Shown: one piece after another, positions 1-64,000 of the stretch
Numbering within the stretch: the first letter of the stretch is position 1
How the letters are laid out: every line of letters begins with the position of its first letter
Assembly (NCBI GenBank): GCA_037141255.1
Contig: JBAXCX010000001.1
Coordinates: 67-64,066, forward strand
Reading direction: 5' to 3'
DNA from: Actinomycetes bacterium
Lineage (GTDB): Bacteria; Actinomycetota; Acidimicrobiia; Acidimicrobiales; Microtrichaceae
DNA: 64,000 nt
Notes under the pieces: generated by a model
Databases searched by the model: none
The model's input: only the letters and a program-made list of their open reading frames with translations
Told to the model about the DNA's origin: nothing
Translations under genes and position numbers: made by a program

Positions 1-1058
1 CGAACCTGCAAGGCTGCTTCGCCGAAGCGAATCATTCCAGAAGCCCCAATTGGATTGGTAGACAACACGCCGCCGGAACAGTTAATCGGCAGGTCTCCGT
101 CCATTGCGGTGACGCCGTCATGGGTGAGTTGCCATCCTGTTCCTTCTTCGGCAAAGCCCAAGTTCTCGAGCCACATGGGCTCGTACCAGGAGAACGGCAC
201 ATACATCTCGACTACGTCGATCTGCTCGCGCGGGTTGGTGATTCCCGCCTGACGGTACACATCTGCGGCACAATCCTTGCCGGCCTGAGGCGAAACCTGA
301 TCCCGACCTGCGGCCATGGCTGGTTCGGAGCGGAACGAGGTTCCATGTACCCATGCCGGAGGACGACCCTCGGCCGCAGCGGCATCGCCGCCGGCCTCAT
401 TGGTGAGAATGAGCGCAATTGCACCGTCGGAAGAAGGGCAGGTCTCTGAGTAGCGGATTGGGTCCCACAACATGAGAGAATCCTTGACTGACTCATAAGA
501 AATGTCGTGCTCATGGAGATGCGCGTATGGGTTCTTCAGTGCATTCTGACGGTCCTTGAGCGCAACGAGCACGCCAGTGTCGTCCGGCGCATTGGAGCGA
601 GCGATGTACTGGCGAATATACGGGGCGAAGTAACCACCGGCACCCGCAACAAGCTGCTGCTGGAACGGCATGTTAAAGCTCAGTGCCCACATGGCCTCGG
701 AGCAGCTCTGCATCTCCCAGCCGATGGTAAGCACTCGCTCGTGCACTCCGGACTCGATCAAGCCCGAGGCAACGATTGCCGTCGAACCAGAGACGGATCC
801 AGCAGTGTGTACCCGAAAGATCGGCTTACCTACGGCTCCGAGAGCCTCAACAAATGAGTACTCGGGAACCATGATTCCCTCGAAGAAGTCGGGGGCCTTT
901 CCGATCACGATGGCATCAATATCTGCCAAGGTCATCTGCGCGTCTTCGAGCGCACGGAAGGTTGCTTCACGCAACAGACCCGGAAGTGACACGTCGCCGC
1001 GCACCGCTGTGTATTTCGTTTGGCCGACACCTACGACGGCTACTCGTTCTGCGCCCAT
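1..1058 (-). CDS. ltp3: Thiolase-fold lipid-transfer/aldolase protein, Ltp3-like (partial; runs off the left edge)
   Basis: Not in the ORF track. Translated by hand from ATG 1058: MGAERVAVVGVGQTKYTAVRGDVSLPGLLREA...VIGKAPDFFEGIMVPE...GKPIFRVHTAGSV, very similar to mycobacterial Ltp3. Starts 2 nt after the ltp4-like stop. Confidence 0.8.
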   Translation of the reverse strand, partial: MGAERVAVVGVGQTKYTAVRGDVSLPGLLREATFRALEDAQMTLADIDAIVIGKAPDFFEGIMVPEYSFVEALGAVGKPIFRVHTAGSVSGSTAIVASGLIESGVHERVLTIGWEMQSCSEAMWALSFNMPFQQQLVAGAGGYFAPYIRQYIARSNAPDDTGVLVALKDRQNALKNPYAHLHEHDISYESVKDSLMLWDPIRYSETCPSSDGAIALILTNEAGGDAAAAEGRPPAWVHGTSFRSEPAMAAGRDQVSPQAGKDCAADVYRQAGITNPREQIDVVEMYVPFSWYEPMWLENLGFAEEGTGWQLTHDGVTAMDGDLPINCSGGVLSTNPIGASGMIRFGEAALQV

Positions 1059-1060
1059 AA

Positions 1061-2119
1061 TCAGCCCTCGCCTTCTAGAACTGCGATCAGATTGTGCTGG
1101 AGTGCATGCCCGCCGGTTGCATGGGCAACCCCTCGAGACACTTCTCCGGAATGGATACGATTTGCTACTTCAACCATGCGGATTAGGCCAGCGGCCATCA
1201 TCGGGTTTGCCGCAAGTGGCCCTCCTGAAGGATTGACCTCTACGTCATCTCCTAGACCCAAAGCTGAGCGCAGAATCGGCTCGTGATGGGTAAAGCAGGT
1301 ATGCAACTCGGCAATCTCGACTGGCCCATTTGCCAGGCCGGCCTTTTCGGCAGCGATCCGGACAGAGGGTGAAGTGGTTAGGTCACGGAAGTTCAGATGA
1401 TGACCATCTGCTCGGTGATCGATACCGCGAATCCAAGCCGGACGTGAACACAACGACCGAGCCTTATCTCCTGCGGCCAACACGATTGCAACACCGCCGT
1501 CAGTAATTGGAGCGCAATCGTGACGCCTCAGCGGGTCAGCAAGATACTCCTCATCCATGAGCGCTGAAGGCTGTGCCGAGGTAGTGAGTTGCGCAAATGG
1601 ATTGGCGGCGGCCGAGGTACGGCTGCGGTAGGCAATGTCTGCCATAGCCTGCTCGCTCGTCACCCCTGCCTGAATTGCGGCTCGCGCCTGAAGTGCTGCG
1701 ATATCCACCGAGGTAGGCCACAGCGGTGCCTCGTAATAGGGGTCGGTCATGCGTGACAGCACCCGTGGCAAGTCACCCGGTGATGACTTGCCATAGCTAT
1801 ACACCAGCGCCGTATCGGCGTGGCCTGTTTGAATTTTTACCCAGGCCTCATACAGCGCCCAAGCCCCATCCATTTCGACGTGTGACTCCGAAATTGGTGG
1901 CCAAGCACCAACAGCGTCCAAGGTCATCACAAAGCTGAAGGGCTGACCAGCGAGATAGTCCGAGCTACCAGAACAGGTGAAGTCAAAGTCATGACGTCCC
2001 AATCCGGAACGTTCAATCACCTCTTGAATCACAGGCTGAATCAGTTCCACCTCGTTGACAGCAGTAGCGGAGCGAACATGTTTGGTTTGGGCAGTGGCAA
2101 TAATTGCAACGTCTCTCAC
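1061..2119 (-). CDS. ltp4: Thiolase-fold lipid-transfer/aldolase protein, Ltp4-like
   Basis: CSGSSDYLAGQPFSFV, ESHVEMDGAWALYEAW, NPSGGPLAANPMMAAGLIR. Synteny with DUF35 genes and ltp3. Confidence 0.8.
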   Translation of the reverse strand: MRDVAIIATAQTKHVRSATAVNEVELIQPVIQEVIERSGLGRHDFDFTCSGSSDYLAGQPFSFVMTLDAVGAWPPISESHVEMDGAWALYEAWVKIQTGHADTALVYSYGKSSPGDLPRVLSRMTDPYYEAPLWPTSVDIAALQARAAIQAGVTSEQAMADIAYRSRTSAAANPFAQLTTSAQPSALMDEEYLADPLRRHDCAPITDGGVAIVLAAGDKARSLCSRPAWIRGIDHRADGHHLNFRDLTTSPSVRIAAEKAGLANGPVEIAELHTCFTHHEPILRSALGLGDDVEVNPSGGPLAANPMMAAGLIRMVEVANRIHSGEVSRGVAHATGGHALQHNLIAVLEGEG

Positions 2120-2129
2120 AGCAGCATCC

Positions 2130-2717
2130 TCAGACGTAGTCGGCTAGTTCGGAGGCGGGGACATCTGGCTCACCATTTGGCGCCCACCATTTGATGTTTT
2201 CAAAACTCGTCGTCATCTCGGAGTATTCGACCCAGACTGACTTCAATCGAAGCCCTGGCTGGACCTCGTTATAGGGAATCTCCCGCACAAGCCCGTAAAT
2301 GGGAATATCCGAGCCGTCAACGAGAATCAGCGCAGAGACATAGGGAATCTCTTGAGCGTTACCGGTGAAGTCAAGGTTGACTACGCAGAAACTCACCACT
2401 GTTCCATCCAAGCCAAGATCGACCTGTTCGGTGGTAGGCAAGCCAGATACCGGGGAGACGCCGCGTGGTGGGATATACACCTTGCCGGTCTCGGAGCAAC
2501 GCTCGCCCACCAGGCGCTTTTCTTTGATGGCTCGCAGAAAGCGTGTGGTTGCAAGGCCGGGCGTGTAGTCATAGGTAAGCGAAGCAAAGGCTCGCACGCT
2601 GCGCACTGACTCAACCGAGGCAATCTCTTCGATTGCAGACATGTCAACTTCGGGCTGTGACCAGACTCCCTCGGGAATCTCGATTGGTGCTGGTTCTGAT
2701 GATGCGGTGTCAGTCAT
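2130..2717 (-). CDS. Zn-ribbon/OB-fold (DUF35) protein
   Basis: FLRAIKEKRLVGERCSETGKVYIPPR, GTVVSFCVV, PYVSALILVDGSD; adjacent to thiolase-fold genes. Confidence 0.85.
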   Translation of the reverse strand: MTDTASSEPAPIEIPEGVWSQPEVDMSAIEEIASVESVRSVRAFASLTYDYTPGLATTRFLRAIKEKRLVGERCSETGKVYIPPRGVSPVSGLPTTEQVDLGLDGTVVSFCVVNLDFTGNAQEIPYVSALILVDGSDIPIYGLVREIPYNEVQPGLRLKSVWVEYSEMTTSFENIKWWAPNGEPDVPASELADYV

Positions 2718-2728
2718 AGTGGTTCCCT

Positions 2729-3190
2729 TCAGCTCACAGGCTCGAAACAGAGCAGGTCATCCATTGATCCGATTCGTTCCTCTGCGAACTTGGCTCGCAC
2801 TCGCAGTCCCGTGACCATCACATCGTGCGGGGCATCAACGGCATGCATCATCGGTGTGTCGGCACCGTCGAGTTTGACCATGGCCCAAGCAAAGGGATGA
2901 TCCAGAGGTTGGCCATCACGAACGGATTTGTTCCAAGACCAGAACAGCACCTCACCCTCGGAGCCAACCGGAACCAACTTGGTAAGGGATGCACCCGAGG
3001 CAGGGTCGTATTCGACGGGCGGGCAGAGCACCTTGCCTCGGTCATCTTCGATGCCAATAAAGCGACCCTCACGAAGAGCCGTCAGGAAGGCTCCAATTAC
3101 GGGACCGGTGGTTCGCTTGAAGGGATACTCCAAAACGAGTGGTGCGCGTAGGACGTCCTCTTCCCCGCTGGTGGTCGCTTCTTCGGGCAT
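2729..3190 (-). CDS. OB-fold (DUF35) protein with degenerate Zn ribbon
   Basis: YPFKRTTGPVIGAFLTALREG, VLCPPVEYDP, PLDHPFAWAMVKLDGADT. Confidence 0.85.
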   Translation of the reverse strand: MPEEATTSGEEDVLRAPLVLEYPFKRTTGPVIGAFLTALREGRFIGIEDDRGKVLCPPVEYDPASGASLTKLVPVGSEGEVLFWSWNKSVRDGQPLDHPFAWAMVKLDGADTPMMHAVDAPHDVMVTGLRVRAKFAEERIGSMDDLLCFEPVS

Positions 3191-3241
3191 CTGACCCCCT
3201 GTACATGTGCCCCCGGACCACCCGGGGTGCGAAACGTGAGA

Positions 3242-3961
3242 CTAGAACAGGTTCTTGTTTTTTGCAGATCGGGTGGACAAGAAATTATCAAGCAGGCGGG
3301 CTGCACGCTCTCGACTGCCATGCTCATGCAGATCCGCCTCGACGAGGAGAGTCTGAGGATCAACGCCAAGGTCTTCGAGTTGATCGAGATCATCGACAAA
3401 CCATTCCTCGAGGACTGAGCGATTGACTTCGGGGTGGAATTGAACCGCCAGATTCCTCCGCAGTAAGAAAGCCTGCGGGCCAGCGCTTGAAGAAGCCAGC
3501 GCCTGAGCACCTCGGGGTACCTCAAAACAATCAAGGTGCCACTGCATCCAAGGGCCGGAATCAATTTCGACACTGCGCCCAGACTCGGCAACTGATTCGA
3601 CACTCAGCCAGCCAATCTCGGGGGTATGCCCTGCTGCAACTCCTCCACCATGAGCAGCAGACAGAAGTTGTCCGCCGAAACACATGCCCAAAACAGCTAC
3701 TCCAGCGGCATCGGCTTGGCGGAGGAACTCCAACTCAGGGGTGACCCAATGAGCTACTGCTTCTTCGTAGACAGACCATCGCGAGCCGTATACAAAAATC
3801 AGATCAAACTCTGCGGGGTTGGGAAACTCTGCATTTCCGGCCGGAGATCCAGCTTGCAGACAAACCTGATGCTGCACCGAATCGATACCGCGATCGCTCA
3901 CGAGCTCACCGATTACCCCGGGGGACGAGTTGGCATCGTGATGAACATGAAGCGCCTTCAC
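3242..3961 (-). CDS. Class I glutamine amidotransferase-like protein
   Basis: Nucleophile LGMCFGGQ and QFHPE motif. Start moved to GTG 3961 (MKALHVHH) to avoid overlap with mftF. Confidence 0.85.
   Translation of the reverse strand: MKALHVHHDANSSPGVIGELVSDRGIDSVQHQVCLQAGSPAGNAEFPNPAEFDLIFVYGSRWSVYEEAVAHWVTPELEFLRQADAAGVAVLGMCFGGQLLSAAHGGGVAAGHTPEIGWLSVESVAESGRSVEIDSGPWMQWHLDCFEVPRGAQALASSSAGPQAFLLRRNLAVQFHPEVNRSVLEEWFVDDLDQLEDLGVDPQTLLVEADLHEHGSRERAARLLDNFLSTRSAKNKNLF
3243..3256. promoter_or_regulatory. KstR-type operator (1 mismatch) upstream of the DUF35-ltp operon
   Basis: TAGAACAGGTTCTT versus the KstR consensus TnnAACnnGTTnnA; overlaps a minus-strand TAGTCT -10-like hexamer. Confidence 0.7.
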
Positions 3962-4043
3962 AGCCCCAGAGTGTTGCCGATCTGCGGGGGCTCTTGCAGG
4001 TCGGCCGGCCCTTACCGTTGCCAACTCGGATGTTTCTGGTCGA

Positions 4044-5576
4044 CTATCGACCAGAAACATCCGAGTTGGCCGTATGCGGGCGGGTGATTGTGGGCAACAG
4101 GGCCCGCAGGGAGCGCTCGCGGAGGCATCCAAGCCAGACACCCGCACCGTAAGACATGTCATCCAAAAGCCCGAGCCCCACAAACTGAAGCGCTTCAGAA
4201 AGCGAGGAAGCCCGAGAGGGGTGTTTGGTCCCAGACAACTCTGACAACTCAGACAACTCAGAGCGTTGGTCTCGCAGCGAATCGAGGGCCGTGACCACCA
4301 CTGCCGCAGCTACAGCAGAGCGAGCACGAGAACTCAGCACCGCAGCCGGAACTGCCACCGGCCACCAGACTCGTTGAACGCTGCGAGCGAGCTGCGCACC
4401 AGCACCGAGGTGGCCGCCAATTCCAAGGCGCAAAACCTCGGAAATGGGAACCTCTGGCAACTTCTTGTGCAACATCCACGTGGTGCCAAGTCCAAGCGTT
4501 GCTCCCAAGCCGAGATGGCCCGCAGCCACAAGGCCCCAGACCGCCGCGCTCCAAGGCGAGAGAATCACGGGCGCGACCTTGCCGGGATGAGCCTGATCAA
4601 GCGCAGCGGCCGAGGTTCCGTATGCGACGCGTTGTTGCATCCAGGTTCGCAGGGCTGATCGGGTCTCGTGATACACCACAGATCGAGGGTCGTACCTAAC
4701 TCGGGCGCCTTGTTCCACGAGTCGCCAGATCAGGTCCACATCTTCTCCCACCAACAGTGCTGGGTTAAACCCGCCCGCTTGACGAACCACTTCGGTACGC
4801 ATCAGCACCGCAGCGCTCGGCACATACGACACCCGAGTGCCTGCAGAAACTCGACCAGTTTGTACTCCCAAGTCAAGGGGCGAGCGGTGTGATTCATACA
4901 ACTCAAGCGCAGTCTGGGAACCGACAGCAGTCATTCCTGGCACTGCCGCGATCCGAGGCGCTGCAGCGGCCACGGATGGGTCACCGAGCTGCGAAATCAG
5001 TGGATCTAGCCAACCGGGTGTGACCGAGCAGTCCGAATCCACGAACGCCACGAGTGCAGTTGAAACCTGACCAAGACCCAGATTTCGGGCCTGAGCCGGA
5101 CCGGCAGACTCCTCGCACCGAATCACTTGAATCGACGGTAATCGCCGATCAGCAATCTGGACCTCGAACGGCTCTGCAGACCCATCATCGACAATGATGA
5201 TCTCTACGAGATGTGCAACTCCTGTGCCAGCAGCAGTCGCGAGGGATGCCAACAAGCGCTCCACGCCAGCCGCGCGATCACGCACCGGCACCACCAGTGT
5301 TACCTCTTCCGAAGGCCAAGCCCCAGCGAGCAGGTCTGGCTCGGGGTGTACGACTCCCGCGTCGATCCAGCGTGAGATGAGTGCCGACTCAGCGGTGCTC
5401 GCAAAAAATGGGGCTCGTGATTCGAGGCGATCCATAAGCGCTGCGCCGGCCGGAGTCAGCGAGAAGAACCGAATGGGAGAACCGCCGAGCAAGAGCTTGC
5501 CACGGTGACCAAAGCGTCGCACCGAAGGGTCACAAGCAAAAGCTGGAACGCTCTGCGCCGACGGAGCTTGAGTCAC
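4044..5576 (-). CDS. mftF: Mycofactocin glycosyltransferase MftF (GT2)
   Basis: LLLGGSPIRF N-terminus, IIVDDGS, FVDSD, YESHRSPLDLG, VSYVPSAA, GEDVDLIWRL, YGTSAAAL, DDMSYGAGVW; cluster context. Confidence 0.92.
   Translation of the reverse strand: MTQAPSAQSVPAFACDPSVRRFGHRGKLLLGGSPIRFFSLTPAGAALMDRLESRAPFFASTAESALISRWIDAGVVHPEPDLLAGAWPSEEVTLVVPVRDRAAGVERLLASLATAAGTGVAHLVEIIIVDDGSAEPFEVQIADRRLPSIQVIRCEESAGPAQARNLGLGQVSTALVAFVDSDCSVTPGWLDPLISQLGDPSVAAAAPRIAAVPGMTAVGSQTALELYESHRSPLDLGVQTGRVSAGTRVSYVPSAAVLMRTEVVRQAGGFNPALLVGEDVDLIWRLVEQGARVRYDPRSVVYHETRSALRTWMQQRVAYGTSAAALDQAHPGKVAPVILSPWSAAVWGLVAAGHLGLGATLGLGTTWMLHKKLPEVPISEVLRLGIGGHLGAGAQLARSVQRVWWPVAVPAAVLSSRARSAVAAAVVVTALDSLRDQRSELSELSELSGTKHPSRASSLSEALQFVGLGLLDDMSYGAGVWLGCLRERSLRALLPTITRPHTANSDVSGR
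4232..4258. repeat. 3 x 9-nt in-frame tandem repeat in mftF (SELSELSEL)
   Basis: cagacaact/ctgacaact/cagacaact. Confidence 0.7.
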
Positions 5577-6277
5577 GATTCTCTTTGCCCGCGCCAGTCA
5601 GCAACGAAGCCTTGCAGGTCGAAAAGCAGCTCAGCACATACCCGAGCGCCTTCCTCTGCAGTTGCATCACGGGGGTCGCCGAGCACACCATTAGGCGTGA
5701 TGGCTGCCAGGCCTTCGGTGAGAACCTTCGGTGCAATGTCTCGCCAGCGATCGGTGCTACCAACCTCAAGGCGTTCCGTGCGAACGCAGGCAGGATCGAG
5801 ATGTAGCAAGATGGATGTCTCGGTTCTTCCGGCATGGGAGTCGCCACCGGCGACTTGGGGGTTCCACACTGCAGCATCACGAGACTCAAGTCTGAGTTTC
5901 GTAATCGCGGCGGCCACGGCAGCGATGTTTCCGCCATGGCCGTTCACGAAGAGCACCGCAGCAAAGGGCCCAACCCCGGTCGAGGGCAAGGCAGAACGAA
6001 CAAGTTCAATGATGACCGACTCCAGCACTGCGCTACCGATCGATAGCGTGCCGGCAAACCCCTGATGCTCCCCCGAGGCTGCGATGGTTACCGGTGGGGC
6101 AATCACGAGACCCGGACGTAACTGAGCAAGTTGATCAGAGAGCCAACTTGCGATTCGTTGGTCAGTGTCAACGGGTAGGTGCGGACCATGCTGCTCACAA
6201 CTTCCGAGAGGTACCACGAGCAGCGAATCTGGTGGCACCTCAGGCCATGCAAGTTGCGCCAAATAGGTGGCAGCCAT
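5573..6277 (-). CDS. mftE: Mycofactocin peptidase MftE (creatininase family)
   Basis: PLGSCEQHGPHLPVDTD, ASGEHQGFAGTLSIG, VNGHGGN, DSHAGRTETS, PNGVLGDP. Start ATG 6277, 1 nt after the upstream stop. Confidence 0.92.
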   Translation of the reverse strand: MAATYLAQLAWPEVPPDSLLVVPLGSCEQHGPHLPVDTDQRIASWLSDQLAQLRPGLVIAPPVTIAASGEHQGFAGTLSIGSAVLESVIIELVRSALPSTGVGPFAAVLFVNGHGGNIAAVAAAITKLRLESRDAAVWNPQVAGGDSHAGRTETSILLHLDPACVRTERLEVGSTDRWRDIAPKVLTEGLAAITPNGVLGDPRDATAEEGARVCAELLFDLQGFVADWRGQRES

Positions 6278-6278
6278 C

Positions 6279-7166
6279 TCAGGCCGGAGGGGTTTGTTCG
6301 AGGTAGCCCCAAGCAACAAGTTGCGTGAGTACTGCTTCGGCAGCCTGCTCCGGGTCTAACACCAGCGTGCGTGATGCGCTGCTATGAGTCTGAGCCCCCG
6401 TGAGTTCAACAATTCTGCTGAGTGCATCCTCGCCTACTGGCGGCGGTAACACACGAGACCTTGGACGCCAGGGCCGCAGGCGATATATCTCTGCTGCTGC
6501 GATGGGCTGTGAAGAACGGACTTCGATGGTCTTGTTTTTGGCATCAAGGGTTGCAGCAAGTGAGGAGCGGCGAAGGTCAGCGACTGAACCTTCAACAGAA
6601 ACAACAGCCGGGGTGGTAACAATCAAGCGCTCACGACGGCCACCGTCGAGACGACGTGTGGCTTCTAGATGACGCGGCTGAGTTGGTTTCAGCTCAATCA
6701 GCCCGAGGGCCTGCGCAGATCCAAGCTCGTGAGCAAGAAATGCTGGCACCGAACCAGAGCCCCGGTCCGCGCTCACATCTCCACAAATCACGAGTTGTGC
6801 ATCGAGTGCGAGCGGCCTCAGTTCAGCTGCGAGCAGCTCTGCCACTTCTGCACTACTGCGTTGTTCTGCAAGGTCAAGGCGCACCACGCGAGACACACCC
6901 GCGGCGAAGAACTCGTACAGAGACTCCTCGGCATCTGCAGTAGCTGCACACAAGACGGTGACCGAACTTGGCGTTCCTGCTTGGGCCCAGGCCTCGGCAA
7001 TGCGCAACGCAGACTCGACGGCGGCAAAGTCTGAGCTCGAAATCCCCGAACTGCGCGGCCGTATCTCAACAGAACCATGAAGGGGATCAATCTCGGGGCG
7101 AAGCTCAGCCCACTTCACGCAAGCAACAATATTCATCGAGCCTGCGTTCGCCGATGGAGCGTTCAT
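6279..7166 (-). CDS. Electron transfer flavoprotein beta subunit (FixA/EtfB-like), mycofactocin-associated
   Basis: MNIVACVKW, CGDVSADRGSGSVPAFLA, ATRRLDGGRRERL. Start 7166 or 7136. Confidence 0.85.
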   Translation of the reverse strand: MNAPSANAGSMNIVACVKWAELRPEIDPLHGSVEIRPRSSGISSSDFAAVESALRIAEAWAQAGTPSSVTVLCAATADAEESLYEFFAAGVSRVVRLDLAEQRSSAEVAELLAAELRPLALDAQLVICGDVSADRGSGSVPAFLAHELGSAQALGLIELKPTQPRHLEATRRLDGGRRERLIVTTPAVVSVEGSVADLRRSSLAATLDAKNKTIEVRSSQPIAAAEIYRLRPWRPRSRVLPPPVGEDALSRIVELTGAQTHSSASRTLVLDPEQAAEAVLTQLVAWGYLEQTPPA

Positions 7167-7189
7167 GAACCTGTCTTCACCTTCGGGAA

Positions 7190-7489
7190 TCATGAGGCAT
7201 GAAACACAACGCCATGGCCGCCCTCGGGGTAGGACCAGGTGATTGCGCCCTCTTCGTTGCACACCATGTAGCAGGTGCCGCACTCAAAGCAGAGTTCGTA
7301 GTTGAACAAAATCCCGCCATCAGCAGTCGGGACGAACAGATTCGCAGGACAGGCCGTGATACAGCCCCGAGTTGAACAGTCTGCGCACTTCTCTCCATCC
7401 ACCGTGATGTGAGCCTGTTCATGAACGCGAAACTCAACCGAGCTCATGCGGGATTCAAAGCTGATCTCTGGGTAAGCCTCTGAACTCAT
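7190..7489 (-). CDS. fixX: FixX-like ferredoxin
   Basis: CADCSTRGCITACPA and CFECGTCYMVC...WSYPEGGHGV; 4-nt overlap with fixC. Confidence 0.88.
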   Translation of the reverse strand: MSSEAYPEISFESRMSSVEFRVHEQAHITVDGEKCADCSTRGCITACPANLFVPTADGGILFNYELCFECGTCYMVCNEEGAITWSYPEGGHGVVFHAS

Positions 7490-8784
7490 CCGAACGTCCT
7501 CAGGGCTTTCACTCCTTGAGAGATGGCATCACGCAGCTTGAGATTATTGAGCTTCATCTGAGCCCGAATAATTTTACGCAACCCCGGTTTTGGCTCGGGA
7601 TTGGTCACGGTGAACAGTTGCTCCATCACCCCACAGGCAATTCTCGGCAACTGCTGTTGCGCTAGATCACTCATGATTAAATGCGGTGCCTCTTTCAGTT
7701 TGCGATGGTCCGACAACACGAAGTTCGCATCTAAACGGCGGCGATAGTCCTGCAGGCCGGCGGTCGAACTGTCGCGGCGTTGCACGGCACGAGCGGCGGC
7801 TTGCCCCGCAGCAGCACCCGAGCCAATTGCAAAGTTGACTCCTTCAAGCCAGATCCCTGCAGCCAAACACATCGCAGCGGCATCACCTGCCACGAGGATT
7901 CCGTCACCGATCAGTTCGGGCATCATCTTGTAGCCCGCCTCGGGAATGAGATGCGCTGAGTACTCCTTGACGTCACCGCCCTCAATCAGCGGGGCGATCG
8001 CCGGGTGCACCTTGAGCTCAGCAAGGATCTCTTCTGGGCGGCGACCACACTTGGCGAGTTGGGGCAGGGAGAGTACCAATCCAAGCGCCAGACTCTCGGC
8101 GTTGGTGTACAAAAAACCGCCGCCGGGAACCGTGCCTGTGCAGCCGATAATTTCTATATCTACTCCGTGATTTCCGCGTACGGCAAAGCGCTCATCGATG
8201 ACTTCACGGGGCAGCGCAATGGTCTCTTTCACCCCGAGGGTGTAGTTGGCTGGGTCTGAAGGTGGGTACAGGCCAGCCTCCTTTGCAAGAAACGAGTTCA
8301 CGCCATCACAACAGATCACGACCTCGGCCGTCAGGTTGCCATCAGGTCGATCAGTGCTCACCCCAACCACGCGCTGCCCGTCTCTCAACAGCCCTGTAGC
8401 AGTGGTGGAACAAACCAGAACTGCTCCGGCTTCCTCGGCTTTGGATGCTAGCCAAGCATCAAAATCAGGACGGAATGCCGTTGCACCGTTGTACGGGGCC
8501 TCACCCCAGGCATTGGAACGAAAATCAACAGTGACGGCTTGGCTTGACGTCATCAACATGGTGGAGCGGCGAGTCACCCAGCGCTGGATGGGGGCCTCCT
8601 CCCACCATCGTGGAATCAAGTTGTCGAGCACGCGACCATAAATGACGCCTCCGTACATATTCTTGGATCCCGGAAACGGTCCTCGCTCAAGAAGACACAC
8701 GGACCGGCCGGCTCGCGCTATCTCAAGCGCAGCAGCAGACCCGGCGGGGCCAGCGCCAACCACAATGACATCAAACTCAGGCAT
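7486..8784 (-). CDS. fixC: FixC-like ETF:quinone oxidoreductase (FAD)
   Basis: GAGPAG, LERGPFPGSKNMYGG, GGGFLYTN, EYSAHLIPEAG, VAGDAA. Confidence 0.88.
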   Translation of the reverse strand: MPEFDVIVVGAGPAGSAAALEIARAGRSVCLLERGPFPGSKNMYGGVIYGRVLDNLIPRWWEEAPIQRWVTRRSTMLMTSSQAVTVDFRSNAWGEAPYNGATAFRPDFDAWLASKAEEAGAVLVCSTTATGLLRDGQRVVGVSTDRPDGNLTAEVVICCDGVNSFLAKEAGLYPPSDPANYTLGVKETIALPREVIDERFAVRGNHGVDIEIIGCTGTVPGGGFLYTNAESLALGLVLSLPQLAKCGRRPEEILAELKVHPAIAPLIEGGDVKEYSAHLIPEAGYKMMPELIGDGILVAGDAAAMCLAAGIWLEGVNFAIGSGAAAGQAAARAVQRRDSSTAGLQDYRRRLDANFVLSDHRKLKEAPHLIMSDLAQQQLPRIACGVMEQLFTVTNPEPKPGLRKIIRAQMKLNNLKLRDAISQGVKALRTFG

Positions 8785-9788
8785 CAGACCGGAGCCGTTC
8801 TCTGCGGATCTTGAGAGGAAACTAAGCGAGCCTGGAGAATCTGCAGCGTCTCATTTGCGTCGGCTACCAACGCTAAATCTGCAAGGTCCATCATGGGGCA
8901 ATGTTGGTCCAGATTGATGCTGATGATATGAGCAGGCTGCCCTAATCCGGCGGTGTGCTGCACCGCGCCAGATACGCCGAAGGCTATGTAGAGCTCTGGA
9001 TCTACAACCACTCCGGTGGTGCCAATCTGGCGAGTATGGCCAATCCATCCGCGGTCAGTGATCACTCGCGTAGCTCCGGCGGAGGCATCAAGCAACGCAG
9101 CAACCTGAGCCAACTGATCAAATCGCTCAGCCGAATCGAGACCGGCGCCACCGCCAAGGATTCTCGGCGACTCCGAAAGGTCCATGGTAGAGACATCCGG
9201 TGGGAGCAGTTCGGTCACCTCGGCGTCTCGAATAACTGACTCGGCTGGAGGCGGGGTGACGAACTGCACCTGCGGGCTAGGGCCATGGGGAGGCGCTACA
9301 CCGCGAACTCCCGGTTGCAGAGTGACCACAACCGAGCCCGTCACGAGGTGCTCGGCCAAGACACGACCGCCATAGCGAATGGTAGACACGCTTTGAGCGG
9401 TGATCTCCATGGCACCCGCCAGGAGCGGTCGCTCAAGGGCTGCAGCGATTCGGGGTGCAAGGTCACGTCCATCTGGGGATGCGGGCAGCAGCACCACAGT
9501 CTCGTTACGAAGCAACGGGGCCAAACGTTGCGCCCACTCCCCTGGCGAGAACTCAGGCGTCTCCCAAGCTTGAAGCCAAGTCGCGATTCCAGCGAGTGCT
9601 TCTGCAGCTTCGAGGGCACCTTCACCGACGAGCAATGCGCGGCCCTCAGCCTCGGCCACCACCTCGGCGCCACCGCTTGGAAGAACTCCCGCCCGGATGG
9701 GAACAAGAGCAAGAGTTGCAGACATGTTTGAAAGAGTAATGCTCAACTCGTGATTCTCCCCAAGCACACGGTGAGCAACCCGACTCAT
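8784..9788 (-). CDS. Electron transfer flavoprotein alpha subunit (FixB/EtfA-like), mycofactocin-associated
   Basis: GRDLAPRIAA, GGGAG, GATR, RQIGTTG, YIAFGVSGAVQHTAGL. Alternative start 9726. Confidence 0.9.
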   Translation of the reverse strand: MSRVAHRVLGENHELSITLSNMSATLALVPIRAGVLPSGGAEVVAEAEGRALLVGEGALEAAEALAGIATWLQAWETPEFSPGEWAQRLAPLLRNETVVLLPASPDGRDLAPRIAAALERPLLAGAMEITAQSVSTIRYGGRVLAEHLVTGSVVVTLQPGVRGVAPPHGPSPQVQFVTPPPAESVIRDAEVTELLPPDVSTMDLSESPRILGGGAGLDSAERFDQLAQVAALLDASAGATRVITDRGWIGHTRQIGTTGVVVDPELYIAFGVSGAVQHTAGLGQPAHIISINLDQHCPMMDLADLALVADANETLQILQARLVSSQDPQRTAPV

Positions 9789-9789
9789 C

Positions 9790-11778
9790 TCAGCGGATTG
9801 CGGCGACGCGATCGGCTGAAGAAATCGCAGCTCCCACTCGCTCGCCCTCGATTACTGCTGAGTGGGCGCGCCGCGGAGCCACTGCGTCCCCGGCTCGATA
9901 CACGTCTATTCCTGCAGCCTTCAGCTCAAAGTACAGGTCATCTACTGGGTCAGCGGGCAGCGCTAGCACAAGCCAATCGGGCTCTCGGCTGAGCGACTCT
10001 CCGGTGGGATGATGCTGAAGCTGAACGGTATGACCCTCAATGCCCATAACACCAGAATTTGTGGTCTGCACAATTCCTTTGGAGCCCGCGCGGATCCACC
10101 AGTTCTCCATATCTAAGGTGATTCCCAAGTCCTGGCCGACCACCATGCCAGGGGTGATCACCTCTACTTTGCAGCCACGGTCAGCAAGTAGTTCGGCAAC
10201 AGAGGTGGCGTGATGAAAACCAATCTCATCGATCACGACAACGTCGCCCTCGGGGTGAACCCTGCCGGACAGAACGTCACGCACATCCACGATCCAGCCA
10301 ACTCCGCCAGCTAGATCCTCGGGCATCCAGTACGGAGTGGATGGCTGAGCGCCAGTGGCAATGATCACGGTTGACACACCGCGTCGCTCCACCTCCGCGG
10401 CAGTTACCGTCAGCTCGTACTCGAACTCAACACCGAGCCGACCGCACTCGTGGAGTTGGTTGCGCACCAGATCACCGAACTCCGCACGGTTGGGCACCGA
10501 GGCCGCCAAACGAACTTGTCCACCAGCGGCAGATTCTCGCTCGCAAACCGTCACATGGTGGCCGTTGCGCGCTGCAGCAATTGCCGCTTGCATTCCCGCT
10601 GGGCCGGCTCCCACAACAAGCACTTTGCGTCCAACACTCACCGTCTGAGCCAGACCCACACCCTGAGACTCGCGGCCGGTGCGCGGATTCTCGATGCATC
10701 CCAACCACCGGTTGAGCCCCATACGCCCCACGCACTCTTGATTGCAAGACAAACACAAGCGGGTGTCATCGGTGAAACCCGCCTTTGCCTTCCGAACAAA
10801 ATCCGGGTCGGCAATCTGCCCTCGGACGACCCCAACAAGATCACAGAACCCTTCGCTCAGGGCTCGCTCTGCTTGAAGGGGATCTTTGAATCGACCCACA
10901 CCCACCACTGGCAACTCAACCGCAGCGCGCAATGCCGCCGGAATGAACATGGCATAGCCAGGCGGGATATGCATAGACGCTTCGATCATGAACAGCGAGG
11001 CGGTGGCCACACCGATTGAGGTATTGATGTAATCGACCTGCCCGGTGGCTTCCACCATCTTCGCCACTTCAACGGCTTCGTCAATAGTGGTTCCACCCTC
11101 GATGAGTTCATCGCCGCAGAGGCGAACTCCGAGAGCCAATTCGGAGCCGATTTCGGCGCGAACTGCTGCAATAATCTCGATCAAGATGCGGGCGCGGTTC
11201 TCGAGCGAACCTCCGTAATCGTCGGTGCGCAGGTTTGTAGCGGGTGACAAGAACCCGCGCACGATCGAGGAGTGAGAGCACTGCAATTCCACTCCATCGA
11301 ATCCACCCTCCACGCAATGCCCGGCGACTAATGCGTACGAGGCAACGATCTGAGCTATCTCTGCTGAGTCAACGGCTTTGGGGACTTCTCGGAAGAGCGG
11401 ATCGGCAACGGCAGAAGGAGCCCAAACCGGCAGCCGCGAATACATCGAGGAGGCTTGACCGCCGTTGTGATTGATCTGCGCAAAAATCGGCACACGATAC
11501 CGGTGCACAGCATCAGTTATTCGGCGATACCCAGGAATCACCTCGCGATGAAACCCGTGAATCAGTTTCTCGTAGGGCCAATCGGTGGGATGGGTTGAAT
11601 GCTCTTCGGTGATGATGAGCCCCGCACCACCCTTAGCTCGCTCGGCGTAGTACGCGGCGTGTTGCTCCGTTGGAAGCCCGCCTTCGGCGTAGTTCGTGAG
11701 ATGTGCAGAAAAAACAATGCGATTACGCACGGTGACCGGACCCAATTGCAGCGGGGTCCAGATAATCTGCTCAGTCAT
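9790..11778 (-). CDS. Mycofactocin system FadH/OYE family oxidoreductase 2 (FMN, [4Fe-4S], FAD/nucleotide domain)
   Basis: NRIVFSAHLTNYA, TEEHSTHPTDWPYEK, intact CLSCNQEC-x11-C, VVGAGPAG. Confidence 0.9.
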   Translation of the reverse strand: MTEQIIWTPLQLGPVTVRNRIVFSAHLTNYAEGGLPTEQHAAYYAERAKGGAGLIITEEHSTHPTDWPYEKLIHGFHREVIPGYRRITDAVHRYRVPIFAQINHNGGQASSMYSRLPVWAPSAVADPLFREVPKAVDSAEIAQIVASYALVAGHCVEGGFDGVELQCSHSSIVRGFLSPATNLRTDDYGGSLENRARILIEIIAAVRAEIGSELALGVRLCGDELIEGGTTIDEAVEVAKMVEATGQVDYINTSIGVATASLFMIEASMHIPPGYAMFIPAALRAAVELPVVGVGRFKDPLQAERALSEGFCDLVGVVRGQIADPDFVRKAKAGFTDDTRLCLSCNQECVGRMGLNRWLGCIENPRTGRESQGVGLAQTVSVGRKVLVVGAGPAGMQAAIAAARNGHHVTVCERESAAGGQVRLAASVPNRAEFGDLVRNQLHECGRLGVEFEYELTVTAAEVERRGVSTVIIATGAQPSTPYWMPEDLAGGVGWIVDVRDVLSGRVHPEGDVVVIDEIGFHHATSVAELLADRGCKVEVITPGMVVGQDLGITLDMENWWIRAGSKGIVQTTNSGVMGIEGHTVQLQHHPTGESLSREPDWLVLALPADPVDDLYFELKAAGIDVYRAGDAVAPRRAHSAVIEGERVGAAISSADRVAAIR

Positions 11779-11814
11779 GGTTCTAACTTAGATCGGGAGC
11801 AGGCTCCGACCGAA

Positions 11815-12192
11815 TCAGTGAGACTCGGAGGAGCGACGACGTCCAATCAGAATCGAAGTCAGTCCTGCAACTGAAGACACCGCTGCTGCTGTTCCGCCAG
11901 CGACTGCAGCCACTCGCCCCCACAGAACCCGACCTTTTGATCCGTCAAGAAGCCCCGTCACCTTCCGATGCGAATCCACGAGCACTTCGCCAATTGGCTC
12001 CAAGCCAAAACCGATGAACTTGCCGTTGCGTACATGTCCGAACATGCCACCGGGCAAAGCAACAGCTACGTCGTCATGGCTTCGGAACATCCCGTTCGCG
12101 GACTTAGCTAATTCCACCGCGTTCTGGATCGTTCGTTCAAGTCCCGAACTCGTTGTTGAGATGGTCTCGCTGAGTACCGATGCTGCTGCCAT
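11815..12192 (-). CDS. Hypothetical protein with C-terminal hydrophobic tail
   Basis: Strong RBS (AGGAGG) 7 nt before ATG; fills the gap between the two OYE genes; Ala/Val/Gly tail followed by RRR. Confidence 0.7.
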   Translation of the reverse strand: MAAASVLSETISTTSSGLERTIQNAVELAKSANGMFRSHDDVAVALPGGMFGHVRNGKFIGFGLEPIGEVLVDSHRKVTGLLDGSKGRVLWGRVAAVAGGTAAAVSSVAGLTSILIGRRRSSESH

Positions 12193-12267
12193 TATGTTTC
12201 CTCCTGAGCGACTTCAAAATCCCGACTTTGCCCGTCTCGGGTTCTTATGCACAAGACCCGCCTAGTG

Positions 12268-12295
12268 AGGGTAGCGGCACAACGCCACAAGTCAA
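12268..12295 (-). promoter_or_regulatory. Sigma-70/SigA-type promoter for the 125-aa gene
   Basis: Minus strand TTGACT-16 nt-TACCCT. Confidence 0.55.
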
Positions 12296-12318
12296 CAGGT
12301 GAATGTCTAGCGATTCGC

Positions 12319-14319
12319 TCAGCCCAAGGCAATCGCTGCTCGTCGGCCCTCGAGAACAGCTTCGTAAATCGACCGTGGAGCAACGCAATCCCCCACACTG
12401 TTGGCCTGTACGAGCGAGGAATGAGCGAGTTCTAAGCCGAGGGCATCATTTGGCAGGCGGTGACCCGCGTCAATCAAGCCAGCAACAGGGATCGTCTCCA
12501 TTTTCGCAGAGAAGCGATCCTCAAACGTGGCCAGTTCAGCAGAGATCGAACGAAGCAGCACCCGCAGATGCAGCTGAACTCCGGACTGCAATAAACGAGC
12601 GTTCGCAGGCGCAAGATCGCCGGAACGAGCAAGTTCATTACCCGCGATGTTGTCTTGTGTAGCAAGGTGCACTTCCGTCCCGCGAGCAGCGAGCAGTTCC
12701 GCAACTGCCACTCCGATGGGTCCGCCGATCGGATCCCAGATCACAATTGGCCCATCGGGCAGGGCTTCAGGGTGATTGAGTGCCTCGACTGCCGTGCGGA
12801 CCACCGACCCGGGTTGTTGGTCGTAGCTGCGCAATCCATCTCGCCCGCCAACCGCGACAATGACATGACCATTCAGTTCATCGGCGGCGACAGAATGGTT
12901 GTTGATGAGTTCAACTCCACTGAGTCGGCACTCGGCCTCAAGCCAATCGACCAACAAAGCCAGGCGCTGCCAGCCCGGACCCTTTGAAGCTGTCCGCACC
13001 ATTCCGCCAAAGTTTTCAGCGGCTTCAAACAACCGCACCCGGTGTCCGCGAACTGCTGCGACTCGGGCTGCTTCAAGGCCACCGGGACCACCACCTACGA
13101 CGGTAAGTTCAACTTGGTGCGCAGCCGCAGCCTCGGGGAGCGCATCCTTTGTTTCGTAGCCAGAGAATGGATCTCCCAAGGCCGTCACGATGGGATTGCG
13201 ATTGTCACGGACCTGACTACGTTGATTCGACAAGGTACAGGGTCGAATTCGCGATGGCTGACCTGCTCGCAACTTGGCCACGAGGTCGGCGTCGGAGATT
13301 TGAGCGCGAGTCATCTCGACTGCGTCAGCAACTCCATCTGTCAGCGCCCATTCAGCCTGATCCACATCCACAATCGATCCCTGGGCTGCGACCGCTACGC
13401 GATCCTGAGTGGCTGCGCGCACTTGTTCGCGAACTGCTCGGGTGAGTTCCAGGTTGAACCCAGGAGGCGTATGGCCTCCGGGTCGAGTTGCCGACACCGA
13501 GTAGATCGATCCTCTCACCACGGTGAGCAGATCGATCGGCCCGAGTTGCGGTTCGCAGGCAATCTCTGCAGCTAACCCGGGAGCTTGCTCTGGGGTGATA
13601 CCAGCCCAAGGGGCGAGCTCGTCACAGGACAACCGCAGCGCAAGCAGTTTCTCGTTTCCAATCGAGGAGCGAACCACTGTCAGGAGATCGCGCAGAAAGA
13701 GTCGTCGATCGCCACCCCACTCGTCTGATCGCTGATTTGTCAGCCCGGACAGGAACTGCCGCACCAGCGAGTACTGACCTGCGTTGATCTCAACACCATC
13801 GCAGCCCGATTGCACTGCCAGTTTTGCGGCCTCAGCGAAGCCAGCGATTACTTCGGAGATGTCCTCGAGCTCCATCCACTTGGGAACCTCGCGAGAGTTG
13901 ACCTCGGGAACTCGTGACGGTGCCCAGAGCTCACGCTGGCTCCAATGAGAAGTTCCTTGGCCACCGGCATGGCCGAGTGCAGCGAGCACCAGCGAACCCT
14001 CCGAGGCGCAGGCCTCAACAACGCCGGCCCAGCCCTGTGCACACTGCGCGGCGAGCGGTGCTCGCTCATAAGGCCAATCCGACTCGTGCACCGAGGCCTC
14101 TTCAGTAATGATGACTCCGGCCCCGCCGACAGCTCGACGTTGGTAGTACGCAATATGGGCAGCAGAGATGGAACGTCCCGTTCCCAGATTGGTCTCGTGT
14201 GGGCCAAAAATGATTCGAGTCGGTGCCTGGACGGGGCCGAAGTCGAGTGGTTCAAGAAGTTTCACTCCCCCACTTTGGCTCAGCTGCGCGGACTCTCCCA
14301 AGCCCTCCGAAGTGATCAC
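12319..14319 (-). CDS. Mycofactocin system FadH/OYE family oxidoreductase 1
   Basis: FGPHETNLG, TEEASVHESDWPYERAP, EINAGQYSLVRQFLSGLTN, VRDNRNPIV, VVGGGPGG. The start may be GTG ~14265. Confidence 0.88.
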   Translation of the reverse strand: MITSEGLGESAQLSQSGGVKLLEPLDFGPVQAPTRIIFGPHETNLGTGRSISAAHIAYYQRRAVGGAGVIITEEASVHESDWPYERAPLAAQCAQGWAGVVEACASEGSLVLAALGHAGGQGTSHWSQRELWAPSRVPEVNSREVPKWMELEDISEVIAGFAEAAKLAVQSGCDGVEINAGQYSLVRQFLSGLTNQRSDEWGGDRRLFLRDLLTVVRSSIGNEKLLALRLSCDELAPWAGITPEQAPGLAAEIACEPQLGPIDLLTVVRGSIYSVSATRPGGHTPPGFNLELTRAVREQVRAATQDRVAVAAQGSIVDVDQAEWALTDGVADAVEMTRAQISDADLVAKLRAGQPSRIRPCTLSNQRSQVRDNRNPIVTALGDPFSGYETKDALPEAAAAHQVELTVVGGGPGGLEAARVAAVRGHRVRLFEAAENFGGMVRTASKGPGWQRLALLVDWLEAECRLSGVELINNHSVAADELNGHVIVAVGGRDGLRSYDQQPGSVVRTAVEALNHPEALPDGPIVIWDPIGGPIGVAVAELLAARGTEVHLATQDNIAGNELARSGDLAPANARLLQSGVQLHLRVLLRSISAELATFEDRFSAKMETIPVAGLIDAGHRLPNDALGLELAHSSLVQANSVGDCVAPRSIYEAVLEGRRAAIALG

Positions 14320-14324
14320 ATGTA

Positions 14325-15521
14325 TCAGGCGCGCTGTCGGCGCGTTGGTCGCAGCGTCACAGGAGAAGGCACGGGAACTCCGGGACGAGAGTGGTCTGCG
14401 CTTGAACTCGGCGCAGCGGCCCCGCTCGTTGCCAGTGCAGCTAGATACGGCTCCGCGTTACCAAGCACGCACTCGGGGTCTGGATCGGTGAGTTCCAGAC
14501 CAACAAAAAACTTTGAGGCCATGCAACCACCCTGGCAGGCGTCATAGCTGCCGCAGCTCGTGCAGGCACCCTCACTCTCGGGCTCGCGCAATGACAAGAA
14601 CAAGTCCGACTCACGCCACACCCTCGTGAAGCCACCTTCGTTGCGAATATTTCCTGCAAGAAACTCCTCGTGAATCACGAACGGGCAGGCGTAGACGTCG
14701 CCAACTGGATCGATGAGACAGACCACCCGGCCAGCGCCGCAAAGGTTCAACCCGGGCAGAGCGTCGCCAAGAGCCGAGAGGTGAAAGAAGGAGTCGCCTG
14801 TGAGTACCGTGGGTCGGTCCATGAGCCAGTAATACAGCTCTCGTTGTTGGGCCTGAGTTGGGTGAAGCGCTGCCCAAGAATCGACGCCGCGTCCTGATGG
14901 ACGGAGTCGGGTGACACGAAGTTGCGCTCCGTAGGCGTCGGCAATCGCTTTGAACTCATCGAGCTGGCTGACGTTATGGCGAGTCACCACCAGACTGATT
15001 TTGAACGGGCCGAACTCGGCTGCGGCAAGGTGATCCATGGCCGCACGAGCTGCTGCGAATGACCCCTCCCCTCGAACAAGATCGTTCACCTGAGCGTCTG
15101 CACCATCGATCGAAATCTGAATATCGAGATAATCCATTGCTGCGAGGCGCTCCGCGGCAGCAGCATCGATAAACGTTCCGTTCGTAGAGAACTTCACGCC
15201 CACCTTGTGCGCAGCGGCATACTCCAGAATCTCGAAGAAGTCGGCGCGCAGCATGGGCTCGCCGCCCCCGATGTTGACGTAAAACACTTGGAGGCGCTCA
15301 AGCTCATCGATGACCGCAAAGCACTCCTCGGTGGTCAGCTCCCGAGGGTCTCGACGACCGGAGGAAGACAAACAATGCACGCATGACAAGTTGCACGCGT
15401 AGGTCAACTCCCAGGTCAAACAGATTGGGGCATCCAGACCAAACTTGAACTCCTCGACGAGTGGCCGCGTTGCTGCTGGGGGTTGTGCGGGAACCTTGTC
15501 TCGTTGCTGCTCAAGCTGCAC
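14325..15521 (-). CDS. mftC: Mycofactocin radical SAM maturase MftC
   Basis: GLDAPICLTWELTYACNLSCVHC (CxxxCxxC), GGGEP, SPASM cysteines LCGAGRVVC...ACPF...CTSC...C...GGC...DPEC. Confidence 0.96.
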   Translation of the reverse strand: MQLEQQRDKVPAQPPAATRPLVEEFKFGLDAPICLTWELTYACNLSCVHCLSSSGRRDPRELTTEECFAVIDELERLQVFYVNIGGGEPMLRADFFEILEYAAAHKVGVKFSTNGTFIDAAAAERLAAMDYLDIQISIDGADAQVNDLVRGEGSFAAARAAMDHLAAAEFGPFKISLVVTRHNVSQLDEFKAIADAYGAQLRVTRLRPSGRGVDSWAALHPTQAQQRELYYWLMDRPTVLTGDSFFHLSALGDALPGLNLCGAGRVVCLIDPVGDVYACPFVIHEEFLAGNIRNEGGFTRVWRESDLFLSLREPESEGACTSCGSYDACQGGCMASKFFVGLELTDPDPECVLGNAEPYLAALATSGAAAPSSSADHSRPGVPVPSPVTLRPTRRQRA

Positions 15522-15774
15522 GAATCATCTCCGAAGTTTCAAGTGTGGCTAACGCGATCAAAAAGCTGGGCCACTTGTCCTTCTCGACCCCAACAGCTTC
15601 AAAGACTTGTCGAACGGAATTGTAAGAATCTAACGACTCAACGACGCGCAGCAGATCGGGGTGCTTCAGAAAGGAAAGCTTGCGGGTGTCAAAGCTGTAG
15701 GCCAGGGCCCCAAATCGTTCCGGCCGAAGCGACACATTTGGGCTGAGCTGGTAGCTCGCCTCAAGGTCAATCAC
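15511..15774 (-). CDS. mftB: Mycofactocin chaperone MftB (RRE/PqqD-like)
   Basis: VSLRPERFGALAYSFDTRKLSFLK. GTG 15774 lies 9 nt after a GAGGG RBS; alternative TTG 15783. Confidence 0.93.
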   Translation of the reverse strand: MIDLEASYQLSPNVSLRPERFGALAYSFDTRKLSFLKHPDLLRVVESLDSYNSVRQVFEAVGVEKDKWPSFLIALATLETSEMIRAA

Positions 15775-15786
15775 AAGAACCAACCC

Positions 15787-15942
15787 TCAGTAGACGCCAC
15801 ACATGCCGTCGATGGAGACTTCCTCGACGAGCAATTCTTCGAGGAGGAGCGGTCCATCTTGGTCTGCATCTACCGGTGTCTGATCGACGAGGAGTTCGGA
15901 AGTTCCTTGATCAGTAACTTCGGAGCGTTCATCAATGCTCAT
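15787..15942 (-). CDS. mftA: Mycofactocin precursor peptide MftA (51 aa)
   Basis: Not in the ORF track. Hand translation: MSIDERSEVTDQGTSELLVDQTPVDADQDGPLLLEELLVEEVSIDGMCGVY*, with the canonical IDGMCGVY terminus and a GAGG RBS. Confidence 0.97.
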   Translation of the reverse strand: MSIDERSEVTDQGTSELLVDQTPVDADQDGPLLLEELLVEEVSIDGMCGVY

Positions 15943-16103
15943 ATGAGCCTCACATTCTTGTCGGGCGAGTCGGGCAACGCATCAGATAGTACTGCCCGAG
16001 GGCTCGCTAGGGATTCAGCAAGCAACTCGTGGAGCACCTGACCGACAGCGGTTGCCGAGATGGACTAGAAGAAGGGGGTTGGCGAAGCGTCAACAACATC
16101 GCT

Positions 16104-16120
16104 TGACGTAACGTACGTCA
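16104..16120. promoter_or_regulatory. Perfect inverted repeat in the mftA/ADH divergent region, candidate operator
   Basis: TGACGTA-acg-TACGTCA. Confidence 0.45.
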
Positions 16121-16139
16121 GAAAATCTAGGGGGACTTT

Positions 16140-17273
16140 ATGCCAACCACGACTCGCGCTGCAGTGCTCTGGGAGACCGGAGCTGACTGGAAGATCGAGG
16201 AAGTTCGACTCGATGATCCCAAGGCAAATGATGTGCTCGTCACCATGAAGGCTGCCGGAATGTGTCACTCGGACGACCATGTGGTTACTGGTGACCTCCC
16301 TCTGCCCCTCCCCGTGATCGGCGGACACGAGGGCGCCGGCATCGTCGAAGCAGTCGGACCGGGTGTCACTACCTTGGCTCCAGGAGATCACGTCTCGGTG
16401 TCATTCATCCCCAGCTGCGGTCGATGCAAGTGGTGTTCCACGGGGCGGCAGTACCTCTGCGACGAGGGAGCCAAACTGTTCGACATCGGCATGATGAGCG
16501 ATGGCCGCGAAGCTCACTTTGTGAATAACGCTCAGGGGGACTCTCAAGCAGTGGGAAGATTTGCGCAGGTTGGCACCTTTTCTGAACAAATTCTGGTGAG
16601 CGAGAACTCACTCGTGAAGGTGGAAAAGGACCTGCCCTTCGGCGTGATTGCGTTGGTCTCATGCGGAGTTGCAACAGGGTTTGGATCAGCTACTGAACGT
16701 GCGGGCACCAAACCCGGGGACAACGTTGCAGTAGTGGGAGTGGGAGGCATTGGCATCAACGCGGTCCAAGGGGCTCGCATTGCAGGCGCAAAGCGTGTCA
16801 TCGCGATCGATCCCATTGAGTTCAAGCGAGAGCAAGCCATGGAATTCGGTGCCACGCACACCTTCTCCTCGATCGAGGAGGCCATGCTCGCCATCCCCGA
16901 TCTCACTTGGGGCGAGATGTGTGAGCGAGTCATCCTGTGCCCTGGCGTGATGCACGGAGACATGATTGAACCGGCGCTCGGTCTTACCTCGAAGGGTGGC
17001 ACCCTCGTCATAACGGGGCTTGCCCCGATGCTGGAAAATGATGCTCAGCTGAACGTGTTCATGTTGTCGATGATGAACAAGGAGATCAAGGGAACGGTGT
17101 TTGGTTCTTCTAATCCGCGAGCGATGATTCCCCAACTGCTCTCGATGTACCGAGAAGGTGGACTCAAGCTCGATGAGCTCATCACCACTCGCTATAGCCT
17201 TGATCAGGTGAATCAGGGCTACGCCGATATGGCCAGCGGACGCAACATTCGCGGCGTCATCGACTTCGCCTGA
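16140..17273 (+). CDS. NDMA-dependent (nicotinoprotein) Zn-alcohol dehydrogenase, mycofactocin-associated type
   Basis: GMCHSDDHVVTGD, GGHEGAG, SFIPSCGRCKWC...LCD, LVSCGVATGFGSA, GVGGIG, IDPIEFKRE; divergent from mftA. Confidence 0.85.
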   Translation: MPTTTRAAVLWETGADWKIEEVRLDDPKANDVLVTMKAAGMCHSDDHVVTGDLPLPLPVIGGHEGAGIVEAVGPGVTTLAPGDHVSVSFIPSCGRCKWCSTGRQYLCDEGAKLFDIGMMSDGREAHFVNNAQGDSQAVGRFAQVGTFSEQILVSENSLVKVEKDLPFGVIALVSCGVATGFGSATERAGTKPGDNVAVVGVGGIGINAVQGARIAGAKRVIAIDPIEFKREQAMEFGATHTFSSIEEAMLAIPDLTWGEMCERVILCPGVMHGDMIEPALGLTSKGGTLVITGLAPMLENDAQLNVFMLSMMNKEIKGTVFGSSNPRAMIPQLLSMYREGGLKLDELITTRYSLDQVNQGYADMASGRNIRGVIDFA

Positions 17274-17295
17274 CAACGCTGCACCAAACAAGCCT

Positions 17296-18240
17296 ATGCA
17301 AAAAACCTCTGGGCCCGAACTTTTAGACCTGTTGACGACTTCCGTCGTGGGGAGGCGCCGCGAGCTTGAATCAGTGGTGGCGGCGCTCTCTGCCGGACGG
17401 CACCTGCTACTCGAAGGGCCTCCAGGAACGGGCAAGTCAACGGTATTACGAGCAGTCGCCGAGGGGACCGGATCTGGATTTGAGTTTGTGGAAGGCAACG
17501 CTGAGCTGACCCCAGCGCGACTCGTGGGCAGCTTCGACCCATCGATCGTGCTCGCCGAGGGATACGTAGCAGCGGCGTTTGTAGATGGCCCTTTGCTGTG
17601 CGCGCTACGCGAGGGTTCGCTTCTGTATATCGAGGAAATCAACCGTATTCCGGAAGAAACTCTCAACCTGCTCATCACCGTGATGAGCGAAGCCGAACTA
17701 CACGTGCCGAGGCTTGGACGGGTTGAAGCGCACCCCAGCTTTCGACTTGTCGCCGCAATGAACCCGTTCGATTCGGTGGGGACTGCTCGCATCGCATCTG
17801 CGGTATACGACCGCTGCTGCCGACTCGCCATGCGGTATCAGAATGCCGAAGACGAGATAGAGATTGTTCGAGCGGTCGCATCGGCGGCCGCAGCGTACGT
17901 TGGTGTAGAGGTAGTGAAGTCTGCAGTCGCGATGGTGCGCGACAGCCGAACCCATAGCGAGATCCGCACGGGATCATCGGTGCGCGGGGCAATAGATTTT
18001 GTGATGGTGCTCAAAGAACTCGCAGAATTACGAGGCACCGCCACGCTGGAACCGTCGGTCACGCTCGATGCAGCCATGCTTGCACTCTCTGGGCGTATTC
18101 GAATCACGGAGGGCGGATCTCGAACGGCCGAAGAATTGGTAACGGAACTCTGGGAACGACAATTCGGCATCAGGGCTGCCGAGCAGCAGAGCAACCCTGA
18201 TGCCGCCTCTCAGCAGGGCGCTGCTCAGAAAAAAGCCTGA
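17296..18240 (+). CDS. MoxR-family AAA+ ATPase (MadB-like)
   Basis: Walker A GPPGTGKS, Walker B variant LLYIEEINR, FRLVAAMNPFD, GSSVRGAID. Confidence 0.9.
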   Translation: MQKTSGPELLDLLTTSVVGRRRELESVVAALSAGRHLLLEGPPGTGKSTVLRAVAEGTGSGFEFVEGNAELTPARLVGSFDPSIVLAEGYVAAAFVDGPLLCALREGSLLYIEEINRIPEETLNLLITVMSEAELHVPRLGRVEAHPSFRLVAAMNPFDSVGTARIASAVYDRCCRLAMRYQNAEDEIEIVRAVASAAAAYVGVEVVKSAVAMVRDSRTHSEIRTGSSVRGAIDFVMVLKELAELRGTATLEPSVTLDAAMLALSGRIRITEGGSRTAEELVTELWERQFGIRAAEQQSNPDAASQQGAAQKKA

Positions 18241-18258
18241 CCCCGCCACCTGGCGGGG
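18228..18258 (+). other. Putative programmed -1 ribosomal frameshift signal
   Basis: G_AAA_AAA (18228-18234), 6-nt spacer containing the stop, then hairpin CCCCGCC-acct-GGCGGGG (18241-18258). The -1 frame is the vWA frame. Confidence 0.7.
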
Positions 18259-19199
18259 GCCGCCCCCAGACTGACGATATAAAAGAAGGTGAAGCGGCGC
18301 GATCTGCTGTCAGTGAAGCTGGCAGACGAACCACCTCTCGGCGTGACCTTGCACGGCATCCGCAGTTTGAAAAGATCTCTCCGCAGGTTGGACAGCTTGA
18401 CTCCGGGGCGTTTGCGGAGTTGCTCGATCAAGAGCCGGATCAGGCGCTCGCGCTCCTTGCGGAGCTCAATGGGGCAACCGATGAGCAACTCCGAAGAACT
18501 GCCCAGCAACTCGCCGGACGGGTAGTCGTGGACCTTGCCCGCACGGGTACAACACCAACGAGCGGAGTGGGTCGCCTTGTTTCAACCACAGCAGCCAAGC
18601 AGGCGGGCGACCTTGATCTTGATGCCTCACTCGAACCAATTCTTCTCGGCCGAGCAACGAACCTGCCCGTTGCGGCCGAGGACCTTTCGGTTCAAGCTTG
18701 GCAGCGCTCAGACACTGCCATGTGTTTGCTTGTCGACCGATCCGGTTCGATGTTTGGTGAACGCTTGGCCGCAGCCGCTGTTGCTGCAGCAGCAGTGGTC
18801 TACCGCTCTGGGGCTGACTGCTCGGTCATTGCCTTCGCCGAGGATGCAATTGTCATTAAGGCGCAGCATGAGCAGCGTTCCGCAGAGCAGGTCGTGAGCG
18901 ATTTACTTCGGTTGCGAGGTTTCGGGGTCACCAATCTTGCGCTTGCACTGCGCGTAGCGGCTCATCAACTTGCCCGATCAACCGCCAAAAGACAGATCAC
19001 ACTTGTGTTGTCGGATTGTCGAGCCACGACCGGAGGCGACCCTGTTGCTGACGCCGCAGCGTTATCGGAAATGGTCATTCTGGCTCCAGTGGACGACACC
19101 AAAGATGCGCGCACGCTGGCGGATTATCTGGGAATCAAATGCGCGCCGCTCGCAGGACCCACCACGGTGCCAACGGCACTCGCTGCAGTGTTGCAGTAA
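18228..19199 (+). CDS. vWA-domain protein (MadC-like), probably the frameshifted C-terminal part of an AAA+-vWA fusion
   Basis: MIDAS DRSGS...T...LSD. The frame is open from 18201, but the first ATG/GTG/TTG is at 18420. The upstream in-frame text (RRTTSRRDLARHPQFEKISPQVGQLD) looks coding. Confidence 0.8.
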   Translation, partial: EKSLTPPPGGGRPQTDDIKEGEAARSAVSEAGRRTTSRRDLARHPQFEKISPQVGQLDSGAFAELLDQEPDQALALLAELNGATDEQLRRTAQQLAGRVVVDLARTGTTPTSGVGRLVSTTAAKQAGDLDLDASLEPILLGRATNLPVAAEDLSVQAWQRSDTAMCLLVDRSGSMFGERLAAAAVAAAAVVYRSGADCSVIAFAEDAIVIKAQHEQRSAEQVVSDLLRLRGFGVTNLALALRVAAHQLARSTAKRQITLVLSDCRATTGGDPVADAAALSEMVILAPVDDTKDARTLADYLGIKCAPLAGPTTVPTALAAVLQ

Positions 19200-19221
19200 C
19201 TGTTTACCCTGAGCTAAGAAG

Positions 19222-20832
19222 TTAGAGAGCCGGGAAGGCGTCGGCAGCTTCTCGCAAGTCCTTCTTCGAGATCTTGCCGAGTTCAGCAGTGGGGAACTCG
19301 TCCACGAAATAGACCGCTCTGGGTACCTTGAAATCGGCAAGATCCACCTTGCAGGCCTCGATGATCTGAGCCGCAATCGCTTCTTGATCGGCAGCAGGGT
19401 CGGCAAGGATCACGAAGGCAACCGGCACCATATCGAGCATCTCATGAGACTTGGCAACAACGGCAACGTCAGCCAAACCCGGCACCGTGCGAACCACATC
19501 TTCAACCTCTCGGGCAGAAACGTTTTCGCCACCCACTTTCAAAGCGTCTTTGTCACGGTCCGTGTACTGAATGTTGCCATCGGCAAGCAAGCGGACCATG
19601 TCTCCCGTGCGGCCCCAGCCATCCTCGGTAAAGAACTTCTCTGTTGCCTCGGCATTACCGAAGTACTCCCAGAACACCGAGACGCCGCGCACGCCGCGAA
19701 TCCAGAGCTCTCCAATCTCACCCTCTTTACAGAGTGACCCCGTGTCAGAATCCACAATCAAGAACTCGTAGCCAGGCGACACCTTGCCCATCGCAAGGTC
19801 AGGGTACGACTCAAAATCATTTGAATGAATGCAGTGGGTCACCAACTCGGTCATTCCGTAGGCGGCAATCACGCGCATGCCCATCATCTGATCAAGCACC
19901 GGCATGATCAAGCCAAAGACTCCTACCTTGACCGTGTGATTCTCGGGGATTCCCGTATCAAAAGCTGCCTTGATCACAAAGGGAATGAGCGAGATATGGG
20001 TAACCGAATGCTTTGCAATCACATCCCAGAATCGACTGGCCGAGAACTTGGGCTGTAAAACCACGGTTCCGCCCACACCCAACACCGTCCAGATAGCCCA
20101 ACTCTGAGTATTGACATGAAAGAAGGGCAACGAGGCGAGGTAGATGTCATCTGCACCCATGTCGATGTTGGTTGGGTTGACTTTGCCAGCCCACAACATG
20201 TTGGCGTGAGTATGCACAACGGCCTTTGGCTTCGAGGTTGTGCCCGAAGTAAAGAGCACTCCTGCTGGCAACATTGGGTCGGGTGTGCGTGTGGGTGCAT
20301 CGGCGGAATCGCCCTCGAGCACTGCAAATGATTCCCGCCCATGTGCGAGTTCTTCTTCAGTTGCAGCTAGGCCTGAGTTGTCTTCGGTGACCACAATCCA
20401 GCCCAGATCTGGGCCTGCCTCAGCTACAAGGGTTGCAAACTTTGGCTGCGTAATCGCACCAACGCACGAAGTCTGCTCAATGAAGTAGCTCACTTCGCTG
20501 CGCACACTGCGCGTATTGGTTGTCACTGCTATTGCGCCTACCCGGGCACACGCGTACCAAGCAATAACTCCTTCGGGGCAGTTCTCGGCATGGATCAATA
20601 CCATGTCGCCGATACCTACTCCCTTGGCGTGAAGCCCGGCCGCCACCTTCTTGGTGGCCTCTGCGAACTCTGCGTAGGTCCACGTGCGATCGCTGCCGTC
20701 TTTAGGCTCCCAGATCAAGAACGGGTGCTCGGCGCGATTCTCGCCCCAATGGTCGATCATCCAAGGTATGTCTTGACCACCAAACTGGTAGGCCGCCACT
20801 GCTGCTGGATTAAATGATTCGGGCTGCGTCAT
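19222..20832 (-). CDS. AMP-binding acyl-CoA ligase (CaiC-like)
   Basis: LFTSGTTSKPK, YGMTE, TGD, DRDKDALKVGGENV, FKVP, GKISK. Confidence 0.9.
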   Translation of the reverse strand: MTQPESFNPAAVAAYQFGGQDIPWMIDHWGENRAEHPFLIWEPKDGSDRTWTYAEFAEATKKVAAGLHAKGVGIGDMVLIHAENCPEGVIAWYACARVGAIAVTTNTRSVRSEVSYFIEQTSCVGAITQPKFATLVAEAGPDLGWIVVTEDNSGLAATEEELAHGRESFAVLEGDSADAPTRTPDPMLPAGVLFTSGTTSKPKAVVHTHANMLWAGKVNPTNIDMGADDIYLASLPFFHVNTQSWAIWTVLGVGGTVVLQPKFSASRFWDVIAKHSVTHISLIPFVIKAAFDTGIPENHTVKVGVFGLIMPVLDQMMGMRVIAAYGMTELVTHCIHSNDFESYPDLAMGKVSPGYEFLIVDSDTGSLCKEGEIGELWIRGVRGVSVFWEYFGNAEATEKFFTEDGWGRTGDMVRLLADGNIQYTDRDKDALKVGGENVSAREVEDVVRTVPGLADVAVVAKSHEMLDMVPVAFVILADPAADQEAIAAQIIEACKVDLADFKVPRAVYFVDEFPTAELGKISKKDLREAADAFPAL

Positions 20833-20836
20833 GTTG

Positions 20837-20851
20837 CTGACGATACGTCAG
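20837..20851. promoter_or_regulatory. Inverted repeat overlapping the -10 of the CoA ligase gene
   Basis: CTGACG-ata-CGTCAG; minus-strand TATCGT lies 7 nt before ATG 20832. Confidence 0.35.
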
Positions 20852-22182
20852 ATCTTGCTCTCGAGAGAAACTAGATACCCCGCATGAATGTGGTTGAGGA
20901 ATCGCTCCACTGCTTGTACTGCGTTGACGGTACGAAAACTCGAGAAGATCTCGAAGGCGTGCTGCGCACCATGAAGTTCCGCATACACAACTGGGTTCCG
21001 AGAGGTGTTACTCAGGGCTGCAACAAAGTCGCGGGCGCCCTCCACCGGAACCAGAACATCCTTATCGCCGTGAATCACCATCATGGGAGGGGCCTCATCA
21101 GTAATGCGATCAATGGGCGAGTACGCAGCCCAGGCATCGGGCTGATCATTGATGGTGACCCCCATAACTGTCTTGGTGAGCAGGTCGGTAAATTGCTTGC
21201 CGTTATAGCCCTGTCGATCCGTCAGGTCGTACACGCCATAGAACGGCACGGCAGCTTGGACCGAGGTATCAGCATCTTCGAAACCAGGCTGCAAGGCAGG
21301 ATCCTGCTGAGTCAGGGCAACAAGCGCGCACAGATGACCTCCGGCTGAGCCACCGGTGACCACAATAAAGTTGGGGTCAACGTTGTACTCCTCGGCATGC
21401 TCGCGAATCCATACCAGCGCTCGTTTGCAGTCCACCAAGTGTCCCGGGTATTTCACCTTGGGGCTCAACTGATAGTCGGCGTTGAACCCCACCCATCCGC
21501 AGGCCGCAAGATGGTTGAGTAGGGGAATCCCTTGCTCGTCTTTCGAGCCAAGCACCCAGGCTCCCCCATGAATCTGCAGCACAGCAGGCCGCTTCTGTTC
21601 GGGCACTGGGTCATCAAGTGGCGTATACACATCTAGCTTCAGCTTGACCGACTTGCCCGTGCTCGTGGTGTGCTCGCTAAAGACAATGTTGCGTTTGATC
21701 CGCCGACGATTCGACCCATTCAATATCGGCAGCAAGGCTCCCAGACGCACCGATTGCGGGGCAGCGAGCAGTTCCGCTTCAGGCAAGAGGGTGCTGAGTG
21801 CAGCATCTAATTCCTCTGCCGATTGCTGGCCTTGGCGGATCAAACCAATTGCACCGACACTCGCAGCGACGGTGAGTCCAAGCCCAACCCATCCGCTTGG
21901 CCGAAGCAATGACTCAGATGCAGCATCGACTCCTGAGGATCGATCGGCCCGATCCCGCATCGCACCGACGAGTTGCTTCGCAGTTCTTGTCGCAGTCATT
22001 GCCAAGAAGATTGGGGCCGCCTCGCTCACTAACCAAGCAGCAAAAAAGGATGGGACGGTAAGCGTGGGACTGTGTTTCTTGGGTCGATACGCGTTGACTA
22101 CGAGTGCTGAACGAAGCAGTCCTTGTCGAAACAACGCACGACTACGACGGACTTGGTGATGCTCGCTCAGAACTCGTGGCAT
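20848..22182 (-). CDS. Alpha/beta hydrolase (HSL-family esterase, LipM/LipO-like) with N-terminal membrane segment
   Basis: IHGGAW, GGSAGGHL, HGDKD, GAQHAFE. Confidence 0.88.
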   Translation of the reverse strand: MPRVLSEHHQVRRSRALFRQGLLRSALVVNAYRPKKHSPTLTVPSFFAAWLVSEAAPIFLAMTATRTAKQLVGAMRDRADRSSGVDAASESLLRPSGWVGLGLTVAASVGAIGLIRQGQQSAEELDAALSTLLPEAELLAAPQSVRLGALLPILNGSNRRRIKRNIVFSEHTTSTGKSVKLKLDVYTPLDDPVPEQKRPAVLQIHGGAWVLGSKDEQGIPLLNHLAACGWVGFNADYQLSPKVKYPGHLVDCKRALVWIREHAEEYNVDPNFIVVTGGSAGGHLCALVALTQQDPALQPGFEDADTSVQAAVPFYGVYDLTDRQGYNGKQFTDLLTKTVMGVTINDQPDAWAAYSPIDRITDEAPPMMVIHGDKDVLVPVEGARDFVAALSNTSRNPVVYAELHGAQHAFEIFSSFRTVNAVQAVERFLNHIHAGYLVSLESKI

Positions 22183-22309
22183 AGCACTTCAGTCTTGTAC
22201 CGGAACGTACTTGCCACAAGCTGAAGTCAATTTCACGATGCATGGCAGTTCAATTCAGGGAAGAATAGGGAGATCAGGGAGGCCACGGCCCTAGACGAAA
22301 GGTAACAAT

Positions 22310-23836
22310 ATGGAGCGATTGTCTGGCATGGATGCCACCTTCCTCTACCTCGAGACTCCTGCAGGCCATATGCACGTTGCCATGGTCGGCATCTACGACA
22401 TCTCGACCATGGTGGGTGGGTACTCCTTCGAGAAGTTCCGAACCCACATCGAGTCACGACTTCAATCGGTGCCACCATTTCGGCGTCGCCTTGTAGAAGT
22501 CCCATTCCAGTTCCATCACCCCGTCTGGATTGAAGACCCTGATTTTGATCTCGACAATCACGTGCGCAGAATCACTGCACCCGAACCTGGAGGACGCCGC
22601 GAACTTGGACAGGTGGCTTCCGAAATTGCTTCCGTGCCTCTTGATAGATCCCGTCCGCTCTGGGAAGCCTGGGTGATCGAAGGACTCAAGCAGGACCGGG
22701 TTGGTTTCGTCGTCAAAGTGCACCACGCTGCAATTGACGGTGCATCGGGAGCGGAAATCATGACGGCGCTGTATGACATTTCCCCCGAGGCTGAACCCAT
22801 CGAAGCCGTAGATACGCCACCTGATCGCGTACCGAATGAGTTTGAGTTGCTGTCCTACGCAACGTTTTCAAAGCTTCGGCGAGCCCGAGCTGTGTTGCCA
22901 TTGATTAGCCGCACGATCCGGTCCGTCACTCACCTCGTCAGCAACATCATCGACCCTGCAATGAAGCACGGCGGGGTTCCGCTCTCGGCCCCTCGCACTC
23001 CCTTTAACCAATCCATTGGCCCCCGTCGCTCGGTAGCATTTGCGCGAATCTCGCTACCAGAAACCAAAGCCGTCAAAACAGCACTGAACGTCAAGATCAA
23101 CGACGTGGTACTCGAGGTTTGCTCGGGGACACTGCGTCGCTATCTGCTTGAACACGATGCGCTTCCCGATGAACCGTTGCTTGCGGTCTGCCCTGTCTCA
23201 GTGCGAGTAGAAGAGGAGATGGGCACCCAAGGGAACATGGTCTCTGCCATTTTTGCCTCACTAGCCACAAACGTGGACTCCGCCGAGGAACGACTCGAAA
23301 TCATTCGTCAAAGCACCGAGGGGGCTAAGGAAGACCACAACGCCATCGGCGCTCGCACCTTGACTGATTGGGCCGAATGGGCGGCGCCGCGCACGTTCGG
23401 TTTGGCTGCGCGGTTCTATAGCTCGATGAATCTGGCGAATCAGCACCGCCCGATTCACAATCTGGTCATCTCGAATGTTCCTGGGCCTCCCTTCCCGCTC
23501 TATCTGGCTGGCGCGGAACTTGTAGCTGCGTACCCCATGGGTCCGATCATGGATGGGGCCGGACTCAACATCACGGTGCTGTCCTACCGAGATCACATCG
23601 ATATTGGGTTCTTGGCTGATGCAGACCTTGTCCCCGATATCTGGGAAGTAGCAGCACAAGTCGAACCAGCCTTCGAAGAACTCAAGCAGGTAGCTGGACT
23701 GAGCGACCCAACCATCACGAAGTCCGCAGCTCCGGTTACCCAAACCTCGCAGGCGCCATCCGTGGACCTTCGTAATGGCTCTACCGCTGATGCCACCGCC
23801 TCGGCACAAGCTACGCCGAAGAAATCTGCGACATAG
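22310..23836 (+). CDS. Wax ester synthase/diacylglycerol acyltransferase (WS/DGAT)
   Basis: RLSGMDATFLYLET, PLDRSRPLWE, catalytic HHAAIDG, ISNVPGP. Confidence 0.93.
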   Translation: MERLSGMDATFLYLETPAGHMHVAMVGIYDISTMVGGYSFEKFRTHIESRLQSVPPFRRRLVEVPFQFHHPVWIEDPDFDLDNHVRRITAPEPGGRRELGQVASEIASVPLDRSRPLWEAWVIEGLKQDRVGFVVKVHHAAIDGASGAEIMTALYDISPEAEPIEAVDTPPDRVPNEFELLSYATFSKLRRARAVLPLISRTIRSVTHLVSNIIDPAMKHGGVPLSAPRTPFNQSIGPRRSVAFARISLPETKAVKTALNVKINDVVLEVCSGTLRRYLLEHDALPDEPLLAVCPVSVRVEEEMGTQGNMVSAIFASLATNVDSAEERLEIIRQSTEGAKEDHNAIGARTLTDWAEWAAPRTFGLAARFYSSMNLANQHRPIHNLVISNVPGPPFPLYLAGAELVAAYPMGPIMDGAGLNITVLSYRDHIDIGFLADADLVPDIWEVAAQVEPAFEELKQVAGLSDPTITKSAAPVTQTSQAPSVDLRNGSTADATASAQATPKKSAT

Positions 23837-23884
23837 AAACTGGCTGCCGAACTCAAGAACAAGTAGTCGGGCTGCAACCAACTC

Positions 23885-23898
23885 TGCAACATGTTCTA
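23885..23898. promoter_or_regulatory. KstR-type operator upstream of the fadD19-like gene
   Basis: TGCAACATGTTCTA, a perfect TnnAACnnGTTnnA match; overlaps a TAGTTT -10 that is 6 nt before the GTG start. Confidence 0.8.
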
Positions 23899-23908
23899 GT
23901 TTTATTGG

Positions 23909-25537
23909 GTGCCTTATAACATTGCAGACCTGTTCGAACACACGGTTGACGTTCTTCCAGACCGGATTGCCCTAGTCGACGGCGAGAGCCGCCTGACGTA
24001 TCAGCAACTTGACGACCGAGCCAACGCTTTGGGACACCACCTTGCGAGCTGTGGCGTACGCAAAGACGACCATGTCGGTATCTACGCGCAGAACTCACAT
24101 GAATGGCTAGAAGCCATGCTGGGTTGTCTCAAGATTCGGGCAGTTCCCATCAACGTCAACTACCGATACGTCGAAGACGAACTCTCCTACCTGATTGGCA
24201 ACGCTGAGCTCGTGGCCTGCATCTTCGATCAGGAATACGCCGATCGGCTCAGTGCGGTTGCCGGCCGCTCCCCCAAGCTCCAAACCTTTGTGCACATTGA
24301 AGACGAGTCCGGTGCCGAGGTTGCGGGATTGGGCTCGGTTTCTTTCTCCGACGCAATTGCAATGAGCTCTCTGGAGCGCGACTTCCCGGAGCGTTCCGGC
24401 GACGACATTTACGTCATCTATACGGGCGGCACCACAGGCATGCCAAAGGGTGTGATGTGGCGTAGCGAAGATATTTTCTTTGCGCTCGGCCAAGGAATCG
24501 ATGCCCTCACCGGCGAGCGCGTCAGCAGCGAATACGAACGGGCCGAGCAAGCTGCGCTCAGTGAAACTCCGCTGATTTTCTGCATCATTCCTCCGCTGAT
24601 GCATGGGGCGGCGCAGATCGCCACCCTGAGTCAATGGTTCTTGGGCAGCACGCTCGTTGTTGTTCGCAAGTTCGACCCCGAAGAAATCTGGACTTTGTTC
24701 GCCGATGAGGGTGTCAACTCGGTACTCATTACCGGAGATGCCATGGCTCGGCCGCTCGTTGATGCACTTGATGCGGAGCCAGAACGCTGGGACCTCTCGC
24801 AGCTCATCTCCGTGTCATCAAGCGCCGCCCTGTTCTCGCAGTCGGTCAAAGACCGCTACCTAGATCAGTTCCCAAACCTGATCATCACCGACTCGATTGG
24901 TTCAACAGAATCGGGTTTCAATGGTCTGACCTATGCGAGCAAAGGCGCAAAGGCCACTGCTGGGGGTCCAACCGTTGCAGCGGGACGCGATGTGGTCATT
25001 CTCGATGAGGAACTGAAGATTATTCCCGATGGGGATCACCGGATCGGCAAGTTGGGCCGTGGGGGCAACATCCCGCTGGGCTATTACAACGACCCCGTGA
25101 AAACCGCCGAGACGTTTGTGGTTGCCGCCGACGGCAAGCGCTATGCAGTATCGGGCGACTCAGCGCAGTGGGCTGGGCCAGGTCAGATGACCATGCTCGG
25201 CAGAGGCTCTGTCTCGATCAATTCTGGTGGAGAAAAGATTTTCCCCGAGGAGGTCGAACAAGCCCTCAAGGCACACCCAGCAGTGTTTGATTGCACAGTC
25301 ATCGGCGTGAGCGACGAGCGTTGGGGGCAAAAAGTTGCCGCCGTGGTTCAGTTCCGCCAAGGGCAAACTGCCACTCTTGTGGACTTGGTTGACCACACGC
25401 GTACTCATATTGCCGGATACAAGGTGCCTCGCGAACTTCATGTGGTCGATGTCATTTTGCGTTCCCCATCTGGCAAACCCGATTACCGATGGGCGAAGGA
25501 ACTTGCAGAGTCGGGCAGAGCGAAAACCGAGGGCTAA
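23909..25537 (+). CDS. fadD19: Acyl-CoA synthetase, FadD19-like (steroid side-chain CoA ligase family)
   Basis: YNIADLFEH, INVNYRYVEDEL, YTGGTTGMPKGVMW, LGRGSVSINSGGEK, RSPSGKPDYRWA; KstR box. Confidence 0.75.
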   Translation: MPYNIADLFEHTVDVLPDRIALVDGESRLTYQQLDDRANALGHHLASCGVRKDDHVGIYAQNSHEWLEAMLGCLKIRAVPINVNYRYVEDELSYLIGNAELVACIFDQEYADRLSAVAGRSPKLQTFVHIEDESGAEVAGLGSVSFSDAIAMSSLERDFPERSGDDIYVIYTGGTTGMPKGVMWRSEDIFFALGQGIDALTGERVSSEYERAEQAALSETPLIFCIIPPLMHGAAQIATLSQWFLGSTLVVVRKFDPEEIWTLFADEGVNSVLITGDAMARPLVDALDAEPERWDLSQLISVSSSAALFSQSVKDRYLDQFPNLIITDSIGSTESGFNGLTYASKGAKATAGGPTVAAGRDVVILDEELKIIPDGDHRIGKLGRGGNIPLGYYNDPVKTAETFVVAADGKRYAVSGDSAQWAGPGQMTMLGRGSVSINSGGEKIFPEEVEQALKAHPAVFDCTVIGVSDERWGQKVAAVVQFRQGQTATLVDLVDHTRTHIAGYKVPRELHVVDVILRSPSGKPDYRWAKELAESGRAKTEG

Positions 25538-25552
25538 ACATCTCAGGGGGCA

Positions 25553-27538
25553 TCACTCCAGGACGGATTCAAGTTCGCTCTGAGCTTGCTCCCACTCTTG
25601 GAGTAGAAGGTCTGCAGTTGCCTTGGCAACGTCGAGGTCCTCGGCAAGTTGCCGAACCCGTGCGTGATCATCGTATATTTCTGGGTCTGCGAGCTGAGCC
25701 GAGAGTTGCGAGGCTTCGGTCTCTGCTGCCTGTATTGCTCGCTCAAGCTTTTGCACGTGCTGCTTTAGAGCTTTGGATGCTTTCTGCTTAGCTTGGCGCT
25801 CCTCGGCAGTCAGACGACGCGTCTCGAGTTTGTTCGTTCGTTTGCCGACCGTCTGGGTAGGCGAACCCGAGCCGCCCCGCAAGGGTGTACCTGCCGTTGC
25901 GGACCCTGCAGCGGCGGTCACTCCAGAGGGTGCAAGGACAGCCTCATCTACCTCGGGGTGAAAGATCACTCTGCCCTCGCGCACCTCGAGCAGCGAGTCA
26001 GCCACCGATCGAATCAGATAACGATCATGTGTCACGAGCAGCACCGTTCCCGGATAGGCAACGAGTGCATCTTCAAGCACGTCGCAACTCGGCAGATCAA
26101 GATGATTGGTGGGCTCATCTAATACCAGCAGGTTGACGGGATTCACCATGATTCGCGCAAGTGCCAATCGAGTGCGCTCGCCGCCAGACAGGTCTGCAAT
26201 TCGGCGATCCACTGATTCGCCGCGGAATCCAAAACTGCCCAAAACTGAGCGCAGGTTGCGACCATGCTCATCTCCGACTGCTGCTCGAAACTCCTCAAGA
26301 ACAGTTGCCTCGAATCGCAAAGAATCCACCTGATGCTGAGCGAACTCCGCAATATCGACGTTGTTACCGATTTCTACTTCGCCCGACATTGCTGGGATCT
26401 GGCCGAGCAGCAGTCTCAATAAGGTTGTCTTGCCCGCACCGTTTGGCCCAATGAGTGCCAGCTTCTGCCCACGCTCAACAATCAGATCAATATGTTTCAG
26501 AACAGCTTGACCGTCAAAGCCCACGCTTGCGTCACGGGTTTCAACCACCACTCGGGCCGATCGCTGTGGCGGTGGAAAACCAAATCGAGCCACCAAATCT
26601 TTGCGCTCTGGGGGTTGCAGCCGTTCGAGTTTCTCGAGTGCCTTCACTCTGCTTTGCACTTGCCGCGCTTTGGTTGCTTTGTAGCGGAATCGCTCGATGA
26701 ACCGTTCCGTAGACGCAAGTTGTTTTTGTTGCGCCGCTGCCGCGGCCTCTGCAGCGGCGAGGCGCTCCTCGCGCTGCACGATGAACTCCGCAAACCCGCC
26801 GACGTACTCAACGGCCCGGCCGTGTGAGACCTCGACCACGCGCTCGGCTACGGCGTCAAGAAAATCACGGTCGTGTGAAACAAACAGAATCGCTCCAGAC
26901 CAAGAGGCTAGATGTTGCTCAAGCCACGAGACGGACTCAACGTCGAGGTGATTGGTGGGCTCATCAAGTACTAACAAGTCAGGCGCGGAGAGCATCAGGC
27001 GAGCCAACGCCACACGCATCCGCCACCCACCCGAAAGGTCCTGAACGGGCCGGTCGGCGTCGGAACTCGAGAATCCCAATCCGGCAAGCACCTGCCGAGC
27101 TTCGGCTTCTACCCCGTAGCCGCCCAGCGTTTCAAAGTGGTGTTGAGCTGTGCCGTAGGCATCGAGTGCAGCGGATTGTGCCTCGGGGTCGGGGTGTGCT
27201 CCAGCCGGCCCCGTCTCTGCCACCTCATCGGCAAGGCGAAGGAGTTGCTTTTGAAGATCCGTCACATGAGCGGCGCCGCGAAGCACTTCCTCGATGACCG
27301 ACCCATGCACTTGTTCGGTCAGTTCCTGAGGCAAATAGCCGATACGGGTGTCTTTACCCACATGGACTTCTCCAGAGTCGGCACGTTGTTCGCCAACGAT
27401 GATTTCCAGCAGGGTCGTTTTTCCAACACCGTTGCCGCCAACAAGTGCAACGCGCCGGCCGGGCATGAGCTTAAAGGTGACCCCCTCGAACAGAGTCCGG
27501 CCACCGAAAGATTTTGTCAGGCCAGAAACAGTGATCAT
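25553..27538 (-). CDS. ABC-F family ATPase
   Basis: Two NBDs ([22 protein letters not shown] and [13 protein letters not shown]), linker [13 protein letters not shown]-terminal coiled coil, no TM segments. Confidence 0.92.
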
Positions 27539-27563
27539 CGAACCGGCAGGTTACCGCTACTGC

Positions 27564-29696
27564 TCAGGGTCGACGCCAGAGCAGCAGCGGCAGCACGTCA
27601 GTAGCACCAGCACTGCGCAGCCCTTCGGCTACGACCGTCATGGTCCACCCCGAACGCAGATAATCATCAACAACTAGACAAGGGCCGTTGGGCAGATCAG
27701 TCCCGTCTGCTTGGCCGAACGAAAACGCTTGGAGCACATTTGCGGCCTGAGTGGAGGAGTTCTCCATTCGTGATTGCGGGGGTGCGTCGGGCTCTACACG
27801 TTGGACTGCTGCAACGAATTCTAACTTTCCAAGGGACCCAAGCGCCGCTGCAAGACCCTCCACGAGCAGCGGTCGGGTCCGCGAGGGGATCCAGGTAATC
27901 CAGGTAGGACGCTGTTGCCAAGGCCACGCTTTGAGCACTGCAGTAAGTCCGGCGATTAATTCCTGAGTGGGTGGCTGGTCTGGTCCGGAAAAAACTGGGG
28001 CCACGACCTCTGACCACCCCGGATCCGTGCCGAATGCGAGTGCCCTGCCAACGAGTGCCCGTTTGTCGGGAGCGATGTTGCCTCGACGGCCAGCAATACC
28101 TCGCGGCCACTGTTTGCGGGGCTCAATCGCCACCGTGACTCCTCGCAAGAACTCAAGCGCTGCTGCGCTCTCAAGCGGATTTCCCGAATCACTTTGGAGC
28201 GTTTGGTCCTGACCCGGTGCTTGGCCCGTGCAGTGATCGCAGCGACCGCAGTCTGTAGCTGCCAGATCATCAAGTTGCTCTCGCAAGAATCGCAATCGGC
28301 AACCTGGGGACTGCTGATAGTCGCGCATGGCACCCTGTTCGCTTCGGCGCGCAGCGGCGAGTTGCTCATAGCGTTCGGTGTCGTACTCCCAGAGGTTCTC
28401 GGTTTTTCGCCAGCGTGAACCCTCAAAATCGACTGCACCCTCAACGTCAAGAACTTTGAGTAGCGCCTCTAGGCGACCTCGACGAAGGTTCACCAGCGCC
28501 TCAAGCTCCATCACGGTAAGGGGGCCCTCTGAGCCAAGAACGGTGAGTACCTGTTCAACCACTGCTTGTGGCGGCATAGCAGTAGAGGCAAAATAGGCCC
28601 AGATATCCTCTTCGGTGCTCGTTGGCAGCAGCACAACCTGAGCCTGAACCAGCCCGCGCCCAGCGCGGCCGACTTGCTGGTAATAGGCAATCGGAGAAGA
28701 TGGTGAGCCAAGGTGAATCACATATGCCAGCCGAGGATTGTCGTAACCCATCCCGAGCGCCGAGGTGGCAACCACACAGGTAAGCGAACCGTCATCAAGC
28801 GCTGCTTCAGTCGCCTCACGCTCAGCAGTGGGAGTGCTTCCGGTATAGGACTGAACCGATACTCCCGTACTGGCCAAAAACGCAGCAGTTCGCTCGGCTT
28901 CTGACACCGTGAGGCAGTACACAAAACCCGGGCCGGAATGAGACTGAACCCAACTTGCAATCCAGGCCAGGCGTTCGGCGGCAGTAGCAATCTTCAACAC
29001 GTAAAGATGCAGGGTTGGTCGATCTAGAGAGCCGCGAAACGTGAGCGTATTACTACCAATCTGTGCAGCAACATCAGCCCCGACTCGGTGGTTTGCCGTG
29101 GCGGTTGCCGCCAGTACCGGCGTGTCAGGAGCCAAGCCAGATAACACGTCTGCGATGCGGCGATAATCGGGCCGAAAGTCATGACCCCAATCAGAGATGC
29201 AATGCGCCTCGTCTATCACGAGAAGGCCAATTCTTGCTGCAAGACTGGGTAACACATCTTGTCGAAATCGGGGGTTATTGAGCCGCTCCGGTGAGATCAG
29301 CAACACATCTACCTGATCGCTGCGAATCAGTTGCTCGATTGACTGCCAATCCTCACTGTTCGAAGAGTTGATGGTGACTGCTCGGATTCCTGCGCGCTCG
29401 GCTGCTGCCACTTGGTTACGCATGAGTGCCAGAAGCGGCGACACCACCAAGGTGGGACCCGAGCCCGCTTGGCGCAAAAGTTGCGTCGCAATCCAATACA
29501 CCGCTGACTTCCCCCAGCCCGTGGCCTGCACCAACAGAACCCTGCGGTGATTCTGAACAAGCTCAACAATTGCTTCAAGCTGATCTGCCCGCAGGGTTGC
29601 TTCGGGGCCAGCTAAGTCTCTGAGTAGCCGCGAGGCTGCTCGCTCGAAGGGCTCGACTCCCAAGGACTCTGCTTCGAAGCTCAGCGCGTTCCCCAC
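27564..29696 (-). CDS. RecQ-like helicase with C-terminal PRTase-like domain (RqlH-type)
   Basis: TGWGKS, DEAH, ATSALGMG, QQVGRAGR, Zn motif C...CGRCDHC, LVVDDYLRSGWT. Start uncertain. Confidence 0.88.
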   Translation of the reverse strand: MGNALSFEAESLGVEPFERAASRLLRDLAGPEATLRADQLEAIVELVQNHRRVLLVQATGWGKSAVYWIATQLLRQAGSGPTLVVSPLLALMRNQVAAAERAGIRAVTINSSNSEDWQSIEQLIRSDQVDVLLISPERLNNPRFRQDVLPSLAARIGLLVIDEAHCISDWGHDFRPDYRRIADVLSGLAPDTPVLAATATANHRVGADVAAQIGSNTLTFRGSLDRPTLHLYVLKIATAAERLAWIASWVQSHSGPGFVYCLTVSEAERTAAFLASTGVSVQSYTGSTPTAEREATEAALDDGSLTCVVATSALGMGYDNPRLAYVIHLGSPSSPIAYYQQVGRAGRGLVQAQVVLLPTSTEEDIWAYFASTAMPPQAVVEQVLTVLGSEGPLTVMELEALVNLRRGRLEALLKVLDVEGAVDFEGSRWRKTENLWEYDTERYEQLAAARRSEQGAMRDYQQSPGCRLRFLREQLDDLAATDCGRCDHCTGQAPGQDQTLQSDSGNPLESAAALEFLRGVTVAIEPRKQWPRGIAGRRGNIAPDKRALVGRALAFGTDPGWSEVVAPVFSGPDQPPTQELIAGLTAVLKAWPWQQRPTWITWIPSRTRPLLVEGLAAALGSLGKLEFVAAVQRVEPDAPPQSRMENSSTQAANVLQAFSFGQADGTDLPNGPCLVVDDYLRSGWTMTVVAEGLRSAGATDVLPLLLWRRP

Positions 29697-30136
29697 TGAT
29701 ACGTCTGCTTTCGTAGGCTGAGATACATGATCGTCTCGGTAGACAACACGCCAGGAATCTGGCGTATTTGATCGTTGAGAAGAGCGAACAACGCGTCGTC
29801 ATCGCTGACAACTACCTCGGCAAGAAGGTCAACCGACCCAGCAGTCACTACTAGGTAATCCACTTCTACAATTTTTTCTAGCTGATCGGCAACGTCTCGA
29901 ACGTTTCCATCAACCTTGATGAGCACCATTGCTTGGCGACTCAATCCGAGTTGCATCGGATCTGTTACCGCAACAATCTGCATGGCCTGCTGATCGAGCA
30001 TGCGCTGAACCCGTTGGCGAACTGCAGCCTCGGACAGACCAACCTCTTTTGCTAACTGCGTATACGGACGACGCCCATCGCGTTGCAGCAGACGCAGCAA
30101 TGCACGATCAAGAGCATCAAGAGATTGTGACGGCAT
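29681..30136 (-). CDS. Lrp/AsnC family regulator
   Basis: LQRDGRRPYTQLAKEVGLSEAAVRQRV; ATG 30136 with a GGGAGG RBS. Confidence 0.92.
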   Translation of the reverse strand: MPSQSLDALDRALLRLLQRDGRRPYTQLAKEVGLSEAAVRQRVQRMLDQQAMQIVAVTDPMQLGLSRQAMVLIKVDGNVRDVADQLEKIVEVDYLVVTAGSVDLLAEVVVSDDDALFALLNDQIRQIPGVLSTETIMYLSLRKQTYQWGTR

Positions 30137-30205
30137 TAAATCCTCCCTTCCAACGAGCACCAGAAGCAACACGCTAGCGAACAACTCCGGCAAGAATCGC
30201 CAGAG

Positions 30206-31621
30206 TTAATGACCGCCAGTAAACAAGCTCATTGCCCGATCGGCAACGGTTGCTGGCCTGCGGCGCCGCCGCTCGGAGGAATCGGCAAAGCCTGCAAGGC
30301 GCCGGCCAGCTTCTACACCGAGCCACCTGAGTGGTTCCGGCTCCCATTGGCGCGATACATGACCAACCCAGGGCAGATGTACCAATTCGGAGTCAACTCC
30401 CAGCACCAAATCCGCCAAGGTACGACCGGCCAGATTGGTTGTAGATAATCCGTCTCCTACATAGCCACCAGCAGATCCCAAGCCGCTGGCGGGATTGAAA
30501 TGGATCGAGGCTGTCCAATCGCGTGGCACTGCGAGCGGGCCACCCCAAGAATGCGTTATGACGGCATCTTTCGTGACCGGAAACAGTTCATGAAGAACCG
30601 AGGCGAGGGATGCAAATATTCCCGAATCAGAATCGAATCGGTCCTGCACTGCAGAACCAAAGTGGTAAGGAGCACCGCGACCACCAAAGGCAAAGCGGCC
30701 ATCGGCTGTTCGTTGGCCATAGATCAACAAATGCCGGCCGTCCGTAAATGTCTCACGCGAAGCCAATCCGATCTCTTGCCACATCTCAGGTGATAATGGC
30801 TCGGTGGCAATCATGAGCGAGTAGAGGGGTAAAACCTTGCGCCGCTGTTGTGGCATCAGTGGGGTATAGCCCTCGAGGCATTGCAGAACTACCTCGGCGG
30901 CGACTGAGCCCTGATTTGTCTGCACCTTTCGGGGGTTGATCGAGGTCACCCTGCTGCGTTCATAGATTTTCACCCCAGCAGATTCAACACCTCTAGCCAA
31001 ACCGCGAACTAGTTTCGCCGGCTGCACCGCTGCACAATGCGGGGTGAACACTGCACCCAAAACACCTGGAACTCGAACGCGCTCTGCAACCTGCTCTGTT
31101 GTCAGCCAACGAGAATCCTCATTGCCAAACCCCCAAGACCGCTGATGCTCAACTTGGGCCTGCAAACGTGGCACGTGTGCCGGGTTCGTGGCCAAAGATA
31201 AGGTTCCGCCACGAGCAAAGTCTGCTTGAATCCCTAGCTCGGTTACGGTGCGCTCAACCTCGCTGACGGTGTCGATCATTGCCCGAAATTGAGCAGTGGC
31301 ACTTGCCCGCTTACCTGCAGGCGACGGGCTCTTACTGATTTCGGCTAGCTGATCCAAAGATGCTGGAAACAGTGCCGAACACCAACCGCCGTTGCGGCCG
31401 GAGGCACCAAAACCACATATCTCGGCTTCGAGTACCACAATGCGAAGCCCTGGGGACTGAGCGTTAAGATAGTGCGCAGCCCACAGGCCAGTGAGGCCAC
31501 CGCCCACGATGACCACATCGGCGGACGCGTTCTCAGACAGAGAAGCCCGCGGGCTGAGGTCATCCCCACAAGAGTCCAGCCAGAAACTCCGAGAGCGGTA
31601 CTCGCTCAGCGCGTTGCCCAC
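30206..31621 (-). CDS. FAD-dependent oxidoreductase (DAO family; putative amine oxidase)
   Basis: VGGGLTG, GFGASGRNGG, WGGP, WEPEPLRW; polyamine context. Confidence 0.85.
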   Translation of the reverse strand: MGNALSEYRSRSFWLDSCGDDLSPRASLSENASADVVIVGGGLTGLWAAHYLNAQSPGLRIVVLEAEICGFGASGRNGGWCSALFPASLDQLAEISKSPSPAGKRASATAQFRAMIDTVSEVERTVTELGIQADFARGGTLSLATNPAHVPRLQAQVEHQRSWGFGNEDSRWLTTEQVAERVRVPGVLGAVFTPHCAAVQPAKLVRGLARGVESAGVKIYERSRVTSINPRKVQTNQGSVAAEVVLQCLEGYTPLMPQQRRKVLPLYSLMIATEPLSPEMWQEIGLASRETFTDGRHLLIYGQRTADGRFAFGGRGAPYHFGSAVQDRFDSDSGIFASLASVLHELFPVTKDAVITHSWGGPLAVPRDWTASIHFNPASGLGSAGGYVGDGLSTTNLAGRTLADLVLGVDSELVHLPWVGHVSRQWEPEPLRWLGVEAGRRLAGFADSSERRRRRPATVADRAMSLFTGGH

Positions 31622-31623
31622 CG

Positions 31624-32991
31624 TTAGCGCGTCAACTCGGCCGCAAACTCGGCGAACGCATGCACGTAGCGATCAATGTCTTCGTCCTCATGTTGCACCG
31701 AGAGAGTCCATTGCTCTTCGTCTCCCGGAGTCATGAACACGCCACGGTTAACCATCCACGGGTAGCTGGCCTCATAGATACTCAGATCAGTTTCCAGAAA
31801 ATCTCGGTAGCTGGTCAAGGGTTGCGAGCGGTATGAGACGCACCCTTTGCAGCCAAGATCTACCGTATGAGCCGGGAGTTGGTACTCATCAATGATCGAT
31901 TGAATCCCACTCGCTAGGCGAGCCCCGAGCCTGTCGAACTTTGCATAAGCCTCGGCGGTGAGAACCTGCGTGAGTGTTGCGAGTCCTGCAGCTACCGAAA
32001 GTGGGTTGCCGTTGTAGGTGCCCTGATGTGCCGCACCTTGATTGATCTGATCCATGATGTCGGCCCGGCCACCGAATGCCCCAAGCGGAGTGCCTCCACC
32101 GATAGATTTTGCCCAGCAGGCTAGGTCGGCCTCAACCCCAAATCTTTGCTGAGCGCCACCCTCGGCGATGGTTCCGCCACACTTCACCTCATCAAAGATC
32201 AGGATGACGCCGTAACGGGTGCAGATCTCACGCACTTGTTCTAGGTACCCGGGCTGCGGAACCACGATCCCGATGTTCATCATCACTGGTTCCATGATGA
32301 GCGCCGCAATCTGGTTACCCTCGGTCTCGAACAGGCGCTCGAGTGCAGGTGCGTCATTAAATGGCACCACACGAATCCACTGAGACATTCCAGCGGGCAC
32401 GCCCTTGGACTTGGGAGTAGCAACCGGTGCATCGCGTCCACCCATCACGTCGGCCCCGGGCAACACCGAATACATCAGTTGGTCTACGTGGCCGTGATAG
32501 GAGCCTTCGATTTTGGCAATGACATCGCGGCCCGTGGCGGCACGAGCAACGCGAATAGCCGTGCTCGTGGACTCTGTGCCGGAGTTTGTAAATCTCACTT
32601 GGTCAACCGAGAAGCGTCTGCAGAGTTCCTCTGCCAGCGCAACAGTATTTTCTACCGTGACTGCAAAGTGCGTTCCCGACTGAGCCGCAGTGGTAATCGC
32701 TTCGACAACCACGGGGTGGGCGTGGCCAACCGCCATGGTCCCAAACCCGTTGTGAAAGTCAACGTATTCATTGTTGTCCACATCCCAGACCTGGGCACCC
32801 TTGCCATTTCGCAAATACACCGGGTAGGGGTCACCCAACTGAAAGCTTGATGCAACCCCTCCTGGCATCGAGTGAAGCGCTCGCTCATAGAGCGCCTTTG
32901 ATGCTGCGGTGCGAGCGAGAAGTTTGGGCATCTCCTCAGCCGCAATCTGCCGAGCTCGCGCACTGAATTCACTTTCAACTGAGGAGCTCAC
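31624..32991 (-). CDS. Class III PLP aminotransferase (GSAM-like fold)
   Basis: MPGGVASS, FTNSGTE, GSYHG, LIFDEVK, WAKSIGGG, HQGTYNGNP; GTGA overlap with the ALDH. Confidence 0.88.
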   Translation of the reverse strand: MSSSVESEFSARARQIAAEEMPKLLARTAASKALYERALHSMPGGVASSFQLGDPYPVYLRNGKGAQVWDVDNNEYVDFHNGFGTMAVGHAHPVVVEAITTAAQSGTHFAVTVENTVALAEELCRRFSVDQVRFTNSGTESTSTAIRVARAATGRDVIAKIEGSYHGHVDQLMYSVLPGADVMGGRDAPVATPKSKGVPAGMSQWIRVVPFNDAPALERLFETEGNQIAALIMEPVMMNIGIVVPQPGYLEQVREICTRYGVILIFDEVKCGGTIAEGGAQQRFGVEADLACWAKSIGGGTPLGAFGGRADIMDQINQGAAHQGTYNGNPLSVAAGLATLTQVLTAEAYAKFDRLGARLASGIQSIIDEYQLPAHTVDLGCKGCVSYRSQPLTSYRDFLETDLSIYEASYPWMVNRGVFMTPGDEEQWTLSVQHEDEDIDRYVHAFAEFAAELTR

Positions 32992-34427
32992 CACTTCACC
33001 ATCACATGCTTGAGTTCGGTGTAGTGCTCAATTGCGTATTGGCTCATGTCTTTTCCGTAGCCTGACTGTTTGAACCCACCATGGGGCATCTCTGGAACAA
33101 GTGGAATGTGATCATTGACCCAGACGGTGCCAAAGCGCAGTCGCGCGCTTGCCTGCATCGCAGTTCCAACATCAGAAGTAAACACAGATGCCGCCAGGCC
33201 ATAATCACTGTCATTTGCCATCTGGATTGCTTGCTCTACGCTGCTGGCTCTTTGCACGGTCACAACCGGCCCAAACACTTCGCGCTGCACAATCTCTGAG
33301 CGCTGATCGACTCCGACCAGAACAGATGGCTCGTAGTAGAACCCGTCACCTGACCGGGTCGCCCCGCCCGTTACGGCAACCGCGCCCTCGGCACAGGCAC
33401 GCTCAACGAAGCCACTCACGCGATCGCGTTGAGCGCGAGAAATCACGGGGCCGAGTTCTGTGGACTCATTCCCGGTAGGGCCAACAACGAGCGAGCGAGC
33501 CGCCTCTACGATTGCATCGACTGCCTCATCATGAACCCCATCGGCCACAATTACTCTTGCTGCTGCAGTGCAATCCTGCCCCGCGTTCCAGAAGGAGCCG
33601 ACCTTGATTGCCTCAGCCACCTGTGCCAAGTCAGCATCGTCAAAGACCAGCACAGGCGCCTTACCGCCAAGTTCCAGGTGGACTCGTTTGAGTGAGTCTG
33701 CAGCTGCTCGGGCGATGGCTTTGCCGGTACCTACCGAACCTGTTACCGAGATCATGTCGACAAGCGGATGGGTAGTGAGTGCCACGCCGGTTGTAGCACC
33801 GTCTCCGCACACAAGATTGAACACTCCTGGTGGAAAGACATCTTGGGCGATCTCAGCAAGCAACAGCGAAGACATGGGAGTGAGATCAGACGGCTTCAGC
33901 ACCACGGTGCAACCAGCAGCCAATGCTGGGCCGAGCTTCCATGCTGCCATCATGAGCGGATAGTTCCAGGGAGTGATCGAAGCAATCACGCCCACTGGCT
34001 CTCTGCGCAACATTGAGGTAAAGCCCTGCATGTATTCACCCGCAGCCTGAGTCTCCATCGTGCGGGCAGCACCAGCAAAGAACCTGAAGCAATCGGCAGT
34101 GGCAGAGATCTCATCTCCTGTGGCCGAAACTGGCTTGCCGGCGTTGAGCGACTCAACCGCAATCAGGTCCTCGGTTCGTGCCTCGATCAGGTCGGCCAAC
34201 TCGAACATAGCTGTTGCGCGCTCCAACGGTGTGGTAGCGCTCCAAGAGACAAACGCCTGTGCCGCGGCAGTAACCGCAGAGTCCACGTCCTGTGCATCCG
34301 ATAGCGGAGCAGTAAAGATTTCCGAACCTGTTGAGGGATCCACCACGGAACTCATCTGACCAGAACCTGATGGCCGCCAACCTCCCCCGATGAAGTTTTC
34401 GTTTCTTAGTTCCATATTTGGCATCAT
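32988..34427 (-). CDS. patD: Gamma-aminobutyraldehyde dehydrogenase
   Basis: PWNYPLMMAAWK, LELGGKAP, NAGQDCTAA, EVFGPV, EMPHGGFKQSGYGKD. Confidence 0.8.
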   Translation of the reverse strand: MMPNMELRNENFIGGGWRPSGSGQMSSVVDPSTGSEIFTAPLSDAQDVDSAVTAAAQAFVSWSATTPLERATAMFELADLIEARTEDLIAVESLNAGKPVSATGDEISATADCFRFFAGAARTMETQAAGEYMQGFTSMLRREPVGVIASITPWNYPLMMAAWKLGPALAAGCTVVLKPSDLTPMSSLLLAEIAQDVFPPGVFNLVCGDGATTGVALTTHPLVDMISVTGSVGTGKAIARAAADSLKRVHLELGGKAPVLVFDDADLAQVAEAIKVGSFWNAGQDCTAAARVIVADGVHDEAVDAIVEAARSLVVGPTGNESTELGPVISRAQRDRVSGFVERACAEGAVAVTGGATRSGDGFYYEPSVLVGVDQRSEIVQREVFGPVVTVQRASSVEQAIQMANDSDYGLAASVFTSDVGTAMQASARLRFGTVWVNDHIPLVPEMPHGGFKQSGYGKDMSQYAIEHYTELKHVMVKW

Positions 34428-34465
34428 TGCTCCCCTAGAAGTTCTAAGTTGCGTGCAGTTAGATC

Positions 34466-34484
34466 AGAGTTCATGCAGAACTCT
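34466..34484. promoter_or_regulatory. Inverted repeat in the divergent polyamine promoter region
   Basis: AGAGTTC-atgca-GAACTCT. Confidence 0.35.
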
Positions 34485-34574
34485 TGACGCTGCTGAAGCT
34501 AGTTTTACAAGAAAACCGTTGTAAAAGATTTATTTCTCTACTGATACCGCAAGAACTGGTATAGGTGAACACGA

Positions 34575-35780
34575 ATGACAGAAGCACTCGACGGCGGTGG
34601 GGGAATCCAAGGCAACAGTGATGCAGTAACTGCCGCCTCCGATGTAGTGATTCGTTTAGAAAACGTGGTCAAAAAATTTGGTGAGTACACCGCAGTTGAA
34701 TCTGCAGATTTTGATATTGCCGAGGGTGAGTTCTTCTCCATGCTTGGTCCCTCGGGTTGCGGAAAGACCACCACTCTGCGAATGATCGCTGGGTTTGAAC
34801 AACCCACCTCTGGGCGGATCCTGCTCGATGGCGTGGACGTGTCACAGACTCCGCCACACAAGCGCAACGTCAATACTGTGTTTCAGAACTACGCGCTGTT
34901 TCCGCATATGTCGGTGTTCGACAATGTTGCATTCGGCCTTCGCAACTCCAAAGTTCCCGAAGTTGAGGTCACCAAGCGAGTCACTGAGTTGCTCGAGATT
35001 GTTCGGCTACCTGAGTATGCGAAGCGACGCCCCAATCAACTCTCGGGTGGGCAGCAGCAACGCATTGCCCTTGCCAGAGCACTCGTGAATCTTCCCAAAG
35101 CACTGTTGCTTGATGAGCCACTTGGCGCACTTGACCTGAAATTGCGCCAAGCAATGCAGCTTGAACTCAAGCGAATTCAGCGAGAGGTGGGCATTACCTT
35201 CATCTTTGTCACGCACGACCAGGAAGAAGCCCTGACCATGTCAGATCGCATCGCGGTGATGACCAATGGCCGCACCGATCAGATCGGCACTCCAACTCAG
35301 ATTTATCACCAGCCCACCACTGCGTTTGTGGCTGGGTTTATCGGCACAGCCAACCTTCTGCCCGTTACGGTCCGAAGCCAAGAGGCAAGCACGGTGACGG
35401 TGGACTCACGCACGGGCGCACAGTTCAGCGTTCCGAGCGGTGACCGCAACTATCTGCCCGGATCCGATGTCACGCTGATGATTCGCCCTGAACGACTCGT
35501 CCCCAGTTTCGCCCCCGTAGATGGGGTGGCGGGCGGCAGTATTCCCACCACCGTGACCAGCCTTTTATTCCAAGGGCCTGTCGTGCGCTGCGAGGTGCAG
35601 ACTGATATGGGCTCAGCCCTGGTTGCCCACCTTGGCCCCGAGGATGACCCAGCGCGGCTGACAGTTGGATCCCGAGTCGATATGACCTGGGCCTATGACG
35701 GCGCCTACCTAGTGCCCGAGGCAATCAACCCTGAAGATGCCGGAATGACACCAATCGATACCGGTGAGGAAGAAATCTAG
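34575..35780 (+). CDS. potA: Polyamine ABC transporter ATPase
   Basis: [34 protein letters not shown]-terminal TOBE-like region. Confidence 0.88.
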
Positions 35781-35819
35781 AGCTATGCCCAATTCCATTC
35801 AGACAGAAACGAGAGCACA

Positions 35820-37028
35820 GTGACAAATCGTAAAACTCGAATCCAGCCCTCTGCTACCCAAGCAACCAAGGCGGACCTGAGCAGGCGCAAATTCCTGGGA
35901 ACCTCTGGTCTGGCTCTGGGCGGTCTTGCGCTTGGCCCCGCGATCCTCGCTGCCTGCAGCGGTGGGAGCAGCAGCAGCGACTCCTCCTCTGCTAGCGATG
36001 AACTCTGGTTCGAGAACTGGACGCTCTACATCGATAAGCCCGATGGCGATTTGTACGGCAAGGGCGGCACACTTGACTCGTTTCAGAAGGCCTCGGGGCA
36101 GAAAATCAAGTACACCGAAGGCATTAACGACAACAACGAGTACTTCGCCAAAATTCAGCCGCTGCTGTCGAAGGGCAAGCCCATTGGCCCCGATATTTTT
36201 GCGCTCACCTTCTGGATGGCAGGCCGCCTCGTAGACCTCGGTTGGGTGGAAAAGCTTCCACTCGACAAGATCCCGAACTCATCAAACTTGATCGAGGCAC
36301 TCACCAAACCGCCATCGGACCCCACGGGTGCGTACTCACTGCCTTGGCAGGCGGGCATGGCTGGCATCGCGTACAACAAATCCGTCACCGGACGCGAGTT
36401 GACCTCGATAGACGACTTGTTTGATCCTGCGTTCAAAGGCAAAATCGGCATGCTGACCGAGATGCGCGACACCATCGGCCTGCTCGCAATGTCATTAGGG
36501 ATCGATCTCGCTAAGCCCACCATTAAAAAGTTCCAGCCCGCTTTCGACAAACTCCAAGAGGGCGTGGACTCGGGGCAGATTCGCTCGTTCACGGGCAATG
36601 ACTACATCGACGATCTTGAACAGGGAAGCTTCGCAGCCTGCATCGGTTGGTCTGGTGACGTCGTGCAGCTCTCTGCCTCAAATCCAAACATCGGGTTCTC
36701 GATTCCAGAGTCTGGGGGAACGCTCTGGTTTGACACCATGGAGATTCCTGTTGGTGCAACCAATGTTGCCGGCGCCGCTGAATGGATGAACTACGTCTAT
36801 GACCCAGTCAACGCCGCAAAGATAACGGCCGAGGTGCAGTACATCTCACCCGTGCAAGGGGTGCAAGAGGAGTTGCGCAAAATGGGCGGCACTGCCGCTG
36901 CGCTAGCGGATAGTCAACTCATCTTCCCTGATGCATCCACACTTGCGAAGCTTCAGACCTGGGGCAACCTCGATGACGTTCAGGAGCCACTCTTTGACGA
37001 AGAGTTCGCCAAGATCACCGGTGCCTGA
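35820..37028 (+). CDS. potD: Polyamine ABC transporter substrate-binding lipoprotein (Tat signal)
   Basis: SRRKFL twin-arginine motif, LAAC lipobox, NWTLYID, GWSGD, IPESGG. Confidence 0.85.
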   Translation: MTNRKTRIQPSATQATKADLSRRKFLGTSGLALGGLALGPAILAACSGGSSSSDSSSASDELWFENWTLYIDKPDGDLYGKGGTLDSFQKASGQKIKYTEGINDNNEYFAKIQPLLSKGKPIGPDIFALTFWMAGRLVDLGWVEKLPLDKIPNSSNLIEALTKPPSDPTGAYSLPWQAGMAGIAYNKSVTGRELTSIDDLFDPAFKGKIGMLTEMRDTIGLLAMSLGIDLAKPTIKKFQPAFDKLQEGVDSGQIRSFTGNDYIDDLEQGSFAACIGWSGDVVQLSASNPNIGFSIPESGGTLWFDTMEIPVGATNVAGAAEWMNYVYDPVNAAKITAEVQYISPVQGVQEELRKMGGTAAALADSQLIFPDASTLAKLQTWGNLDDVQEPLFDEEFAKITGA

Positions 37029-37040
37029 GTAGGCATCGTT

Positions 37041-37922
37041 ATGGCAGCAGACACGACCTCAGACGATCGCGGTCTCCGCAAAGGGAAGTGGGCTCCCTAT
37101 GGCCTGCTGAGCCCCGGCATTTTATGGCTGGTGCTGTTCTTCCTTCTGCCAGTGATGATTCTGGTTCGTACTGCACTGTCATCAAAGGCCACGCGCTTTG
37201 GCAATCCAGAATTCTCGTGGCAGTTCTCGAACTTCTCCTCGGCCTTCACGGATTACGGACCGCAGTTCTTACGATCCTTTGTGTTTGCTGGCATCGCCAC
37301 CATCTCGGCAATCCTCATTGGCTATCCCTTGGCGTATTGGATCGCCACGCGAAGCGGGAGGTGGAAAAACCTGCTGATCGGACTTGTGGTTGTTCCGTTC
37401 TTCACCTCGTACCTGATCCGCACGATTGCTTGGACCTCAATCCTGAAAGACGACGGGGTGGTACTGACCATTATCCGGGCAATCCCCTTTGTTCCTCAGG
37501 ACTTTCGCCTCCTTGCCACCCCGGCAGGCGTAATTGGAGGCCTGACCTACAACTTTTTGTCCTTCATGATTTTGCCCATCTACGTCAGTCTCGAGAAGAT
37601 CGACTTCCGCCTAACGGAAGCAGCAGCGGATCTGTACGGAACACCATGGCAAGCATTTAAAAAAGTGGTGCTCCCGCTTTCTATGCCAGGGGTGTTTGCT
37701 GGCAGCTTGCTGGTATTCATCCCGGCTGCAGGTGATTACCTGAACAACCGCTACCTGGGTTCTCCCAAGACCTCGATGATTGGCACCGTGGTGCAAGACA
37801 AGTTCTTGGTGCAGTTTGATTACCCAGTAGCGGCGGCGCTCTCGCTTGTGCTGATGGCGATTATTACCACCATGGTGTTGATCTATTCCAAGTTCCTCGG
37901 CACAGAAGGTCTCGCAGTATGA
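37041..37922 (+). CDS. potB: Polyamine ABC transporter permease
   Basis: PFFTSYLIR, EAAADL (EAA loop), multiple TM segments. Confidence 0.85.
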   Translation: MAADTTSDDRGLRKGKWAPYGLLSPGILWLVLFFLLPVMILVRTALSSKATRFGNPEFSWQFSNFSSAFTDYGPQFLRSFVFAGIATISAILIGYPLAYWIATRSGRWKNLLIGLVVVPFFTSYLIRTIAWTSILKDDGVVLTIIRAIPFVPQDFRLLATPAGVIGGLTYNFLSFMILPIYVSLEKIDFRLTEAAADLYGTPWQAFKKVVLPLSMPGVFAGSLLVFIPAAGDYLNNRYLGSPKTSMIGTVVQDKFLVQFDYPVAAALSLVLMAIITTMVLIYSKFLGTEGLAV

Positions 37923-37959
37923 CCGCGAAGCCTGCTCACAGACGAGGGGCGGTTCTGCG

Positions 37960-38841
37960 ATGGTGATGTCTGAGGGGGTCGCACCGCCGTACTTGTCGCG
38001 TGAACTCGAAGCGCCCGGTAAGCCAAGACGAGGATCAAACACATCCGGTCGGGCCGGGTCGCGTTGGGGGCAAAGAATTCTGACTGGATTCGCCTGCCTC
38101 GTGTACTTGTATTTATTTCTGCCACTCATCAACATCATCGTCTTTACCTTCAATGACCCGATCGGCAGATACAACATCAGCTGGGATGGATTCACGATCA
38201 ATAACTGGCTTGACCCGTTTAAGGACAAAGAACTCACCGACGCATTTATCCGCAGCCTCGAGGTGGCATTTCTGGCCATCACGATTGCGCTCATCATGGG
38301 CTCGCTGATTGCCATTGCACTTGCCCGCTACCGATTTACTGGCTCTCGCGGAATCGAGATTTTTCTGGTGCTTCCGCTCACCACACCAGAGATTGTGTTG
38401 GGAGCTTCGCTGTACCAACTCTTCTTGGGACGCAATATCATCTTCGGGTTCTCGACCGTGGTCATTGCCCATGTGATGTTCTGTGTCAGCTTTGTTGCAC
38501 TGACGGTCAAGGCACGAGTCCGTGGTTTTGACTGGACTCTGGAAGACGCAGCCATGGACCTTGGGGCATCACCTTGGCGTAGCTTTCGCAAAATCACTTT
38601 TCCGCTCATCTTGCCCGGGATTGTGGCCGCTGCCCTGCTCAGCTTTGCGCTCTCACTCGATGACTACATCGTGACGGACTTCACCAAGGGCGAGTTCACC
38701 ACCTTCCCCATTCAAGTCAATAACGCTTTCCGCGTGTCCTTCCCACCGCAGGTCAATGTATTAGCCACCATGGTGTTGATCGTGAGCGTCCTACTACTCG
38801 TGCTCACCTCAGTTCGAGGCGAAAAGGGCGTCACTCGCTAA
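37960..38841 (+). CDS. potC: Polyamine ABC transporter permease
   Basis: LEDAAMDLGA, FALSLDD, multiple TM segments. Confidence 0.85.
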   Translation: MVMSEGVAPPYLSRELEAPGKPRRGSNTSGRAGSRWGQRILTGFACLVYLYLFLPLINIIVFTFNDPIGRYNISWDGFTINNWLDPFKDKELTDAFIRSLEVAFLAITIALIMGSLIAIALARYRFTGSRGIEIFLVLPLTTPEIVLGASLYQLFLGRNIIFGFSTVVIAHVMFCVSFVALTVKARVRGFDWTLEDAAMDLGASPWRSFRKITFPLILPGIVAAALLSFALSLDDYIVTDFTKGEFTTFPIQVNNAFRVSFPPQVNVLATMVLIVSVLLLVLTSVRGEKGVTR

Positions 38842-38843
38842 AG

Positions 38844-38879
38844 CTGGCTCACTTACTCAGACTGGCTCACTAGCCCAGA
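38844..38879. repeat. 2 x 18-nt degenerate direct repeat at a convergent gene junction
   Basis: ctggctcacttactcaga / ctggctcactagcccaga. Confidence 0.5.
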
Positions 38880-40555
38880 CTCGCGGCGGCAGTTGATTTT
38901 GCCCACCGGTAATCGGCCTTGCCCGATGGCGAGCGAACTACCTGCTCAACCAGAACCAGACTCCGCGGAATTTTGTATCCCGCTAGTTGACCGCGGCAGT
39001 GAGCATCGAGCTCCTCGAGCGTGGGAGTACTTCCCTTCGTGGGTTGAACAACAGCAGTCACTCGTTCACCCCAGCGCTCATCCGCAACACCAACCACCAA
39101 AACGTCGTACACCGCTGGATGCCCCTTCAACAGAGCTTCCACTTCTTCGGGGTAGACCTTTTCACCGCCGGTGTTGATACTGACAGATCCTCGACCAAGC
39201 AACGTGATGGAACCGTCCGCCTCGACCGTGGCCATATCGCCCGGCAGGACGTAGCGGGTGCCTTCGATGACAACAAAAGTCTCGGCCGTTTTTTCTGCAG
39301 CATTGTGATACCGCAGGGGGATATAGCCCGAGTGCGCAATTCGGCCGACAACTCCAGATCCAGGTTCAACGGGGTGGCCAGAATCATCTAGGACTGTGGT
39401 CCCTGCCTCGACGTTATCGAAGCGAACTCCCTTGCCGGGATCCTCTCCAGGGGATAACCGCCGACTTCCTTGGATACCTGTCTCGGAGGAGCCAAACCCG
39501 TCGGTCAACATGGCGTTCGGAGCAATCTCTCTCAGGCGATCTCGCAGCGAAGGGGCAAGTGGTGCACCGCCATTCGACAGCGAATACATGCTCGAAATCT
39601 CGAAGGGACCTTGCTCATCCCAAGCATCAATTAGTGGCCGGGCCATGGCGTCGCCAACCACAGTCATAATCGACACCTTTTCGACGTCCACGGTCTTCCA
39701 GATCTCGACTGGCTCAAACCCACCAGAATGCAGAATCACCTTTGCACCACAGAGAAGCCACATCAACGAGACCCACTGCGCTGCCGCATGCATCAGGGGG
39801 GCTAGGGCATAGAACACAAAGTCAAAATCAATGATTCGCTCAAGAAGTTCTTCGGGTGAGGCCACCGGCCCTGACATCCGCATCGGGTCTCCACCGCCGA
39901 TGCATCCAAAAAACGCATCGGCTTGTCGCCAGATCACGCCTTTGGGCATACCGGTAGTTCCACCCGTGTAGAGCAAGTACAGATCGTCATTCCCTCGGCC
40001 TAGTACGAGGGGGCGATCAGGCGAGGCTGCAGCTAGGGCTTGGTCATAGATGATTGCGTCGGGGAGCATCTCGAGGGTGCGTTGTTCTGCAATCGGGCTA
40101 ACGAGAATCGGGCTGACCACAATCGCGCTAACGACAACGCAGTGGCGCAGAGCAGGCACCTCGGCGGCGACGCTGCTGACCCGATCGACAAACTCTTCAT
40201 TGCAGACCAAGACAACAAGCCCAGAGTCGAGCAAGAGGTACCGCAACTCCTCGGTGACGTAGCGGTAATTGATGTTCACAGGGATTGCACGAATCTTGAA
40301 ACAAGCCAGAAGTACCTCGAGATACTCCGTGCAGTTGGTCAGATAGCAACCCACAAACTCCCCCGGCTGCACCCCCTTGGCCAAGAGATGATTCGCCATG
40401 CGGTTGGCACGCTCCTCGAGTTGCCCGTAGGTCAACCTGCGAGCGCCGCAGACGATCGCCTCTCGCTCCGCTACCCGATCCGAGACGGCCTCGAACAAGT
40501 CGGCCAAGTTGTAGCTCAGCGAGGCCTCTGATGCAGTTGTTGATGAATCGCCCAT
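38870..40555 (-). CDS. Acyl-CoA synthetase (second FadD19-family paralog)
   Basis: YNLADLFEAV, YTGGTTGMPKG, LGRGSVSINTGGEK, RSPSGKADYRWA. Start reset to ATG 40555 to remove overlap. Confidence 0.88.
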   Translation of the reverse strand: MGDSSTTASEASLSYNLADLFEAVSDRVAEREAIVCGARRLTYGQLEERANRMANHLLAKGVQPGEFVGCYLTNCTEYLEVLLACFKIRAIPVNINYRYVTEELRYLLLDSGLVVLVCNEEFVDRVSSVAAEVPALRHCVVVSAIVVSPILVSPIAEQRTLEMLPDAIIYDQALAAASPDRPLVLGRGNDDLYLLYTGGTTGMPKGVIWRQADAFFGCIGGGDPMRMSGPVASPEELLERIIDFDFVFYALAPLMHAAAQWVSLMWLLCGAKVILHSGGFEPVEIWKTVDVEKVSIMTVVGDAMARPLIDAWDEQGPFEISSMYSLSNGGAPLAPSLRDRLREIAPNAMLTDGFGSSETGIQGSRRLSPGEDPGKGVRFDNVEAGTTVLDDSGHPVEPGSGVVGRIAHSGYIPLRYHNAAEKTAETFVVIEGTRYVLPGDMATVEADGSITLLGRGSVSINTGGEKVYPEEVEALLKGHPAVYDVLVVGVADERWGERVTAVVQPTKGSTPTLEELDAHCRGQLAGYKIPRSLVLVEQVVRSPSGKADYRWAKSTAAASLG

Positions 40556-40577
40556 ATGGGCAGACAAGGTAGTCGCG

Positions 40578-41399
40578 TCAGCGCGAAATGACCTGTCCCT
40601 GCAGCGTGTCTCGCTGCACGTTGGTTCGCTGAACAATCCCCACCTCATCACAACAGGAGTCACTGTTTGCGCAGCCGCCATCTTGATGCGATTGATAGTT
40701 GACTCTGAATCCGCTCGGCAAGACCTGGTTTCCTGTGGCGAGTAACGCTTCTGCATCTGACCAGCGGATGGCAACCGAGGGGTCATCACATCTAGCGAAG
40801 ACTTCAGACCACATAGTGACTCCCGAAATGCGATCACCGGCTGGGTGCAGGTCTCGAATGACGGTGCTGACAGAACTCGAAAGGTCGGTCACCGTTCCCC
40901 GCCAAGCAGTTTGATCCCCGAGTGCCACTCGCTCAATGCGCAGGCGATACGGAACACTGGGTTGCCAGACAAAGTCTCGGGTATGCGGATTCGCCATCTT
41001 TGAGGGCAACGCAGACTCGGACCCTGATAACACCATCCCGCGGTGGTCATACCCACCCCAGTTCACCGCCGTTGATCCAGGATGACCGGGATGCCATTGC
41101 AAACCAAGATGCGCCCCACCACCATGGCGGCCGCTCTCATCCGCGAAATCTGCCTGCAGGGCCCAAAAATAGAGGCGCTCCACGCTCGGGGGCTCAAGGA
41201 TCTCGAGCGTGACAGCTACGGCGGTGATCTCTGCTGCGGTGATGGGTGCTGCGCTGCCGGCCAAATCCTCCACAGAGGGCAACTGCCAGCTGAGATGAAA
41301 CGAGGATGCCCGATTACTTGAGGTTGGCAAACCCGCTACTCGACCCGAAGCAGAGGCCCGAAGGCTTGTGCGAAGCTTTTGCCACCAAGTTTCAGCCAT
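40578..41399 (-). CDS. Hypothetical protein (Trp/Gly-rich, probably all-beta)
   Basis: Only long ORF filling the interval; motifs LYFWALQ, GGAHLGLQW, VNWGGY, WSEVF, NYQ...GGC. Confidence 0.7.
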   Translation of the reverse strand: MAETWWQKLRTSLRASASGRVAGLPTSSNRASSFHLSWQLPSVEDLAGSAAPITAAEITAVAVTLEILEPPSVERLYFWALQADFADESGRHGGGAHLGLQWHPGHPGSTAVNWGGYDHRGMVLSGSESALPSKMANPHTRDFVWQPSVPYRLRIERVALGDQTAWRGTVTDLSSSVSTVIRDLHPAGDRISGVTMWSEVFARCDDPSVAIRWSDAEALLATGNQVLPSGFRVNYQSHQDGGCANSDSCCDEVGIVQRTNVQRDTLQGQVISR

Positions 41400-41481
41400 A
41401 GCCCAGTATCGCTGACACCGGCCTACTTCGCCTAGAAGTAGTCAACTGTGAGATTATTTTGCCGTGCAGCAAGGTTCGATA

Positions 41482-42654
41482 ATGTCAGAAAAAACGCGAT
41501 CAACTAGACGGCCCCGGTTCGGAGCACTCCTGATAGTTCTTCTCTTCGGTGTTCTCGCATCCACCTCACAGGCCAGCCCTGCGGGTGCTAGCAGGCAAAC
41601 GAAAAGCCAAGACGCCCGCACCGTGCAGATAGATCCGGCCGTACTCGCTGAAGCGACTGGTCCTGACGGAGTTCTCGACATCGCGATTCGAGAGATTGAC
41701 CCCTTTGTGATGTCTGCGCCAAACGGTTGGTCTGGGTACAGCATCGAGATGTGGGAAGAGGCCGCCGGGACGTTAAAAATTCCCTACAAGTACCATCAGT
41801 TTGCCTCGGTTGCTGAACAACTTGATGCGCTGCGAACACGGAAAGTGGACGCGGCGCTCGGGGCAATCTCGATTACGGCCGCCCGTGAAGCTGAGTTCGA
41901 TTTTACCGTTCCGATGTATGACTCAGGCTTGCAAATCTTGACCACTGCCTCGAGCGGCGGAGCGTGGTCGTTGTTGGGAAAGTTGTTCTCCTCAACCGTG
42001 CTGTTTCTGCTGCTCGGCTTAGTTGTCATGCTCGTCATCGTTGGCCACATTGTCTGGCTAGTTGAGCGGCGACGTAACGAGCACTTTCCGCGTGGTTACG
42101 GTCCAGGCGTTTGGGAGGGCATCTGGTGGTCAATTGTGACCATGTCCACCGTGGGTTACGGCGACAGAACCGTCACCACGCGAGCTGGCCGCATCGTTGC
42201 CATGTGCTGGATGCTCATTGGCTTAGTCCTCGTTGCTCAATTCACCGCAATCATCACCTCGACGCTGACGGTGAACCGTTTGGAAGCCGAGGTGAACAAC
42301 GTGGGTGACCTGAACGGAAAGAAGGTCGTCACCGTGGCAAATACCTCCTCCGTTCAGTTTCTCGACAGCATCGGGATTCTTCCCATCGAAGTCAACGATA
42401 CGGACGCTGCCTTTAAACAGATCGAATCGGGTAGGGCCTCGGCTTTTGTCTTCGACGCTCCGGTGCTGCGGAGCCATCTTGCGAAGAGCGGAAATGACTC
42501 GCTTCACATCGTTGGACCAGTCTTTCAACAGCAGGGCTATGGAATGGCGTTCCCTTCGCTGTCACCGATTATTACGCCTATCGACCTTGAGTTCCTCAAG
42601 CAGCGAGAAGATGGCTTTTCGGCAGATCTCAGCCGCAAGTACATGGGTAACTAA
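41482..42654 (+). CDS. Amino-acid-binding domain plus K+ channel pore (GluR0-like ligand-gated channel)
   Basis: Signal/TM, S1 lobe (AISITAAREAEFDF), TM-WWSIVTMSTVGYGD-TM, S2 lobe (FVFDAP...GYGMAF). Confidence 0.88.
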   Translation: MSEKTRSTRRPRFGALLIVLLFGVLASTSQASPAGASRQTKSQDARTVQIDPAVLAEATGPDGVLDIAIREIDPFVMSAPNGWSGYSIEMWEEAAGTLKIPYKYHQFASVAEQLDALRTRKVDAALGAISITAAREAEFDFTVPMYDSGLQILTTASSGGAWSLLGKLFSSTVLFLLLGLVVMLVIVGHIVWLVERRRNEHFPRGYGPGVWEGIWWSIVTMSTVGYGDRTVTTRAGRIVAMCWMLIGLVLVAQFTAIITSTLTVNRLEAEVNNVGDLNGKKVVTVANTSSVQFLDSIGILPIEVNDTDAAFKQIESGRASAFVFDAPVLRSHLAKSGNDSLHIVGPVFQQQGYGMAFPSLSPIITPIDLEFLKQREDGFSADLSRKYMGN

Positions 42655-42685
42655 GGGCAGCTAGCCCTGCTGCCAAAGCCAAAAC

Positions 42686-42699
42686 TGGAACGCGTTCTA
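42686..42699. promoter_or_regulatory. KstR-type operator
   Basis: TGGAACGCGTTCTA, perfect consensus, over the -35 region; TAGAGT -10 at 42711. Confidence 0.8.
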
Positions 42700-42723
42700 C
42701 TGAGTCGATCTAGAGTGCAGGCC

Positions 42724-43596
42724 ATGGGCATGCCTAGCGATATTGCAATCATCGACACCATGATCGGCTTTCCAAGCACTGACAGACGAGAGGTGTACAA
42801 GTTCCTGGCACCTTCCCTGCGCGATGCGGAGTCAAAAGAAGACTTCAAGATGCCGGCGCAGTACATGTTCAAAGACATACCCAGCGAGATTGAAGACGGA
42901 GTAGATGCTGTGGCGGTCACTTTGGACAATATGGATCGATACGGAGTTGCCCAAGGTCTGATCAACGTAGGAAACGAGACGCGAGATGAGCCTCGTCGAG
43001 CAATCACTGCTCACCCCGACCGCTTCTTAGGCCTAGTAGATGTCGATCCCAGACAGGGCATGGATGCCGTCAGAAAGATCCGTAAATACCACGATGAGTT
43101 CGGCATCGTGGCCGTTTCAAGCTTTCCTTCGGGCTGCGAAACTGCAATCAATGCAGCGGCCTACTACCCCGTGTATGCCACCTGTGCCGAACTTGGCCTG
43201 CCAATCTTTTTGACTGCTGGGGTGCCCGGGCCTCGAGTCCCGCTTGGGCCGCAACGCGTGGAGTACCTAGACGAGATTTGCTGGTTCTTTCCGGAGCTCA
43301 CCGTGGTGATGCGTCACGGGGCAGACCCGTGGACTGAACTGGCAGTCAAGCTGATGTTGAAATGGCCAAATTTGTACTATTCGACCTCTGCCTTTGCGCC
43401 CAAGCATTACCCCAAGACCATCATCGACTATGCGAACACTCGCGGTGCGGACAAGGTGCTCTACGCCGGCTACTTCCCCGCTGGGCTCACGTATGAGCGG
43501 ATCATGGCCGAGATGCCCACGATCGGCCTGAAGGACGAAGTCTGGCCGAAATTCCTGCGCGATAACGCTGCAAGAATTCTTGGCCTAGCGAGTTAA
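42724..43596 (+). CDS. Amidohydrolase_2 family protein
   Basis: PVYATCAELGLPI, GVPGPRVP, FPELTVVMRHG, STSAFAPKHYP; probable leaderless ATG 42724. Confidence 0.85.
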   Translation: MGMPSDIAIIDTMIGFPSTDRREVYKFLAPSLRDAESKEDFKMPAQYMFKDIPSEIEDGVDAVAVTLDNMDRYGVAQGLINVGNETRDEPRRAITAHPDRFLGLVDVDPRQGMDAVRKIRKYHDEFGIVAVSSFPSGCETAINAAAYYPVYATCAELGLPIFLTAGVPGPRVPLGPQRVEYLDEICWFFPELTVVMRHGADPWTELAVKLMLKWPNLYYSTSAFAPKHYPKTIIDYANTRGADKVLYAGYFPAGLTYERIMAEMPTIGLKDEVWPKFLRDNAARILGLAS

Positions 43597-43682
43597 TAGG
43601 CAGTTCTGGAAAGCCAAACCGCTGATCTGAGTCGATTTGCCCAGAATCTACAGGTGAGGCCAGAACCAGCCGATACCTCGGT

Positions 43683-45044
43683 ATGTTCTCGGTTCCTTTT
43701 GGTTCATCTCGAATCCGCTCTGCAAGGCTCGCCGTGTCGGCGACCATGGTGCTCCTCAGCGCATGTGGAGTAGCGGCGCCTCCCGTAAGCGAGCCCGGCC
43801 CAGCCCCCACGGTAACGACTTCTACCACCACCATCCCGCTGGCCGCGCAGCCTGGCCCAATTGACGCCTCAACGGCGTGTCACCCAATCAGCGTGGCAGC
43901 AGCCTCGGTACCGCTTGTTGGTGTCAACTCAATCACCCCTCAACAAGCTGCTGCTGAGGCGAGCACCGCGTTCACCTACGCACTCATTGACCCGACTGTT
44001 CTTGGCGGACCCGGATCAGTACCCGTAGTGGTGACCTCGCTCGATTCCAACGGTCGACCAGAAATCCAGCAGGTGAACTTCGCAAGCCTCAATCAAGCAC
44101 GCACCGAGGTGGCCGCCATTGCTACCGAGAACATTTCCCAAGGCCTTCAAGTTCTGTCAGTCGAAACAGAATCTGAACTGCACTCGGTGGGTTCACCGGT
44201 TACCAATGACCCGTTCCGGCCCTCGCAATGGGCGCTCGCACAATTCAACTTTGAGGGAGTCTGGGCCAACACCACGGGAACGGGCGTTTGCGTTGCAGTG
44301 GTTGACAGCGGCATAGCGCTCAATCACCCAGACCTAGCCGGAAAGGTCGTTCGTTCTGCTGACTTCACGGGGGAAGGAACCAATGTCTACGGGGATCACG
44401 CAACACACGTGGCAGGAATAATCGCAGCACTGCCCAACAATGGTCAGGGAACAGTTGGTGCAGCACCTGGAGTCAGCTTGCTCAACGCCAAAGCTCTGAC
44501 CTCTGCACGTGGCGAAGGAACAACAACTGAAGTTGCCAATGCAATCATTTGGGCGGTAGACGAGGGCGCAAGGGTGATCAACACCTCGATCGGCGGCAGT
44601 TCGGGGTCATCTGCACTGCAGCAGGCAATCAACTACGCGCAGAGTCACGATGTTGTGCTCGTGGCCTCGGGTGGCAACGATGGCCTCAACGGCAATCCTG
44701 CAAGTTGGCCAGCCGCATATGACTGGCCGATTGCTGCGGCCTCGGTGACCGATACTGGCGTGCGCTCATCGTTCTCGACCGAAGGCAGCTACATCGACGT
44801 TGCAGCCCCTGGCAGTTCGATCTTGTCGACAATCACTTCGAACCGCTACGCATACATGTCGGGTACCTCGATGGCGGCACCACATGTGACGGCCTTAGCG
44901 GCTCTGGCCCGAGCGGCACATCCAACCGAGTCTGCTACGCAGATCCGGTCTCGAATCATAGACACTGCAACCGATACGGGCGCCGCTGGCTGGGATTCAA
45001 GCTATGGCTCGGGAGTGATTAACCCACCTGCAGCAGTGGGCTAA
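43683..45044 (+). CDS. S8 subtilisin-like serine peptidase, lipoprotein
   Basis: LSAC lipobox; triad VVDSG, HATHVAG, GTSMAAP; oxyanion SGGN. Confidence 0.92.
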   Translation: MFSVPFGSSRIRSARLAVSATMVLLSACGVAAPPVSEPGPAPTVTTSTTTIPLAAQPGPIDASTACHPISVAAASVPLVGVNSITPQQAAAEASTAFTYALIDPTVLGGPGSVPVVVTSLDSNGRPEIQQVNFASLNQARTEVAAIATENISQGLQVLSVETESELHSVGSPVTNDPFRPSQWALAQFNFEGVWANTTGTGVCVAVVDSGIALNHPDLAGKVVRSADFTGEGTNVYGDHATHVAGIIAALPNNGQGTVGAAPGVSLLNAKALTSARGEGTTTEVANAIIWAVDEGARVINTSIGGSSGSSALQQAINYAQSHDVVLVASGGNDGLNGNPASWPAAYDWPIAAASVTDTGVRSSFSTEGSYIDVAAPGSSILSTITSNRYAYMSGTSMAAPHVTALAALARAAHPTESATQIRSRIIDTATDTGAAGWDSSYGSGVINPPAAVG

Positions 45045-45098
45045 GCGGGCTCCACTCCCCGCTGACTGGAGGCTCAGTGACTTCTAGCCTGCCCTGAC

Positions 45099-46433
45099 AT
45101 GTCACGAATTGGCGCCGATCCTGTTGCACTCCGCCAGCTTGGCTCCACGCTCAGCAAGCTTGCCAATCATGTCGACCACAGCGCGGCAAGCTTGGAACGC
45201 CAAGTGCGAGGCAGCAGTTGGCGTGGCCAAGATGCCAGAGACTTTCTCCGAGAATGGCATCAGCGACATCGACCTTCGCTGCAAGCCATATCGGGTGCTT
45301 GCTTGCAGGGTTCTACGCAGCTGAAGCGCCAGGCTGAGCAACAAGAGCAGGCCTCTGATGGAGCATCCTCAGCGCTGCTTGCCAACCCGTTAGCAGCGCA
45401 GCAAACCCCTGCCCGACTCCCTGCGCCATTCCCCAAATCAGAGCTGCGCCTGCTCTCGGGCATGCAGATAACTGCGGGCGCACTTGTAGTTGGCGTGACG
45501 CAAAATCTGACCATTCAGCACCTGTCAGACAAACAGCTGCGCGTCACGAGCGCCGAACGCAATCAAGCGGGTCTCGCTGCCACTGCTGGGGCCTCGGTCT
45601 CGCTCGGCACACAAAACATTTCCCTCGGAGCCAATCTCCGTGGGCAGATTGCGGTCGCTCAGCTGACTCGTCGCGAGTACACGACCACGCAGAACAACCT
45701 GCTGCCGACAATTGCGCTTATCGAAGCCGAGGCTGCTCTTGGGCGCGCTGTCACTGCTAGCGCTGGTATGCCCGGATTGGGAATAGGTTCATGGTTCCTC
45801 ACTCAGATTGCACCCATGGCCTCTCGCACCGAAACGCTCACCGAACTCAACCTGAGTGCTCAGGGTTCGGCTTCTTTGGCCTCTGCTCTTGGTATTCAGG
45901 CTGTAGCTCGCGGCGGAGGGAGCTTTCGTTTTGGACAGGGACACAACTCTCAGGTTCTTGAACTTGAGGGAAGTTCTGCCTCGCTGCTTTCCGGGCAGTT
46001 GCTTCAGCGAATTCGATTTGCCTCGGTCGGGGATGCCGGCACAGAGGTGCACCTGTCTCGTGTTCGCATTGAAATTCCAGAGCGTTCGACCCCCAATCGC
46101 CCAACACAAGGAGCAGACCTGATTCTGAGCACAACTACCACCGATGGCCATCACGAGCATCGCTCAGTCACCAACATGGAGTTGTCGGAATCGGCCAAGA
46201 TGGAAAGCGTCGAGGGGGTCACCCGCGCCCTGAGGTTCCTTGAGCAGGGTGAGCTTGGCCAAGCGGTGCATTCGCTCTCTGGCCTTGACCTGCCCGTCGC
46301 TGACTCTCTCACCCGCTCAGGCGAATTCTCGGTCAGCGAGCACACGGGAATTCTGGGTGCCACCCTCGGCGCCGGAGTTGGACTCGGCATCTCAACCGAT
46401 GGAGGCATGCAGCAACTCAGATTGGTCAGCTGA
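45099..46433 (+). CDS. Protein with N-terminal WXG100-like domain and unknown C-terminal region
   Basis: GADPVALRQLG...SWRGQDARDFLREW...LKRQAEQQEQAS helix-WxG-helix pattern. Confidence 0.7.
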   Translation: MSRIGADPVALRQLGSTLSKLANHVDHSAASLERQVRGSSWRGQDARDFLREWHQRHRPSLQAISGACLQGSTQLKRQAEQQEQASDGASSALLANPLAAQQTPARLPAPFPKSELRLLSGMQITAGALVVGVTQNLTIQHLSDKQLRVTSAERNQAGLAATAGASVSLGTQNISLGANLRGQIAVAQLTRREYTTTQNNLLPTIALIEAEAALGRAVTASAGMPGLGIGSWFLTQIAPMASRTETLTELNLSAQGSASLASALGIQAVARGGGSFRFGQGHNSQVLELEGSSASLLSGQLLQRIRFASVGDAGTEVHLSRVRIEIPERSTPNRPTQGADLILSTTTTDGHHEHRSVTNMELSESAKMESVEGVTRALRFLEQGELGQAVHSLSGLDLPVADSLTRSGEFSVSEHTGILGATLGAGVGLGISTDGGMQQLRLVS

Positions 46434-46438
46434 TGCTT

Positions 46439-47044
46439 TCAGGCAAGCAGAAGGTGACTCGCCATTTCGAGTTTGGGCATCACTGAGGAATCTGGCTCTA
46501 CCCCAGAAATCCAGCTCACTAGGGCCGCAAGCCAAACATCGCTCAGAAGGTCGATTCGCATGAGCTCACTCTCACGGTCCGCAACGGTTTCGATCCCATC
46601 AGCCCCCAATGCGTCGCTAATGATGCGACGCATGAGCACCCGCGTCTCGGCAACGGCCGTTGCGATCTCTTGGTTACCGGAAACCAGCGCCCGAATCATC
46701 GCAATGGTGATTTGCGGTTGCCGCCGAAGGGCAGAATTTGATCTTCTCAGCACGTCGATGACCCGCTGTATCGGATCAGTTCCCTCTGCGGGACGCACTG
46801 CGAGTCGATCAGCGAGTACTTCAATATCGGCGATCATGACCGAGACCAGCAGGTACTCTTTGGATGGGAAATATCGGTACAAGGTTCCGAGAGCTACCTC
46901 TGCGCGCTGTGCTACCTCGCGCATCTGAACTGCATCCCAGCCGCCTTCCAAGGCAAGTTGAGAGGTCACCTCGAGCATCCTCGTCAACCGGGCGTTTTGC
47001 GACTGAGTCAAACTCGTTGCGTTTGTTGACACCCGTTTCCTCAT
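46439..47044 (-). CDS. kstR: TetR-family regulator, KstR-like
   Basis: GGWDAVQMREVAQRAEVALGTLYRYFPSKEYLLVS closely matches the KstR HTH; C-terminal LSDVWLAALVSW; operator upstream. Confidence 0.8.
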   Translation of the reverse strand: MRKRVSTNATSLTQSQNARLTRMLEVTSQLALEGGWDAVQMREVAQRAEVALGTLYRYFPSKEYLLVSVMIADIEVLADRLAVRPAEGTDPIQRVIDVLRRSNSALRRQPQITIAMIRALVSGNQEIATAVAETRVLMRRIISDALGADGIETVADRESELMRIDLLSDVWLAALVSWISGVEPDSSVMPKLEMASHLLLA

Positions 47045-47071
47045 CCCATATCGACTAGGGAGAGAGCTTAC

Positions 47072-47085
47072 GAGAACCTGTTCCA
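47072..47085. promoter_or_regulatory. KstR-type operator (autoregulatory, 1 mismatch)
   Basis: Minus strand TGGAACAGGTTCTC, followed 1 nt later by a TAAGCT -10. Confidence 0.75.
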
Positions 47086-47109
47086 GTTTTGGTGCCGAAA
47101 ATGTTGAGC

Positions 47110-48435
47110 CTACAGATCCCGTCCGTCAAGGTTCTCGATCGGCCAAGCAATGAGTTCTCCAGCCATTCGCTCGAGATCTTCGGTTGCATCAACATCCACG
47201 GGGACCTCATCGATGCGCACATGCTCTGTTGCTAACTGAGCAGCCAGCAACTCAATGTGCGCCGCCGAGCTTGCGAGCTGCCCCTCAAGACCCCAAAGTT
47301 GCAGAGCAACAGGCTGCTGTAGCTCTTCTGCTAATTCGAGTAGTTCTGCAGTGGTGTCGTCGAGGCCTTCGATACCACCAATCTGATCGCTCACTGCAAA
47401 GTAGGGACGGCCCTCAAGGCTGCAGACTAAAGCAGCAGCCGCTGCAAAACCTGGGGTGAATTTGGCAGGAATGCAGAGGTTGCCGGGAAATGAGGTGGGG
47501 AAGCTTCGGGCAAGCCAGAACCCTGCTGCACCAGGGTCTGCAATCAGGGTCCCCTGTTCGGGAAGCATGCCAGCTAGGTGCAGAGCAGCTCGAGGCGGCG
47601 TCAAAGGAACAGTCTCGGACTCATACATCTCTGTGATTACCCCACGGAGTTGCTCATACATCGCTGCCCTCAGAGGCATCTCTTGGGAAGCAGTCCACCC
47701 GGTGCTCAGCGCATGGAGTTGAGTAGGGGGAACCTCTTGGGTTACAAGACCGTCAAGAAGTTTCGCAGGCGTTTCATCAGGGTCGACGCCACTCAGAATG
47801 ACAATCTCTGCTTGATCAAGGCCCGTGCACTCGGCGTCTCGTTGTTGCAAGCCGAGAGTTCCAAAATGAAAGGGGCTGTCCCACCGCTCCACTCCCTTTG
47901 CCCCCCAACTCGTCACGATGCCGCAGCTAGCGGTTCGAGCGAAGGCTCGAACCCCAGCGAGGCCATTGGAGCGAACGAGTCCAGGGCCAACAAGCATCAC
48001 GATGTTCAAGCTGGCCAATGATGGGTCGAGGGTGATGACCGGAACGCGCTCCACTTGGCGAGTAGGAGCCAAATCTTCGGGGACTGTTTCGGTGAGATCG
48101 AGATCTAGGTGTAGTGCGAGTGTGCCGGGAAGGACTATTCCCGGTGGGTCAACCAGGGCATCGAGAAACTCGACCGCAGTGGTCACTGTTTGAAGTGGAG
48201 CGAGTCCACCCGGGCTAGAGGAGAGGTGAAGGATGGGGCCCTCAAGCAGAGCTGCGCCGAGCCGGCCACTGCCATCGTGGTGGCCCAGTCGACCGTCCGC
48301 ATCGGCTAGTAGCACGGCAAGGTCGGGGTTCTGCACGGGGATCTGTTGCAAGTTGCCGAGCGGGAGTCCGTAGATGCGACTCACGCCGAGCGAACGCAGG
48401 CGCTCTTCAACAACATCGGCAATGGTGCGCTTCAT
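47110..48435 (-). CDS. Degenerate thiamine-diphosphate enzyme-fold protein (ALS-like)
   Basis: N-terminal LRSLGVSRIYGLP and middle domain VGPGLVR...VTSWGAKG...FGTLGL...AEIVILSGVD; no GDG...NN motif. Confidence 0.55.
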   Translation of the reverse strand: MKRTIADVVEERLRSLGVSRIYGLPLGNLQQIPVQNPDLAVLLADADGRLGHHDGSGRLGAALLEGPILHLSSSPGGLAPLQTVTTAVEFLDALVDPPGIVLPGTLALHLDLDLTETVPEDLAPTRQVERVPVITLDPSLASLNIVMLVGPGLVRSNGLAGVRAFARTASCGIVTSWGAKGVERWDSPFHFGTLGLQQRDAECTGLDQAEIVILSGVDPDETPAKLLDGLVTQEVPPTQLHALSTGWTASQEMPLRAAMYEQLRGVITEMYESETVPLTPPRAALHLAGMLPEQGTLIADPGAAGFWLARSFPTSFPGNLCIPAKFTPGFAAAAALVCSLEGRPYFAVSDQIGGIEGLDDTTAELLELAEELQQPVALQLWGLEGQLASSAAHIELLAAQLATEHVRIDEVPVDVDATEDLERMAGELIAWPIENLDGRDL

Positions 48436-49274
48436 GGGGAGTCGTCAGTGGGTGGGGCGAGCATATCGAGGGCCTGTTCCACAGCACCGACCAACTCTGG
48501 TTCCAAGTCGGCAAATGAGTTCACCGCAGACAGCAACCGCTTCCAGCCATCAGTAGTTGATCCCCAGCCCAAGCGTCTACAGATGCCGGCTTTCCACTCT
48601 TCACCCTTTGGCACCTCGGGCCAGGAGTCAATCCCCATCGATCGGGGACGAACGCATTGCCAAATATCAACAAAGGGGTGACCAACGATGAGTACGTTGG
48701 GATCATGGATCTGCTGCGTCAGGCGGGTTTCCTTTGACCCAGGAATTAGGTGATCAACCAGAATCGCCAACCGTCGATCTGCTTGAGGGGCAAACTCTTG
48801 AACCACCGCAACGAGGTCATCAATGCCGCGCATGGGCTCAACCACGATGCCCGACTCTCGCAACTCATCACCCCAGACTCGCTCAATGAAACGAGCATCA
48901 TGGTCACCCTCGACCCAGAGCCGACTTGGCTGAGCAACCCGCGCCACCTGCTCGGCAGCTACCACTCCCCCGGCTGCTGACCGCCGTGTTTCGCCCTCGG
49001 CAGGAGTCGCCGGCCGGCCTGGGCGCACCAGCGTGACGGTCTCTCCGTTGTGAGCGAATGATCCGGGGTGATTCTCGAACGTGTGCCGGCCGCCGGAGCG
49101 GTCTTTGATGACCACGAGTTGATCCGTGAACTTCAGCAACCTGCCGCGAATCGAGGTGGAGCGATGCACCAGCATCAGATCAGGTGCGGCCGGGAGCTGC
49201 CGGTAGCTCTGGGCGAGCCGTTTGGCTCCGGCAATACCACCAACGCTGCGATCGGCAAGGATGTCGTCAACCAT
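48432..49274 (-). CDS. DUF3097 family protein
   Basis: ARVAQPSRLWVEGDHDA, VWGDELRESGIVVE, LVDHLIPGSKE, GHPFVDIWQ. Start reset to ATG 49274. Confidence 0.8.
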   Translation of the reverse strand: MVDDILADRSVGGIAGAKRLAQSYRQLPAAPDLMLVHRSTSIRGRLLKFTDQLVVIKDRSGGRHTFENHPGSFAHNGETVTLVRPGRPATPAEGETRRSAAGGVVAAEQVARVAQPSRLWVEGDHDARFIERVWGDELRESGIVVEPMRGIDDLVAVVQEFAPQADRRLAILVDHLIPGSKETRLTQQIHDPNVLIVGHPFVDIWQCVRPRSMGIDSWPEVPKGEEWKAGICRRLGWGSTTDGWKRLLSAVNSFADLEPELVGAVEQALDMLAPPTDDSP

Positions 49275-50766
49275 GAGCTGCAGTCCACTCGCTGCCAACC
49301 CATCCAGCAGAGCCGGGACGCAGGCCCTCAGCAAGCTGGAAGAGGGTGGACAGGCCCTGATTGGTGAGCAGGAGAACCTCTGCAATGGTTCCCGTCTTGG
49401 CGTCGAGTGCTGCCGAGAGCGCCTGCCCGTTCGCCGATTTTTTGCCCGGTGCATCCGTGCTGATGAGCAGTACTTGGGTTCCCGATTGCACATCTGCTTG
49501 CTCAGCAAGAAGCAACGACAAGGCTGAGGCCTTCCCAAGAGACCGAAACAACGTCTCAGGTCGCTTCAACCCCGGCCGAGCGGCACTGAACGCTCCCGAG
49601 AAATCAACCACAAGGCGCTGGCTGCGAGCATCTAGTACCGAAAAGCTGAACTCGATTCCGGCCACCTTGATACTTTCAAGAATTGGACCAAACTGCTCAA
49701 AGCCGGCCTGCACCAGCATGCGACGAGCAACTTCTTTGGCCGCAAGACCCTCTCGGTGGGCCTGCTGAAGCCAGTCCTCTTGGCTGGTGCCGGCCGAGGG
49801 AACAAGTGGGATGGCACCTCGCTGCTGCCCAATCAGAGCAATGCGCTCTTTCGCCTTACGGACATAGTCAGCATCGGTGTCATAGCCAACAAAGTGGCGC
49901 TCGGTCTGAAGGGCCGCAACTGCGGTGGTTCCCGAACCCATGAACGGATCCAAGATGAGGTCACCTTTGTAGGAATACAGATTGATCAGTCGCTCAGGTA
50001 GGGCTACGGGGAAAGGTGCCGGATGGCCGACTCGCTTTGCTGACTCAGGTGGGATCTCCCACATGTCGAGCGTGGCATCCATGAACTCATCCCGATACAT
50101 CGTTGACTCGTAGGGCAACTCACGATCTTTGCGAATATCTGCAGAGAGTGGGCGGTCAAAGCGCCCCTTGGAAGCAATAATCACCCGCTCAGTCAAATCT
50201 CGAAGAACGGGATTTGTGGCCCGCTGGAAACTGCCCCATGCACAAGAACCTGAAGCTCCCCGTTGCTTCACCCAGACCACTTCACCGCGCAGCAACAAGC
50301 GAAGGTCGTCTTGCAGGATTGAGGTGATATCGGCCGAAAGGGAGCGATAGGGCCGGCGGCCCAGATTGGCCACGTTGACCGCTATGCGTCCACCGGGTTC
50401 AAGAGTGCGTACACATTCAGCAAATACTTCTCGCAACATCTGCAGATAGTCCAGGTAGGTGGCAGGCACGTGTTCGGCCTCGAGTTCGGTCTCGTAGGCT
50501 TTCCCAGCGAAATAGGGTGGTGAGGTCACAACGAGTGCCACGGACCCATCTGCTACCTGATTCATCTTGGCTGCTGTGCCCAAGAAGACTTGATCGATGC
50601 ACCGCACCTGGTGGTCATTCGAGATTTCATCTGCAGTCGAGACCTGAGGAGCGGCAAAGCGCGCGTAGAAGTCGCTGGCGTCATGCCCCTCACGTTTGCC
50701 AACGCCAAAGTCAGAAGTAGAGGTGGACCTCCTCTTCTTTGGCTCGGTTGCATCGGCTCCTGGCAC
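49267..50766 (-). CDS. Beta-class DNA methyltransferase (N4-C/N6-A) with C-terminal extra domain
   Basis: TSPPY precedes HPAPFP and DPFMGSGTT; ~170-aa C-terminal extension. Confidence 0.88.
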   Translation of the reverse strand: MPGADATEPKKRRSTSTSDFGVGKREGHDASDFYARFAAPQVSTADEISNDHQVRCIDQVFLGTAAKMNQVADGSVALVVTSPPYFAGKAYETELEAEHVPATYLDYLQMLREVFAECVRTLEPGGRIAVNVANLGRRPYRSLSADITSILQDDLRLLLRGEVVWVKQRGASGSCAWGSFQRATNPVLRDLTERVIIASKGRFDRPLSADIRKDRELPYESTMYRDEFMDATLDMWEIPPESAKRVGHPAPFPVALPERLINLYSYKGDLILDPFMGSGTTAVAALQTERHFVGYDTDADYVRKAKERIALIGQQRGAIPLVPSAGTSQEDWLQQAHREGLAAKEVARRMLVQAGFEQFGPILESIKVAGIEFSFSVLDARSQRLVVDFSGAFSAARPGLKRPETLFRSLGKASALSLLLAEQADVQSGTQVLLISTDAPGKKSANGQALSAALDAKTGTIAEVLLLTNQGLSTLFQLAEGLRPGSAGWVGSEWTAAHG

Positions 50767-50844
50767 TGCGACTCCCGTTCAGATCAACTCGAACTTTACG
50801 GGGCCACTGTGACGCTCGCGAGCTCATCGCCCAGATTGACTGAT

Positions 50845-51759
50845 TTAGTAGCGCAGGCCCGGTGCTCGTGTGAAGAAAACATCCGTGGCGAGTTGCTGAC
50901 CAAGCTTGCTGGCATCCCAGCGCTTCGAGTTGTTGTTGATGGTTGGCCCATCTGTCCAACCCTGCATCAGAATGATGTTCTCGGCCACGGCACGAATAAT
51001 TTGCCCCGTCACATGGTCAGCCTCATCAGAACAAAGCCAGGCCACCAGCGGAGAAGAGACAGACGGATCCATGCGGTTCCACTCGTCTTCGGGCACCTCA
51101 TCGGCCTCGATCACCGCTGGGGCATTCGGCATGGTTCCGGTGATTCGTGTTGCAGCAGCTGGACCTACGGCGTTGACGGTGACACCCATTTTGTACAACT
51201 CCAAACTAAGGGTTTGGGTCAAACTGGCGATTGCCGCCTTTGCCGGTGCGTAATTGGTCTGGCCGAAGTTTCCGGTAAGCCCGGCGCCCGACACCGTGTT
51301 GATGATGCGACCGTTTACCTTCGCACCGGTTTCCTTATTGACGTTTCGCCAGTGCACGGCGGCATGCTTGCAGGGTGCCCAGGTGCCACGCAGATGCACC
51401 TTGATGACTGCATCAAAATCTTCTGGAGTCATGTTAAAGATTGAACCGTCGCGAACAATCCCGGCGTTATTCACCAGAATATCAAGACGACCAAAGGCAT
51501 CCACGGCTTGGGCAATCATCTCGCCTGAGGCCTCGTAGTCAGAGACATCGCCGTAGTTCGACACGGCCTCGCCGCCACGGGCTTTGATGATCTCAACAGT
51601 CAGATCTGCATCGTGTCCGACACCTTCGCCCTTGACGGAGCCGCCAAGGTCATTGATCACGATCTTTGCTCCGTGCTTGGCAAGTTCGAGCGCATGGCCA
51701 CGGCCAATACCGTGACCCGCTCCCGTAACGATGGCAACTTTGCCGTCCAACATACCCAT
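50845..51759 (-). CDS. SDR family oxidoreductase (3-hydroxyacyl-CoA dehydrogenase-like)
   Basis: TGAGHGIG, INDLGGS, NNAGIVRD, NYAPAK. Confidence 0.9.
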   Translation of the reverse strand: MGMLDGKVAIVTGAGHGIGRGHALELAKHGAKIVINDLGGSVKGEGVGHDADLTVEIIKARGGEAVSNYGDVSDYEASGEMIAQAVDAFGRLDILVNNAGIVRDGSIFNMTPEDFDAVIKVHLRGTWAPCKHAAVHWRNVNKETGAKVNGRIINTVSGAGLTGNFGQTNYAPAKAAIASLTQTLSLELYKMGVTVNAVGPAAATRITGTMPNAPAVIEADEVPEDEWNRMDPSVSSPLVAWLCSDEADHVTGQIIRAVAENIILMQGWTDGPTINNNSKRWDASKLGQQLATDVFFTRAPGLRY

Positions 51760-51901
51760 GAGTTCTTTCCTCCATACGGTCAACTCCCGCCAGAGGCTCA
51801 ACACCCGAACTGGTGCCCTCTACGATCCGACGGGAAATCAGATCCTAGAGGGCAAGCCGGTTCTTCACGAAAACAAGGAGCCGAGGCCGATCAGACCCCC
51901 G

Positions 51902-52711
51902 TCAGGCGAGGAGTTCGACGCCCTCGGCTTCGGACTCACCCGTTTGAGCCTCATCGCCGCCCGTTGCGAGCTTCCAGATGAATGCGCCAATCACGCCGCC
52001 GACTATCGGGGCCACGATGAAGAGCCAGAGTTGCCCAAGGGCTGTTCCGCCCTCGAACAAAGCGGGGCCGAGCGAGCGAGCAGGGTTGACGCTTGTGTTG
52101 GTAATGGGAATGCTAATCAGGTGGATCAGCGTCAGCATGAGGCCGATGCCGATGGCGGCTTGGGCTTTGGAGGCTGCCTTGGTGGTCACACCCAGAATGA
52201 CAATAATGAACAATGCGGTGAGCACCACTTCAGCAATGGCGGCACCGGCAAGGTTGTAAAAGATTCGACCGTTCTGCTGGCCATAAGCATTTGAGGCAAA
52301 GGAACCCTGTTCGATCTGGAACCCGCCGGGCTTTGAAGATTGGATTGACCACAGCACCGCAACTGCGGCGATGGAGCCAAGGCATTGCACGATCACGTAT
52401 GCAGGAAGGTCTTTCCATGCGAAGCGTTTTGCGGTAGCCAGTCCAAACGAGACTGCCGGGTTGAAGTGACCTCCAGAAACATGCCCAAACGCGTAGGCCC
52501 CGCACAGCACGGTCAGACCGAAGGCGAAACTCACACCGAGATACCCGATACCGAAGTTCGTCACCGTAGTCACACCAATATCGACGCCCCCAATGCCAAC
52601 CTTGCCTGTGGTGGGAGCAAGCGCTCGAGCGGCGAAGATTGCCGAACCGCAACCTCCGAGTACCAACAAAAACGTGCCAAGAAACTCAGCACCAAGCTTT
52701 TTTGCCAACAT
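51902..52711 (-). CDS. aqpZ: Aquaporin Z (MIP family)
   Basis: AEFLGT, SGGHFNPAVS, TNTSVNPARS; AGGAG RBS before ATG 52711. Confidence 0.9.
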   Translation of the reverse strand: MLAKKLGAEFLGTFLLVLGGCGSAIFAARALAPTTGKVGIGGVDIGVTTVTNFGIGYLGVSFAFGLTVLCGAYAFGHVSGGHFNPAVSFGLATAKRFAWKDLPAYVIVQCLGSIAAVAVLWSIQSSKPGGFQIEQGSFASNAYGQQNGRIFYNLAGAAIAEVVLTALFIIVILGVTTKAASKAQAAIGIGLMLTLIHLISIPITNTSVNPARSLGPALFEGGTALGQLWLFIVAPIVGGVIGAFIWKLATGGDEAQTGESEAEGVELLA

Positions 52712-52819
52712 ATGTCTCCTTTTTTTTGCGACAGGGTACATAAGCGCCGAGTTCTCCAGCTCGTGGCCCTCAACGACTGGTTCGAATGTACTCTGCGGAG
52801 TTTGTGAACTCGCGGAACC

Positions 52820-53410
52820 TCAGCCCGAAATGACTTCGAGGGCCGTCCAGAGAGAGAGGCACGCAAAAATCACAGCCGCTGTCCGCCGAACTACTCGTAG
52901 CGGCAAGAAGCGCAAGAGTTGCTTGCCAGCCACCGCGGCAATTGCGGCCACGAGCCAGAGCGCGGCTAGGGCGCCGACCGCAACGGCTAGGGGCTGTGCA
53001 GTTCGCGCAGCCATGCCAGCGGTGGTGATCTGGGTGAGGTCGCCAAACTCGGCCAGAAAGATCAGGCCAAAGCTGCGCAAAGCTATACCGAAAAACCCCG
53101 TGGCATCGCCTACTTCTGTTGCATCCTCTTCCTCATCTGCAGAACGCCAGAGCAGCACGGCTCCAACACCAAACAAAATGGCAACTGCAACGTTCACCGG
53201 CCGGTCGGGCAACTCCGAGATCAAGCCACCCAGAAGAACAGCGAGAGCCACCTGCACCGTGAACGCCGCAGCCACCCCACACCAGACGGGGAGTGGCCGC
53301 CCAAAGCGCGTGGTGAGCACCAGCGTGGCCATCATCGACTTATCGGGGAGTTCCGCCGGAAACACAGCCAAAAAAGTGGCCAAGGTAACCGCTAAGGCAG
53401 AACTAGACAT
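52820..53410 (-). CDS. TMEM165/GDT1 (UPF0016) cation transporter
   Basis: Twin motifs AELPDKS and AEFGDLTQ; six TM segments. Confidence 0.9.
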   Translation of the reverse strand: MSSSALAVTLATFLAVFPAELPDKSMMATLVLTTRFGRPLPVWCGVAAAFTVQVALAVLLGGLISELPDRPVNVAVAILFGVGAVLLWRSADEEEDATEVGDATGFFGIALRSFGLIFLAEFGDLTQITTAGMAARTAQPLAVAVGALAALWLVAAIAAVAGKQLLRFLPLRVVRRTAAVIFACLSLWTALEVISG

Positions 53411-53413
53411 CTG

Positions 53414-54694
53414 TTATACAGGGGGAGAGGATGGCGACTCAGAGATGGGCTTCGTTGGACGAAGCGTGATCTCTGGCACGCGTCCCGTGATGCGCAGATT
53501 GCCGCGCTCGTCCATGCAGCCAAGGTCGCCGGTACGAAAAAATCCGTCATCGTCAAAGGCTTCTGCAGTGCGCGCCTCATCGAGATAGCCCACCATCAGC
53601 TGCGGAGCCCGCACTCGAAATTCACCCTCTGAATCGTCCACAACGATGCTGTTATCGGCTCGAACTAAGCGGATCTCTACCCCCGCTGCTGGCTTCGCAT
53701 CGGTAGCTGCAAGCTCGCTTGGTGAATCGCAGAGGTCTGCAATGGTGAGCATCGGAGCTTCAGTCAGGCCATAGCCGCCGAGCACAGGAACGTCGAATAA
53801 GGCTCGAACTTCTTCTACGAGTTCGGCTGCGTTCGGCGACCCACAACCGATGAAGGCGCGCACATCTCCAAAGATCGGATGCAAAACCGACCGCTGAGCA
53901 GCAACATACGCCTGGTGATACTGCGTAGATGACCCAGCTAGCGTGACGCTCTCTCGCGAGAGCACCTCGATGCTCCCTTCAGGGTGAAAGGCGTCGATCA
54001 AAATATTGCTACAGCCAGATTGAAGACTTGCAAAGAGCCAGAGGATCCCGTTGACCTGAGTCACCTCTCCAACAAGAGCGTTTCGATCTCGCCCGATCAG
54101 ACCAAAGCGCTGAGCCATTGAACGGGCTGCTGCGATCAGGGTCGCATCACTGTGGCGAACACCCTTTGGCTGTCCCGTTCTGCCGGCGCTGTAGAAAATC
54201 CAAGCTGGCGGAGGCGGCTCGTCATCGAAGAATTGGGGCAGGGGCTCAAGGGTTGCTGAATCGCCTTGCGGGAGTGCTCGATCGGCGATGAGGAGACGGA
54301 TCAGACCTCCGGTCTGGGCAACCTCAGTTGCTATCTGTTCGTAGTCAAACCCCTCCCACACCGAGGGGACCACGAGCAAGTCTGAGTTCGCCTGAGAAGT
54401 GATGTGGGCGAGCTCGCTCTCTCGGCAGCTCGGTGAGATCGGATTTTGGACAACTCCAAGGCGATTGAGCGCGGCGGCGAGCACCAGAGATTCAATCCAA
54501 GTTGGTAGCTGCCAAGAAACAACCTGGCCGGCACCCACCCCAGCGGCGCACAGACCCGCAGCGGCCCGTTCGGCTTCTCCCCAGAACTCAGCGAAGGTGA
54601 GGGTACGCATGTCCTCGTCAACCATCATTAAAGCGTCGGGCGTAGCGTCGACCCGCTGCTCCATCAGTTTCCAGAGGGTTCGACCCTGCAACAT
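53414..54694 (-). CDS. C-terminally truncated, degenerate AMP-binding (ANL) protein
   Basis: YSAGRTGQPKG, YGLTE and TGDLG are present, but the protein ends shortly after the hinge GR. Confidence 0.7.
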   Translation of the reverse strand: MLQGRTLWKLMEQRVDATPDALMMVDEDMRTLTFAEFWGEAERAAAGLCAAGVGAGQVVSWQLPTWIESLVLAAALNRLGVVQNPISPSCRESELAHITSQANSDLLVVPSVWEGFDYEQIATEVAQTGGLIRLLIADRALPQGDSATLEPLPQFFDDEPPPPAWIFYSAGRTGQPKGVRHSDATLIAAARSMAQRFGLIGRDRNALVGEVTQVNGILWLFASLQSGCSNILIDAFHPEGSIEVLSRESVTLAGSSTQYHQAYVAAQRSVLHPIFGDVRAFIGCGSPNAAELVEEVRALFDVPVLGGYGLTEAPMLTIADLCDSPSELAATDAKPAAGVEIRLVRADNSIVVDDSEGEFRVRAPQLMVGYLDEARTAEAFDDDGFFRTGDLGCMDERGNLRITGRVPEITLRPTKPISESPSSPPV

Positions 54695-54770
54695 CGTTGA
54701 TTTCCTTGTCTGCGCGTCCTCGTGCGCTCGTCATCATAGAGAGTCGCTGCTCTCCCATTCGCCGGAGAGG

Positions 54771-55418
54771 CTAGGAGGGTGAATTCGGCTGCGGAACCTC
54801 AGTACCCGGCGGGACTACCAGTACCGTTCGTTGCCCAAGTGGGGCAGCCAAGGGCAGAGTGACTTCACGGGGAACTGCAGCGGCGCTGCACGGTGGCGCA
54901 TTCGGGGGGACGAGTACCACGGCGGCAAGCGTGACAGATTGACTTGTCTCGCTGACGCTTACCTGAGCGAGAACCTCCTCTGAGGAGACAGCACACGAGA
55001 TCACCGCAGTGATCGAGGACTCCTGAGGGGATGTTCGCGTTCGCACGGGTGCCACCGCAGTCTGAGCTTGACTCACAGAGAACTCCGGTGGAACTTGGAA
55101 GGCAAACGACAATGACCCGGGTGAGCTCAGCACTTGGCTCACACCCTCAGGTGCAGCAGCGCCACCGGGAAGCGTGTTTGACACCTCACCCGAGGGTGCG
55201 GCCGCTTCTAAGAGGGAGGTAGTGGTGAGTGAGGTAGTGGTGAGTGAGGTATTTGGCGTGAGGTCGCCCGTGACTGGCTCAGTGGGTGTGTTCGGCGAGC
55301 CGATCAGCAGCAGTGCGGCAAGGCCCGCTGCAGCGAGGAGCACGAACAGCGAAACAAAACCCCAGATGCCAAAAGTTTTACCCTTCCCATCCGTTCGCTT
55401 TTGCTCCCCCCAGGTCAC
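54771..55418 (-). CDS. Hypothetical membrane-anchored protein
   Basis: N-terminal TM, Thr/Pro-rich linker, two Cys; GTG 55418 forms a GTGA overlap with the cyclase stop. Confidence 0.65.
   Translation of the reverse strand: MTWGEQKRTDGKGKTFGIWGFVSLFVLLAAAGLAALLLIGSPNTPTEPVTGDLTPNTSLTTTSLTTTSLLEAAAPSGEVSNTLPGGAAAPEGVSQVLSSPGSLSFAFQVPPEFSVSQAQTAVAPVRTRTSPQESSITAVISCAVSSEEVLAQVSVSETSQSVTLAAVVLVPPNAPPCSAAAVPREVTLPLAAPLGQRTVLVVPPGTEVPQPNSPS
55216..55251. repeat. ~2.4 x 15-nt in-frame tandem repeat (TSLTT)
   Basis: gaggtagtggtgagt x2 plus gaggta. Confidence 0.75.
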
Positions 55419-56371
55419 AGCACAGCTACGGGTGCAACGGGTGCAGATGCTGCACCTACGATTGGTTCCGGTGCTGCGCACAGGAGAAAGCTCCACTGCT
55501 TCGCAGCAGCACAAGCCTCCGCGAGGCCCTCAAAGTCCCAATTCTGCCCTTGCAGCAGACCCATATCGCGAAGCTGAATCATGTGCACCGATAAACAGTC
55601 AGACCAGTCAGGCAGGTTCGGTGGAAGTGCCTCATAGGCATAGTTGTCGGTAAATGCACCCGCTACGTCGTGGCGATGCATCCACTCAATCGACTGCACC
55701 GAGAGCCCTGGTAAATGAAAATCTTGACCTACGGCATACCGCTGCCTCTCCCCGGCGTGATAGTGCCGCATCTCTGCGGTGCGTACGCAGATCACGTCTC
55801 CGGACTCAATCGTGATGCCTGCTGCTTCAGCGGCCTCATCAAGATCATCGCCGGTAATTGCGTATCCCGGGTCGACTTCATCAAGACCAGCGGCCCCCTT
55901 CAGGCGAGCAATATCCAACAACACCCCGCGAGTCACAATCTGGGGCAGCTTTTCTGCTCCCAACTTGGTAGCCCCGGCTGAAGCAGTGATCACCGAGTTG
56001 GGAATGTTGTTATAGAGCAGATCGTCATACGAGATATGACACAGCGCATCGATATGGGTTCCGGCGCAGGTGGACATGACGAGCAAGTCATCGGTACCCT
56101 CCCAAATTCCCGGAGCGAACTGATCGCGCTCGTTCAGCGAGGTGGTGGTGAGAATCGGGTTGAACCTTCGAGCAGGTTGGCCCACTTGTATGCCATCGGC
56201 GCGCAGCTCAACTGCTAGCGAGATTCGCTGGCCAGACTGAACTGAATCGACACCTCGCCGAGCCGATGCCTCAGTGAGCAGATTTCCACAGCCGAGTTCA
56301 TCATCGGTACCCCAGCGTCCCCAGTTGGACACACGGTCTGCTAGTTCGCTCAGGTTTCCGGGAAGTGCCAT
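55415..56371 (-). CDS. Cyclase family (kynurenine formamidase-like) metal hydrolase
   Basis: SNWGRWGTDDELG, GTHIDALCH, RGVLLD, H...LRDMG. Confidence 0.88.
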   Translation of the reverse strand: MALPGNLSELADRVSNWGRWGTDDELGCGNLLTEASARRGVDSVQSGQRISLAVELRADGIQVGQPARRFNPILTTTSLNERDQFAPGIWEGTDDLLVMSTCAGTHIDALCHISYDDLLYNNIPNSVITASAGATKLGAEKLPQIVTRGVLLDIARLKGAAGLDEVDPGYAITGDDLDEAAEAAGITIESGDVICVRTAEMRHYHAGERQRYAVGQDFHLPGLSVQSIEWMHRHDVAGAFTDNYAYEALPPNLPDWSDCLSVHMIQLRDMGLLQGQNWDFEGLAEACAAAKQWSFLLCAAPEPIVGAASAPVAPVAVL

Positions 56372-56383
56372 CGACGCGCTCTC

Positions 56384-57469
56384 TCAGGCCAGCGTCAGCA
56401 CGCCGCGGGCAAGTTTGCCCTCATGGAGCTCATCGAGGGCTAGCTGGAAGTCCTCAATTGGGTAGGTGGCGGACACCAACTCGTCGAGCTTGAGTCGGCC
56501 CGCTTGATAGAGCTTGACCATCAGGGGAATGTCATATTGCGGACGTGCCGAACCATATCGGCAGCCCATGATGGTCTTATCGTTGTACATCGTGTTGACC
56601 ACAAAGTTGGCCTCGGAACCCATCTTTGGAACTCCCAACATGACCAAGGTTCCGCCCCAGTCCAACAAGTCAGTCGAGGTACGGATCAATGCCGTTGAGC
56701 CAACGCACTCAAAGACGTAATCCACTCCGTTCGGGCAAATCTCTTTGACTGCTTCAACCAGATCAAAATCTGGGCCATCGGGGCAGATGAAATGCGTTGC
56801 CCCGAACGCTTTCGCAAAAGCTTCTTTGCCAGGGTTTGTGTCCACCGCAATGATCGGCAGCGCATCAGAAAGCGCCGCTCCTTGGATGGCATTGAGTCCA
56901 ATGCCGCCAACACCAATCACCACTACGGATTCACCATGGGCGACCTTGGCACGATTAAACACAGCTCCCACACCAGTCAGTACGCCACAGCCAATCAGCG
57001 AGGCCGAGGTGAGCGGAACCTCGTCAGGAATTTTCACCGCCTGAGTTGCCTTGACCACCGTCTCTTCACAGAACACGCCCAGATTCGCGAACTGAAACAT
57101 CTTCTTTGCCTCGTCACCATCACCTCGGGTGAACGGCCGAGACAGCTTGCCCAGTGACTGCCGACAAAAGGTCGGCTTCCCGCGATCACAGCTTGCACAT
57201 TGACCGCAGTTACCAAGCGTGGACAGCACCACATGGTCTCCAACAACCACATTCGTCACATCTGGCGCAATCTGGATGATCTCGCCGGCGCCTTCATGAC
57301 CAAGCACCACCGGAGGTGGAAACATGATGGTTCCATTGAGCACCGAGACGTCGCTATGACACAGCCCCGCAGCATCGATGCGCACTCGAACCTCGCCGGC
57401 TCGAAGGTCTCGGACCTGAACGTCAGTTTCTACTTTGGCTTGTTCGCCATCCCATACAAGTGCCTTCAT
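56384..57469 (-). CDS. Zn-dependent alcohol dehydrogenase
   Basis: GLCHSD, GHEGAG, CGQCASC...C, GCGVLTG, GVGGIG. Confidence 0.92.
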   Translation of the reverse strand: MKALVWDGEQAKVETDVQVRDLRAGEVRVRIDAAGLCHSDVSVLNGTIMFPPPVVLGHEGAGEIIQIAPDVTNVVVGDHVVLSTLGNCGQCASCDRGKPTFCRQSLGKLSRPFTRGDGDEAKKMFQFANLGVFCEETVVKATQAVKIPDEVPLTSASLIGCGVLTGVGAVFNRAKVAHGESVVVIGVGGIGLNAIQGAALSDALPIIAVDTNPGKEAFAKAFGATHFICPDGPDFDLVEAVKEICPNGVDYVFECVGSTALIRTSTDLLDWGGTLVMLGVPKMGSEANFVVNTMYNDKTIMGCRYGSARPQYDIPLMVKLYQAGRLKLDELVSATYPIEDFQLALDELHEGKLARGVLTLA

Positions 57470-57505
57470 GATGCTGACCCTAGCCCCCCGCAGGAGTGCT
57501 CGCTC

Positions 57506-58966
57506 TCAGCCTGGCCACACTATGGACTGCAATTCGGAGTATGCATGCAGACCGAATCGGCCACCGTCACGACCAACGCCAGATTGCTTAAACCCACCAA
57601 AGGGAGCCTCACTATTGCGCTGCATGGTGTTGATCCCCACGTTGCCAGAGCGCAAACGCCGAGCCACGTTCCATGCCCGCGAGGCATCTTTGGAAAATAC
57701 GTAGCTATAGAGGCCATAGTCGCTGTCATTGGCGATTGCGATGGCCTCATCTTCGTCGTCAAAGGGAACCACCACCACGACCGGGCCAAAGAGTTCTTCG
57801 CGGACGGGAGTCATCTGGTTCGTGCACTCCACTAACAACGTGGGTGCGACGTAGAAACCGCGTTCCATTTCTGGTCGCGTACCGCCTGCAGCAACCGTTG
57901 CACCTTCGGAAACACCCGTTGCGATATAGCCCTCAATGCGATCACGATGCGCCGCAGAAATCACGGGGCCAACCACGGTGTCACGCTCGAGTGGGTCACC
58001 AACCTTGAGGTGTCCAATGGCTTGGGTCAGACCACCTACGAGGTGGTCATACACCGAACGATGCACGATGACGCGAGTGGGAGACGTGCAGATTTGGCCC
58101 GAGTGGAAAGCCCAGACGGAAGAGATTCCCCCGATAGCAGCCTTCAGGTCTGCATCTTCAAAAACAATGCAGGCACCCTTGCCGCCGAGTTCCATGAGTT
58201 GACGTTTCATCTGAGCGCCGCACACAGCGCCGATGCGCTGCCCAATGCCCGTGGACCCGGTAAATGAGACCATATCGGTGAGCGGATGGGCAACCACGGC
58301 CTCGGACGGGGCGGTGTCGAGTCCTGTCACCACGTTGATGACCCCTGGGGGGAACCCGGCCTGGTTCATGAGTTCCACCATGCGGATCACACCGAGTGGA
58401 TCTTGCGGTGCCGGTTTCACCACCACGGTATTGCCCATTGCCAACGCGGGACCGATCTTGCCGGCCATGTTGGTCATCGGAAAGTTATACGAAGTAATGC
58501 AGGTCACCACTCCGACTGGCGCGCGGTTTGCCACTGCAGAGATTAAGCCTCCTGGCGCCAACGGGGTTGTGGCCGAGACTGCAGGTTCAAGGGGAATCAG
58601 CGGTGAATCCAGCGCACCTCGCGCATACCTTCGCAAACGATTCGAGGCCTGCGGGAACTGCATTGTCTTCGCTACGCGCATTGTTGCACCCGTCTCGGCC
58701 TGCAGAATTGGCACGATCTCATCGCGATGAGCGTCAATCAGATCGGCCGCGCGATCAAGCAATGCTGAGCGTTCCTCCGGGGTGGTTCGTGACCATGATT
58801 CGAAAGCTTCAGCGGCTGCCTCAACGGCGGCGTTGGCTTGCTCAACAGAAGCTTCCGGTGCGCGCCCTGCAACCTCTTCAGTTGCCGGGTTGATGATCTC
58901 GTAGCTACCAGCAGCACCCTCTACAGACTCGCCGGCGATTGTCAGGCGATAGGTGGACTCAGTCAT
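57506..58966 (-). CDS. Aldehyde dehydrogenase
   Basis: YNFP, FTGST, MELGGK, GQICT, EELFGP, PFGGFKQSG. Confidence 0.92.
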   Translation of the reverse strand: MTESTYRLTIAGESVEGAAGSYEIINPATEEVAGRAPEASVEQANAAVEAAAEAFESWSRTTPEERSALLDRAADLIDAHRDEIVPILQAETGATMRVAKTMQFPQASNRLRRYARGALDSPLIPLEPAVSATTPLAPGGLISAVANRAPVGVVTCITSYNFPMTNMAGKIGPALAMGNTVVVKPAPQDPLGVIRMVELMNQAGFPPGVINVVTGLDTAPSEAVVAHPLTDMVSFTGSTGIGQRIGAVCGAQMKRQLMELGGKGACIVFEDADLKAAIGGISSVWAFHSGQICTSPTRVIVHRSVYDHLVGGLTQAIGHLKVGDPLERDTVVGPVISAAHRDRIEGYIATGVSEGATVAAGGTRPEMERGFYVAPTLLVECTNQMTPVREELFGPVVVVVPFDDEDEAIAIANDSDYGLYSYVFSKDASRAWNVARRLRSGNVGINTMQRNSEAPFGGFKQSGVGRDGGRFGLHAYSELQSIVWPG

Positions 58967-60194
58967 CAAGATCCAATCCAAGCATCTCGATGGCGTTGCC
59001 GCGCATGAGCTTGCGCAGCAGATCGGGAGGTAGGTGACCCATGAGCTTCATAGCCGTCTCACGAGAATTCGGCCAAGTGCTATCGGAGTGCGGGTAATCG
59101 GTCTCGAAGCACACGTTGGACACTCCCACCTTCTCTAGATTGTCCAGGCCGTACTCGTCGTCGAAGAAGCACCCGTACATCTGTCGGTAGTAATAGGTGG
59201 ATGGCGGCTCGGGGACCTTGTCTCCAAACCCACCCCAAGCACGGTTGTCTTCCCAGACCTTGTCGGCTCGTTCCAAGATGTAGGGGATCCACCCGATCTG
59301 CCCTTCCGAGTAGGCAATCTTGAGCGTCGGGAACTTCTCAAGCCACCCGGAGTACAACCAGTCCGTCATAGAACTCATAGCGTTACCGAAGGTCAGCGTT
59401 GAGCCCACCGCCGCTGGCGCATCCGCCGAGGTCGAGGGCATCTTTGAGCTTGAGCCGATGTGCATGTTGATGACGGTGCTGGTCTCTGCGCAGGCCCGGA
59501 AAAAGGGCTCCCAGTAATCGGAGTGGATTGAGGGCAAACCAAGGTACGGCGGGATCTCGCTGAAGCACACGGCCTGTACCCCGCGGACCGCATTGCGCAT
59601 GACTTCTGCAGCAGCTAAGTCTGCGTCCCACAACTGAACAATCGTGAGCGGGATGAGGCGGCCATTAGAACCACCGCACCACTCCTCGACCATCCAATCG
59701 TTATAGGCCTTGACACACAGATCAGAGAGTTCTTTGTCTTGGGCCTCCATAAAGGTCTGACCGCAGAACCTTGGAAAGGAGGGGAAGCACATCTGTGCCT
59801 CGGTCCAGTTGGCATCCATGTCCTCGAGTCGAGCAACTGGATCCCAACAGCCCTTGCGCATCTCCTCATAGGTGATGCCCACGACTTTGACCTCATCGCG
59901 ATCAAAGCCCGCGGCAGCCGAGAGCCGAGTCTGCGGAACTTTCAGGTCTTCGTATAACCACCAGTCGCCGAGTTCACCGTCTTCGGATGGCTCATACGAG
60001 AACACACCGCCAACAAAGTTCATGTGCCCACGCTCTTGCACTGTGCGCGGCCACACCTCTGAATATTTTGAGGGCAGGCGAGATGTCCAAACATCCGCAG
60101 GTTCAATAACATGATCGTCAACCGAGACAATCTTCGGGATCTCTTCCGGATCAAGGTCAGACGAGGTGCCAGATAGGTCAGTGAGTGCATCCAT
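58959..60194 (-). CDS. Amidohydrolase family protein
   Basis: SVDDHVIEP, NMHIG, YSEGQIGW, FETDYPHSDSTWP; probable leaderless ATG 60194. Confidence 0.9.
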   Translation of the reverse strand: MDALTDLSGTSSDLDPEEIPKIVSVDDHVIEPADVWTSRLPSKYSEVWPRTVQERGHMNFVGGVFSYEPSEDGELGDWWLYEDLKVPQTRLSAAAGFDRDEVKVVGITYEEMRKGCWDPVARLEDMDANWTEAQMCFPSFPRFCGQTFMEAQDKELSDLCVKAYNDWMVEEWCGGSNGRLIPLTIVQLWDADLAAAEVMRNAVRGVQAVCFSEIPPYLGLPSIHSDYWEPFFRACAETSTVINMHIGSSSKMPSTSADAPAAVGSTLTFGNAMSSMTDWLYSGWLEKFPTLKIAYSEGQIGWIPYILERADKVWEDNRAWGGFGDKVPEPPSTYYYRQMYGCFFDDEYGLDNLEKVGVSNVCFETDYPHSDSTWPNSRETAMKLMGHLPPDLLRKLMRGNAIEMLGLDLDD

Positions 60195-60200
60195 ATCTAG

Positions 60201-60250
60201 ATCGTAACTCCACCGAGAATCCCTGTCAGCTGAAACTGGAACAGGTTCTA
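60201..60250 (-). promoter_or_regulatory. Leaderless promoter plus KstR-type operator (60237-60250)
   Basis: TGGAACAGGTTCTA perfect box; minus strand CTGACA-17 nt-TACGAT-6 nt-ATG. Confidence 0.75.
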
Positions 60251-60268
60251 GTTCTTTCGCTGCACTCC

Positions 60269-60661
60269 TCAGCCGAAACTCAGGATCCCGAGAAGCGCTG
60301 AGTTCCACACGACGATGGCGAAGTACAGGCCTGCAACAGTCACCACAGCTCGCTCCGCAAACCTCGACTCATGCGGTGAAACCATCAACAAGAGGCCCAC
60401 CACAACGGCCACGAGCGCCTTTACGCCCAGCGGAGCAGCCAGACCAGTCATCAGACCCGCCATGAGCGGGTTGCCTTCGATTCCGCCACGATCGAGTACC
60501 GACCGCGTGAGCAGCACGTCACACAAATTCAGAACAAGAATCGCCGCAGCCAGATACATCCGGCGAATCGGCGTCTCTCCCAGACTGATCCTCGGAAGGA
60601 GCGCAACTCCCGTAGAACCCGAAACCGAGCCATCTTCTTTGTGCCACGAGCGAATCATCAC
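60269..60661 (-). CDS. Small membrane protein, DUF5658-like
   Basis: LNLCDVLLT...GGIEGNPLM...K, then TM segments ending in N. Start uncertain. Confidence 0.65.
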   Translation of the reverse strand: MMIRSWHKEDGSVSGSTGVALLPRISLGETPIRRMYLAAAILVLNLCDVLLTRSVLDRGGIEGNPLMAGLMTGLAAPLGVKALVAVVVGLLLMVSPHESRFAERAVVTVAGLYFAIVVWNSALLGILSFG

Positions 60662-60766
60662 CGATGCATCATCCCAGACTTGTTGAGTGTGTCAATGAGT
60701 TTAGACGGGGCAAAAATCTGCGCAAGAGGCCATTCGGACCACGCTAAATCTGTTGGCTCGATAGTT

Positions 60767-61570
60767 TCACCCGTAGCGTCCGAGCATCGCTGAAAGCACT
60801 GAATCCATCTGCGCCGAATTGAGCAGGGATCCTCCGTCAAGCACCAAATTCTGACCCGTCAGATAGGCCGCTCGATCGGAGAGCAGAAACACAATCAATT
60901 CCGACACCTGCTCGGGGGTTCCCAATGTGCCGAGCGGTGTGCCAGCCTCGATCTGGGATCGCAACTGCTCATCTCCGGCAAGCACCTCGTTGAGGGGTGT
61001 GCGAATAAATCCCGGAGAGACACTGTTGACCCGGATCTGCGGTGCGAGTTCGAGTGCGGCCGCTTGAGATAGGGCAATGACGGCGGCCTTAGCGGCGGAA
61101 TATGGGGCCTCGCCGCGGGTCGGTCGCACCCCCGACACGCTGGCCACGTTCACGATGCTCCCCCCACCGCTCGCACGCATGATCGGCGCTGCGACGCGCA
61201 TGGCCGAATAGGTTCCCGAGAAGTTGACCGCAAAGATCAGGTCGATCTCGGCCTCGGTGTAGCTCTCAAAACTTTTCAGGTTTCCGATGCCTGCATTGTT
61301 CACGAGGCCAACAAGACCATTGAGTTGCTCGGCTCCTTGCTCAAGTTCTGCAGCGAGATCAGCGGCATTCGCAACATTCGCAGTCAGCGCGATGGCACCA
61401 ACCTCTTCAGCAATCTGCTCCGCAGCGGAGGCATTGCGATCAAGCACACCGACGGGTACGCCCTGAGCGGCAAGCTGACGGCACACAGCAGCTCCAATTC
61501 CTGATCCCCCACCCGTCACAATTACGCCACCGCGGAGCATCGCGCTCGCATCCTCGGCCACCACAGTCAT
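60767..61570 (-). CDS. SDR family oxidoreductase
   Basis: TGGGSGIG, NNAG, YSAAK, VSPGFIRT. Confidence 0.9.
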   Translation of the reverse strand: MTVVAEDASAMLRGGVIVTGGGSGIGAAVCRQLAAQGVPVGVLDRNASAAEQIAEEVGAIALTANVANAADLAAELEQGAEQLNGLVGLVNNAGIGNLKSFESYTEAEIDLIFAVNFSGTYSAMRVAAPIMRASGGGSIVNVASVSGVRPTRGEAPYSAAKAAVIALSQAAALELAPQIRVNSVSPGFIRTPLNEVLAGDEQLRSQIEAGTPLGTLGTPEQVSELIVFLLSDRAAYLTGQNLVLDGGSLLNSAQMDSVLSAMLGRYG

Positions 61571-61941
61571 GCCTCGTGTCCTCCGCATTCGCCCTCTCCG
61601 CTGATGATCACGGTTGGCTCCTCCGTCACGATGAACTCAAGGGTATTCATGTCCAAAAACCGTTGCTCATCGGGGGCGATCAGACTGGCATAGGCCGGCT
61701 CAGACATAAACCCAACGAAGTCGTCGATTGAATTGAACCACTGCACTGCCACCCCATCGAGGCCTTCATTACCCGACAGCCCGCCATCACGATGACGCAC
61801 GTGTTGCTCGTAGCGAACGATATGCCGAGCGAGCAATGGTTCGTTCTTGATGAGCGGGCCGTGATGATCTCGCCAATGTGTGACGAACTCCTCGGTAGTC
61901 ATATCCGGGTGCCGACGCAGCAACGCAAACAACTTGACCAT
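61567..61941 (-). CDS. EthD domain-containing protein
   Basis: LRRHPDMTTEEFVTHWRDHHGPL, DGVAVQWF, PDEQRFLD; ATGA overlap with the SDR. Confidence 0.88.
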   Translation of the reverse strand: MVKLFALLRRHPDMTTEEFVTHWRDHHGPLIKNEPLLARHIVRYEQHVRHRDGGLSGNEGLDGVAVQWFNSIDDFVGFMSEPAYASLIAPDEQRFLDMNTLEFIVTEEPTVIISGEGECGGHEA

Positions 61942-62007
61942 GAATCCTCCAGGACCTGATGCCGAGATGGCATCGTGCCACAAATTCGGGTGAGTAGATT
62001 GTGCGGG

Positions 62008-62457
62008 ATGACTGCTCCTTCGAACAACTTGACTCAGATTCGGAAACTGCCGATATTTGCAGACCTCACTGAGGAAGAACTGATTGAAATTGAACAACTT
62101 GCCGACGAGGTCCACATTGAGAAGGGCCGAACCATCATGCGCCAGGGTGACTTGGGGCAGGAATTCGCTTTGGTGGTCTCGGGCGAGGCTGACGTCATCA
62201 AGGATGCTCAGGTGGTGGCCCGCATCGGGCCTGGCGACTACTTCGGCGAGGTTGCTCTACTGGATTCCATTATTCGCTCAGCATCAGTGGTGGCGGCGAC
62301 CAATATGACGCTTGAGGTGATCGATCGCAGGGGCTTTCATACGCTGCTTGATGACATCCCCGGACTCTCGCGGGCACTGCTGCGCGGCATCGCCCACCGA
62401 CTCGCCGAGCGGGAGGAAGAAATCGAACAACTCCGTGTTGAACTTTCTCAGCGATGA
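62008..62457 (+). CDS. Stand-alone cyclic-nucleotide-binding domain protein
   Basis: LPIFADL, MRQGDLG, GPGDYFGEVAL, RSASV; no HTH. Confidence 0.88.
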   Translation: MTAPSNNLTQIRKLPIFADLTEEELIEIEQLADEVHIEKGRTIMRQGDLGQEFALVVSGEADVIKDAQVVARIGPGDYFGEVALLDSIIRSASVVAATNMTLEVIDRRGFHTLLDDIPGLSRALLRGIAHRLAEREEEIEQLRVELSQR

Positions 62458-62544
62458 GTCCGACTCAGCCACCAATGTGAATCCAGAACCGGTACCGTAC
62501 GTAACCAGAAATCTTTCGGAAGCAACACAGATGCAGGAGCTCAG

Positions 62545-62958
62545 ATGAAAACAATTGGGAACGTTTTGTGGTTCGTGTTGTGTGGGGTCTGGCTGGGGAT
62601 CGCCTACATCATTGCCGGCATCGTCTCGTGCATCACGCTGATTGGGATTCCGTTTGGAATTCAGTCCTTCAAACTGGCCGGGTACGTCATGTGGCCTTTT
62701 GGCCGACACCTCGTTGAATCCCCGGGGAATCGCCTCTCAAAGGGGGTGTTCAACGTGATCTGGATCGTTCTCGGCGGTATCTGGCTCGCTATTACGCACG
62801 TCATCTTTGGCGTACTTTTGTGCATCACCATTTTGGGAATCCCGTTCGGAATAAAGAACTTCTCGATGGCGAAACTCGCCCTGTTCCCATTCGACTTCTC
62901 GGTAGAATTCAAAGGTGACCCTGGCCCAAACGAGGCTCCACTCAGCTCTGAGGGATAA
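62545..62958 (+). CDS. yccF: YccF-domain inner membrane protein
   Basis: Two repeats N(V)xW...CITxxGIPFG...PF. Confidence 0.85.
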   Translation: MKTIGNVLWFVLCGVWLGIAYIIAGIVSCITLIGIPFGIQSFKLAGYVMWPFGRHLVESPGNRLSKGVFNVIWIVLGGIWLAITHVIFGVLLCITILGIPFGIKNFSMAKLALFPFDFSVEFKGDPGPNEAPLSSEG

Positions 62959-62968
62959 AGATTTCCTG

Positions 62969-63379
62969 ATGCGACCCAGCTCATCACTACTCAGATCATC
63001 ACTACTCAGATCATCACTACTCAGAGTCTGTGCTGCAACACTGCTCCTCATGGGATCTTGGGCACTGGCTGCTTGCAGCAGCCAAGACACCTCAAGCGTC
63101 GAGCCAACTTCCTCCACACAAAACAGCAACGCAAAACCCCCAACCAGTTACTCCCAGGCCAACCCCGTACCCTCGGCAGACATGGTCGAGATCTGGAAAA
63201 AGATGGGGTTCACCTCTAGCCAAGCGAAGTGTCTCTCGGACAAGATGAAAGACATGTCCACAAAAATTGACCAAAGCGACCCCACCGGCAGCCTGGCCAA
63301 GAATCAAGCCCTGATTCAAGGACTCATGGAGGACTGCAACATCAATGCAGCAACTCTCAACTCCTTAGGCAAGAACTAG
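62969..63379 (+). CDS. Putative lipoprotein
   Basis: Signal with LAAC lipobox, S/T/P-rich linker, MGFTSSQAKC...C domain. Confidence 0.75.
   Translation: MRPSSSLLRSSLLRSSLLRVCAATLLLMGSWALAACSSQDTSSVEPTSSTQNSNAKPPTSYSQANPVPSADMVEIWKKMGFTSSQAKCLSDKMKDMSTKIDQSDPTGSLAKNQALIQGLMEDCNINAATLNSLGKN
62981..63025. repeat. 3 x 15-nt perfect tandem repeat in the lipoprotein signal (SSLLR)
   Basis: tcatcactactcaga x3. Confidence 0.9.
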
Positions 63380-63457
63380 TCGCTCGCAAATCCCACCCTG
63401 CAACTCTCCCTCTGCAATGGGCTACTGTCTGGTAGTTAGTTTTTGCCAACAATTTAA

Positions 63458-63572
63458 TGCTGTGAGTTGAGGAAAGCCGGTCAGATGCCGGCGCTGTCCC
63501 GCAACCGTAGGCAGATTGCGAGCTCCGGGTGGGCTGTGCAGATCTGCGAGTCGGAGTGCTCAGCCTGCAGCA
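63458..63572 (+). ncRNA. Cobalamin riboswitch
   Basis: Core GAGGAAAGCCGGTCAGATGCCGGCGCTGTCCCGCAACCGT, B12-box-like GAGTCGGA, closing helix TGCTGTGAGTTGAG/CTCAGCCTGCAGCA. Confidence 0.85.
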
Positions 63573-63678
63573 ATGCTTCGAGCTCGTCCGTCGCGGAAAA
63601 CGGATGCCGGGGCCTGGTAGGTCCTTGCAAATCTGTGAGTGGCTTTCTAGGCACACGGTGCCTAGGGGAACCACATAC

Positions 63679-64000
63679 ATGAACTCCAGATTCACCAAGT
63701 CACCAGTGCAACAATTCAGCCCTCGGCGGGCGCTCATTACGGCTGTGTGCCTAGTGGCTGCATTGTTGGGCTTGGGCTCCCTCAGCGGCGCGAACTCCCG
63801 AACAGCAGCTGCGAGCTTGCCAGCAGCAAGTGCCGCATCTCGACCCGAGGCAACCGCGGCCCTGGACTGGTTGAGCGCTCAACTCGCTGCTAACGGCAGT
63901 ACCTTTCCCGGGTTTGCCATCGGGACCAGCCCAGCAAGAACCGACTGGGGTCTCACAGCAGATGCAGTGCTGAGCTTTATTGCAGCCGGTCACGGCTCCG
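63679..64000 (+). CDS. Secreted/surface protein under B12 riboswitch control (partial; prenyltransferase/squalene-cyclase-repeat-like)
   Basis: Not in the ORF track. MNSRFTK...RRALITAVCLVAALLGLG signal, AALDWLSAQL, TDWGLTADAVLSFIAAG; open to the window end. Confidence 0.7.
   Translation, partial: MNSRFTKSPVQQFSPRRALITAVCLVAALLGLGSLSGANSRTAAASLPAASAASRPEATAALDWLSAQLAANGSTFPGFAIGTSPARTDWGLTADAVLSFIAAGHGS

Follow-up and report, generated by a model that had tools for sequence, protein, structure and literature searches.

The biosynthesis of mycofactocin (MFT) counts as a solved pathway, in which MftD creates the redox centre by an O2-dependent reaction (PMC8406134, PMC11778925). The 64,000-nt stretch of DNA analyzed here (the window) belongs to a MAG of an Acidimicrobiia bacterium (85% complete) and carries a cluster of twelve mft-cluster genes with no mftD among them, which raises the question of what could carry out the MftD step in this organism.

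A mycofactocin cluster of the OYE/ETF type

All twelve genes of the original prediction were confirmed, in the order mftA-B-C-OYE1-orf125-OYE2-etfA-fixC-fixX-etfB-mftE-mftF and on the minus strand, with abutting or overlapping junctions except for 126 nt ahead of orf125 and 36 nt ahead of OYE2. The peptide chaperone MftB, the radical SAM/SPASM maturase MftC and the glycosyltransferase MftF, described as an invariant trio (Haft 2011, PMC3023750), are all encoded in the window, each above its curated cut-off: mftB (15511..15783; TIGR03967, 98 bits, cut-off 33), mftC (14325..15521; TIGR03962, 602 bits, cut-off 265; Radical_SAM and SPASM domains) and mftF (4044..5576; TIGR03965, 402 bits, cut-off 280). 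They are accompanied by mftE, coding for the AHDP-releasing peptidase (5573..6319; TIGR03964, 258 bits, cut-off 172), and by mftA, coding for a precursor peptide of 51 aa with the C-terminus EEVSIDGMCGVY (15787..15942; TIGR03969, 50.8 bits, cut-off 25), in which the Val-Tyr core IDGxCGVY can be read as the terminal IDGMCGVY. The cluster is a complete MFT system, of a variety that we term "OYE/ETF type".

The additional genes code for the mycofactocin system FadH/OYE family oxidoreductases 1 and 2, namely OYE1 (12319..14319; TIGR03996, 735 bits, cut-off 628) and OYE2 (9790..11778; TIGR03997, 954 bits, cut-off 793), the mycofactocin-associated ETF subunits alpha (etfA, 8784..9788; NF038209, 381 bits, cut-off 240; ETF_alpha FAD domain) and beta (etfB, 6279..7193; TIGR04503, 239 bits, cut-off 200), a FixC-like ETF:quinone oxidoreductase (7486..8784; NF007450, 347 bits, and NF007542, 334 bits, both below the cut-offs) and a FixX-like ferredoxin (7190..7489; NF011993, 48 bits, below the cut-off; Fer4 domains). 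For etfB the probable start codon is one of two ATGs, at 7193 (overlapping the stop of fixX) or at 7136. Clusters of this kind are already catalogued, as NCBIfam names OYE1, OYE2 and the "mycofactocin-associated" ETF subunits, and the four window proteins exceed the curated cut-offs of these families (TIGR03996, TIGR03997, NF038209 and TIGR04503), which provide names only. The same gene order has been annotated by PGAP on Streptomyces plasmids and is present in Saccharopolyspora spinosa.

The window differs from the NCBIfam type in OYE1 and in the insertion of orf125 (11815..12192), a small conserved gene without Pfam or NCBIfam match, whose product ends in a hydrophobic helix followed by RRR. 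This lineage-specific gene, placed between OYE1 and OYE2, is conserved at the same position in the 15 closest loci (59-94% identity) and was not found in the more distant clusters compared. OYE1 of the window retains only the first of the four 4Fe-4S cysteines (RPCTLSNQRSQ...TALGDP vs C..C...C....C in other OYE1 proteins); the loss is common to the five closest relatives, and all other OYE1 proteins examined keep the four Cys residues. OYE1 is missing from some lineages and would be an accessory paralogue that may act as a partner subunit of OYE2. The three-cysteine loss, the 125-residue gene and an MftG gene on another contig are peculiar to this lineage.

Divergently oriented next to mftA is a gene for an NDMA-dependent (mycofactocin-type) Zn alcohol dehydrogenase (16140..17273, plus strand; TIGR03989, 530 bits, cut-off 440), likely a client enzyme of mycofactocin; further client dehydrogenases are found elsewhere in the genome, so that both the Zn-ADH and the SDR families are represented. 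The canonical mftR/mftABCDEF plus mftG system of Mycobacterium and Rhodococcus shares with the window mftA, B, C, E and F, the MftA core and client Zn-ADH/SDR genes, but the window lacks mftD and mftR, possesses six redox genes between mftC and mftE, and has its MftG unlinked. Profile searches found none of mftD, mftG and mftR within the window, as had been predicted. Extended to the whole genome, this absence holds for mftD (TIGR03966; top score 25.7 bits vs the cut-off of 471, in the 85%-complete MAG) and does not hold for mftG, as an MftG-family gene is present on a separate contig, C117, unlinked to the cluster (471 bits, cut-off 387).

Distribution of mftD and of the OYE/ETF module

Among 301 Acidimicrobiia genomes (the class sample) 56 bear mftC; mftD exceeds the cut-off in 33 of these, the OYE/ETF module is present in 22 (21 with OYE2 above the cut-off and one with a divergent but full module), none has both, and the single genome with neither is fragmented. 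In a phylum sample of 401 genomes, 32 possess mftD, 12 possess OYE2, and again none possesses both. OYE2 was found in neither the 33 nor the 32 mftD genomes. Conversely, mftD was not found in four OYE2 genomes from outside the class, nor in 50 further OYE2 genomes reached through related loci, of which at least one duplicates a genome of the class sample. As the genomes are related, all these counts overstate independence. In the closed OYE-type genome G095 no homologue of the alpha-hydroxy-acid oxidases was found even at E 1e-20, so there is no paralogue that could fill in for MftD. Within the class sample, 23 mftC genomes lack mftD; 22 of these carry the module, in single copy, and the remaining one is fragmented.

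The same module occurs in aerobic Streptomyces and Saccharopolyspora. A Streptomyces plasmid carries a self-contained mftD-less cluster, with no mftD anywhere on that record, and another self-contained mftD-less cluster is seen, at the cluster level, in S. spinosa. For Saccharopolyspora MFT clusters the absence of TIGR03966 and presence of TIGR03997 have been reported in the BGCFlow paper (bioRxiv 10.1101/2023.06.14.545018 / PMC11162802); these clusters are of the same type, but that study assigns no role to the OYE gene and reports neither ETF/FixCX nor a co-occurrence analysis. Saccharopolyspora erythraea produces the methylmycofactocins MMFT-2, MMFT-2H2 and MMFT-3 (PMC9679996), and thus the keto-amide is made by the type strain of a genus in which the MFT clusters have been described as devoid of mftD.

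The mftC tree is congruent with taxonomy, and OYE-type and mftD-type clusters appear in it as sisters within one genus (support 100/98) and within one family (100/100), which indicates that the switch between mftD and the module took place repeatedly and in place, with two or three resolved switches only. In the two congeneric sister clusters, the PlsY-like and DedA-like genes are shared and their order is conserved. Since mftD-type and OYE-type clusters do not differ in the MftA core, EE[IV]SIDG[ML]CGVY, MftA, MftB, MftC and MftE are expected to yield the same AHDP intermediate as in mycobacteria.

Related genomes carry either mftD or the module and never both, and the module is therefore a testable candidate for the MftD step. 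The replacement model of the original prediction would have been refuted by an intact mftD gene elsewhere together with general co-occurrence of mftD with the module; it has survived, as no OYE2 genome searched contains mftD (this genome, the other 21 OYE-type genomes of the class sample, four from other classes and 50 reached via related loci), and this comparative evidence supports replacement of MftD by the module. We lean slightly towards the view that OYE2, ETF and FixCX carry out the oxidative deamination otherwise performed by MftD, passing the electrons to quinone.

It seems unlikely that OYE2 and OYE1 serve only as a mycofactocinol:quinone oxidoreductase, i.e. an analogue of MftG that feeds ETF, FixCX and the quinone, with AHDP deaminated by another enzyme. 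Such an activity would be in keeping with the client dehydrogenases encoded beside the cluster and elsewhere in the genome, with the respiratory type of the ETF/FixCX chain (FixC scores 244 bits against 7koe_C, the FixC of Thermotoga maritima EtfABCX), and with the lack of MftG both in most OYE-type genomes searched and in about 25% of mftC genomes in general, for which the substitute was called an open question by the authors (PMC11778925). However, re-oxidation alone leaves unexplained why the module and mftD exclude each other and how the 33 mftD-type genomes of the class sample, in none of which MftG was found, manage without the module. No other candidate deaminase is present in the self-contained plasmid or Saccharopolyspora clusters. 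In Acidimicrobiia, MftG does not follow the distribution of the module: the class sample has 22 OYE-type genomes, of which the one studied here alone is positive, as is its nearest relative from outside the sample (G720), and these two hold both the module and MftG. With MftG encoded elsewhere in the genome, a re-oxidation role is less needed in this lineage.

OYE2 and its putative electron acceptors

OYE2 exhibits the architecture of TMADH and histamine dehydrogenase (HADH), with an FMN TIM barrel, a CxxCxxxC..C cluster, an ADP-type Rossmann domain and no NAD(P)H loop. It retains Cys342/345/349/361 of the 4Fe-4S motif and GxGxxG; the Gly-rich NAD(P)H loop was not found in its third domain, which is also the case in HADH, and the alignment of FadH to OYE2 ends at residue 484. 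His169 aligns with the His of HADH and is, we assume, equivalent to TMADH His172, and Ser171 replaces in the alignment the Tyr proton donor of the ene-reductases FadH, NCR and OYE (presumably Tyr166 in FadH). OYE2 does not conform to the FadH/ene-reductase type, as the Tyr proton donor and the NADPH-binding third domain are both missing. Compared with TMADH and HADH of known structure (PDB 1o94 and 3k30), OYE2 shares the FMN/[4Fe-4S]/ADP-type three-domain build and the active-site His, and an ETF is likewise encoded next to it (1o94 is TMADH with ETF chains); it differs by the limited similarity (only about 193-196 bits) and by the lack of the Cys for covalent 6-S-cysteinyl FMN (TMADH Cys30), with AHL where HADH has PHC. 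OYE2 is a candidate AHDP dehydrogenase.

A model of the OYE2-EtfB complex reached a docking score of 0.69 (best of three controls, 0.00), a mark that 58 of the 80 solved complexes attained, as did 2 of the 110 mismatched pairs; agreement between runs was at least 82% of contacts, with a partner pLDDT of at least 77. The modelled contact involves a C-terminal, family-specific segment of EtfB and not the classical recognition loop; EtfA was left out of the model, and in the native complex this segment may be occupied by EtfA. The model supports binding of EtfB by OYE2. Oxidation of an amine by OYE2 with reduction of ETF would be in keeping with the neighbouring ETF genes and with this docking result.

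A reductive or bifurcating module, in which ETF/FixCX would act like FixABCX/EtfABCX and the OYEs would be reductases like FadH, NCR and BaiCD, with mycofactocin or a different substrate reduced by low-potential electrons, appears improbable to us. It would agree with the nearest solved relatives of OYE2, which by a slight margin are reductases (NCR 268 and FadH 254 bits vs HADH 196 and TMADH 193), with its nearest NCBIfam neighbors (BaiCD and bilirubin reductase), and with the similarity of FixC and EtfA to the bifurcating T. maritima EtfABCX, whose chain 7koe_B is the nearest solved one to EtfA. The FixX-like ferredoxin with two [4Fe-4S] clusters is also shared with that system; eight Cys residues can be read in it, in the motifs CxxCx4Cx3CP and CxxCxxCx3C. 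The window differs, however, in its highly divergent EtfB and in the order etfA-fixC-fixX-etfB, located inside a cofactor biosynthesis operon. In the search of solved chains EtfB had no match to bifurcating EtfB proteins and matched only the non-bifurcating 1efp_B and 1o94_C, with 30-34 bits; these matches are weak, and its motif region, CGDVSADRGSGSVPAF, has no clear fit to either type. The replacement of the Tyr donor by Ser171 also speaks against reduction, which moreover would leave the exclusion of mftD unexplained.

Proposed role of the module

MftA, MftB, MftC and MftE should provide AHDP, and MftF glycosylates. If the module performs the step of MftD, AHDP would be oxidatively deaminated to the redox-active keto-amide premycofactocin at the FMN of OYE2, in place of the O2-using FMN enzyme MftD. 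OYE2, as a TIM-barrel FMN/[4Fe-4S]/ADP-or-FAD flavoenzyme without an NAD(P)H site, would release the two electrons via its [4Fe-4S] cluster to the dedicated ETF, and FixC/FixX (ETF:quinone oxidoreductase) would deliver them to the membrane quinone pool. We infer that this route is independent of O2. For a step carried out once per molecule, six genes with a quinone-linked chain represent a considerable outlay, and a catalytic recycling role fits it better; the respiratory scale of the chain would make sense if the module also oxidises mycofactocinol. Such an additional activity is dispensable for explaining the data, and in this lineage the MftG gene is available for it. We see even chances for the wider proposal that OYE2/ETF/FixCX acts as a quinone-linked, non-homologous premycofactocin synthase (AHDP dehydrogenase) that needs no O2 and has replaced MftD repeatedly, and that may double as mycofactocinol:quinone oxidoreductase in those numerous MFT organisms without MftG.

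It is very improbable that OYE1 and OYE2 are mycofactocin-dependent catabolic client enzymes for an unrelated substrate, travelling with the cluster like the SDR and Zn-ADH families: client SDR genes are indeed inserted within some clusters (e.g. L035) and OYE2 is at times more than 10 kb away from mftC, but clients are optional and variable in number, in contrast to the nearly invariant single copy of the module in mftD-less mftC genomes of the class sample, and the module is found in no mftD-bearing genome searched.

The counts that document mutual exclusion of mftD and the module, the switching in place, the identity of the MftA core, and the OYE2 features and docking are new here. The module is always present in a large mftD-less group of at least several hundred species, including cultured Streptomyces, Saccharopolyspora and Amycolatopsis. 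Rules of the antiSMASH type that require MftD, an issue to which the BGCFlow paper has drawn attention, would need to be changed if the proposed role is true. Should the module carry out the step of MftD, it would constitute a second, respiration-coupled route to mycofactocin, without O2 and without production of H2O2, and S. erythraea, which is in culture and for which MFT measurements exist, offers a direct test of the idea.

Gene content of the mycofactocin cluster

The original prediction of twelve genes in the order mftA-mftB-mftC-OYE1-orf125-OYE2-etfA-fixC-fixX-etfB-mftE-mftF was borne out: all twelve lie in this order on the minus strand (4044-15942), overlapping or abutting at most junctions as claimed, and a profile search confirmed the absence of mftD, mftG and mftR from the window. 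The mftA product (15942-15787, minus strand) ends in IDGMCGVY, and the proteins encoded by mftB, mftC, mftE and mftF exceed the curated NCBIfam cut-offs. The interval between mftC and mftE encodes two 660-residue FadH/OYE-type flavoenzymes, ETF alpha, a FixC-like flavoprotein, a FixX-like ferredoxin with two 4Fe-4S motifs, and ETF beta. For four of these redox proteins curated NCBIfam models exist, and all four are passed: OYE1 (TIGR03996, 735 bits, cut-off 628), OYE2 (TIGR03997, 954 bits, cut-off 793), etfA (NF038209, 381 bits, cut-off 240) and etfB (TIGR04503, 239 bits, cut-off 200). Thus, their association with mycofactocin, though not their function, has already been catalogued. As a whole, this locus is a typical representative of a catalogued, uncharacterised cluster type. 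We also found a mycofactocin-type (NDMA-dependent) Zn alcohol dehydrogenase gene (16140-17273, plus strand; TIGR03989, 530 bits), divergent from mftA and absent from the original gene list. Lipid and acyl-CoA genes abound in the surrounding part of the window and encode acyl-CoA ligases, a wax-ester/TAG synthase, a LipQ-like esterase and a thiolase-like lipid-transfer protein.

OYE1, a diverged paralogue, is missing from one actinobacterial family, in which OYE2 alone accompanies ETF and FixCX. In the window (12319-14319, minus strand) and in its five closest relatives (L038, L039, L040, L042 and L044), i.e. in six species of a Microthrixaceae-like subclade, OYE1 has lost three of its four [4Fe-4S] cysteines (degenerate motif C..[ST]...S....[SA]) while the ORF is intact; every other OYE1 protein examined keeps all four. 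Since OYE1 can be absent or lack three of the Fe-S cysteines, OYE2 emerges as the core enzyme. Between the two genes lies orf125 (11815-12192, minus strand). Its product, about 125 residues long, is a real protein specific to the lineage, in which the core DDVAVALPGGMFGHVRNGKLIGFGLEPIGDVLVD precedes a hydrophobic C-terminal helix and RRR. This protein is conserved in the 15 closest loci, has no match in Pfam or NCBIfam, and its Atlas neighbours are all sub-threshold. In one close relative (L052) the etfA-fixC-fixX-etfB-mftE block has the opposite orientation to OYE1-orf125-OYE2.

Distribution of mftD, MftG and the OYE/ETF genes

By the names of close homologues, the window belongs to the Acidimicrobiia, among Microthrixaceae-like MAGs. 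The source genome, an 85%-complete MAG in 269 contigs, contains no better mftD match than one of 25.7 bits (cut-off 471). Our class sample comprised 301 genomes, 56 of them with mftC. mftD was found above the cut-off in 33 of the 56 and OYE2 in 21 (etfA passes its own cut-off in 19 of the 21 and is contig-split or marginally below it in the other two); one more (G289) carries a divergent yet complete OYE1-OYE2-etfA-fixC-fixX set adjoining mftC, and a single, fragmented genome has neither mftD nor the module. No member of the 56 possesses both. The same exclusion holds in a phylum sample of 401 genomes (mftD in 32, OYE2 in 12, both in none); in all four OYE2 genomes from outside the class the module adjoins mftC and mftD is missing. 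Likewise, mftD is absent from 50 further OYE2 genomes found via related loci, of which at least one belongs also to the class sample (L088 is the same contig as G071). When genome contigs were searched with a profile of the OYE2 alignment, the best 80 of at least 589 matches came from close Acidimicrobiia relatives, and a family-level search around genome G414 (21 uncultured MAGs) gave no replicate. The original prediction, one of two alternatives, that the OYE enzymes, ETF and FixCX substitute for MftD has therefore survived on two counts, as the source MAG yielded no mftD and no genome searched combines it with the module. We also considered an FMN_dh (alpha-hydroxy-acid-oxidase) paralogue scoring 250-315 bits as a hidden MftD and rejected it, because it is present in genomes of both cluster types and missing from several OYE-type ones, including the closed genome G095, which has no alpha-hydroxy-acid-oxidase paralogue at E 1e-20.

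MftG is distributed differently. Outside the cluster, on another contig of the source genome (C117; 4657-6183 of L028, minus strand), we found an MftG-family GMC oxidoreductase (TIGR03970, 471 bits, cut-off 387), which adjoins an NRPS-like adenylation-domain gene. MftG is likewise present (L118) in the nearest relative, whose OYE2 is 92% identical, so contamination is an unlikely source of the gene. A mycofactocin-coupled SDR and a second Zn alcohol dehydrogenase are located on other contigs of the source genome. The remaining 55 mftC genomes of the class sample, which include all 33 with mftD, yielded no MftG, and neither did the four OYE2 genomes from outside the class. Thus, presence of the module goes with absence of mftD, not of mftG, and in the source lineage both module and MftG are present.

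The mftC tree follows taxonomy rather than cluster type. An OYE-type and an mftD-type genome of the same genus (G107 and G008) are sisters with support of 100/98, as are two of opposite type from the same family (G175 and G019; 100/100). The congeneric clusters have PlsY-like and DedA-like membrane genes in common, in conserved order; the OYE/ETF genes are interleaved in one cluster and absent from the other, whose mftD lies 200 kb away. Taken together, the sister pairs and common neighbours indicate that the exchange happened repeatedly and in place. PlsY-like and DedA-like genes occur inside mft clusters of both types in one Acidimicrobiia family (L016, 8690-9280 and 11301-11954; L029, 7520-8119 and 6886-7581; also L014 and L030). 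In many Ilumatobacteraceae a DedA-like gene separates OYE2 from etfA, and in many mftABC-OYE1 and OYE2-ETF-mftEF occupy separate loci.

A complete OYE/ETF-type cluster is found also in Saccharopolyspora spinosa and on Streptomyces plasmids, e.g. on the linear plasmid NZ_CP108009.1 of Streptomyces sp. NBC_00334 (10472-22152), where it is surrounded by polyketide, gamma-butyrolactone and SARP regulator genes. The mftC of this plasmid falls in one group with its counterpart from an uncultured actinobacterial family (99/100), a placement suggestive of horizontal spread of the entire cluster. In a genome without mftC (G482, contig C18, 6723-9399) the gene immediately downstream of an etfA-like one codes for an OYE2-like Fe-S flavoenzyme that scores 674 bits to TIGR03997, under the cut-off; OYE-ETF pairing therefore exists outside mycofactocin clusters too.

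OYE2 and its probable electron-transfer partners

Among proteins of solved structure, OYE2 is closest to 2-naphthoyl-CoA reductase (NCR; 268 bits) and FadH (254 bits), followed by histamine and trimethylamine dehydrogenases (HADH and TMADH; 193-196 bits). All four cluster cysteines and the first GxGxxG are retained. The active-site His position of histamine dehydrogenase, which we take to be equivalent to TMADH His172, corresponds to His169 in OYE2, whereas the Tyr of FadH and NCR (presumably the FadH Tyr166 proton donor) is replaced by Ser; unlike TMADH and HADH, OYE2 lacks the Cys for covalent FMN binding. In the third domain DEIGFHHA replaces the Gly-rich NAD(P)H loop, where histamine dehydrogenase has DDDHYYLG. 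OYE2 thus has no evident pyridine-nucleotide site and should need a protein redox partner. Its superfamily includes further ETF-linked amine demethylases, DgcA and Stc2, and OYE2 homologues bear these names in some sources.

The FixC protein best matches FixC of T. maritima EtfABCX; a DAO-family match pointing to an amine oxidase was rejected, as it covers only the N-terminal Rossmann part and the whole protein matches FixC. EtfB is very divergent in sequence, its motif region conforming clearly to neither bifurcating nor non-bifurcating ETFs. Its predicted binding to OYE2 is supported by a model of the complex. This model scored 0.69 (at most 0.00 in three controls), a value that 58 of 80 solved complexes and 2 of 110 mismatched pairs attained, although some of it may stem from similarity to the already solved TMADH-ETF and MCAD-ETF complexes; contact agreement between runs was at least 82% and partner pLDDT at least 77. 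The modelled contact, computed without EtfA, runs through EtfB residues 222-249 (numbered on the 285-residue form), a conserved C-terminal segment which could instead bind EtfA in the real complex.

Proposed role of the module in mycofactocin biosynthesis

Both cluster types have an identical MftA core peptide and so should proceed via AHDP, the intermediate released by MftE. TIGR03966 (MftD) was reported in most, not all, mycofactocin species (Haft 2011, PMC3023750). In Saccharopolyspora 17 clusters lack mftD and bear a TIGR03997 gene of unknown function (BGCFlow paper, bioRxiv 10.1101/2023.06.14.545018; PMC11162802), and MMFT-2, MMFT-2H2 and MMFT-3 were detected in S. erythraea (Ellerhorst et al. 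2022, PMC9679996), which together imply formation of the keto-amide in the absence of a clustered mftD. The mycofactocin literature cited here neither assigns the deamination step to OYE/ETF genes nor reports the mutual exclusion of mftD and the module, and a full-text search combining mycofactocin with electron transfer flavoprotein gave no hit.

Replacement of MftD by the module is the best-supported reading, one to which we give slightly better than even credence. A role in re-oxidising mycofactocinol, as MftG does, is possible in addition; Graca et al. 2025 (PMC11778925) left open what takes the place of MftG in the roughly 25% of mftC genomes that lack it. Such recycling instead of replacement is less likely. 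The MftD step has been described as aerobic, with a premycofactocin midpoint potential near -255 mV (PMC8406134), and the chemistry of an O2-independent module, as originally proposed, is plausible; independence of O2 would not be the only driver of the exchange, since the module occurs also in aerobic actinomycetes.

What the first reader, a model, noticed from the sequence alone, without database searches (positions are those of the whole stretch)
17296..19199. Programmed -1 frameshift fusing a MoxR AAA+ ATPase to its vWA partner next to a mycofactocin-linked dehydrogenase
Seen in sequence: the AAA+ ORF ends CAG AAA AAA GCC TGA. The run G_AAA_AAA (18228-18234) is followed after 6 nt by the hairpin CCCCGCC-acct-GGCGGGG (18241-18258), and a weak SD-like AGGG lies about 10 nt upstream. 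The -1 frame is the vWA frame. It opens only at 18201 (after TGA 18198-18200) and has no ATG/GTG/TTG until 18420, yet the ~60 codons before 18420 read like protein (TPPPGGGRP linker, then RRTTSRRDLARHPQFEKISPQVGQLD). Established: a slippery A-run, a 5-9-nt spacer and a stem-loop is the classic -1 PRF layout, and chelatase chlD-type genes make both an AAA-only and an AAA-vWA subunit from one gene this way. Inference: this locus makes a 314-aa AAA+ subunit plus a minority ~634-aa AAA+-vWA fusion, which would set ring stoichiometry of a MoxR/vWA chaperone. I do not know of this being described for MadB/MadC-type pairs.
Basis: partly seen in the sequence, partly recalled or inferred. Interest (0 to 1): 0.85.

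Follow-up and report, generated by a model that had tools for sequence, protein, structure and literature searches.

The report
Conserved frameshift in mycofactocin-linked ATPase gene
Next to a mycofactocin-type alcohol dehydrogenase, one gene most likely makes both a short ATPase motor and a longer motor-plus-adaptor protein because some ribosomes slip back one base. Many relatives keep the same slip signal wired the other way round (long by default, short by slipping), which suggests the cell needs both proteins.

Summary
All coordinates check out. The host is a Microthrixaceae-type freshwater actinobacterium. The layout is not an assembly error: 152 distinct homologous junctions put the vWA frame at -1 to the AAA+ frame. 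All 152 carry an in-phase slippery heptamer (135 G_GGA_AAA, 10 G_AAA_AAA as here, 5 C_CCA_AAA), typically with a GC hairpin about 6 nt later. The 0-frame stop moves around and no start codon is conserved.

Added here: many in-frame fused orthologs (Pseudonocardia-like, some Acidimicrobiales) keep the same heptamer and hairpin, with a -1-frame stop within 7 codons (79 of 81; background 5.6%). That is the reverse, dnaX-like polarity.

Best reading: programmed -1 ribosomal frameshifting gives a 314-aa AAA+ and a 634-aa AAA+-vWA (about 0.88). Efficiency, 'minority' status and ring stoichiometry are not shown. The protein is NorQ/CbbQ-like, not MadB and not ChlD. Its client is probably the adjacent dehydrogenase (inferred from gene order only). 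Some fused orthologs have no signal. No reads or protein data were available.

The trick is published for chlD and both polarities for dnaX. This scan already noted the split form of this family on other DNA.

The parts
16140..17273 (+). NDMA-dependent (Rxyl_3153-type, mycofactocin-associated) Zn alcohol dehydrogenase, 377 aa; probable client of the ATPase complex (inferred)
   Evidence: TIGR03989 530 bits, cutoff 440; a homolog lies directly upstream in 191 of 235 loci with enough flank, split and fused alike
17296..18240 (+). MoxR-class AAA+ ATPase ORF, 314 aa; the short product of ordinary decoding
   Evidence: PF07728 AAA_5 E=1e-26; CbbQ/NorQ among the best single-domain PDB sequence hits; NorQ/CbbQ top the fold search of a fused ortholog
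17416..17439 (+). Walker A motif (GPPGTGKS)
   Evidence: sequence; invariant or nearly invariant in alignment A1
18215..18218 (+). weak SD-like AGGG 9 nt before the heptamer; possible but unproven stimulator
   Evidence: -3.9 kcal/mol here; family mean -5.1 against -3.7 for codon-shuffled linkers
18228..18234 (+). slippery heptamer G_AAA_AAA (G_GGA_AAA in most relatives)
   Evidence: four A's invariant in 85 of 85 junctions, against 0 G_GGA_AAA in 25,217 upstream codons
18235..18240 (+). 6-nt spacer that contains the 0-frame stop TGA (18238-18240)
   Evidence: modal spacer 6 nt in both split and fused classes
18241..18258 (+). 7-bp GC hairpin with a 4-nt loop; downstream stimulator (inferred)
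   Evidence: folding energy peaks at this offset across the family
18234..19199 (+). -1 frame read after the slip: Pro/Gly linker, helical region and vWA domain; residues 314-634 of the fusion
   Evidence: PF13519 VWA_2 E=7e-8; aligns end to end with in-frame fused orthologs
18324..18419 (+). conserved protein segment upstream of the first standard start codon (TTG 18420)
   Evidence: fusion residues R349, L352, S362, P363, G366 and D369 are 94-99% conserved in fused orthologs
18735..18749 (+). MIDAS motif DxSxS (DRSGS) of the vWA domain
   Evidence: sequence; D, S, G, S invariant in alignment A3
14325..15783 (-). mftB and mftC (mycofactocin biosynthesis), divergent from the dehydrogenase-ATPase genes
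   Evidence: TIGR03967 and TIGR03962 above cutoff; within 5 kb in most related loci

Best explanation
The two apparent ORFs are one recoded gene. Ribosomes translate the AAA+ domain and reach the Lys-Lys codons, where the hairpin 6 nt ahead should slow them. A fraction slips one base back with both tRNAs re-pairing (AAA to GAA in the P site, AAA to AAA in the A site; Gly-Lys G_GGA_AAA in most relatives), bypasses the stop and makes a 634-aa AAA+-linker-vWA protein. The rest stop after Ala314. The two products share the AAA+ module and most likely co-assemble into a mixed ring carrying one or a few vWA adaptors, working like NorQ/NorD or CbbQ/CbbO to remodel the co-encoded mycofactocin-type dehydrogenase. 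SHOWN: anatomy, conservation, both polarities, gene linkage. INFERRED: the slip itself, its efficiency, co-assembly, and the client.
For: (1) 152 distinct split junctions are all -1 and all have an in-phase heptamer, at 55-100% AAA identity apart from one distant case. (2) The site varies as tandem slippage predicts: GGG changes to CCC as a block (C_CCA_AAA, 5 loci) while the A's stay fixed. It uses the disfavoured codons GGA and AAA (14.5% and 26% usage). (3) The slip-to-hairpin distance is nearly fixed (mode 6 nt), while the 0-frame stop lies 1-27 codons away. (4) There is no conserved start: the first ATG/GTG/TTG lies 2-97 codons after the site, and conserved residues precede TTG 18420. (5) 81 fused orthologs keep the heptamer and hairpin; 79 have a -1 stop within 7 codons, against 5.6% background and 0 of 81 in the +1 frame. 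Another fused lineage does this with A_AAA_AAA. (6) One genome has a tandem AAA-only plus AAA-vWA pair instead. (7) GGGAAAA is a reported frameshift site in mycobacteriophage TM4 (PMC4626039), and chlD genes make two subunits by frameshifting (PMC3711429, PMC9227772).
Against: This genus's G_AAA_AAA needs a G-U re-pair in the P site, so efficiency may be lower. Several fused orthologs (L118-L120, L122, L225-L228, L230) have no detectable signal, and four such genomes show no close AAA-only paralog, so the short form is not universally required. In one fused locus (L339) the -1 stop is 124 codons away, which looks vestigial. The loci are related to each other, and the fused set comes mostly from one Pseudonocardia-seeded search.
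Confidence: 0.88

Rival explanations
1. Two separate proteins: the vWA ORF starts by translational coupling at CTG 18237 (overlapping the stop), or at TTG 18420.
For: The codon overlapping the stop is CTG in 107 and GTG in 6 of 151 split loci. Most MoxR/vWA pairs are two genes, including this genome's MadB-like pair. Antonov 2013 saw internal initiation alongside frameshifting in some cassettes.
Against: 38 of 151 loci have CTA, GTA or ATA there. The stop wanders while the heptamer and hairpin stay put. TTG 18420 would cut off conserved residues. A GC hairpin 4 nt after the CTG would hinder initiation. It does not explain the same signal in fused genes.
Confidence: 0.05
2. The frame change is made by RNA polymerase adding one A (transcriptional slippage), not by the ribosome.
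For: This genus has six A's. PRF and slippage are interchangeable in dnaX (PMC3711429).
Against: Most relatives have only four A's. Slippage sites are usually homopolymers of 8 or more, or two combined shorter runs. The heptamer is codon-phased, with a GGG/CCC block change and a hairpin at ribosomal spacing.
Confidence: 0.04
3. Assembly error or pseudogene: the real gene is an in-frame fusion with a seventh A.
For: The genome is an incomplete 269-contig assembly (85% complete); the break is at a homopolymer; fused orthologs exist; reads could not be checked.
Against: All 8 other genomes of the genus have the same six A's and -1 layout. 152 distinct junctions share the layout, including single-contig genomes.
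Confidence: 0.01
4. The frameshift is real, but the short AAA+ is a by-product and the slip only limits the amount of the fusion; there is no mixed ring.
For: Some fused orthologs lack any signal or close AAA-only paralog.
Against: Reversed-polarity genes keep a signal whose only output is the short form (79 of 81 with a near -1 stop). One genome encodes the short form as a separate tandem gene.
Confidence: 0.15

Closest known systems
Frameshifted chlD ('magnesium chelatase' cluster) of Mg/Co chelatases (Antonov 2013, PMC3711429; Kuznetsov 2022, PMC9227772; Atkins 2016, PMC5009743; Antonov 2020 MBE is cited there but was not readable here)
   Same: One gene gives an AAA-only and an AAA-vWA product by a -1 shift at an A-rich site with a downstream stem-loop; annotated as two ORFs of about 1 kb; fused homologs exist.
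   Different: Different AAA+ family (ChlD model 40.6 bits against a cutoff of 500; no cobN/chlH found in this 85%-complete genome). The site is mostly G_GGA_AAA rather than A_AAA_AAR. The neighbour is a mycofactocin-type dehydrogenase. Both polarities are seen here with one signal.
dnaX (tau/gamma), including the two-ORF reversed type (PMC3711429)
   Same: An AAA+ subunit made in long and short form from one gene; both polarities occur within one family.
   Different: Clamp loader, unrelated C-terminal domain. The reversed dnaX type uses long poly-A runs and probably polymerase slippage; here the same heptamer plus hairpin serves both polarities.
NorQ/NorD and CbbQ/CbbO (MoxR AAA+ hexamer plus vWA-MIDAS adaptor)
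   Same: Best structural matches for the AAA half (NorQ E 7e-14, CbbQ 2e-12), with a NorD chain also matched; intact MIDAS; encoded beside a probable client enzyme.
   Different: Those are separate genes and the adaptor has no AAA module. Walker B here is EE in 257 of 257 sequences, rather than the usual DE.
MadB/MadC (NCBIfam NF047784)
   Same: AAA+/vWA pair beside a nicotinoprotein-type dehydrogenase in Actinobacteria (the MadC and dehydrogenase link rests on my own knowledge).
   Different: 43.5 bits against a cutoff of 475. A much closer MadB-like gene (316.6 bits) lies on another contig and has an ordinary ATG-started partner.
Phage tail assembly chaperone -1 frameshift (GGGAAAA in mycobacteriophage TM4; PMC4626039)
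   Same: Same heptamer in the same phylum's translation machinery; sets a ratio between a short and an extended chaperone.
   Different: Phage genes, unrelated proteins; this one is chromosomal.

Membership tests
-1 programmed ribosomal frameshift site | in-phase slippery heptamer X_XXY_YYZ | tested here: met
   G_AAA_AAA here (one G-U re-pair needed); perfect G_GGA_AAA or C_CCA_AAA in 140 of 152 split junctions
-1 programmed ribosomal frameshift site | stimulatory structure 5-9 nt downstream | tested here: met
   7-bp hairpin at 6 nt; family energy peak at this offset, about 4.8 kcal/mol below shuffles
-1 programmed ribosomal frameshift site | internal SD 10-14 nt upstream | tested here: inconclusive
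   weak AGGG here; mild family enrichment, 68% of loci better than codon shuffles
-1 programmed ribosomal frameshift site | measured transframe product | not testable with these tools
fs-chlD (Mg/Co chelatase medium subunit) | AAA - linker - vWA architecture with the shift in the linker | tested here: met
   the model of a fused ortholog has a low-confidence linker at 285-306
fs-chlD (Mg/Co chelatase medium subunit) | ChlD/ChlI family sequence membership | tested here: not met
   TIGR02031 40.6 against 499.55; TIGR02442 36 against 779; TIGR02030 20.5 against 467; BchI ranks 28th in the fold search
fs-chlD (Mg/Co chelatase medium subunit) | large subunit cobN/chlH in the genome | tested here: inconclusive
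   PF02514 not found, but the genome is 85% complete; some published fs-chlD genomes also lack it
MadB/MadC | NF047784 score above cutoff | tested here: not met
   43.5 against 475 bits
MoxR-class AAA+ / vWA chaperone (NorQD, CbbQO type) | AAA_5 module with Walker A/B, sensor-1 Asn and Arg finger | tested here: met
   PF07728 above cutoff; motif residues invariant; Walker B variant EE
MoxR-class AAA+ / vWA chaperone (NorQD, CbbQO type) | adjacent vWA domain with intact MIDAS | tested here: met
   DxSxS, Thr and Asp conserved
MoxR-class AAA+ / vWA chaperone (NorQD, CbbQO type) | ATP-driven remodelling of a specific client enzyme | not testable with these tools
   only conserved gene order with the dehydrogenase

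The most novel reading that the evidence does not exclude
A widespread, unstudied AAA+/vWA activase of mycofactocin-dependent nicotinoprotein dehydrogenases needs a mixed ring of short and long subunits. Evolution has supplied both in several ways within one family: a -1 slip to make the long form, the same slip to make the short form, tandem duplication, and possibly readthrough of an in-frame UGA. The two polarities would form a natural experiment on how the AAA:vWA ratio is set.
Probability: 0.4. Interest if true: 0.8.

Novelty: new variant of a known kind. Interest (0 to 1): 0.62.

Why it matters
Few chromosomal bacterial genes are known to use programmed -1 frameshifting. This adds a large family (hundreds of genomes; the gene is in 56 of 60 sampled genomes of the host's family) that is routinely mis-annotated as two genes with a truncated vWA, or as one gene with its short product missed. 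The same signal in both polarities makes the subunit ratio of MoxR/vWA machines directly testable, and Pseudonocardia broussonetiae, a named species with a 7.2-Mb contig, offers a possible laboratory model. It also points to an uncharacterised helper machine for mycofactocin-dependent dehydrogenases.

Tried and rejected
- Antonov 2020 (MBE) is not held. I could not check whether its loose tBLASTn screen swept in members of this family or described in-frame genes with a signal.
- Literature searches for MoxR/vWA frameshifts and for MadB/MadC or nicotinoprotein with MoxR showed nothing relevant by title or abstract.
- Complex prediction of the dehydrogenase with the vWA half gave no verdict (score 0.01); not used either way.
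- Several independent origins of the reversed polarity: the tree needs 3 changes between the two slip classes, but the AU test does not reject one clade of fused genes (p = 0.18). Only 'at least one switch' is claimed.
- The hairpin as a terminator: it has no U-tail and was not called.
- The hairpin pair counts were made on loci pre-selected for a 7-bp/4-nt register (29 of 53), so the one compensatory position (G-C 14, A-T 8, G-T 7) is only suggestive.
- Three +1-type loci (L095, L239, L307) were left out of the tree as probable indel errors.
- One script returned no answer; one family scan and one script failed on slips and were rerun.
- The unpublished genome G060 (locus L020) is one of the 152 junctions; no claim depends on it.

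Full report
1. Observation. The AAA+ ORF (17296-18240) ends CAG AAA AAA GCC TGA. The heptamer G_AAA_AAA (18228-18234) is followed by a 6-nt spacer holding the stop and by a 7-bp hairpin (18241-18258; -16.2 kcal/mol). The vWA frame is -1, opens at 18201, and has no ATG/GTG/TTG until 18420. A -1 slip gives 634 aa. The hairpin alone is not exceptional for its composition (z -1.1), but the combination is: it is the only such case among 2,535 long open frames of the genome. The closest named records are Microthrixaceae and 'Actinobacteria bacterium IMCC26207' at 76-82% identity.

2. Conservation of the split form. The gene is in 56 of 60 sampled genomes of the family and in 74 of 301 of the order. 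After removing identical junctions, 152 loci have the vWA frame at -1, and all 152 have an in-phase heptamer: 135 G_GGA_AAA, 10 G_AAA_AAA, 5 C_CCA_AAA and 2 others. All 8 other genomes of the genus share the six-A form, which excludes an assembly slip. Upstream of the site the linker is unconserved; the site itself has four invariant A's and uses disfavoured codons, and G_GGA_AAA never occurs in phase in 25,217 upstream codons. The hairpin most often starts 6 nt after the site, although its sequence differs between lineages, while the stop lies anywhere from 1 to 27 codons on. No start codon is conserved: the first standard start is 2-97 codons away, and the codon overlapping the stop is a non-start in 38 of 151 loci. 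Residues encoded before TTG 18420 are 94-99% conserved in fused orthologs. These loci are kin, so the counts are not independent trials.

3. Fused orthologs and reversed polarity. In-frame fusions of about 600-650 aa are common. Their DNA shows that many keep the signal. In Pseudonocardia broussonetiae and about 80 other distinct loci the linker contains in-phase G_GGA_AAA plus a hairpin at the same distance, and the -1 frame stops almost at once, typically GGA AAA GCT GAC. A -1 stop lies within 7 codons in 79 of 81, against 5.6% at background positions and 0 of 81 for the +1 frame. Another lineage does the same with A_AAA_AAA. There the long protein is the default and the slip makes the short one, as in E. 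coli dnaX. A signal whose only output is the truncated ATPase argues that the short form is useful. This set is biased towards one Pseudonocardia-seeded search. Other fused genes have no visible signal, four such genomes show no close AAA-only paralog, and one has a tandem AAA-only plus AAA-vWA pair. On AAA-domain trees the two polarities form mostly separate groups with a few fused genes nested among split ones. The AU test does not reject a single fused clade (p = 0.18), so I claim at least one switch only.

4. What the proteins are. The AAA half is Pfam AAA_5. Its nearest solved relatives by sequence are midasin, a Cytophaga MoxR protein, CbbQ and NorQ. A model of a fused ortholog (mean pLDDT 87, low-confidence linker) matches NorQ and CbbQ best. 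It fails the MadB and ChlD models by a wide margin. The genome's MadB-like gene is elsewhere and has a normally started partner; cobN/chlH was not found in this 85%-complete assembly. The vWA half has an intact MIDAS. The upstream gene is an NDMA-dependent alcohol dehydrogenase, divergent from mftB/mftC. It precedes the ATPase in 191 of 235 loci, including a Chloroflexota genome and signal-less fused genes.

5. Mechanism. Shown: layout, conservation, both polarities and linkage. Inferred from established frameshift biology: tandem tRNA slippage stimulated by the hairpin, perhaps helped by a weak SD-like element. Inferred from NorQD, CbbQO and ChlI/ChlD: the two products co-assemble into a ring with a limited number of vWA adaptors and remodel the dehydrogenase. 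Efficiency is unknown; published chlD cassettes gave 10-63% and dnaX about 50%, so 'minority fusion' cannot be assumed. Polymerase slippage is unlikely with only four A's in most relatives, and coupled initiation at CTG 18237 cannot explain the moving stop or the fused genes.

6. Known or new. Making an AAA-only and an AAA-vWA subunit from one gene by a -1 shift is published for chlD (PMC3711429, PMC9227772, PMC5009743); both polarities are published for dnaX; GGGAAAA is a known mycobacteriophage site. I found no paper on this family, but I could not read Antonov 2020. Earlier notes of this scan describe the split form of this family on other genomes and similar cases in Asgard archaea. My word search found none that describes the reversed polarity in this family. 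Verdict: a real, conserved recoding site and a new variant of a known kind; interest 0.62. One of the 152 junctions (L020) comes from the unpublished genome G060; nothing depends on it.

Noticed in passing
L121 (stop at 2374), L300, L304 (L304:2250-2252): A paralogous AAA+-vWA clade has a single in-frame TGA between the two halves in three genomes, in a conserved context (Pro-Gly-stop-Arg) and with about 320-330 open codons behind it. An SDR-like dehydrogenase gene lies upstream in two of them. Possible stop readthrough or coupled restart; a further phylum search found no new members.
   Followed up: partly
L229 (G184:C1:1778000-1781300): Tandem AAA-only gene followed by an AAA-vWA fused gene, like chlI plus chlD: a non-recoding way to get both subunits.
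   Followed up: partly
window 17620-17650 and all homologs: Walker B reads EE instead of the usual DE in 257 of 257 family members.
   Followed up: no
L235 (G188:C12:38982-39785): A distant homolog (42% identity, no dehydrogenase upstream) is also split at -1, at a run of nine A's.
   Followed up: no
L339:3001-4884: Fused gene behind two tandem dehydrogenases; it keeps G_GGA_AAA and a hairpin, but the -1 stop is 124 codons away, so it may be a recent or decaying polarity switch.
   Followed up: partly
L227:1-936: A second AAA-vWA fused gene (652 aa) lies just upstream of a fused mftB-mftC gene in a Chloroflexota mycofactocin cluster.
   Followed up: no
G000 whole genome: Only tRNA-Lys(UUU) was found; no tRNA-Lys(CUU) in the assembly, which is 85% complete.
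   Followed up: no
window 9790-14319 (-): Both mycofactocin-system OYE oxidoreductases (TIGR03997 and TIGR03996, above cutoff) follow mftC.
   Followed up: no
L095, L239, L307: Three loci show the vWA frame at +1 or an extra indel; probably sequencing errors or decay.
   Followed up: partly
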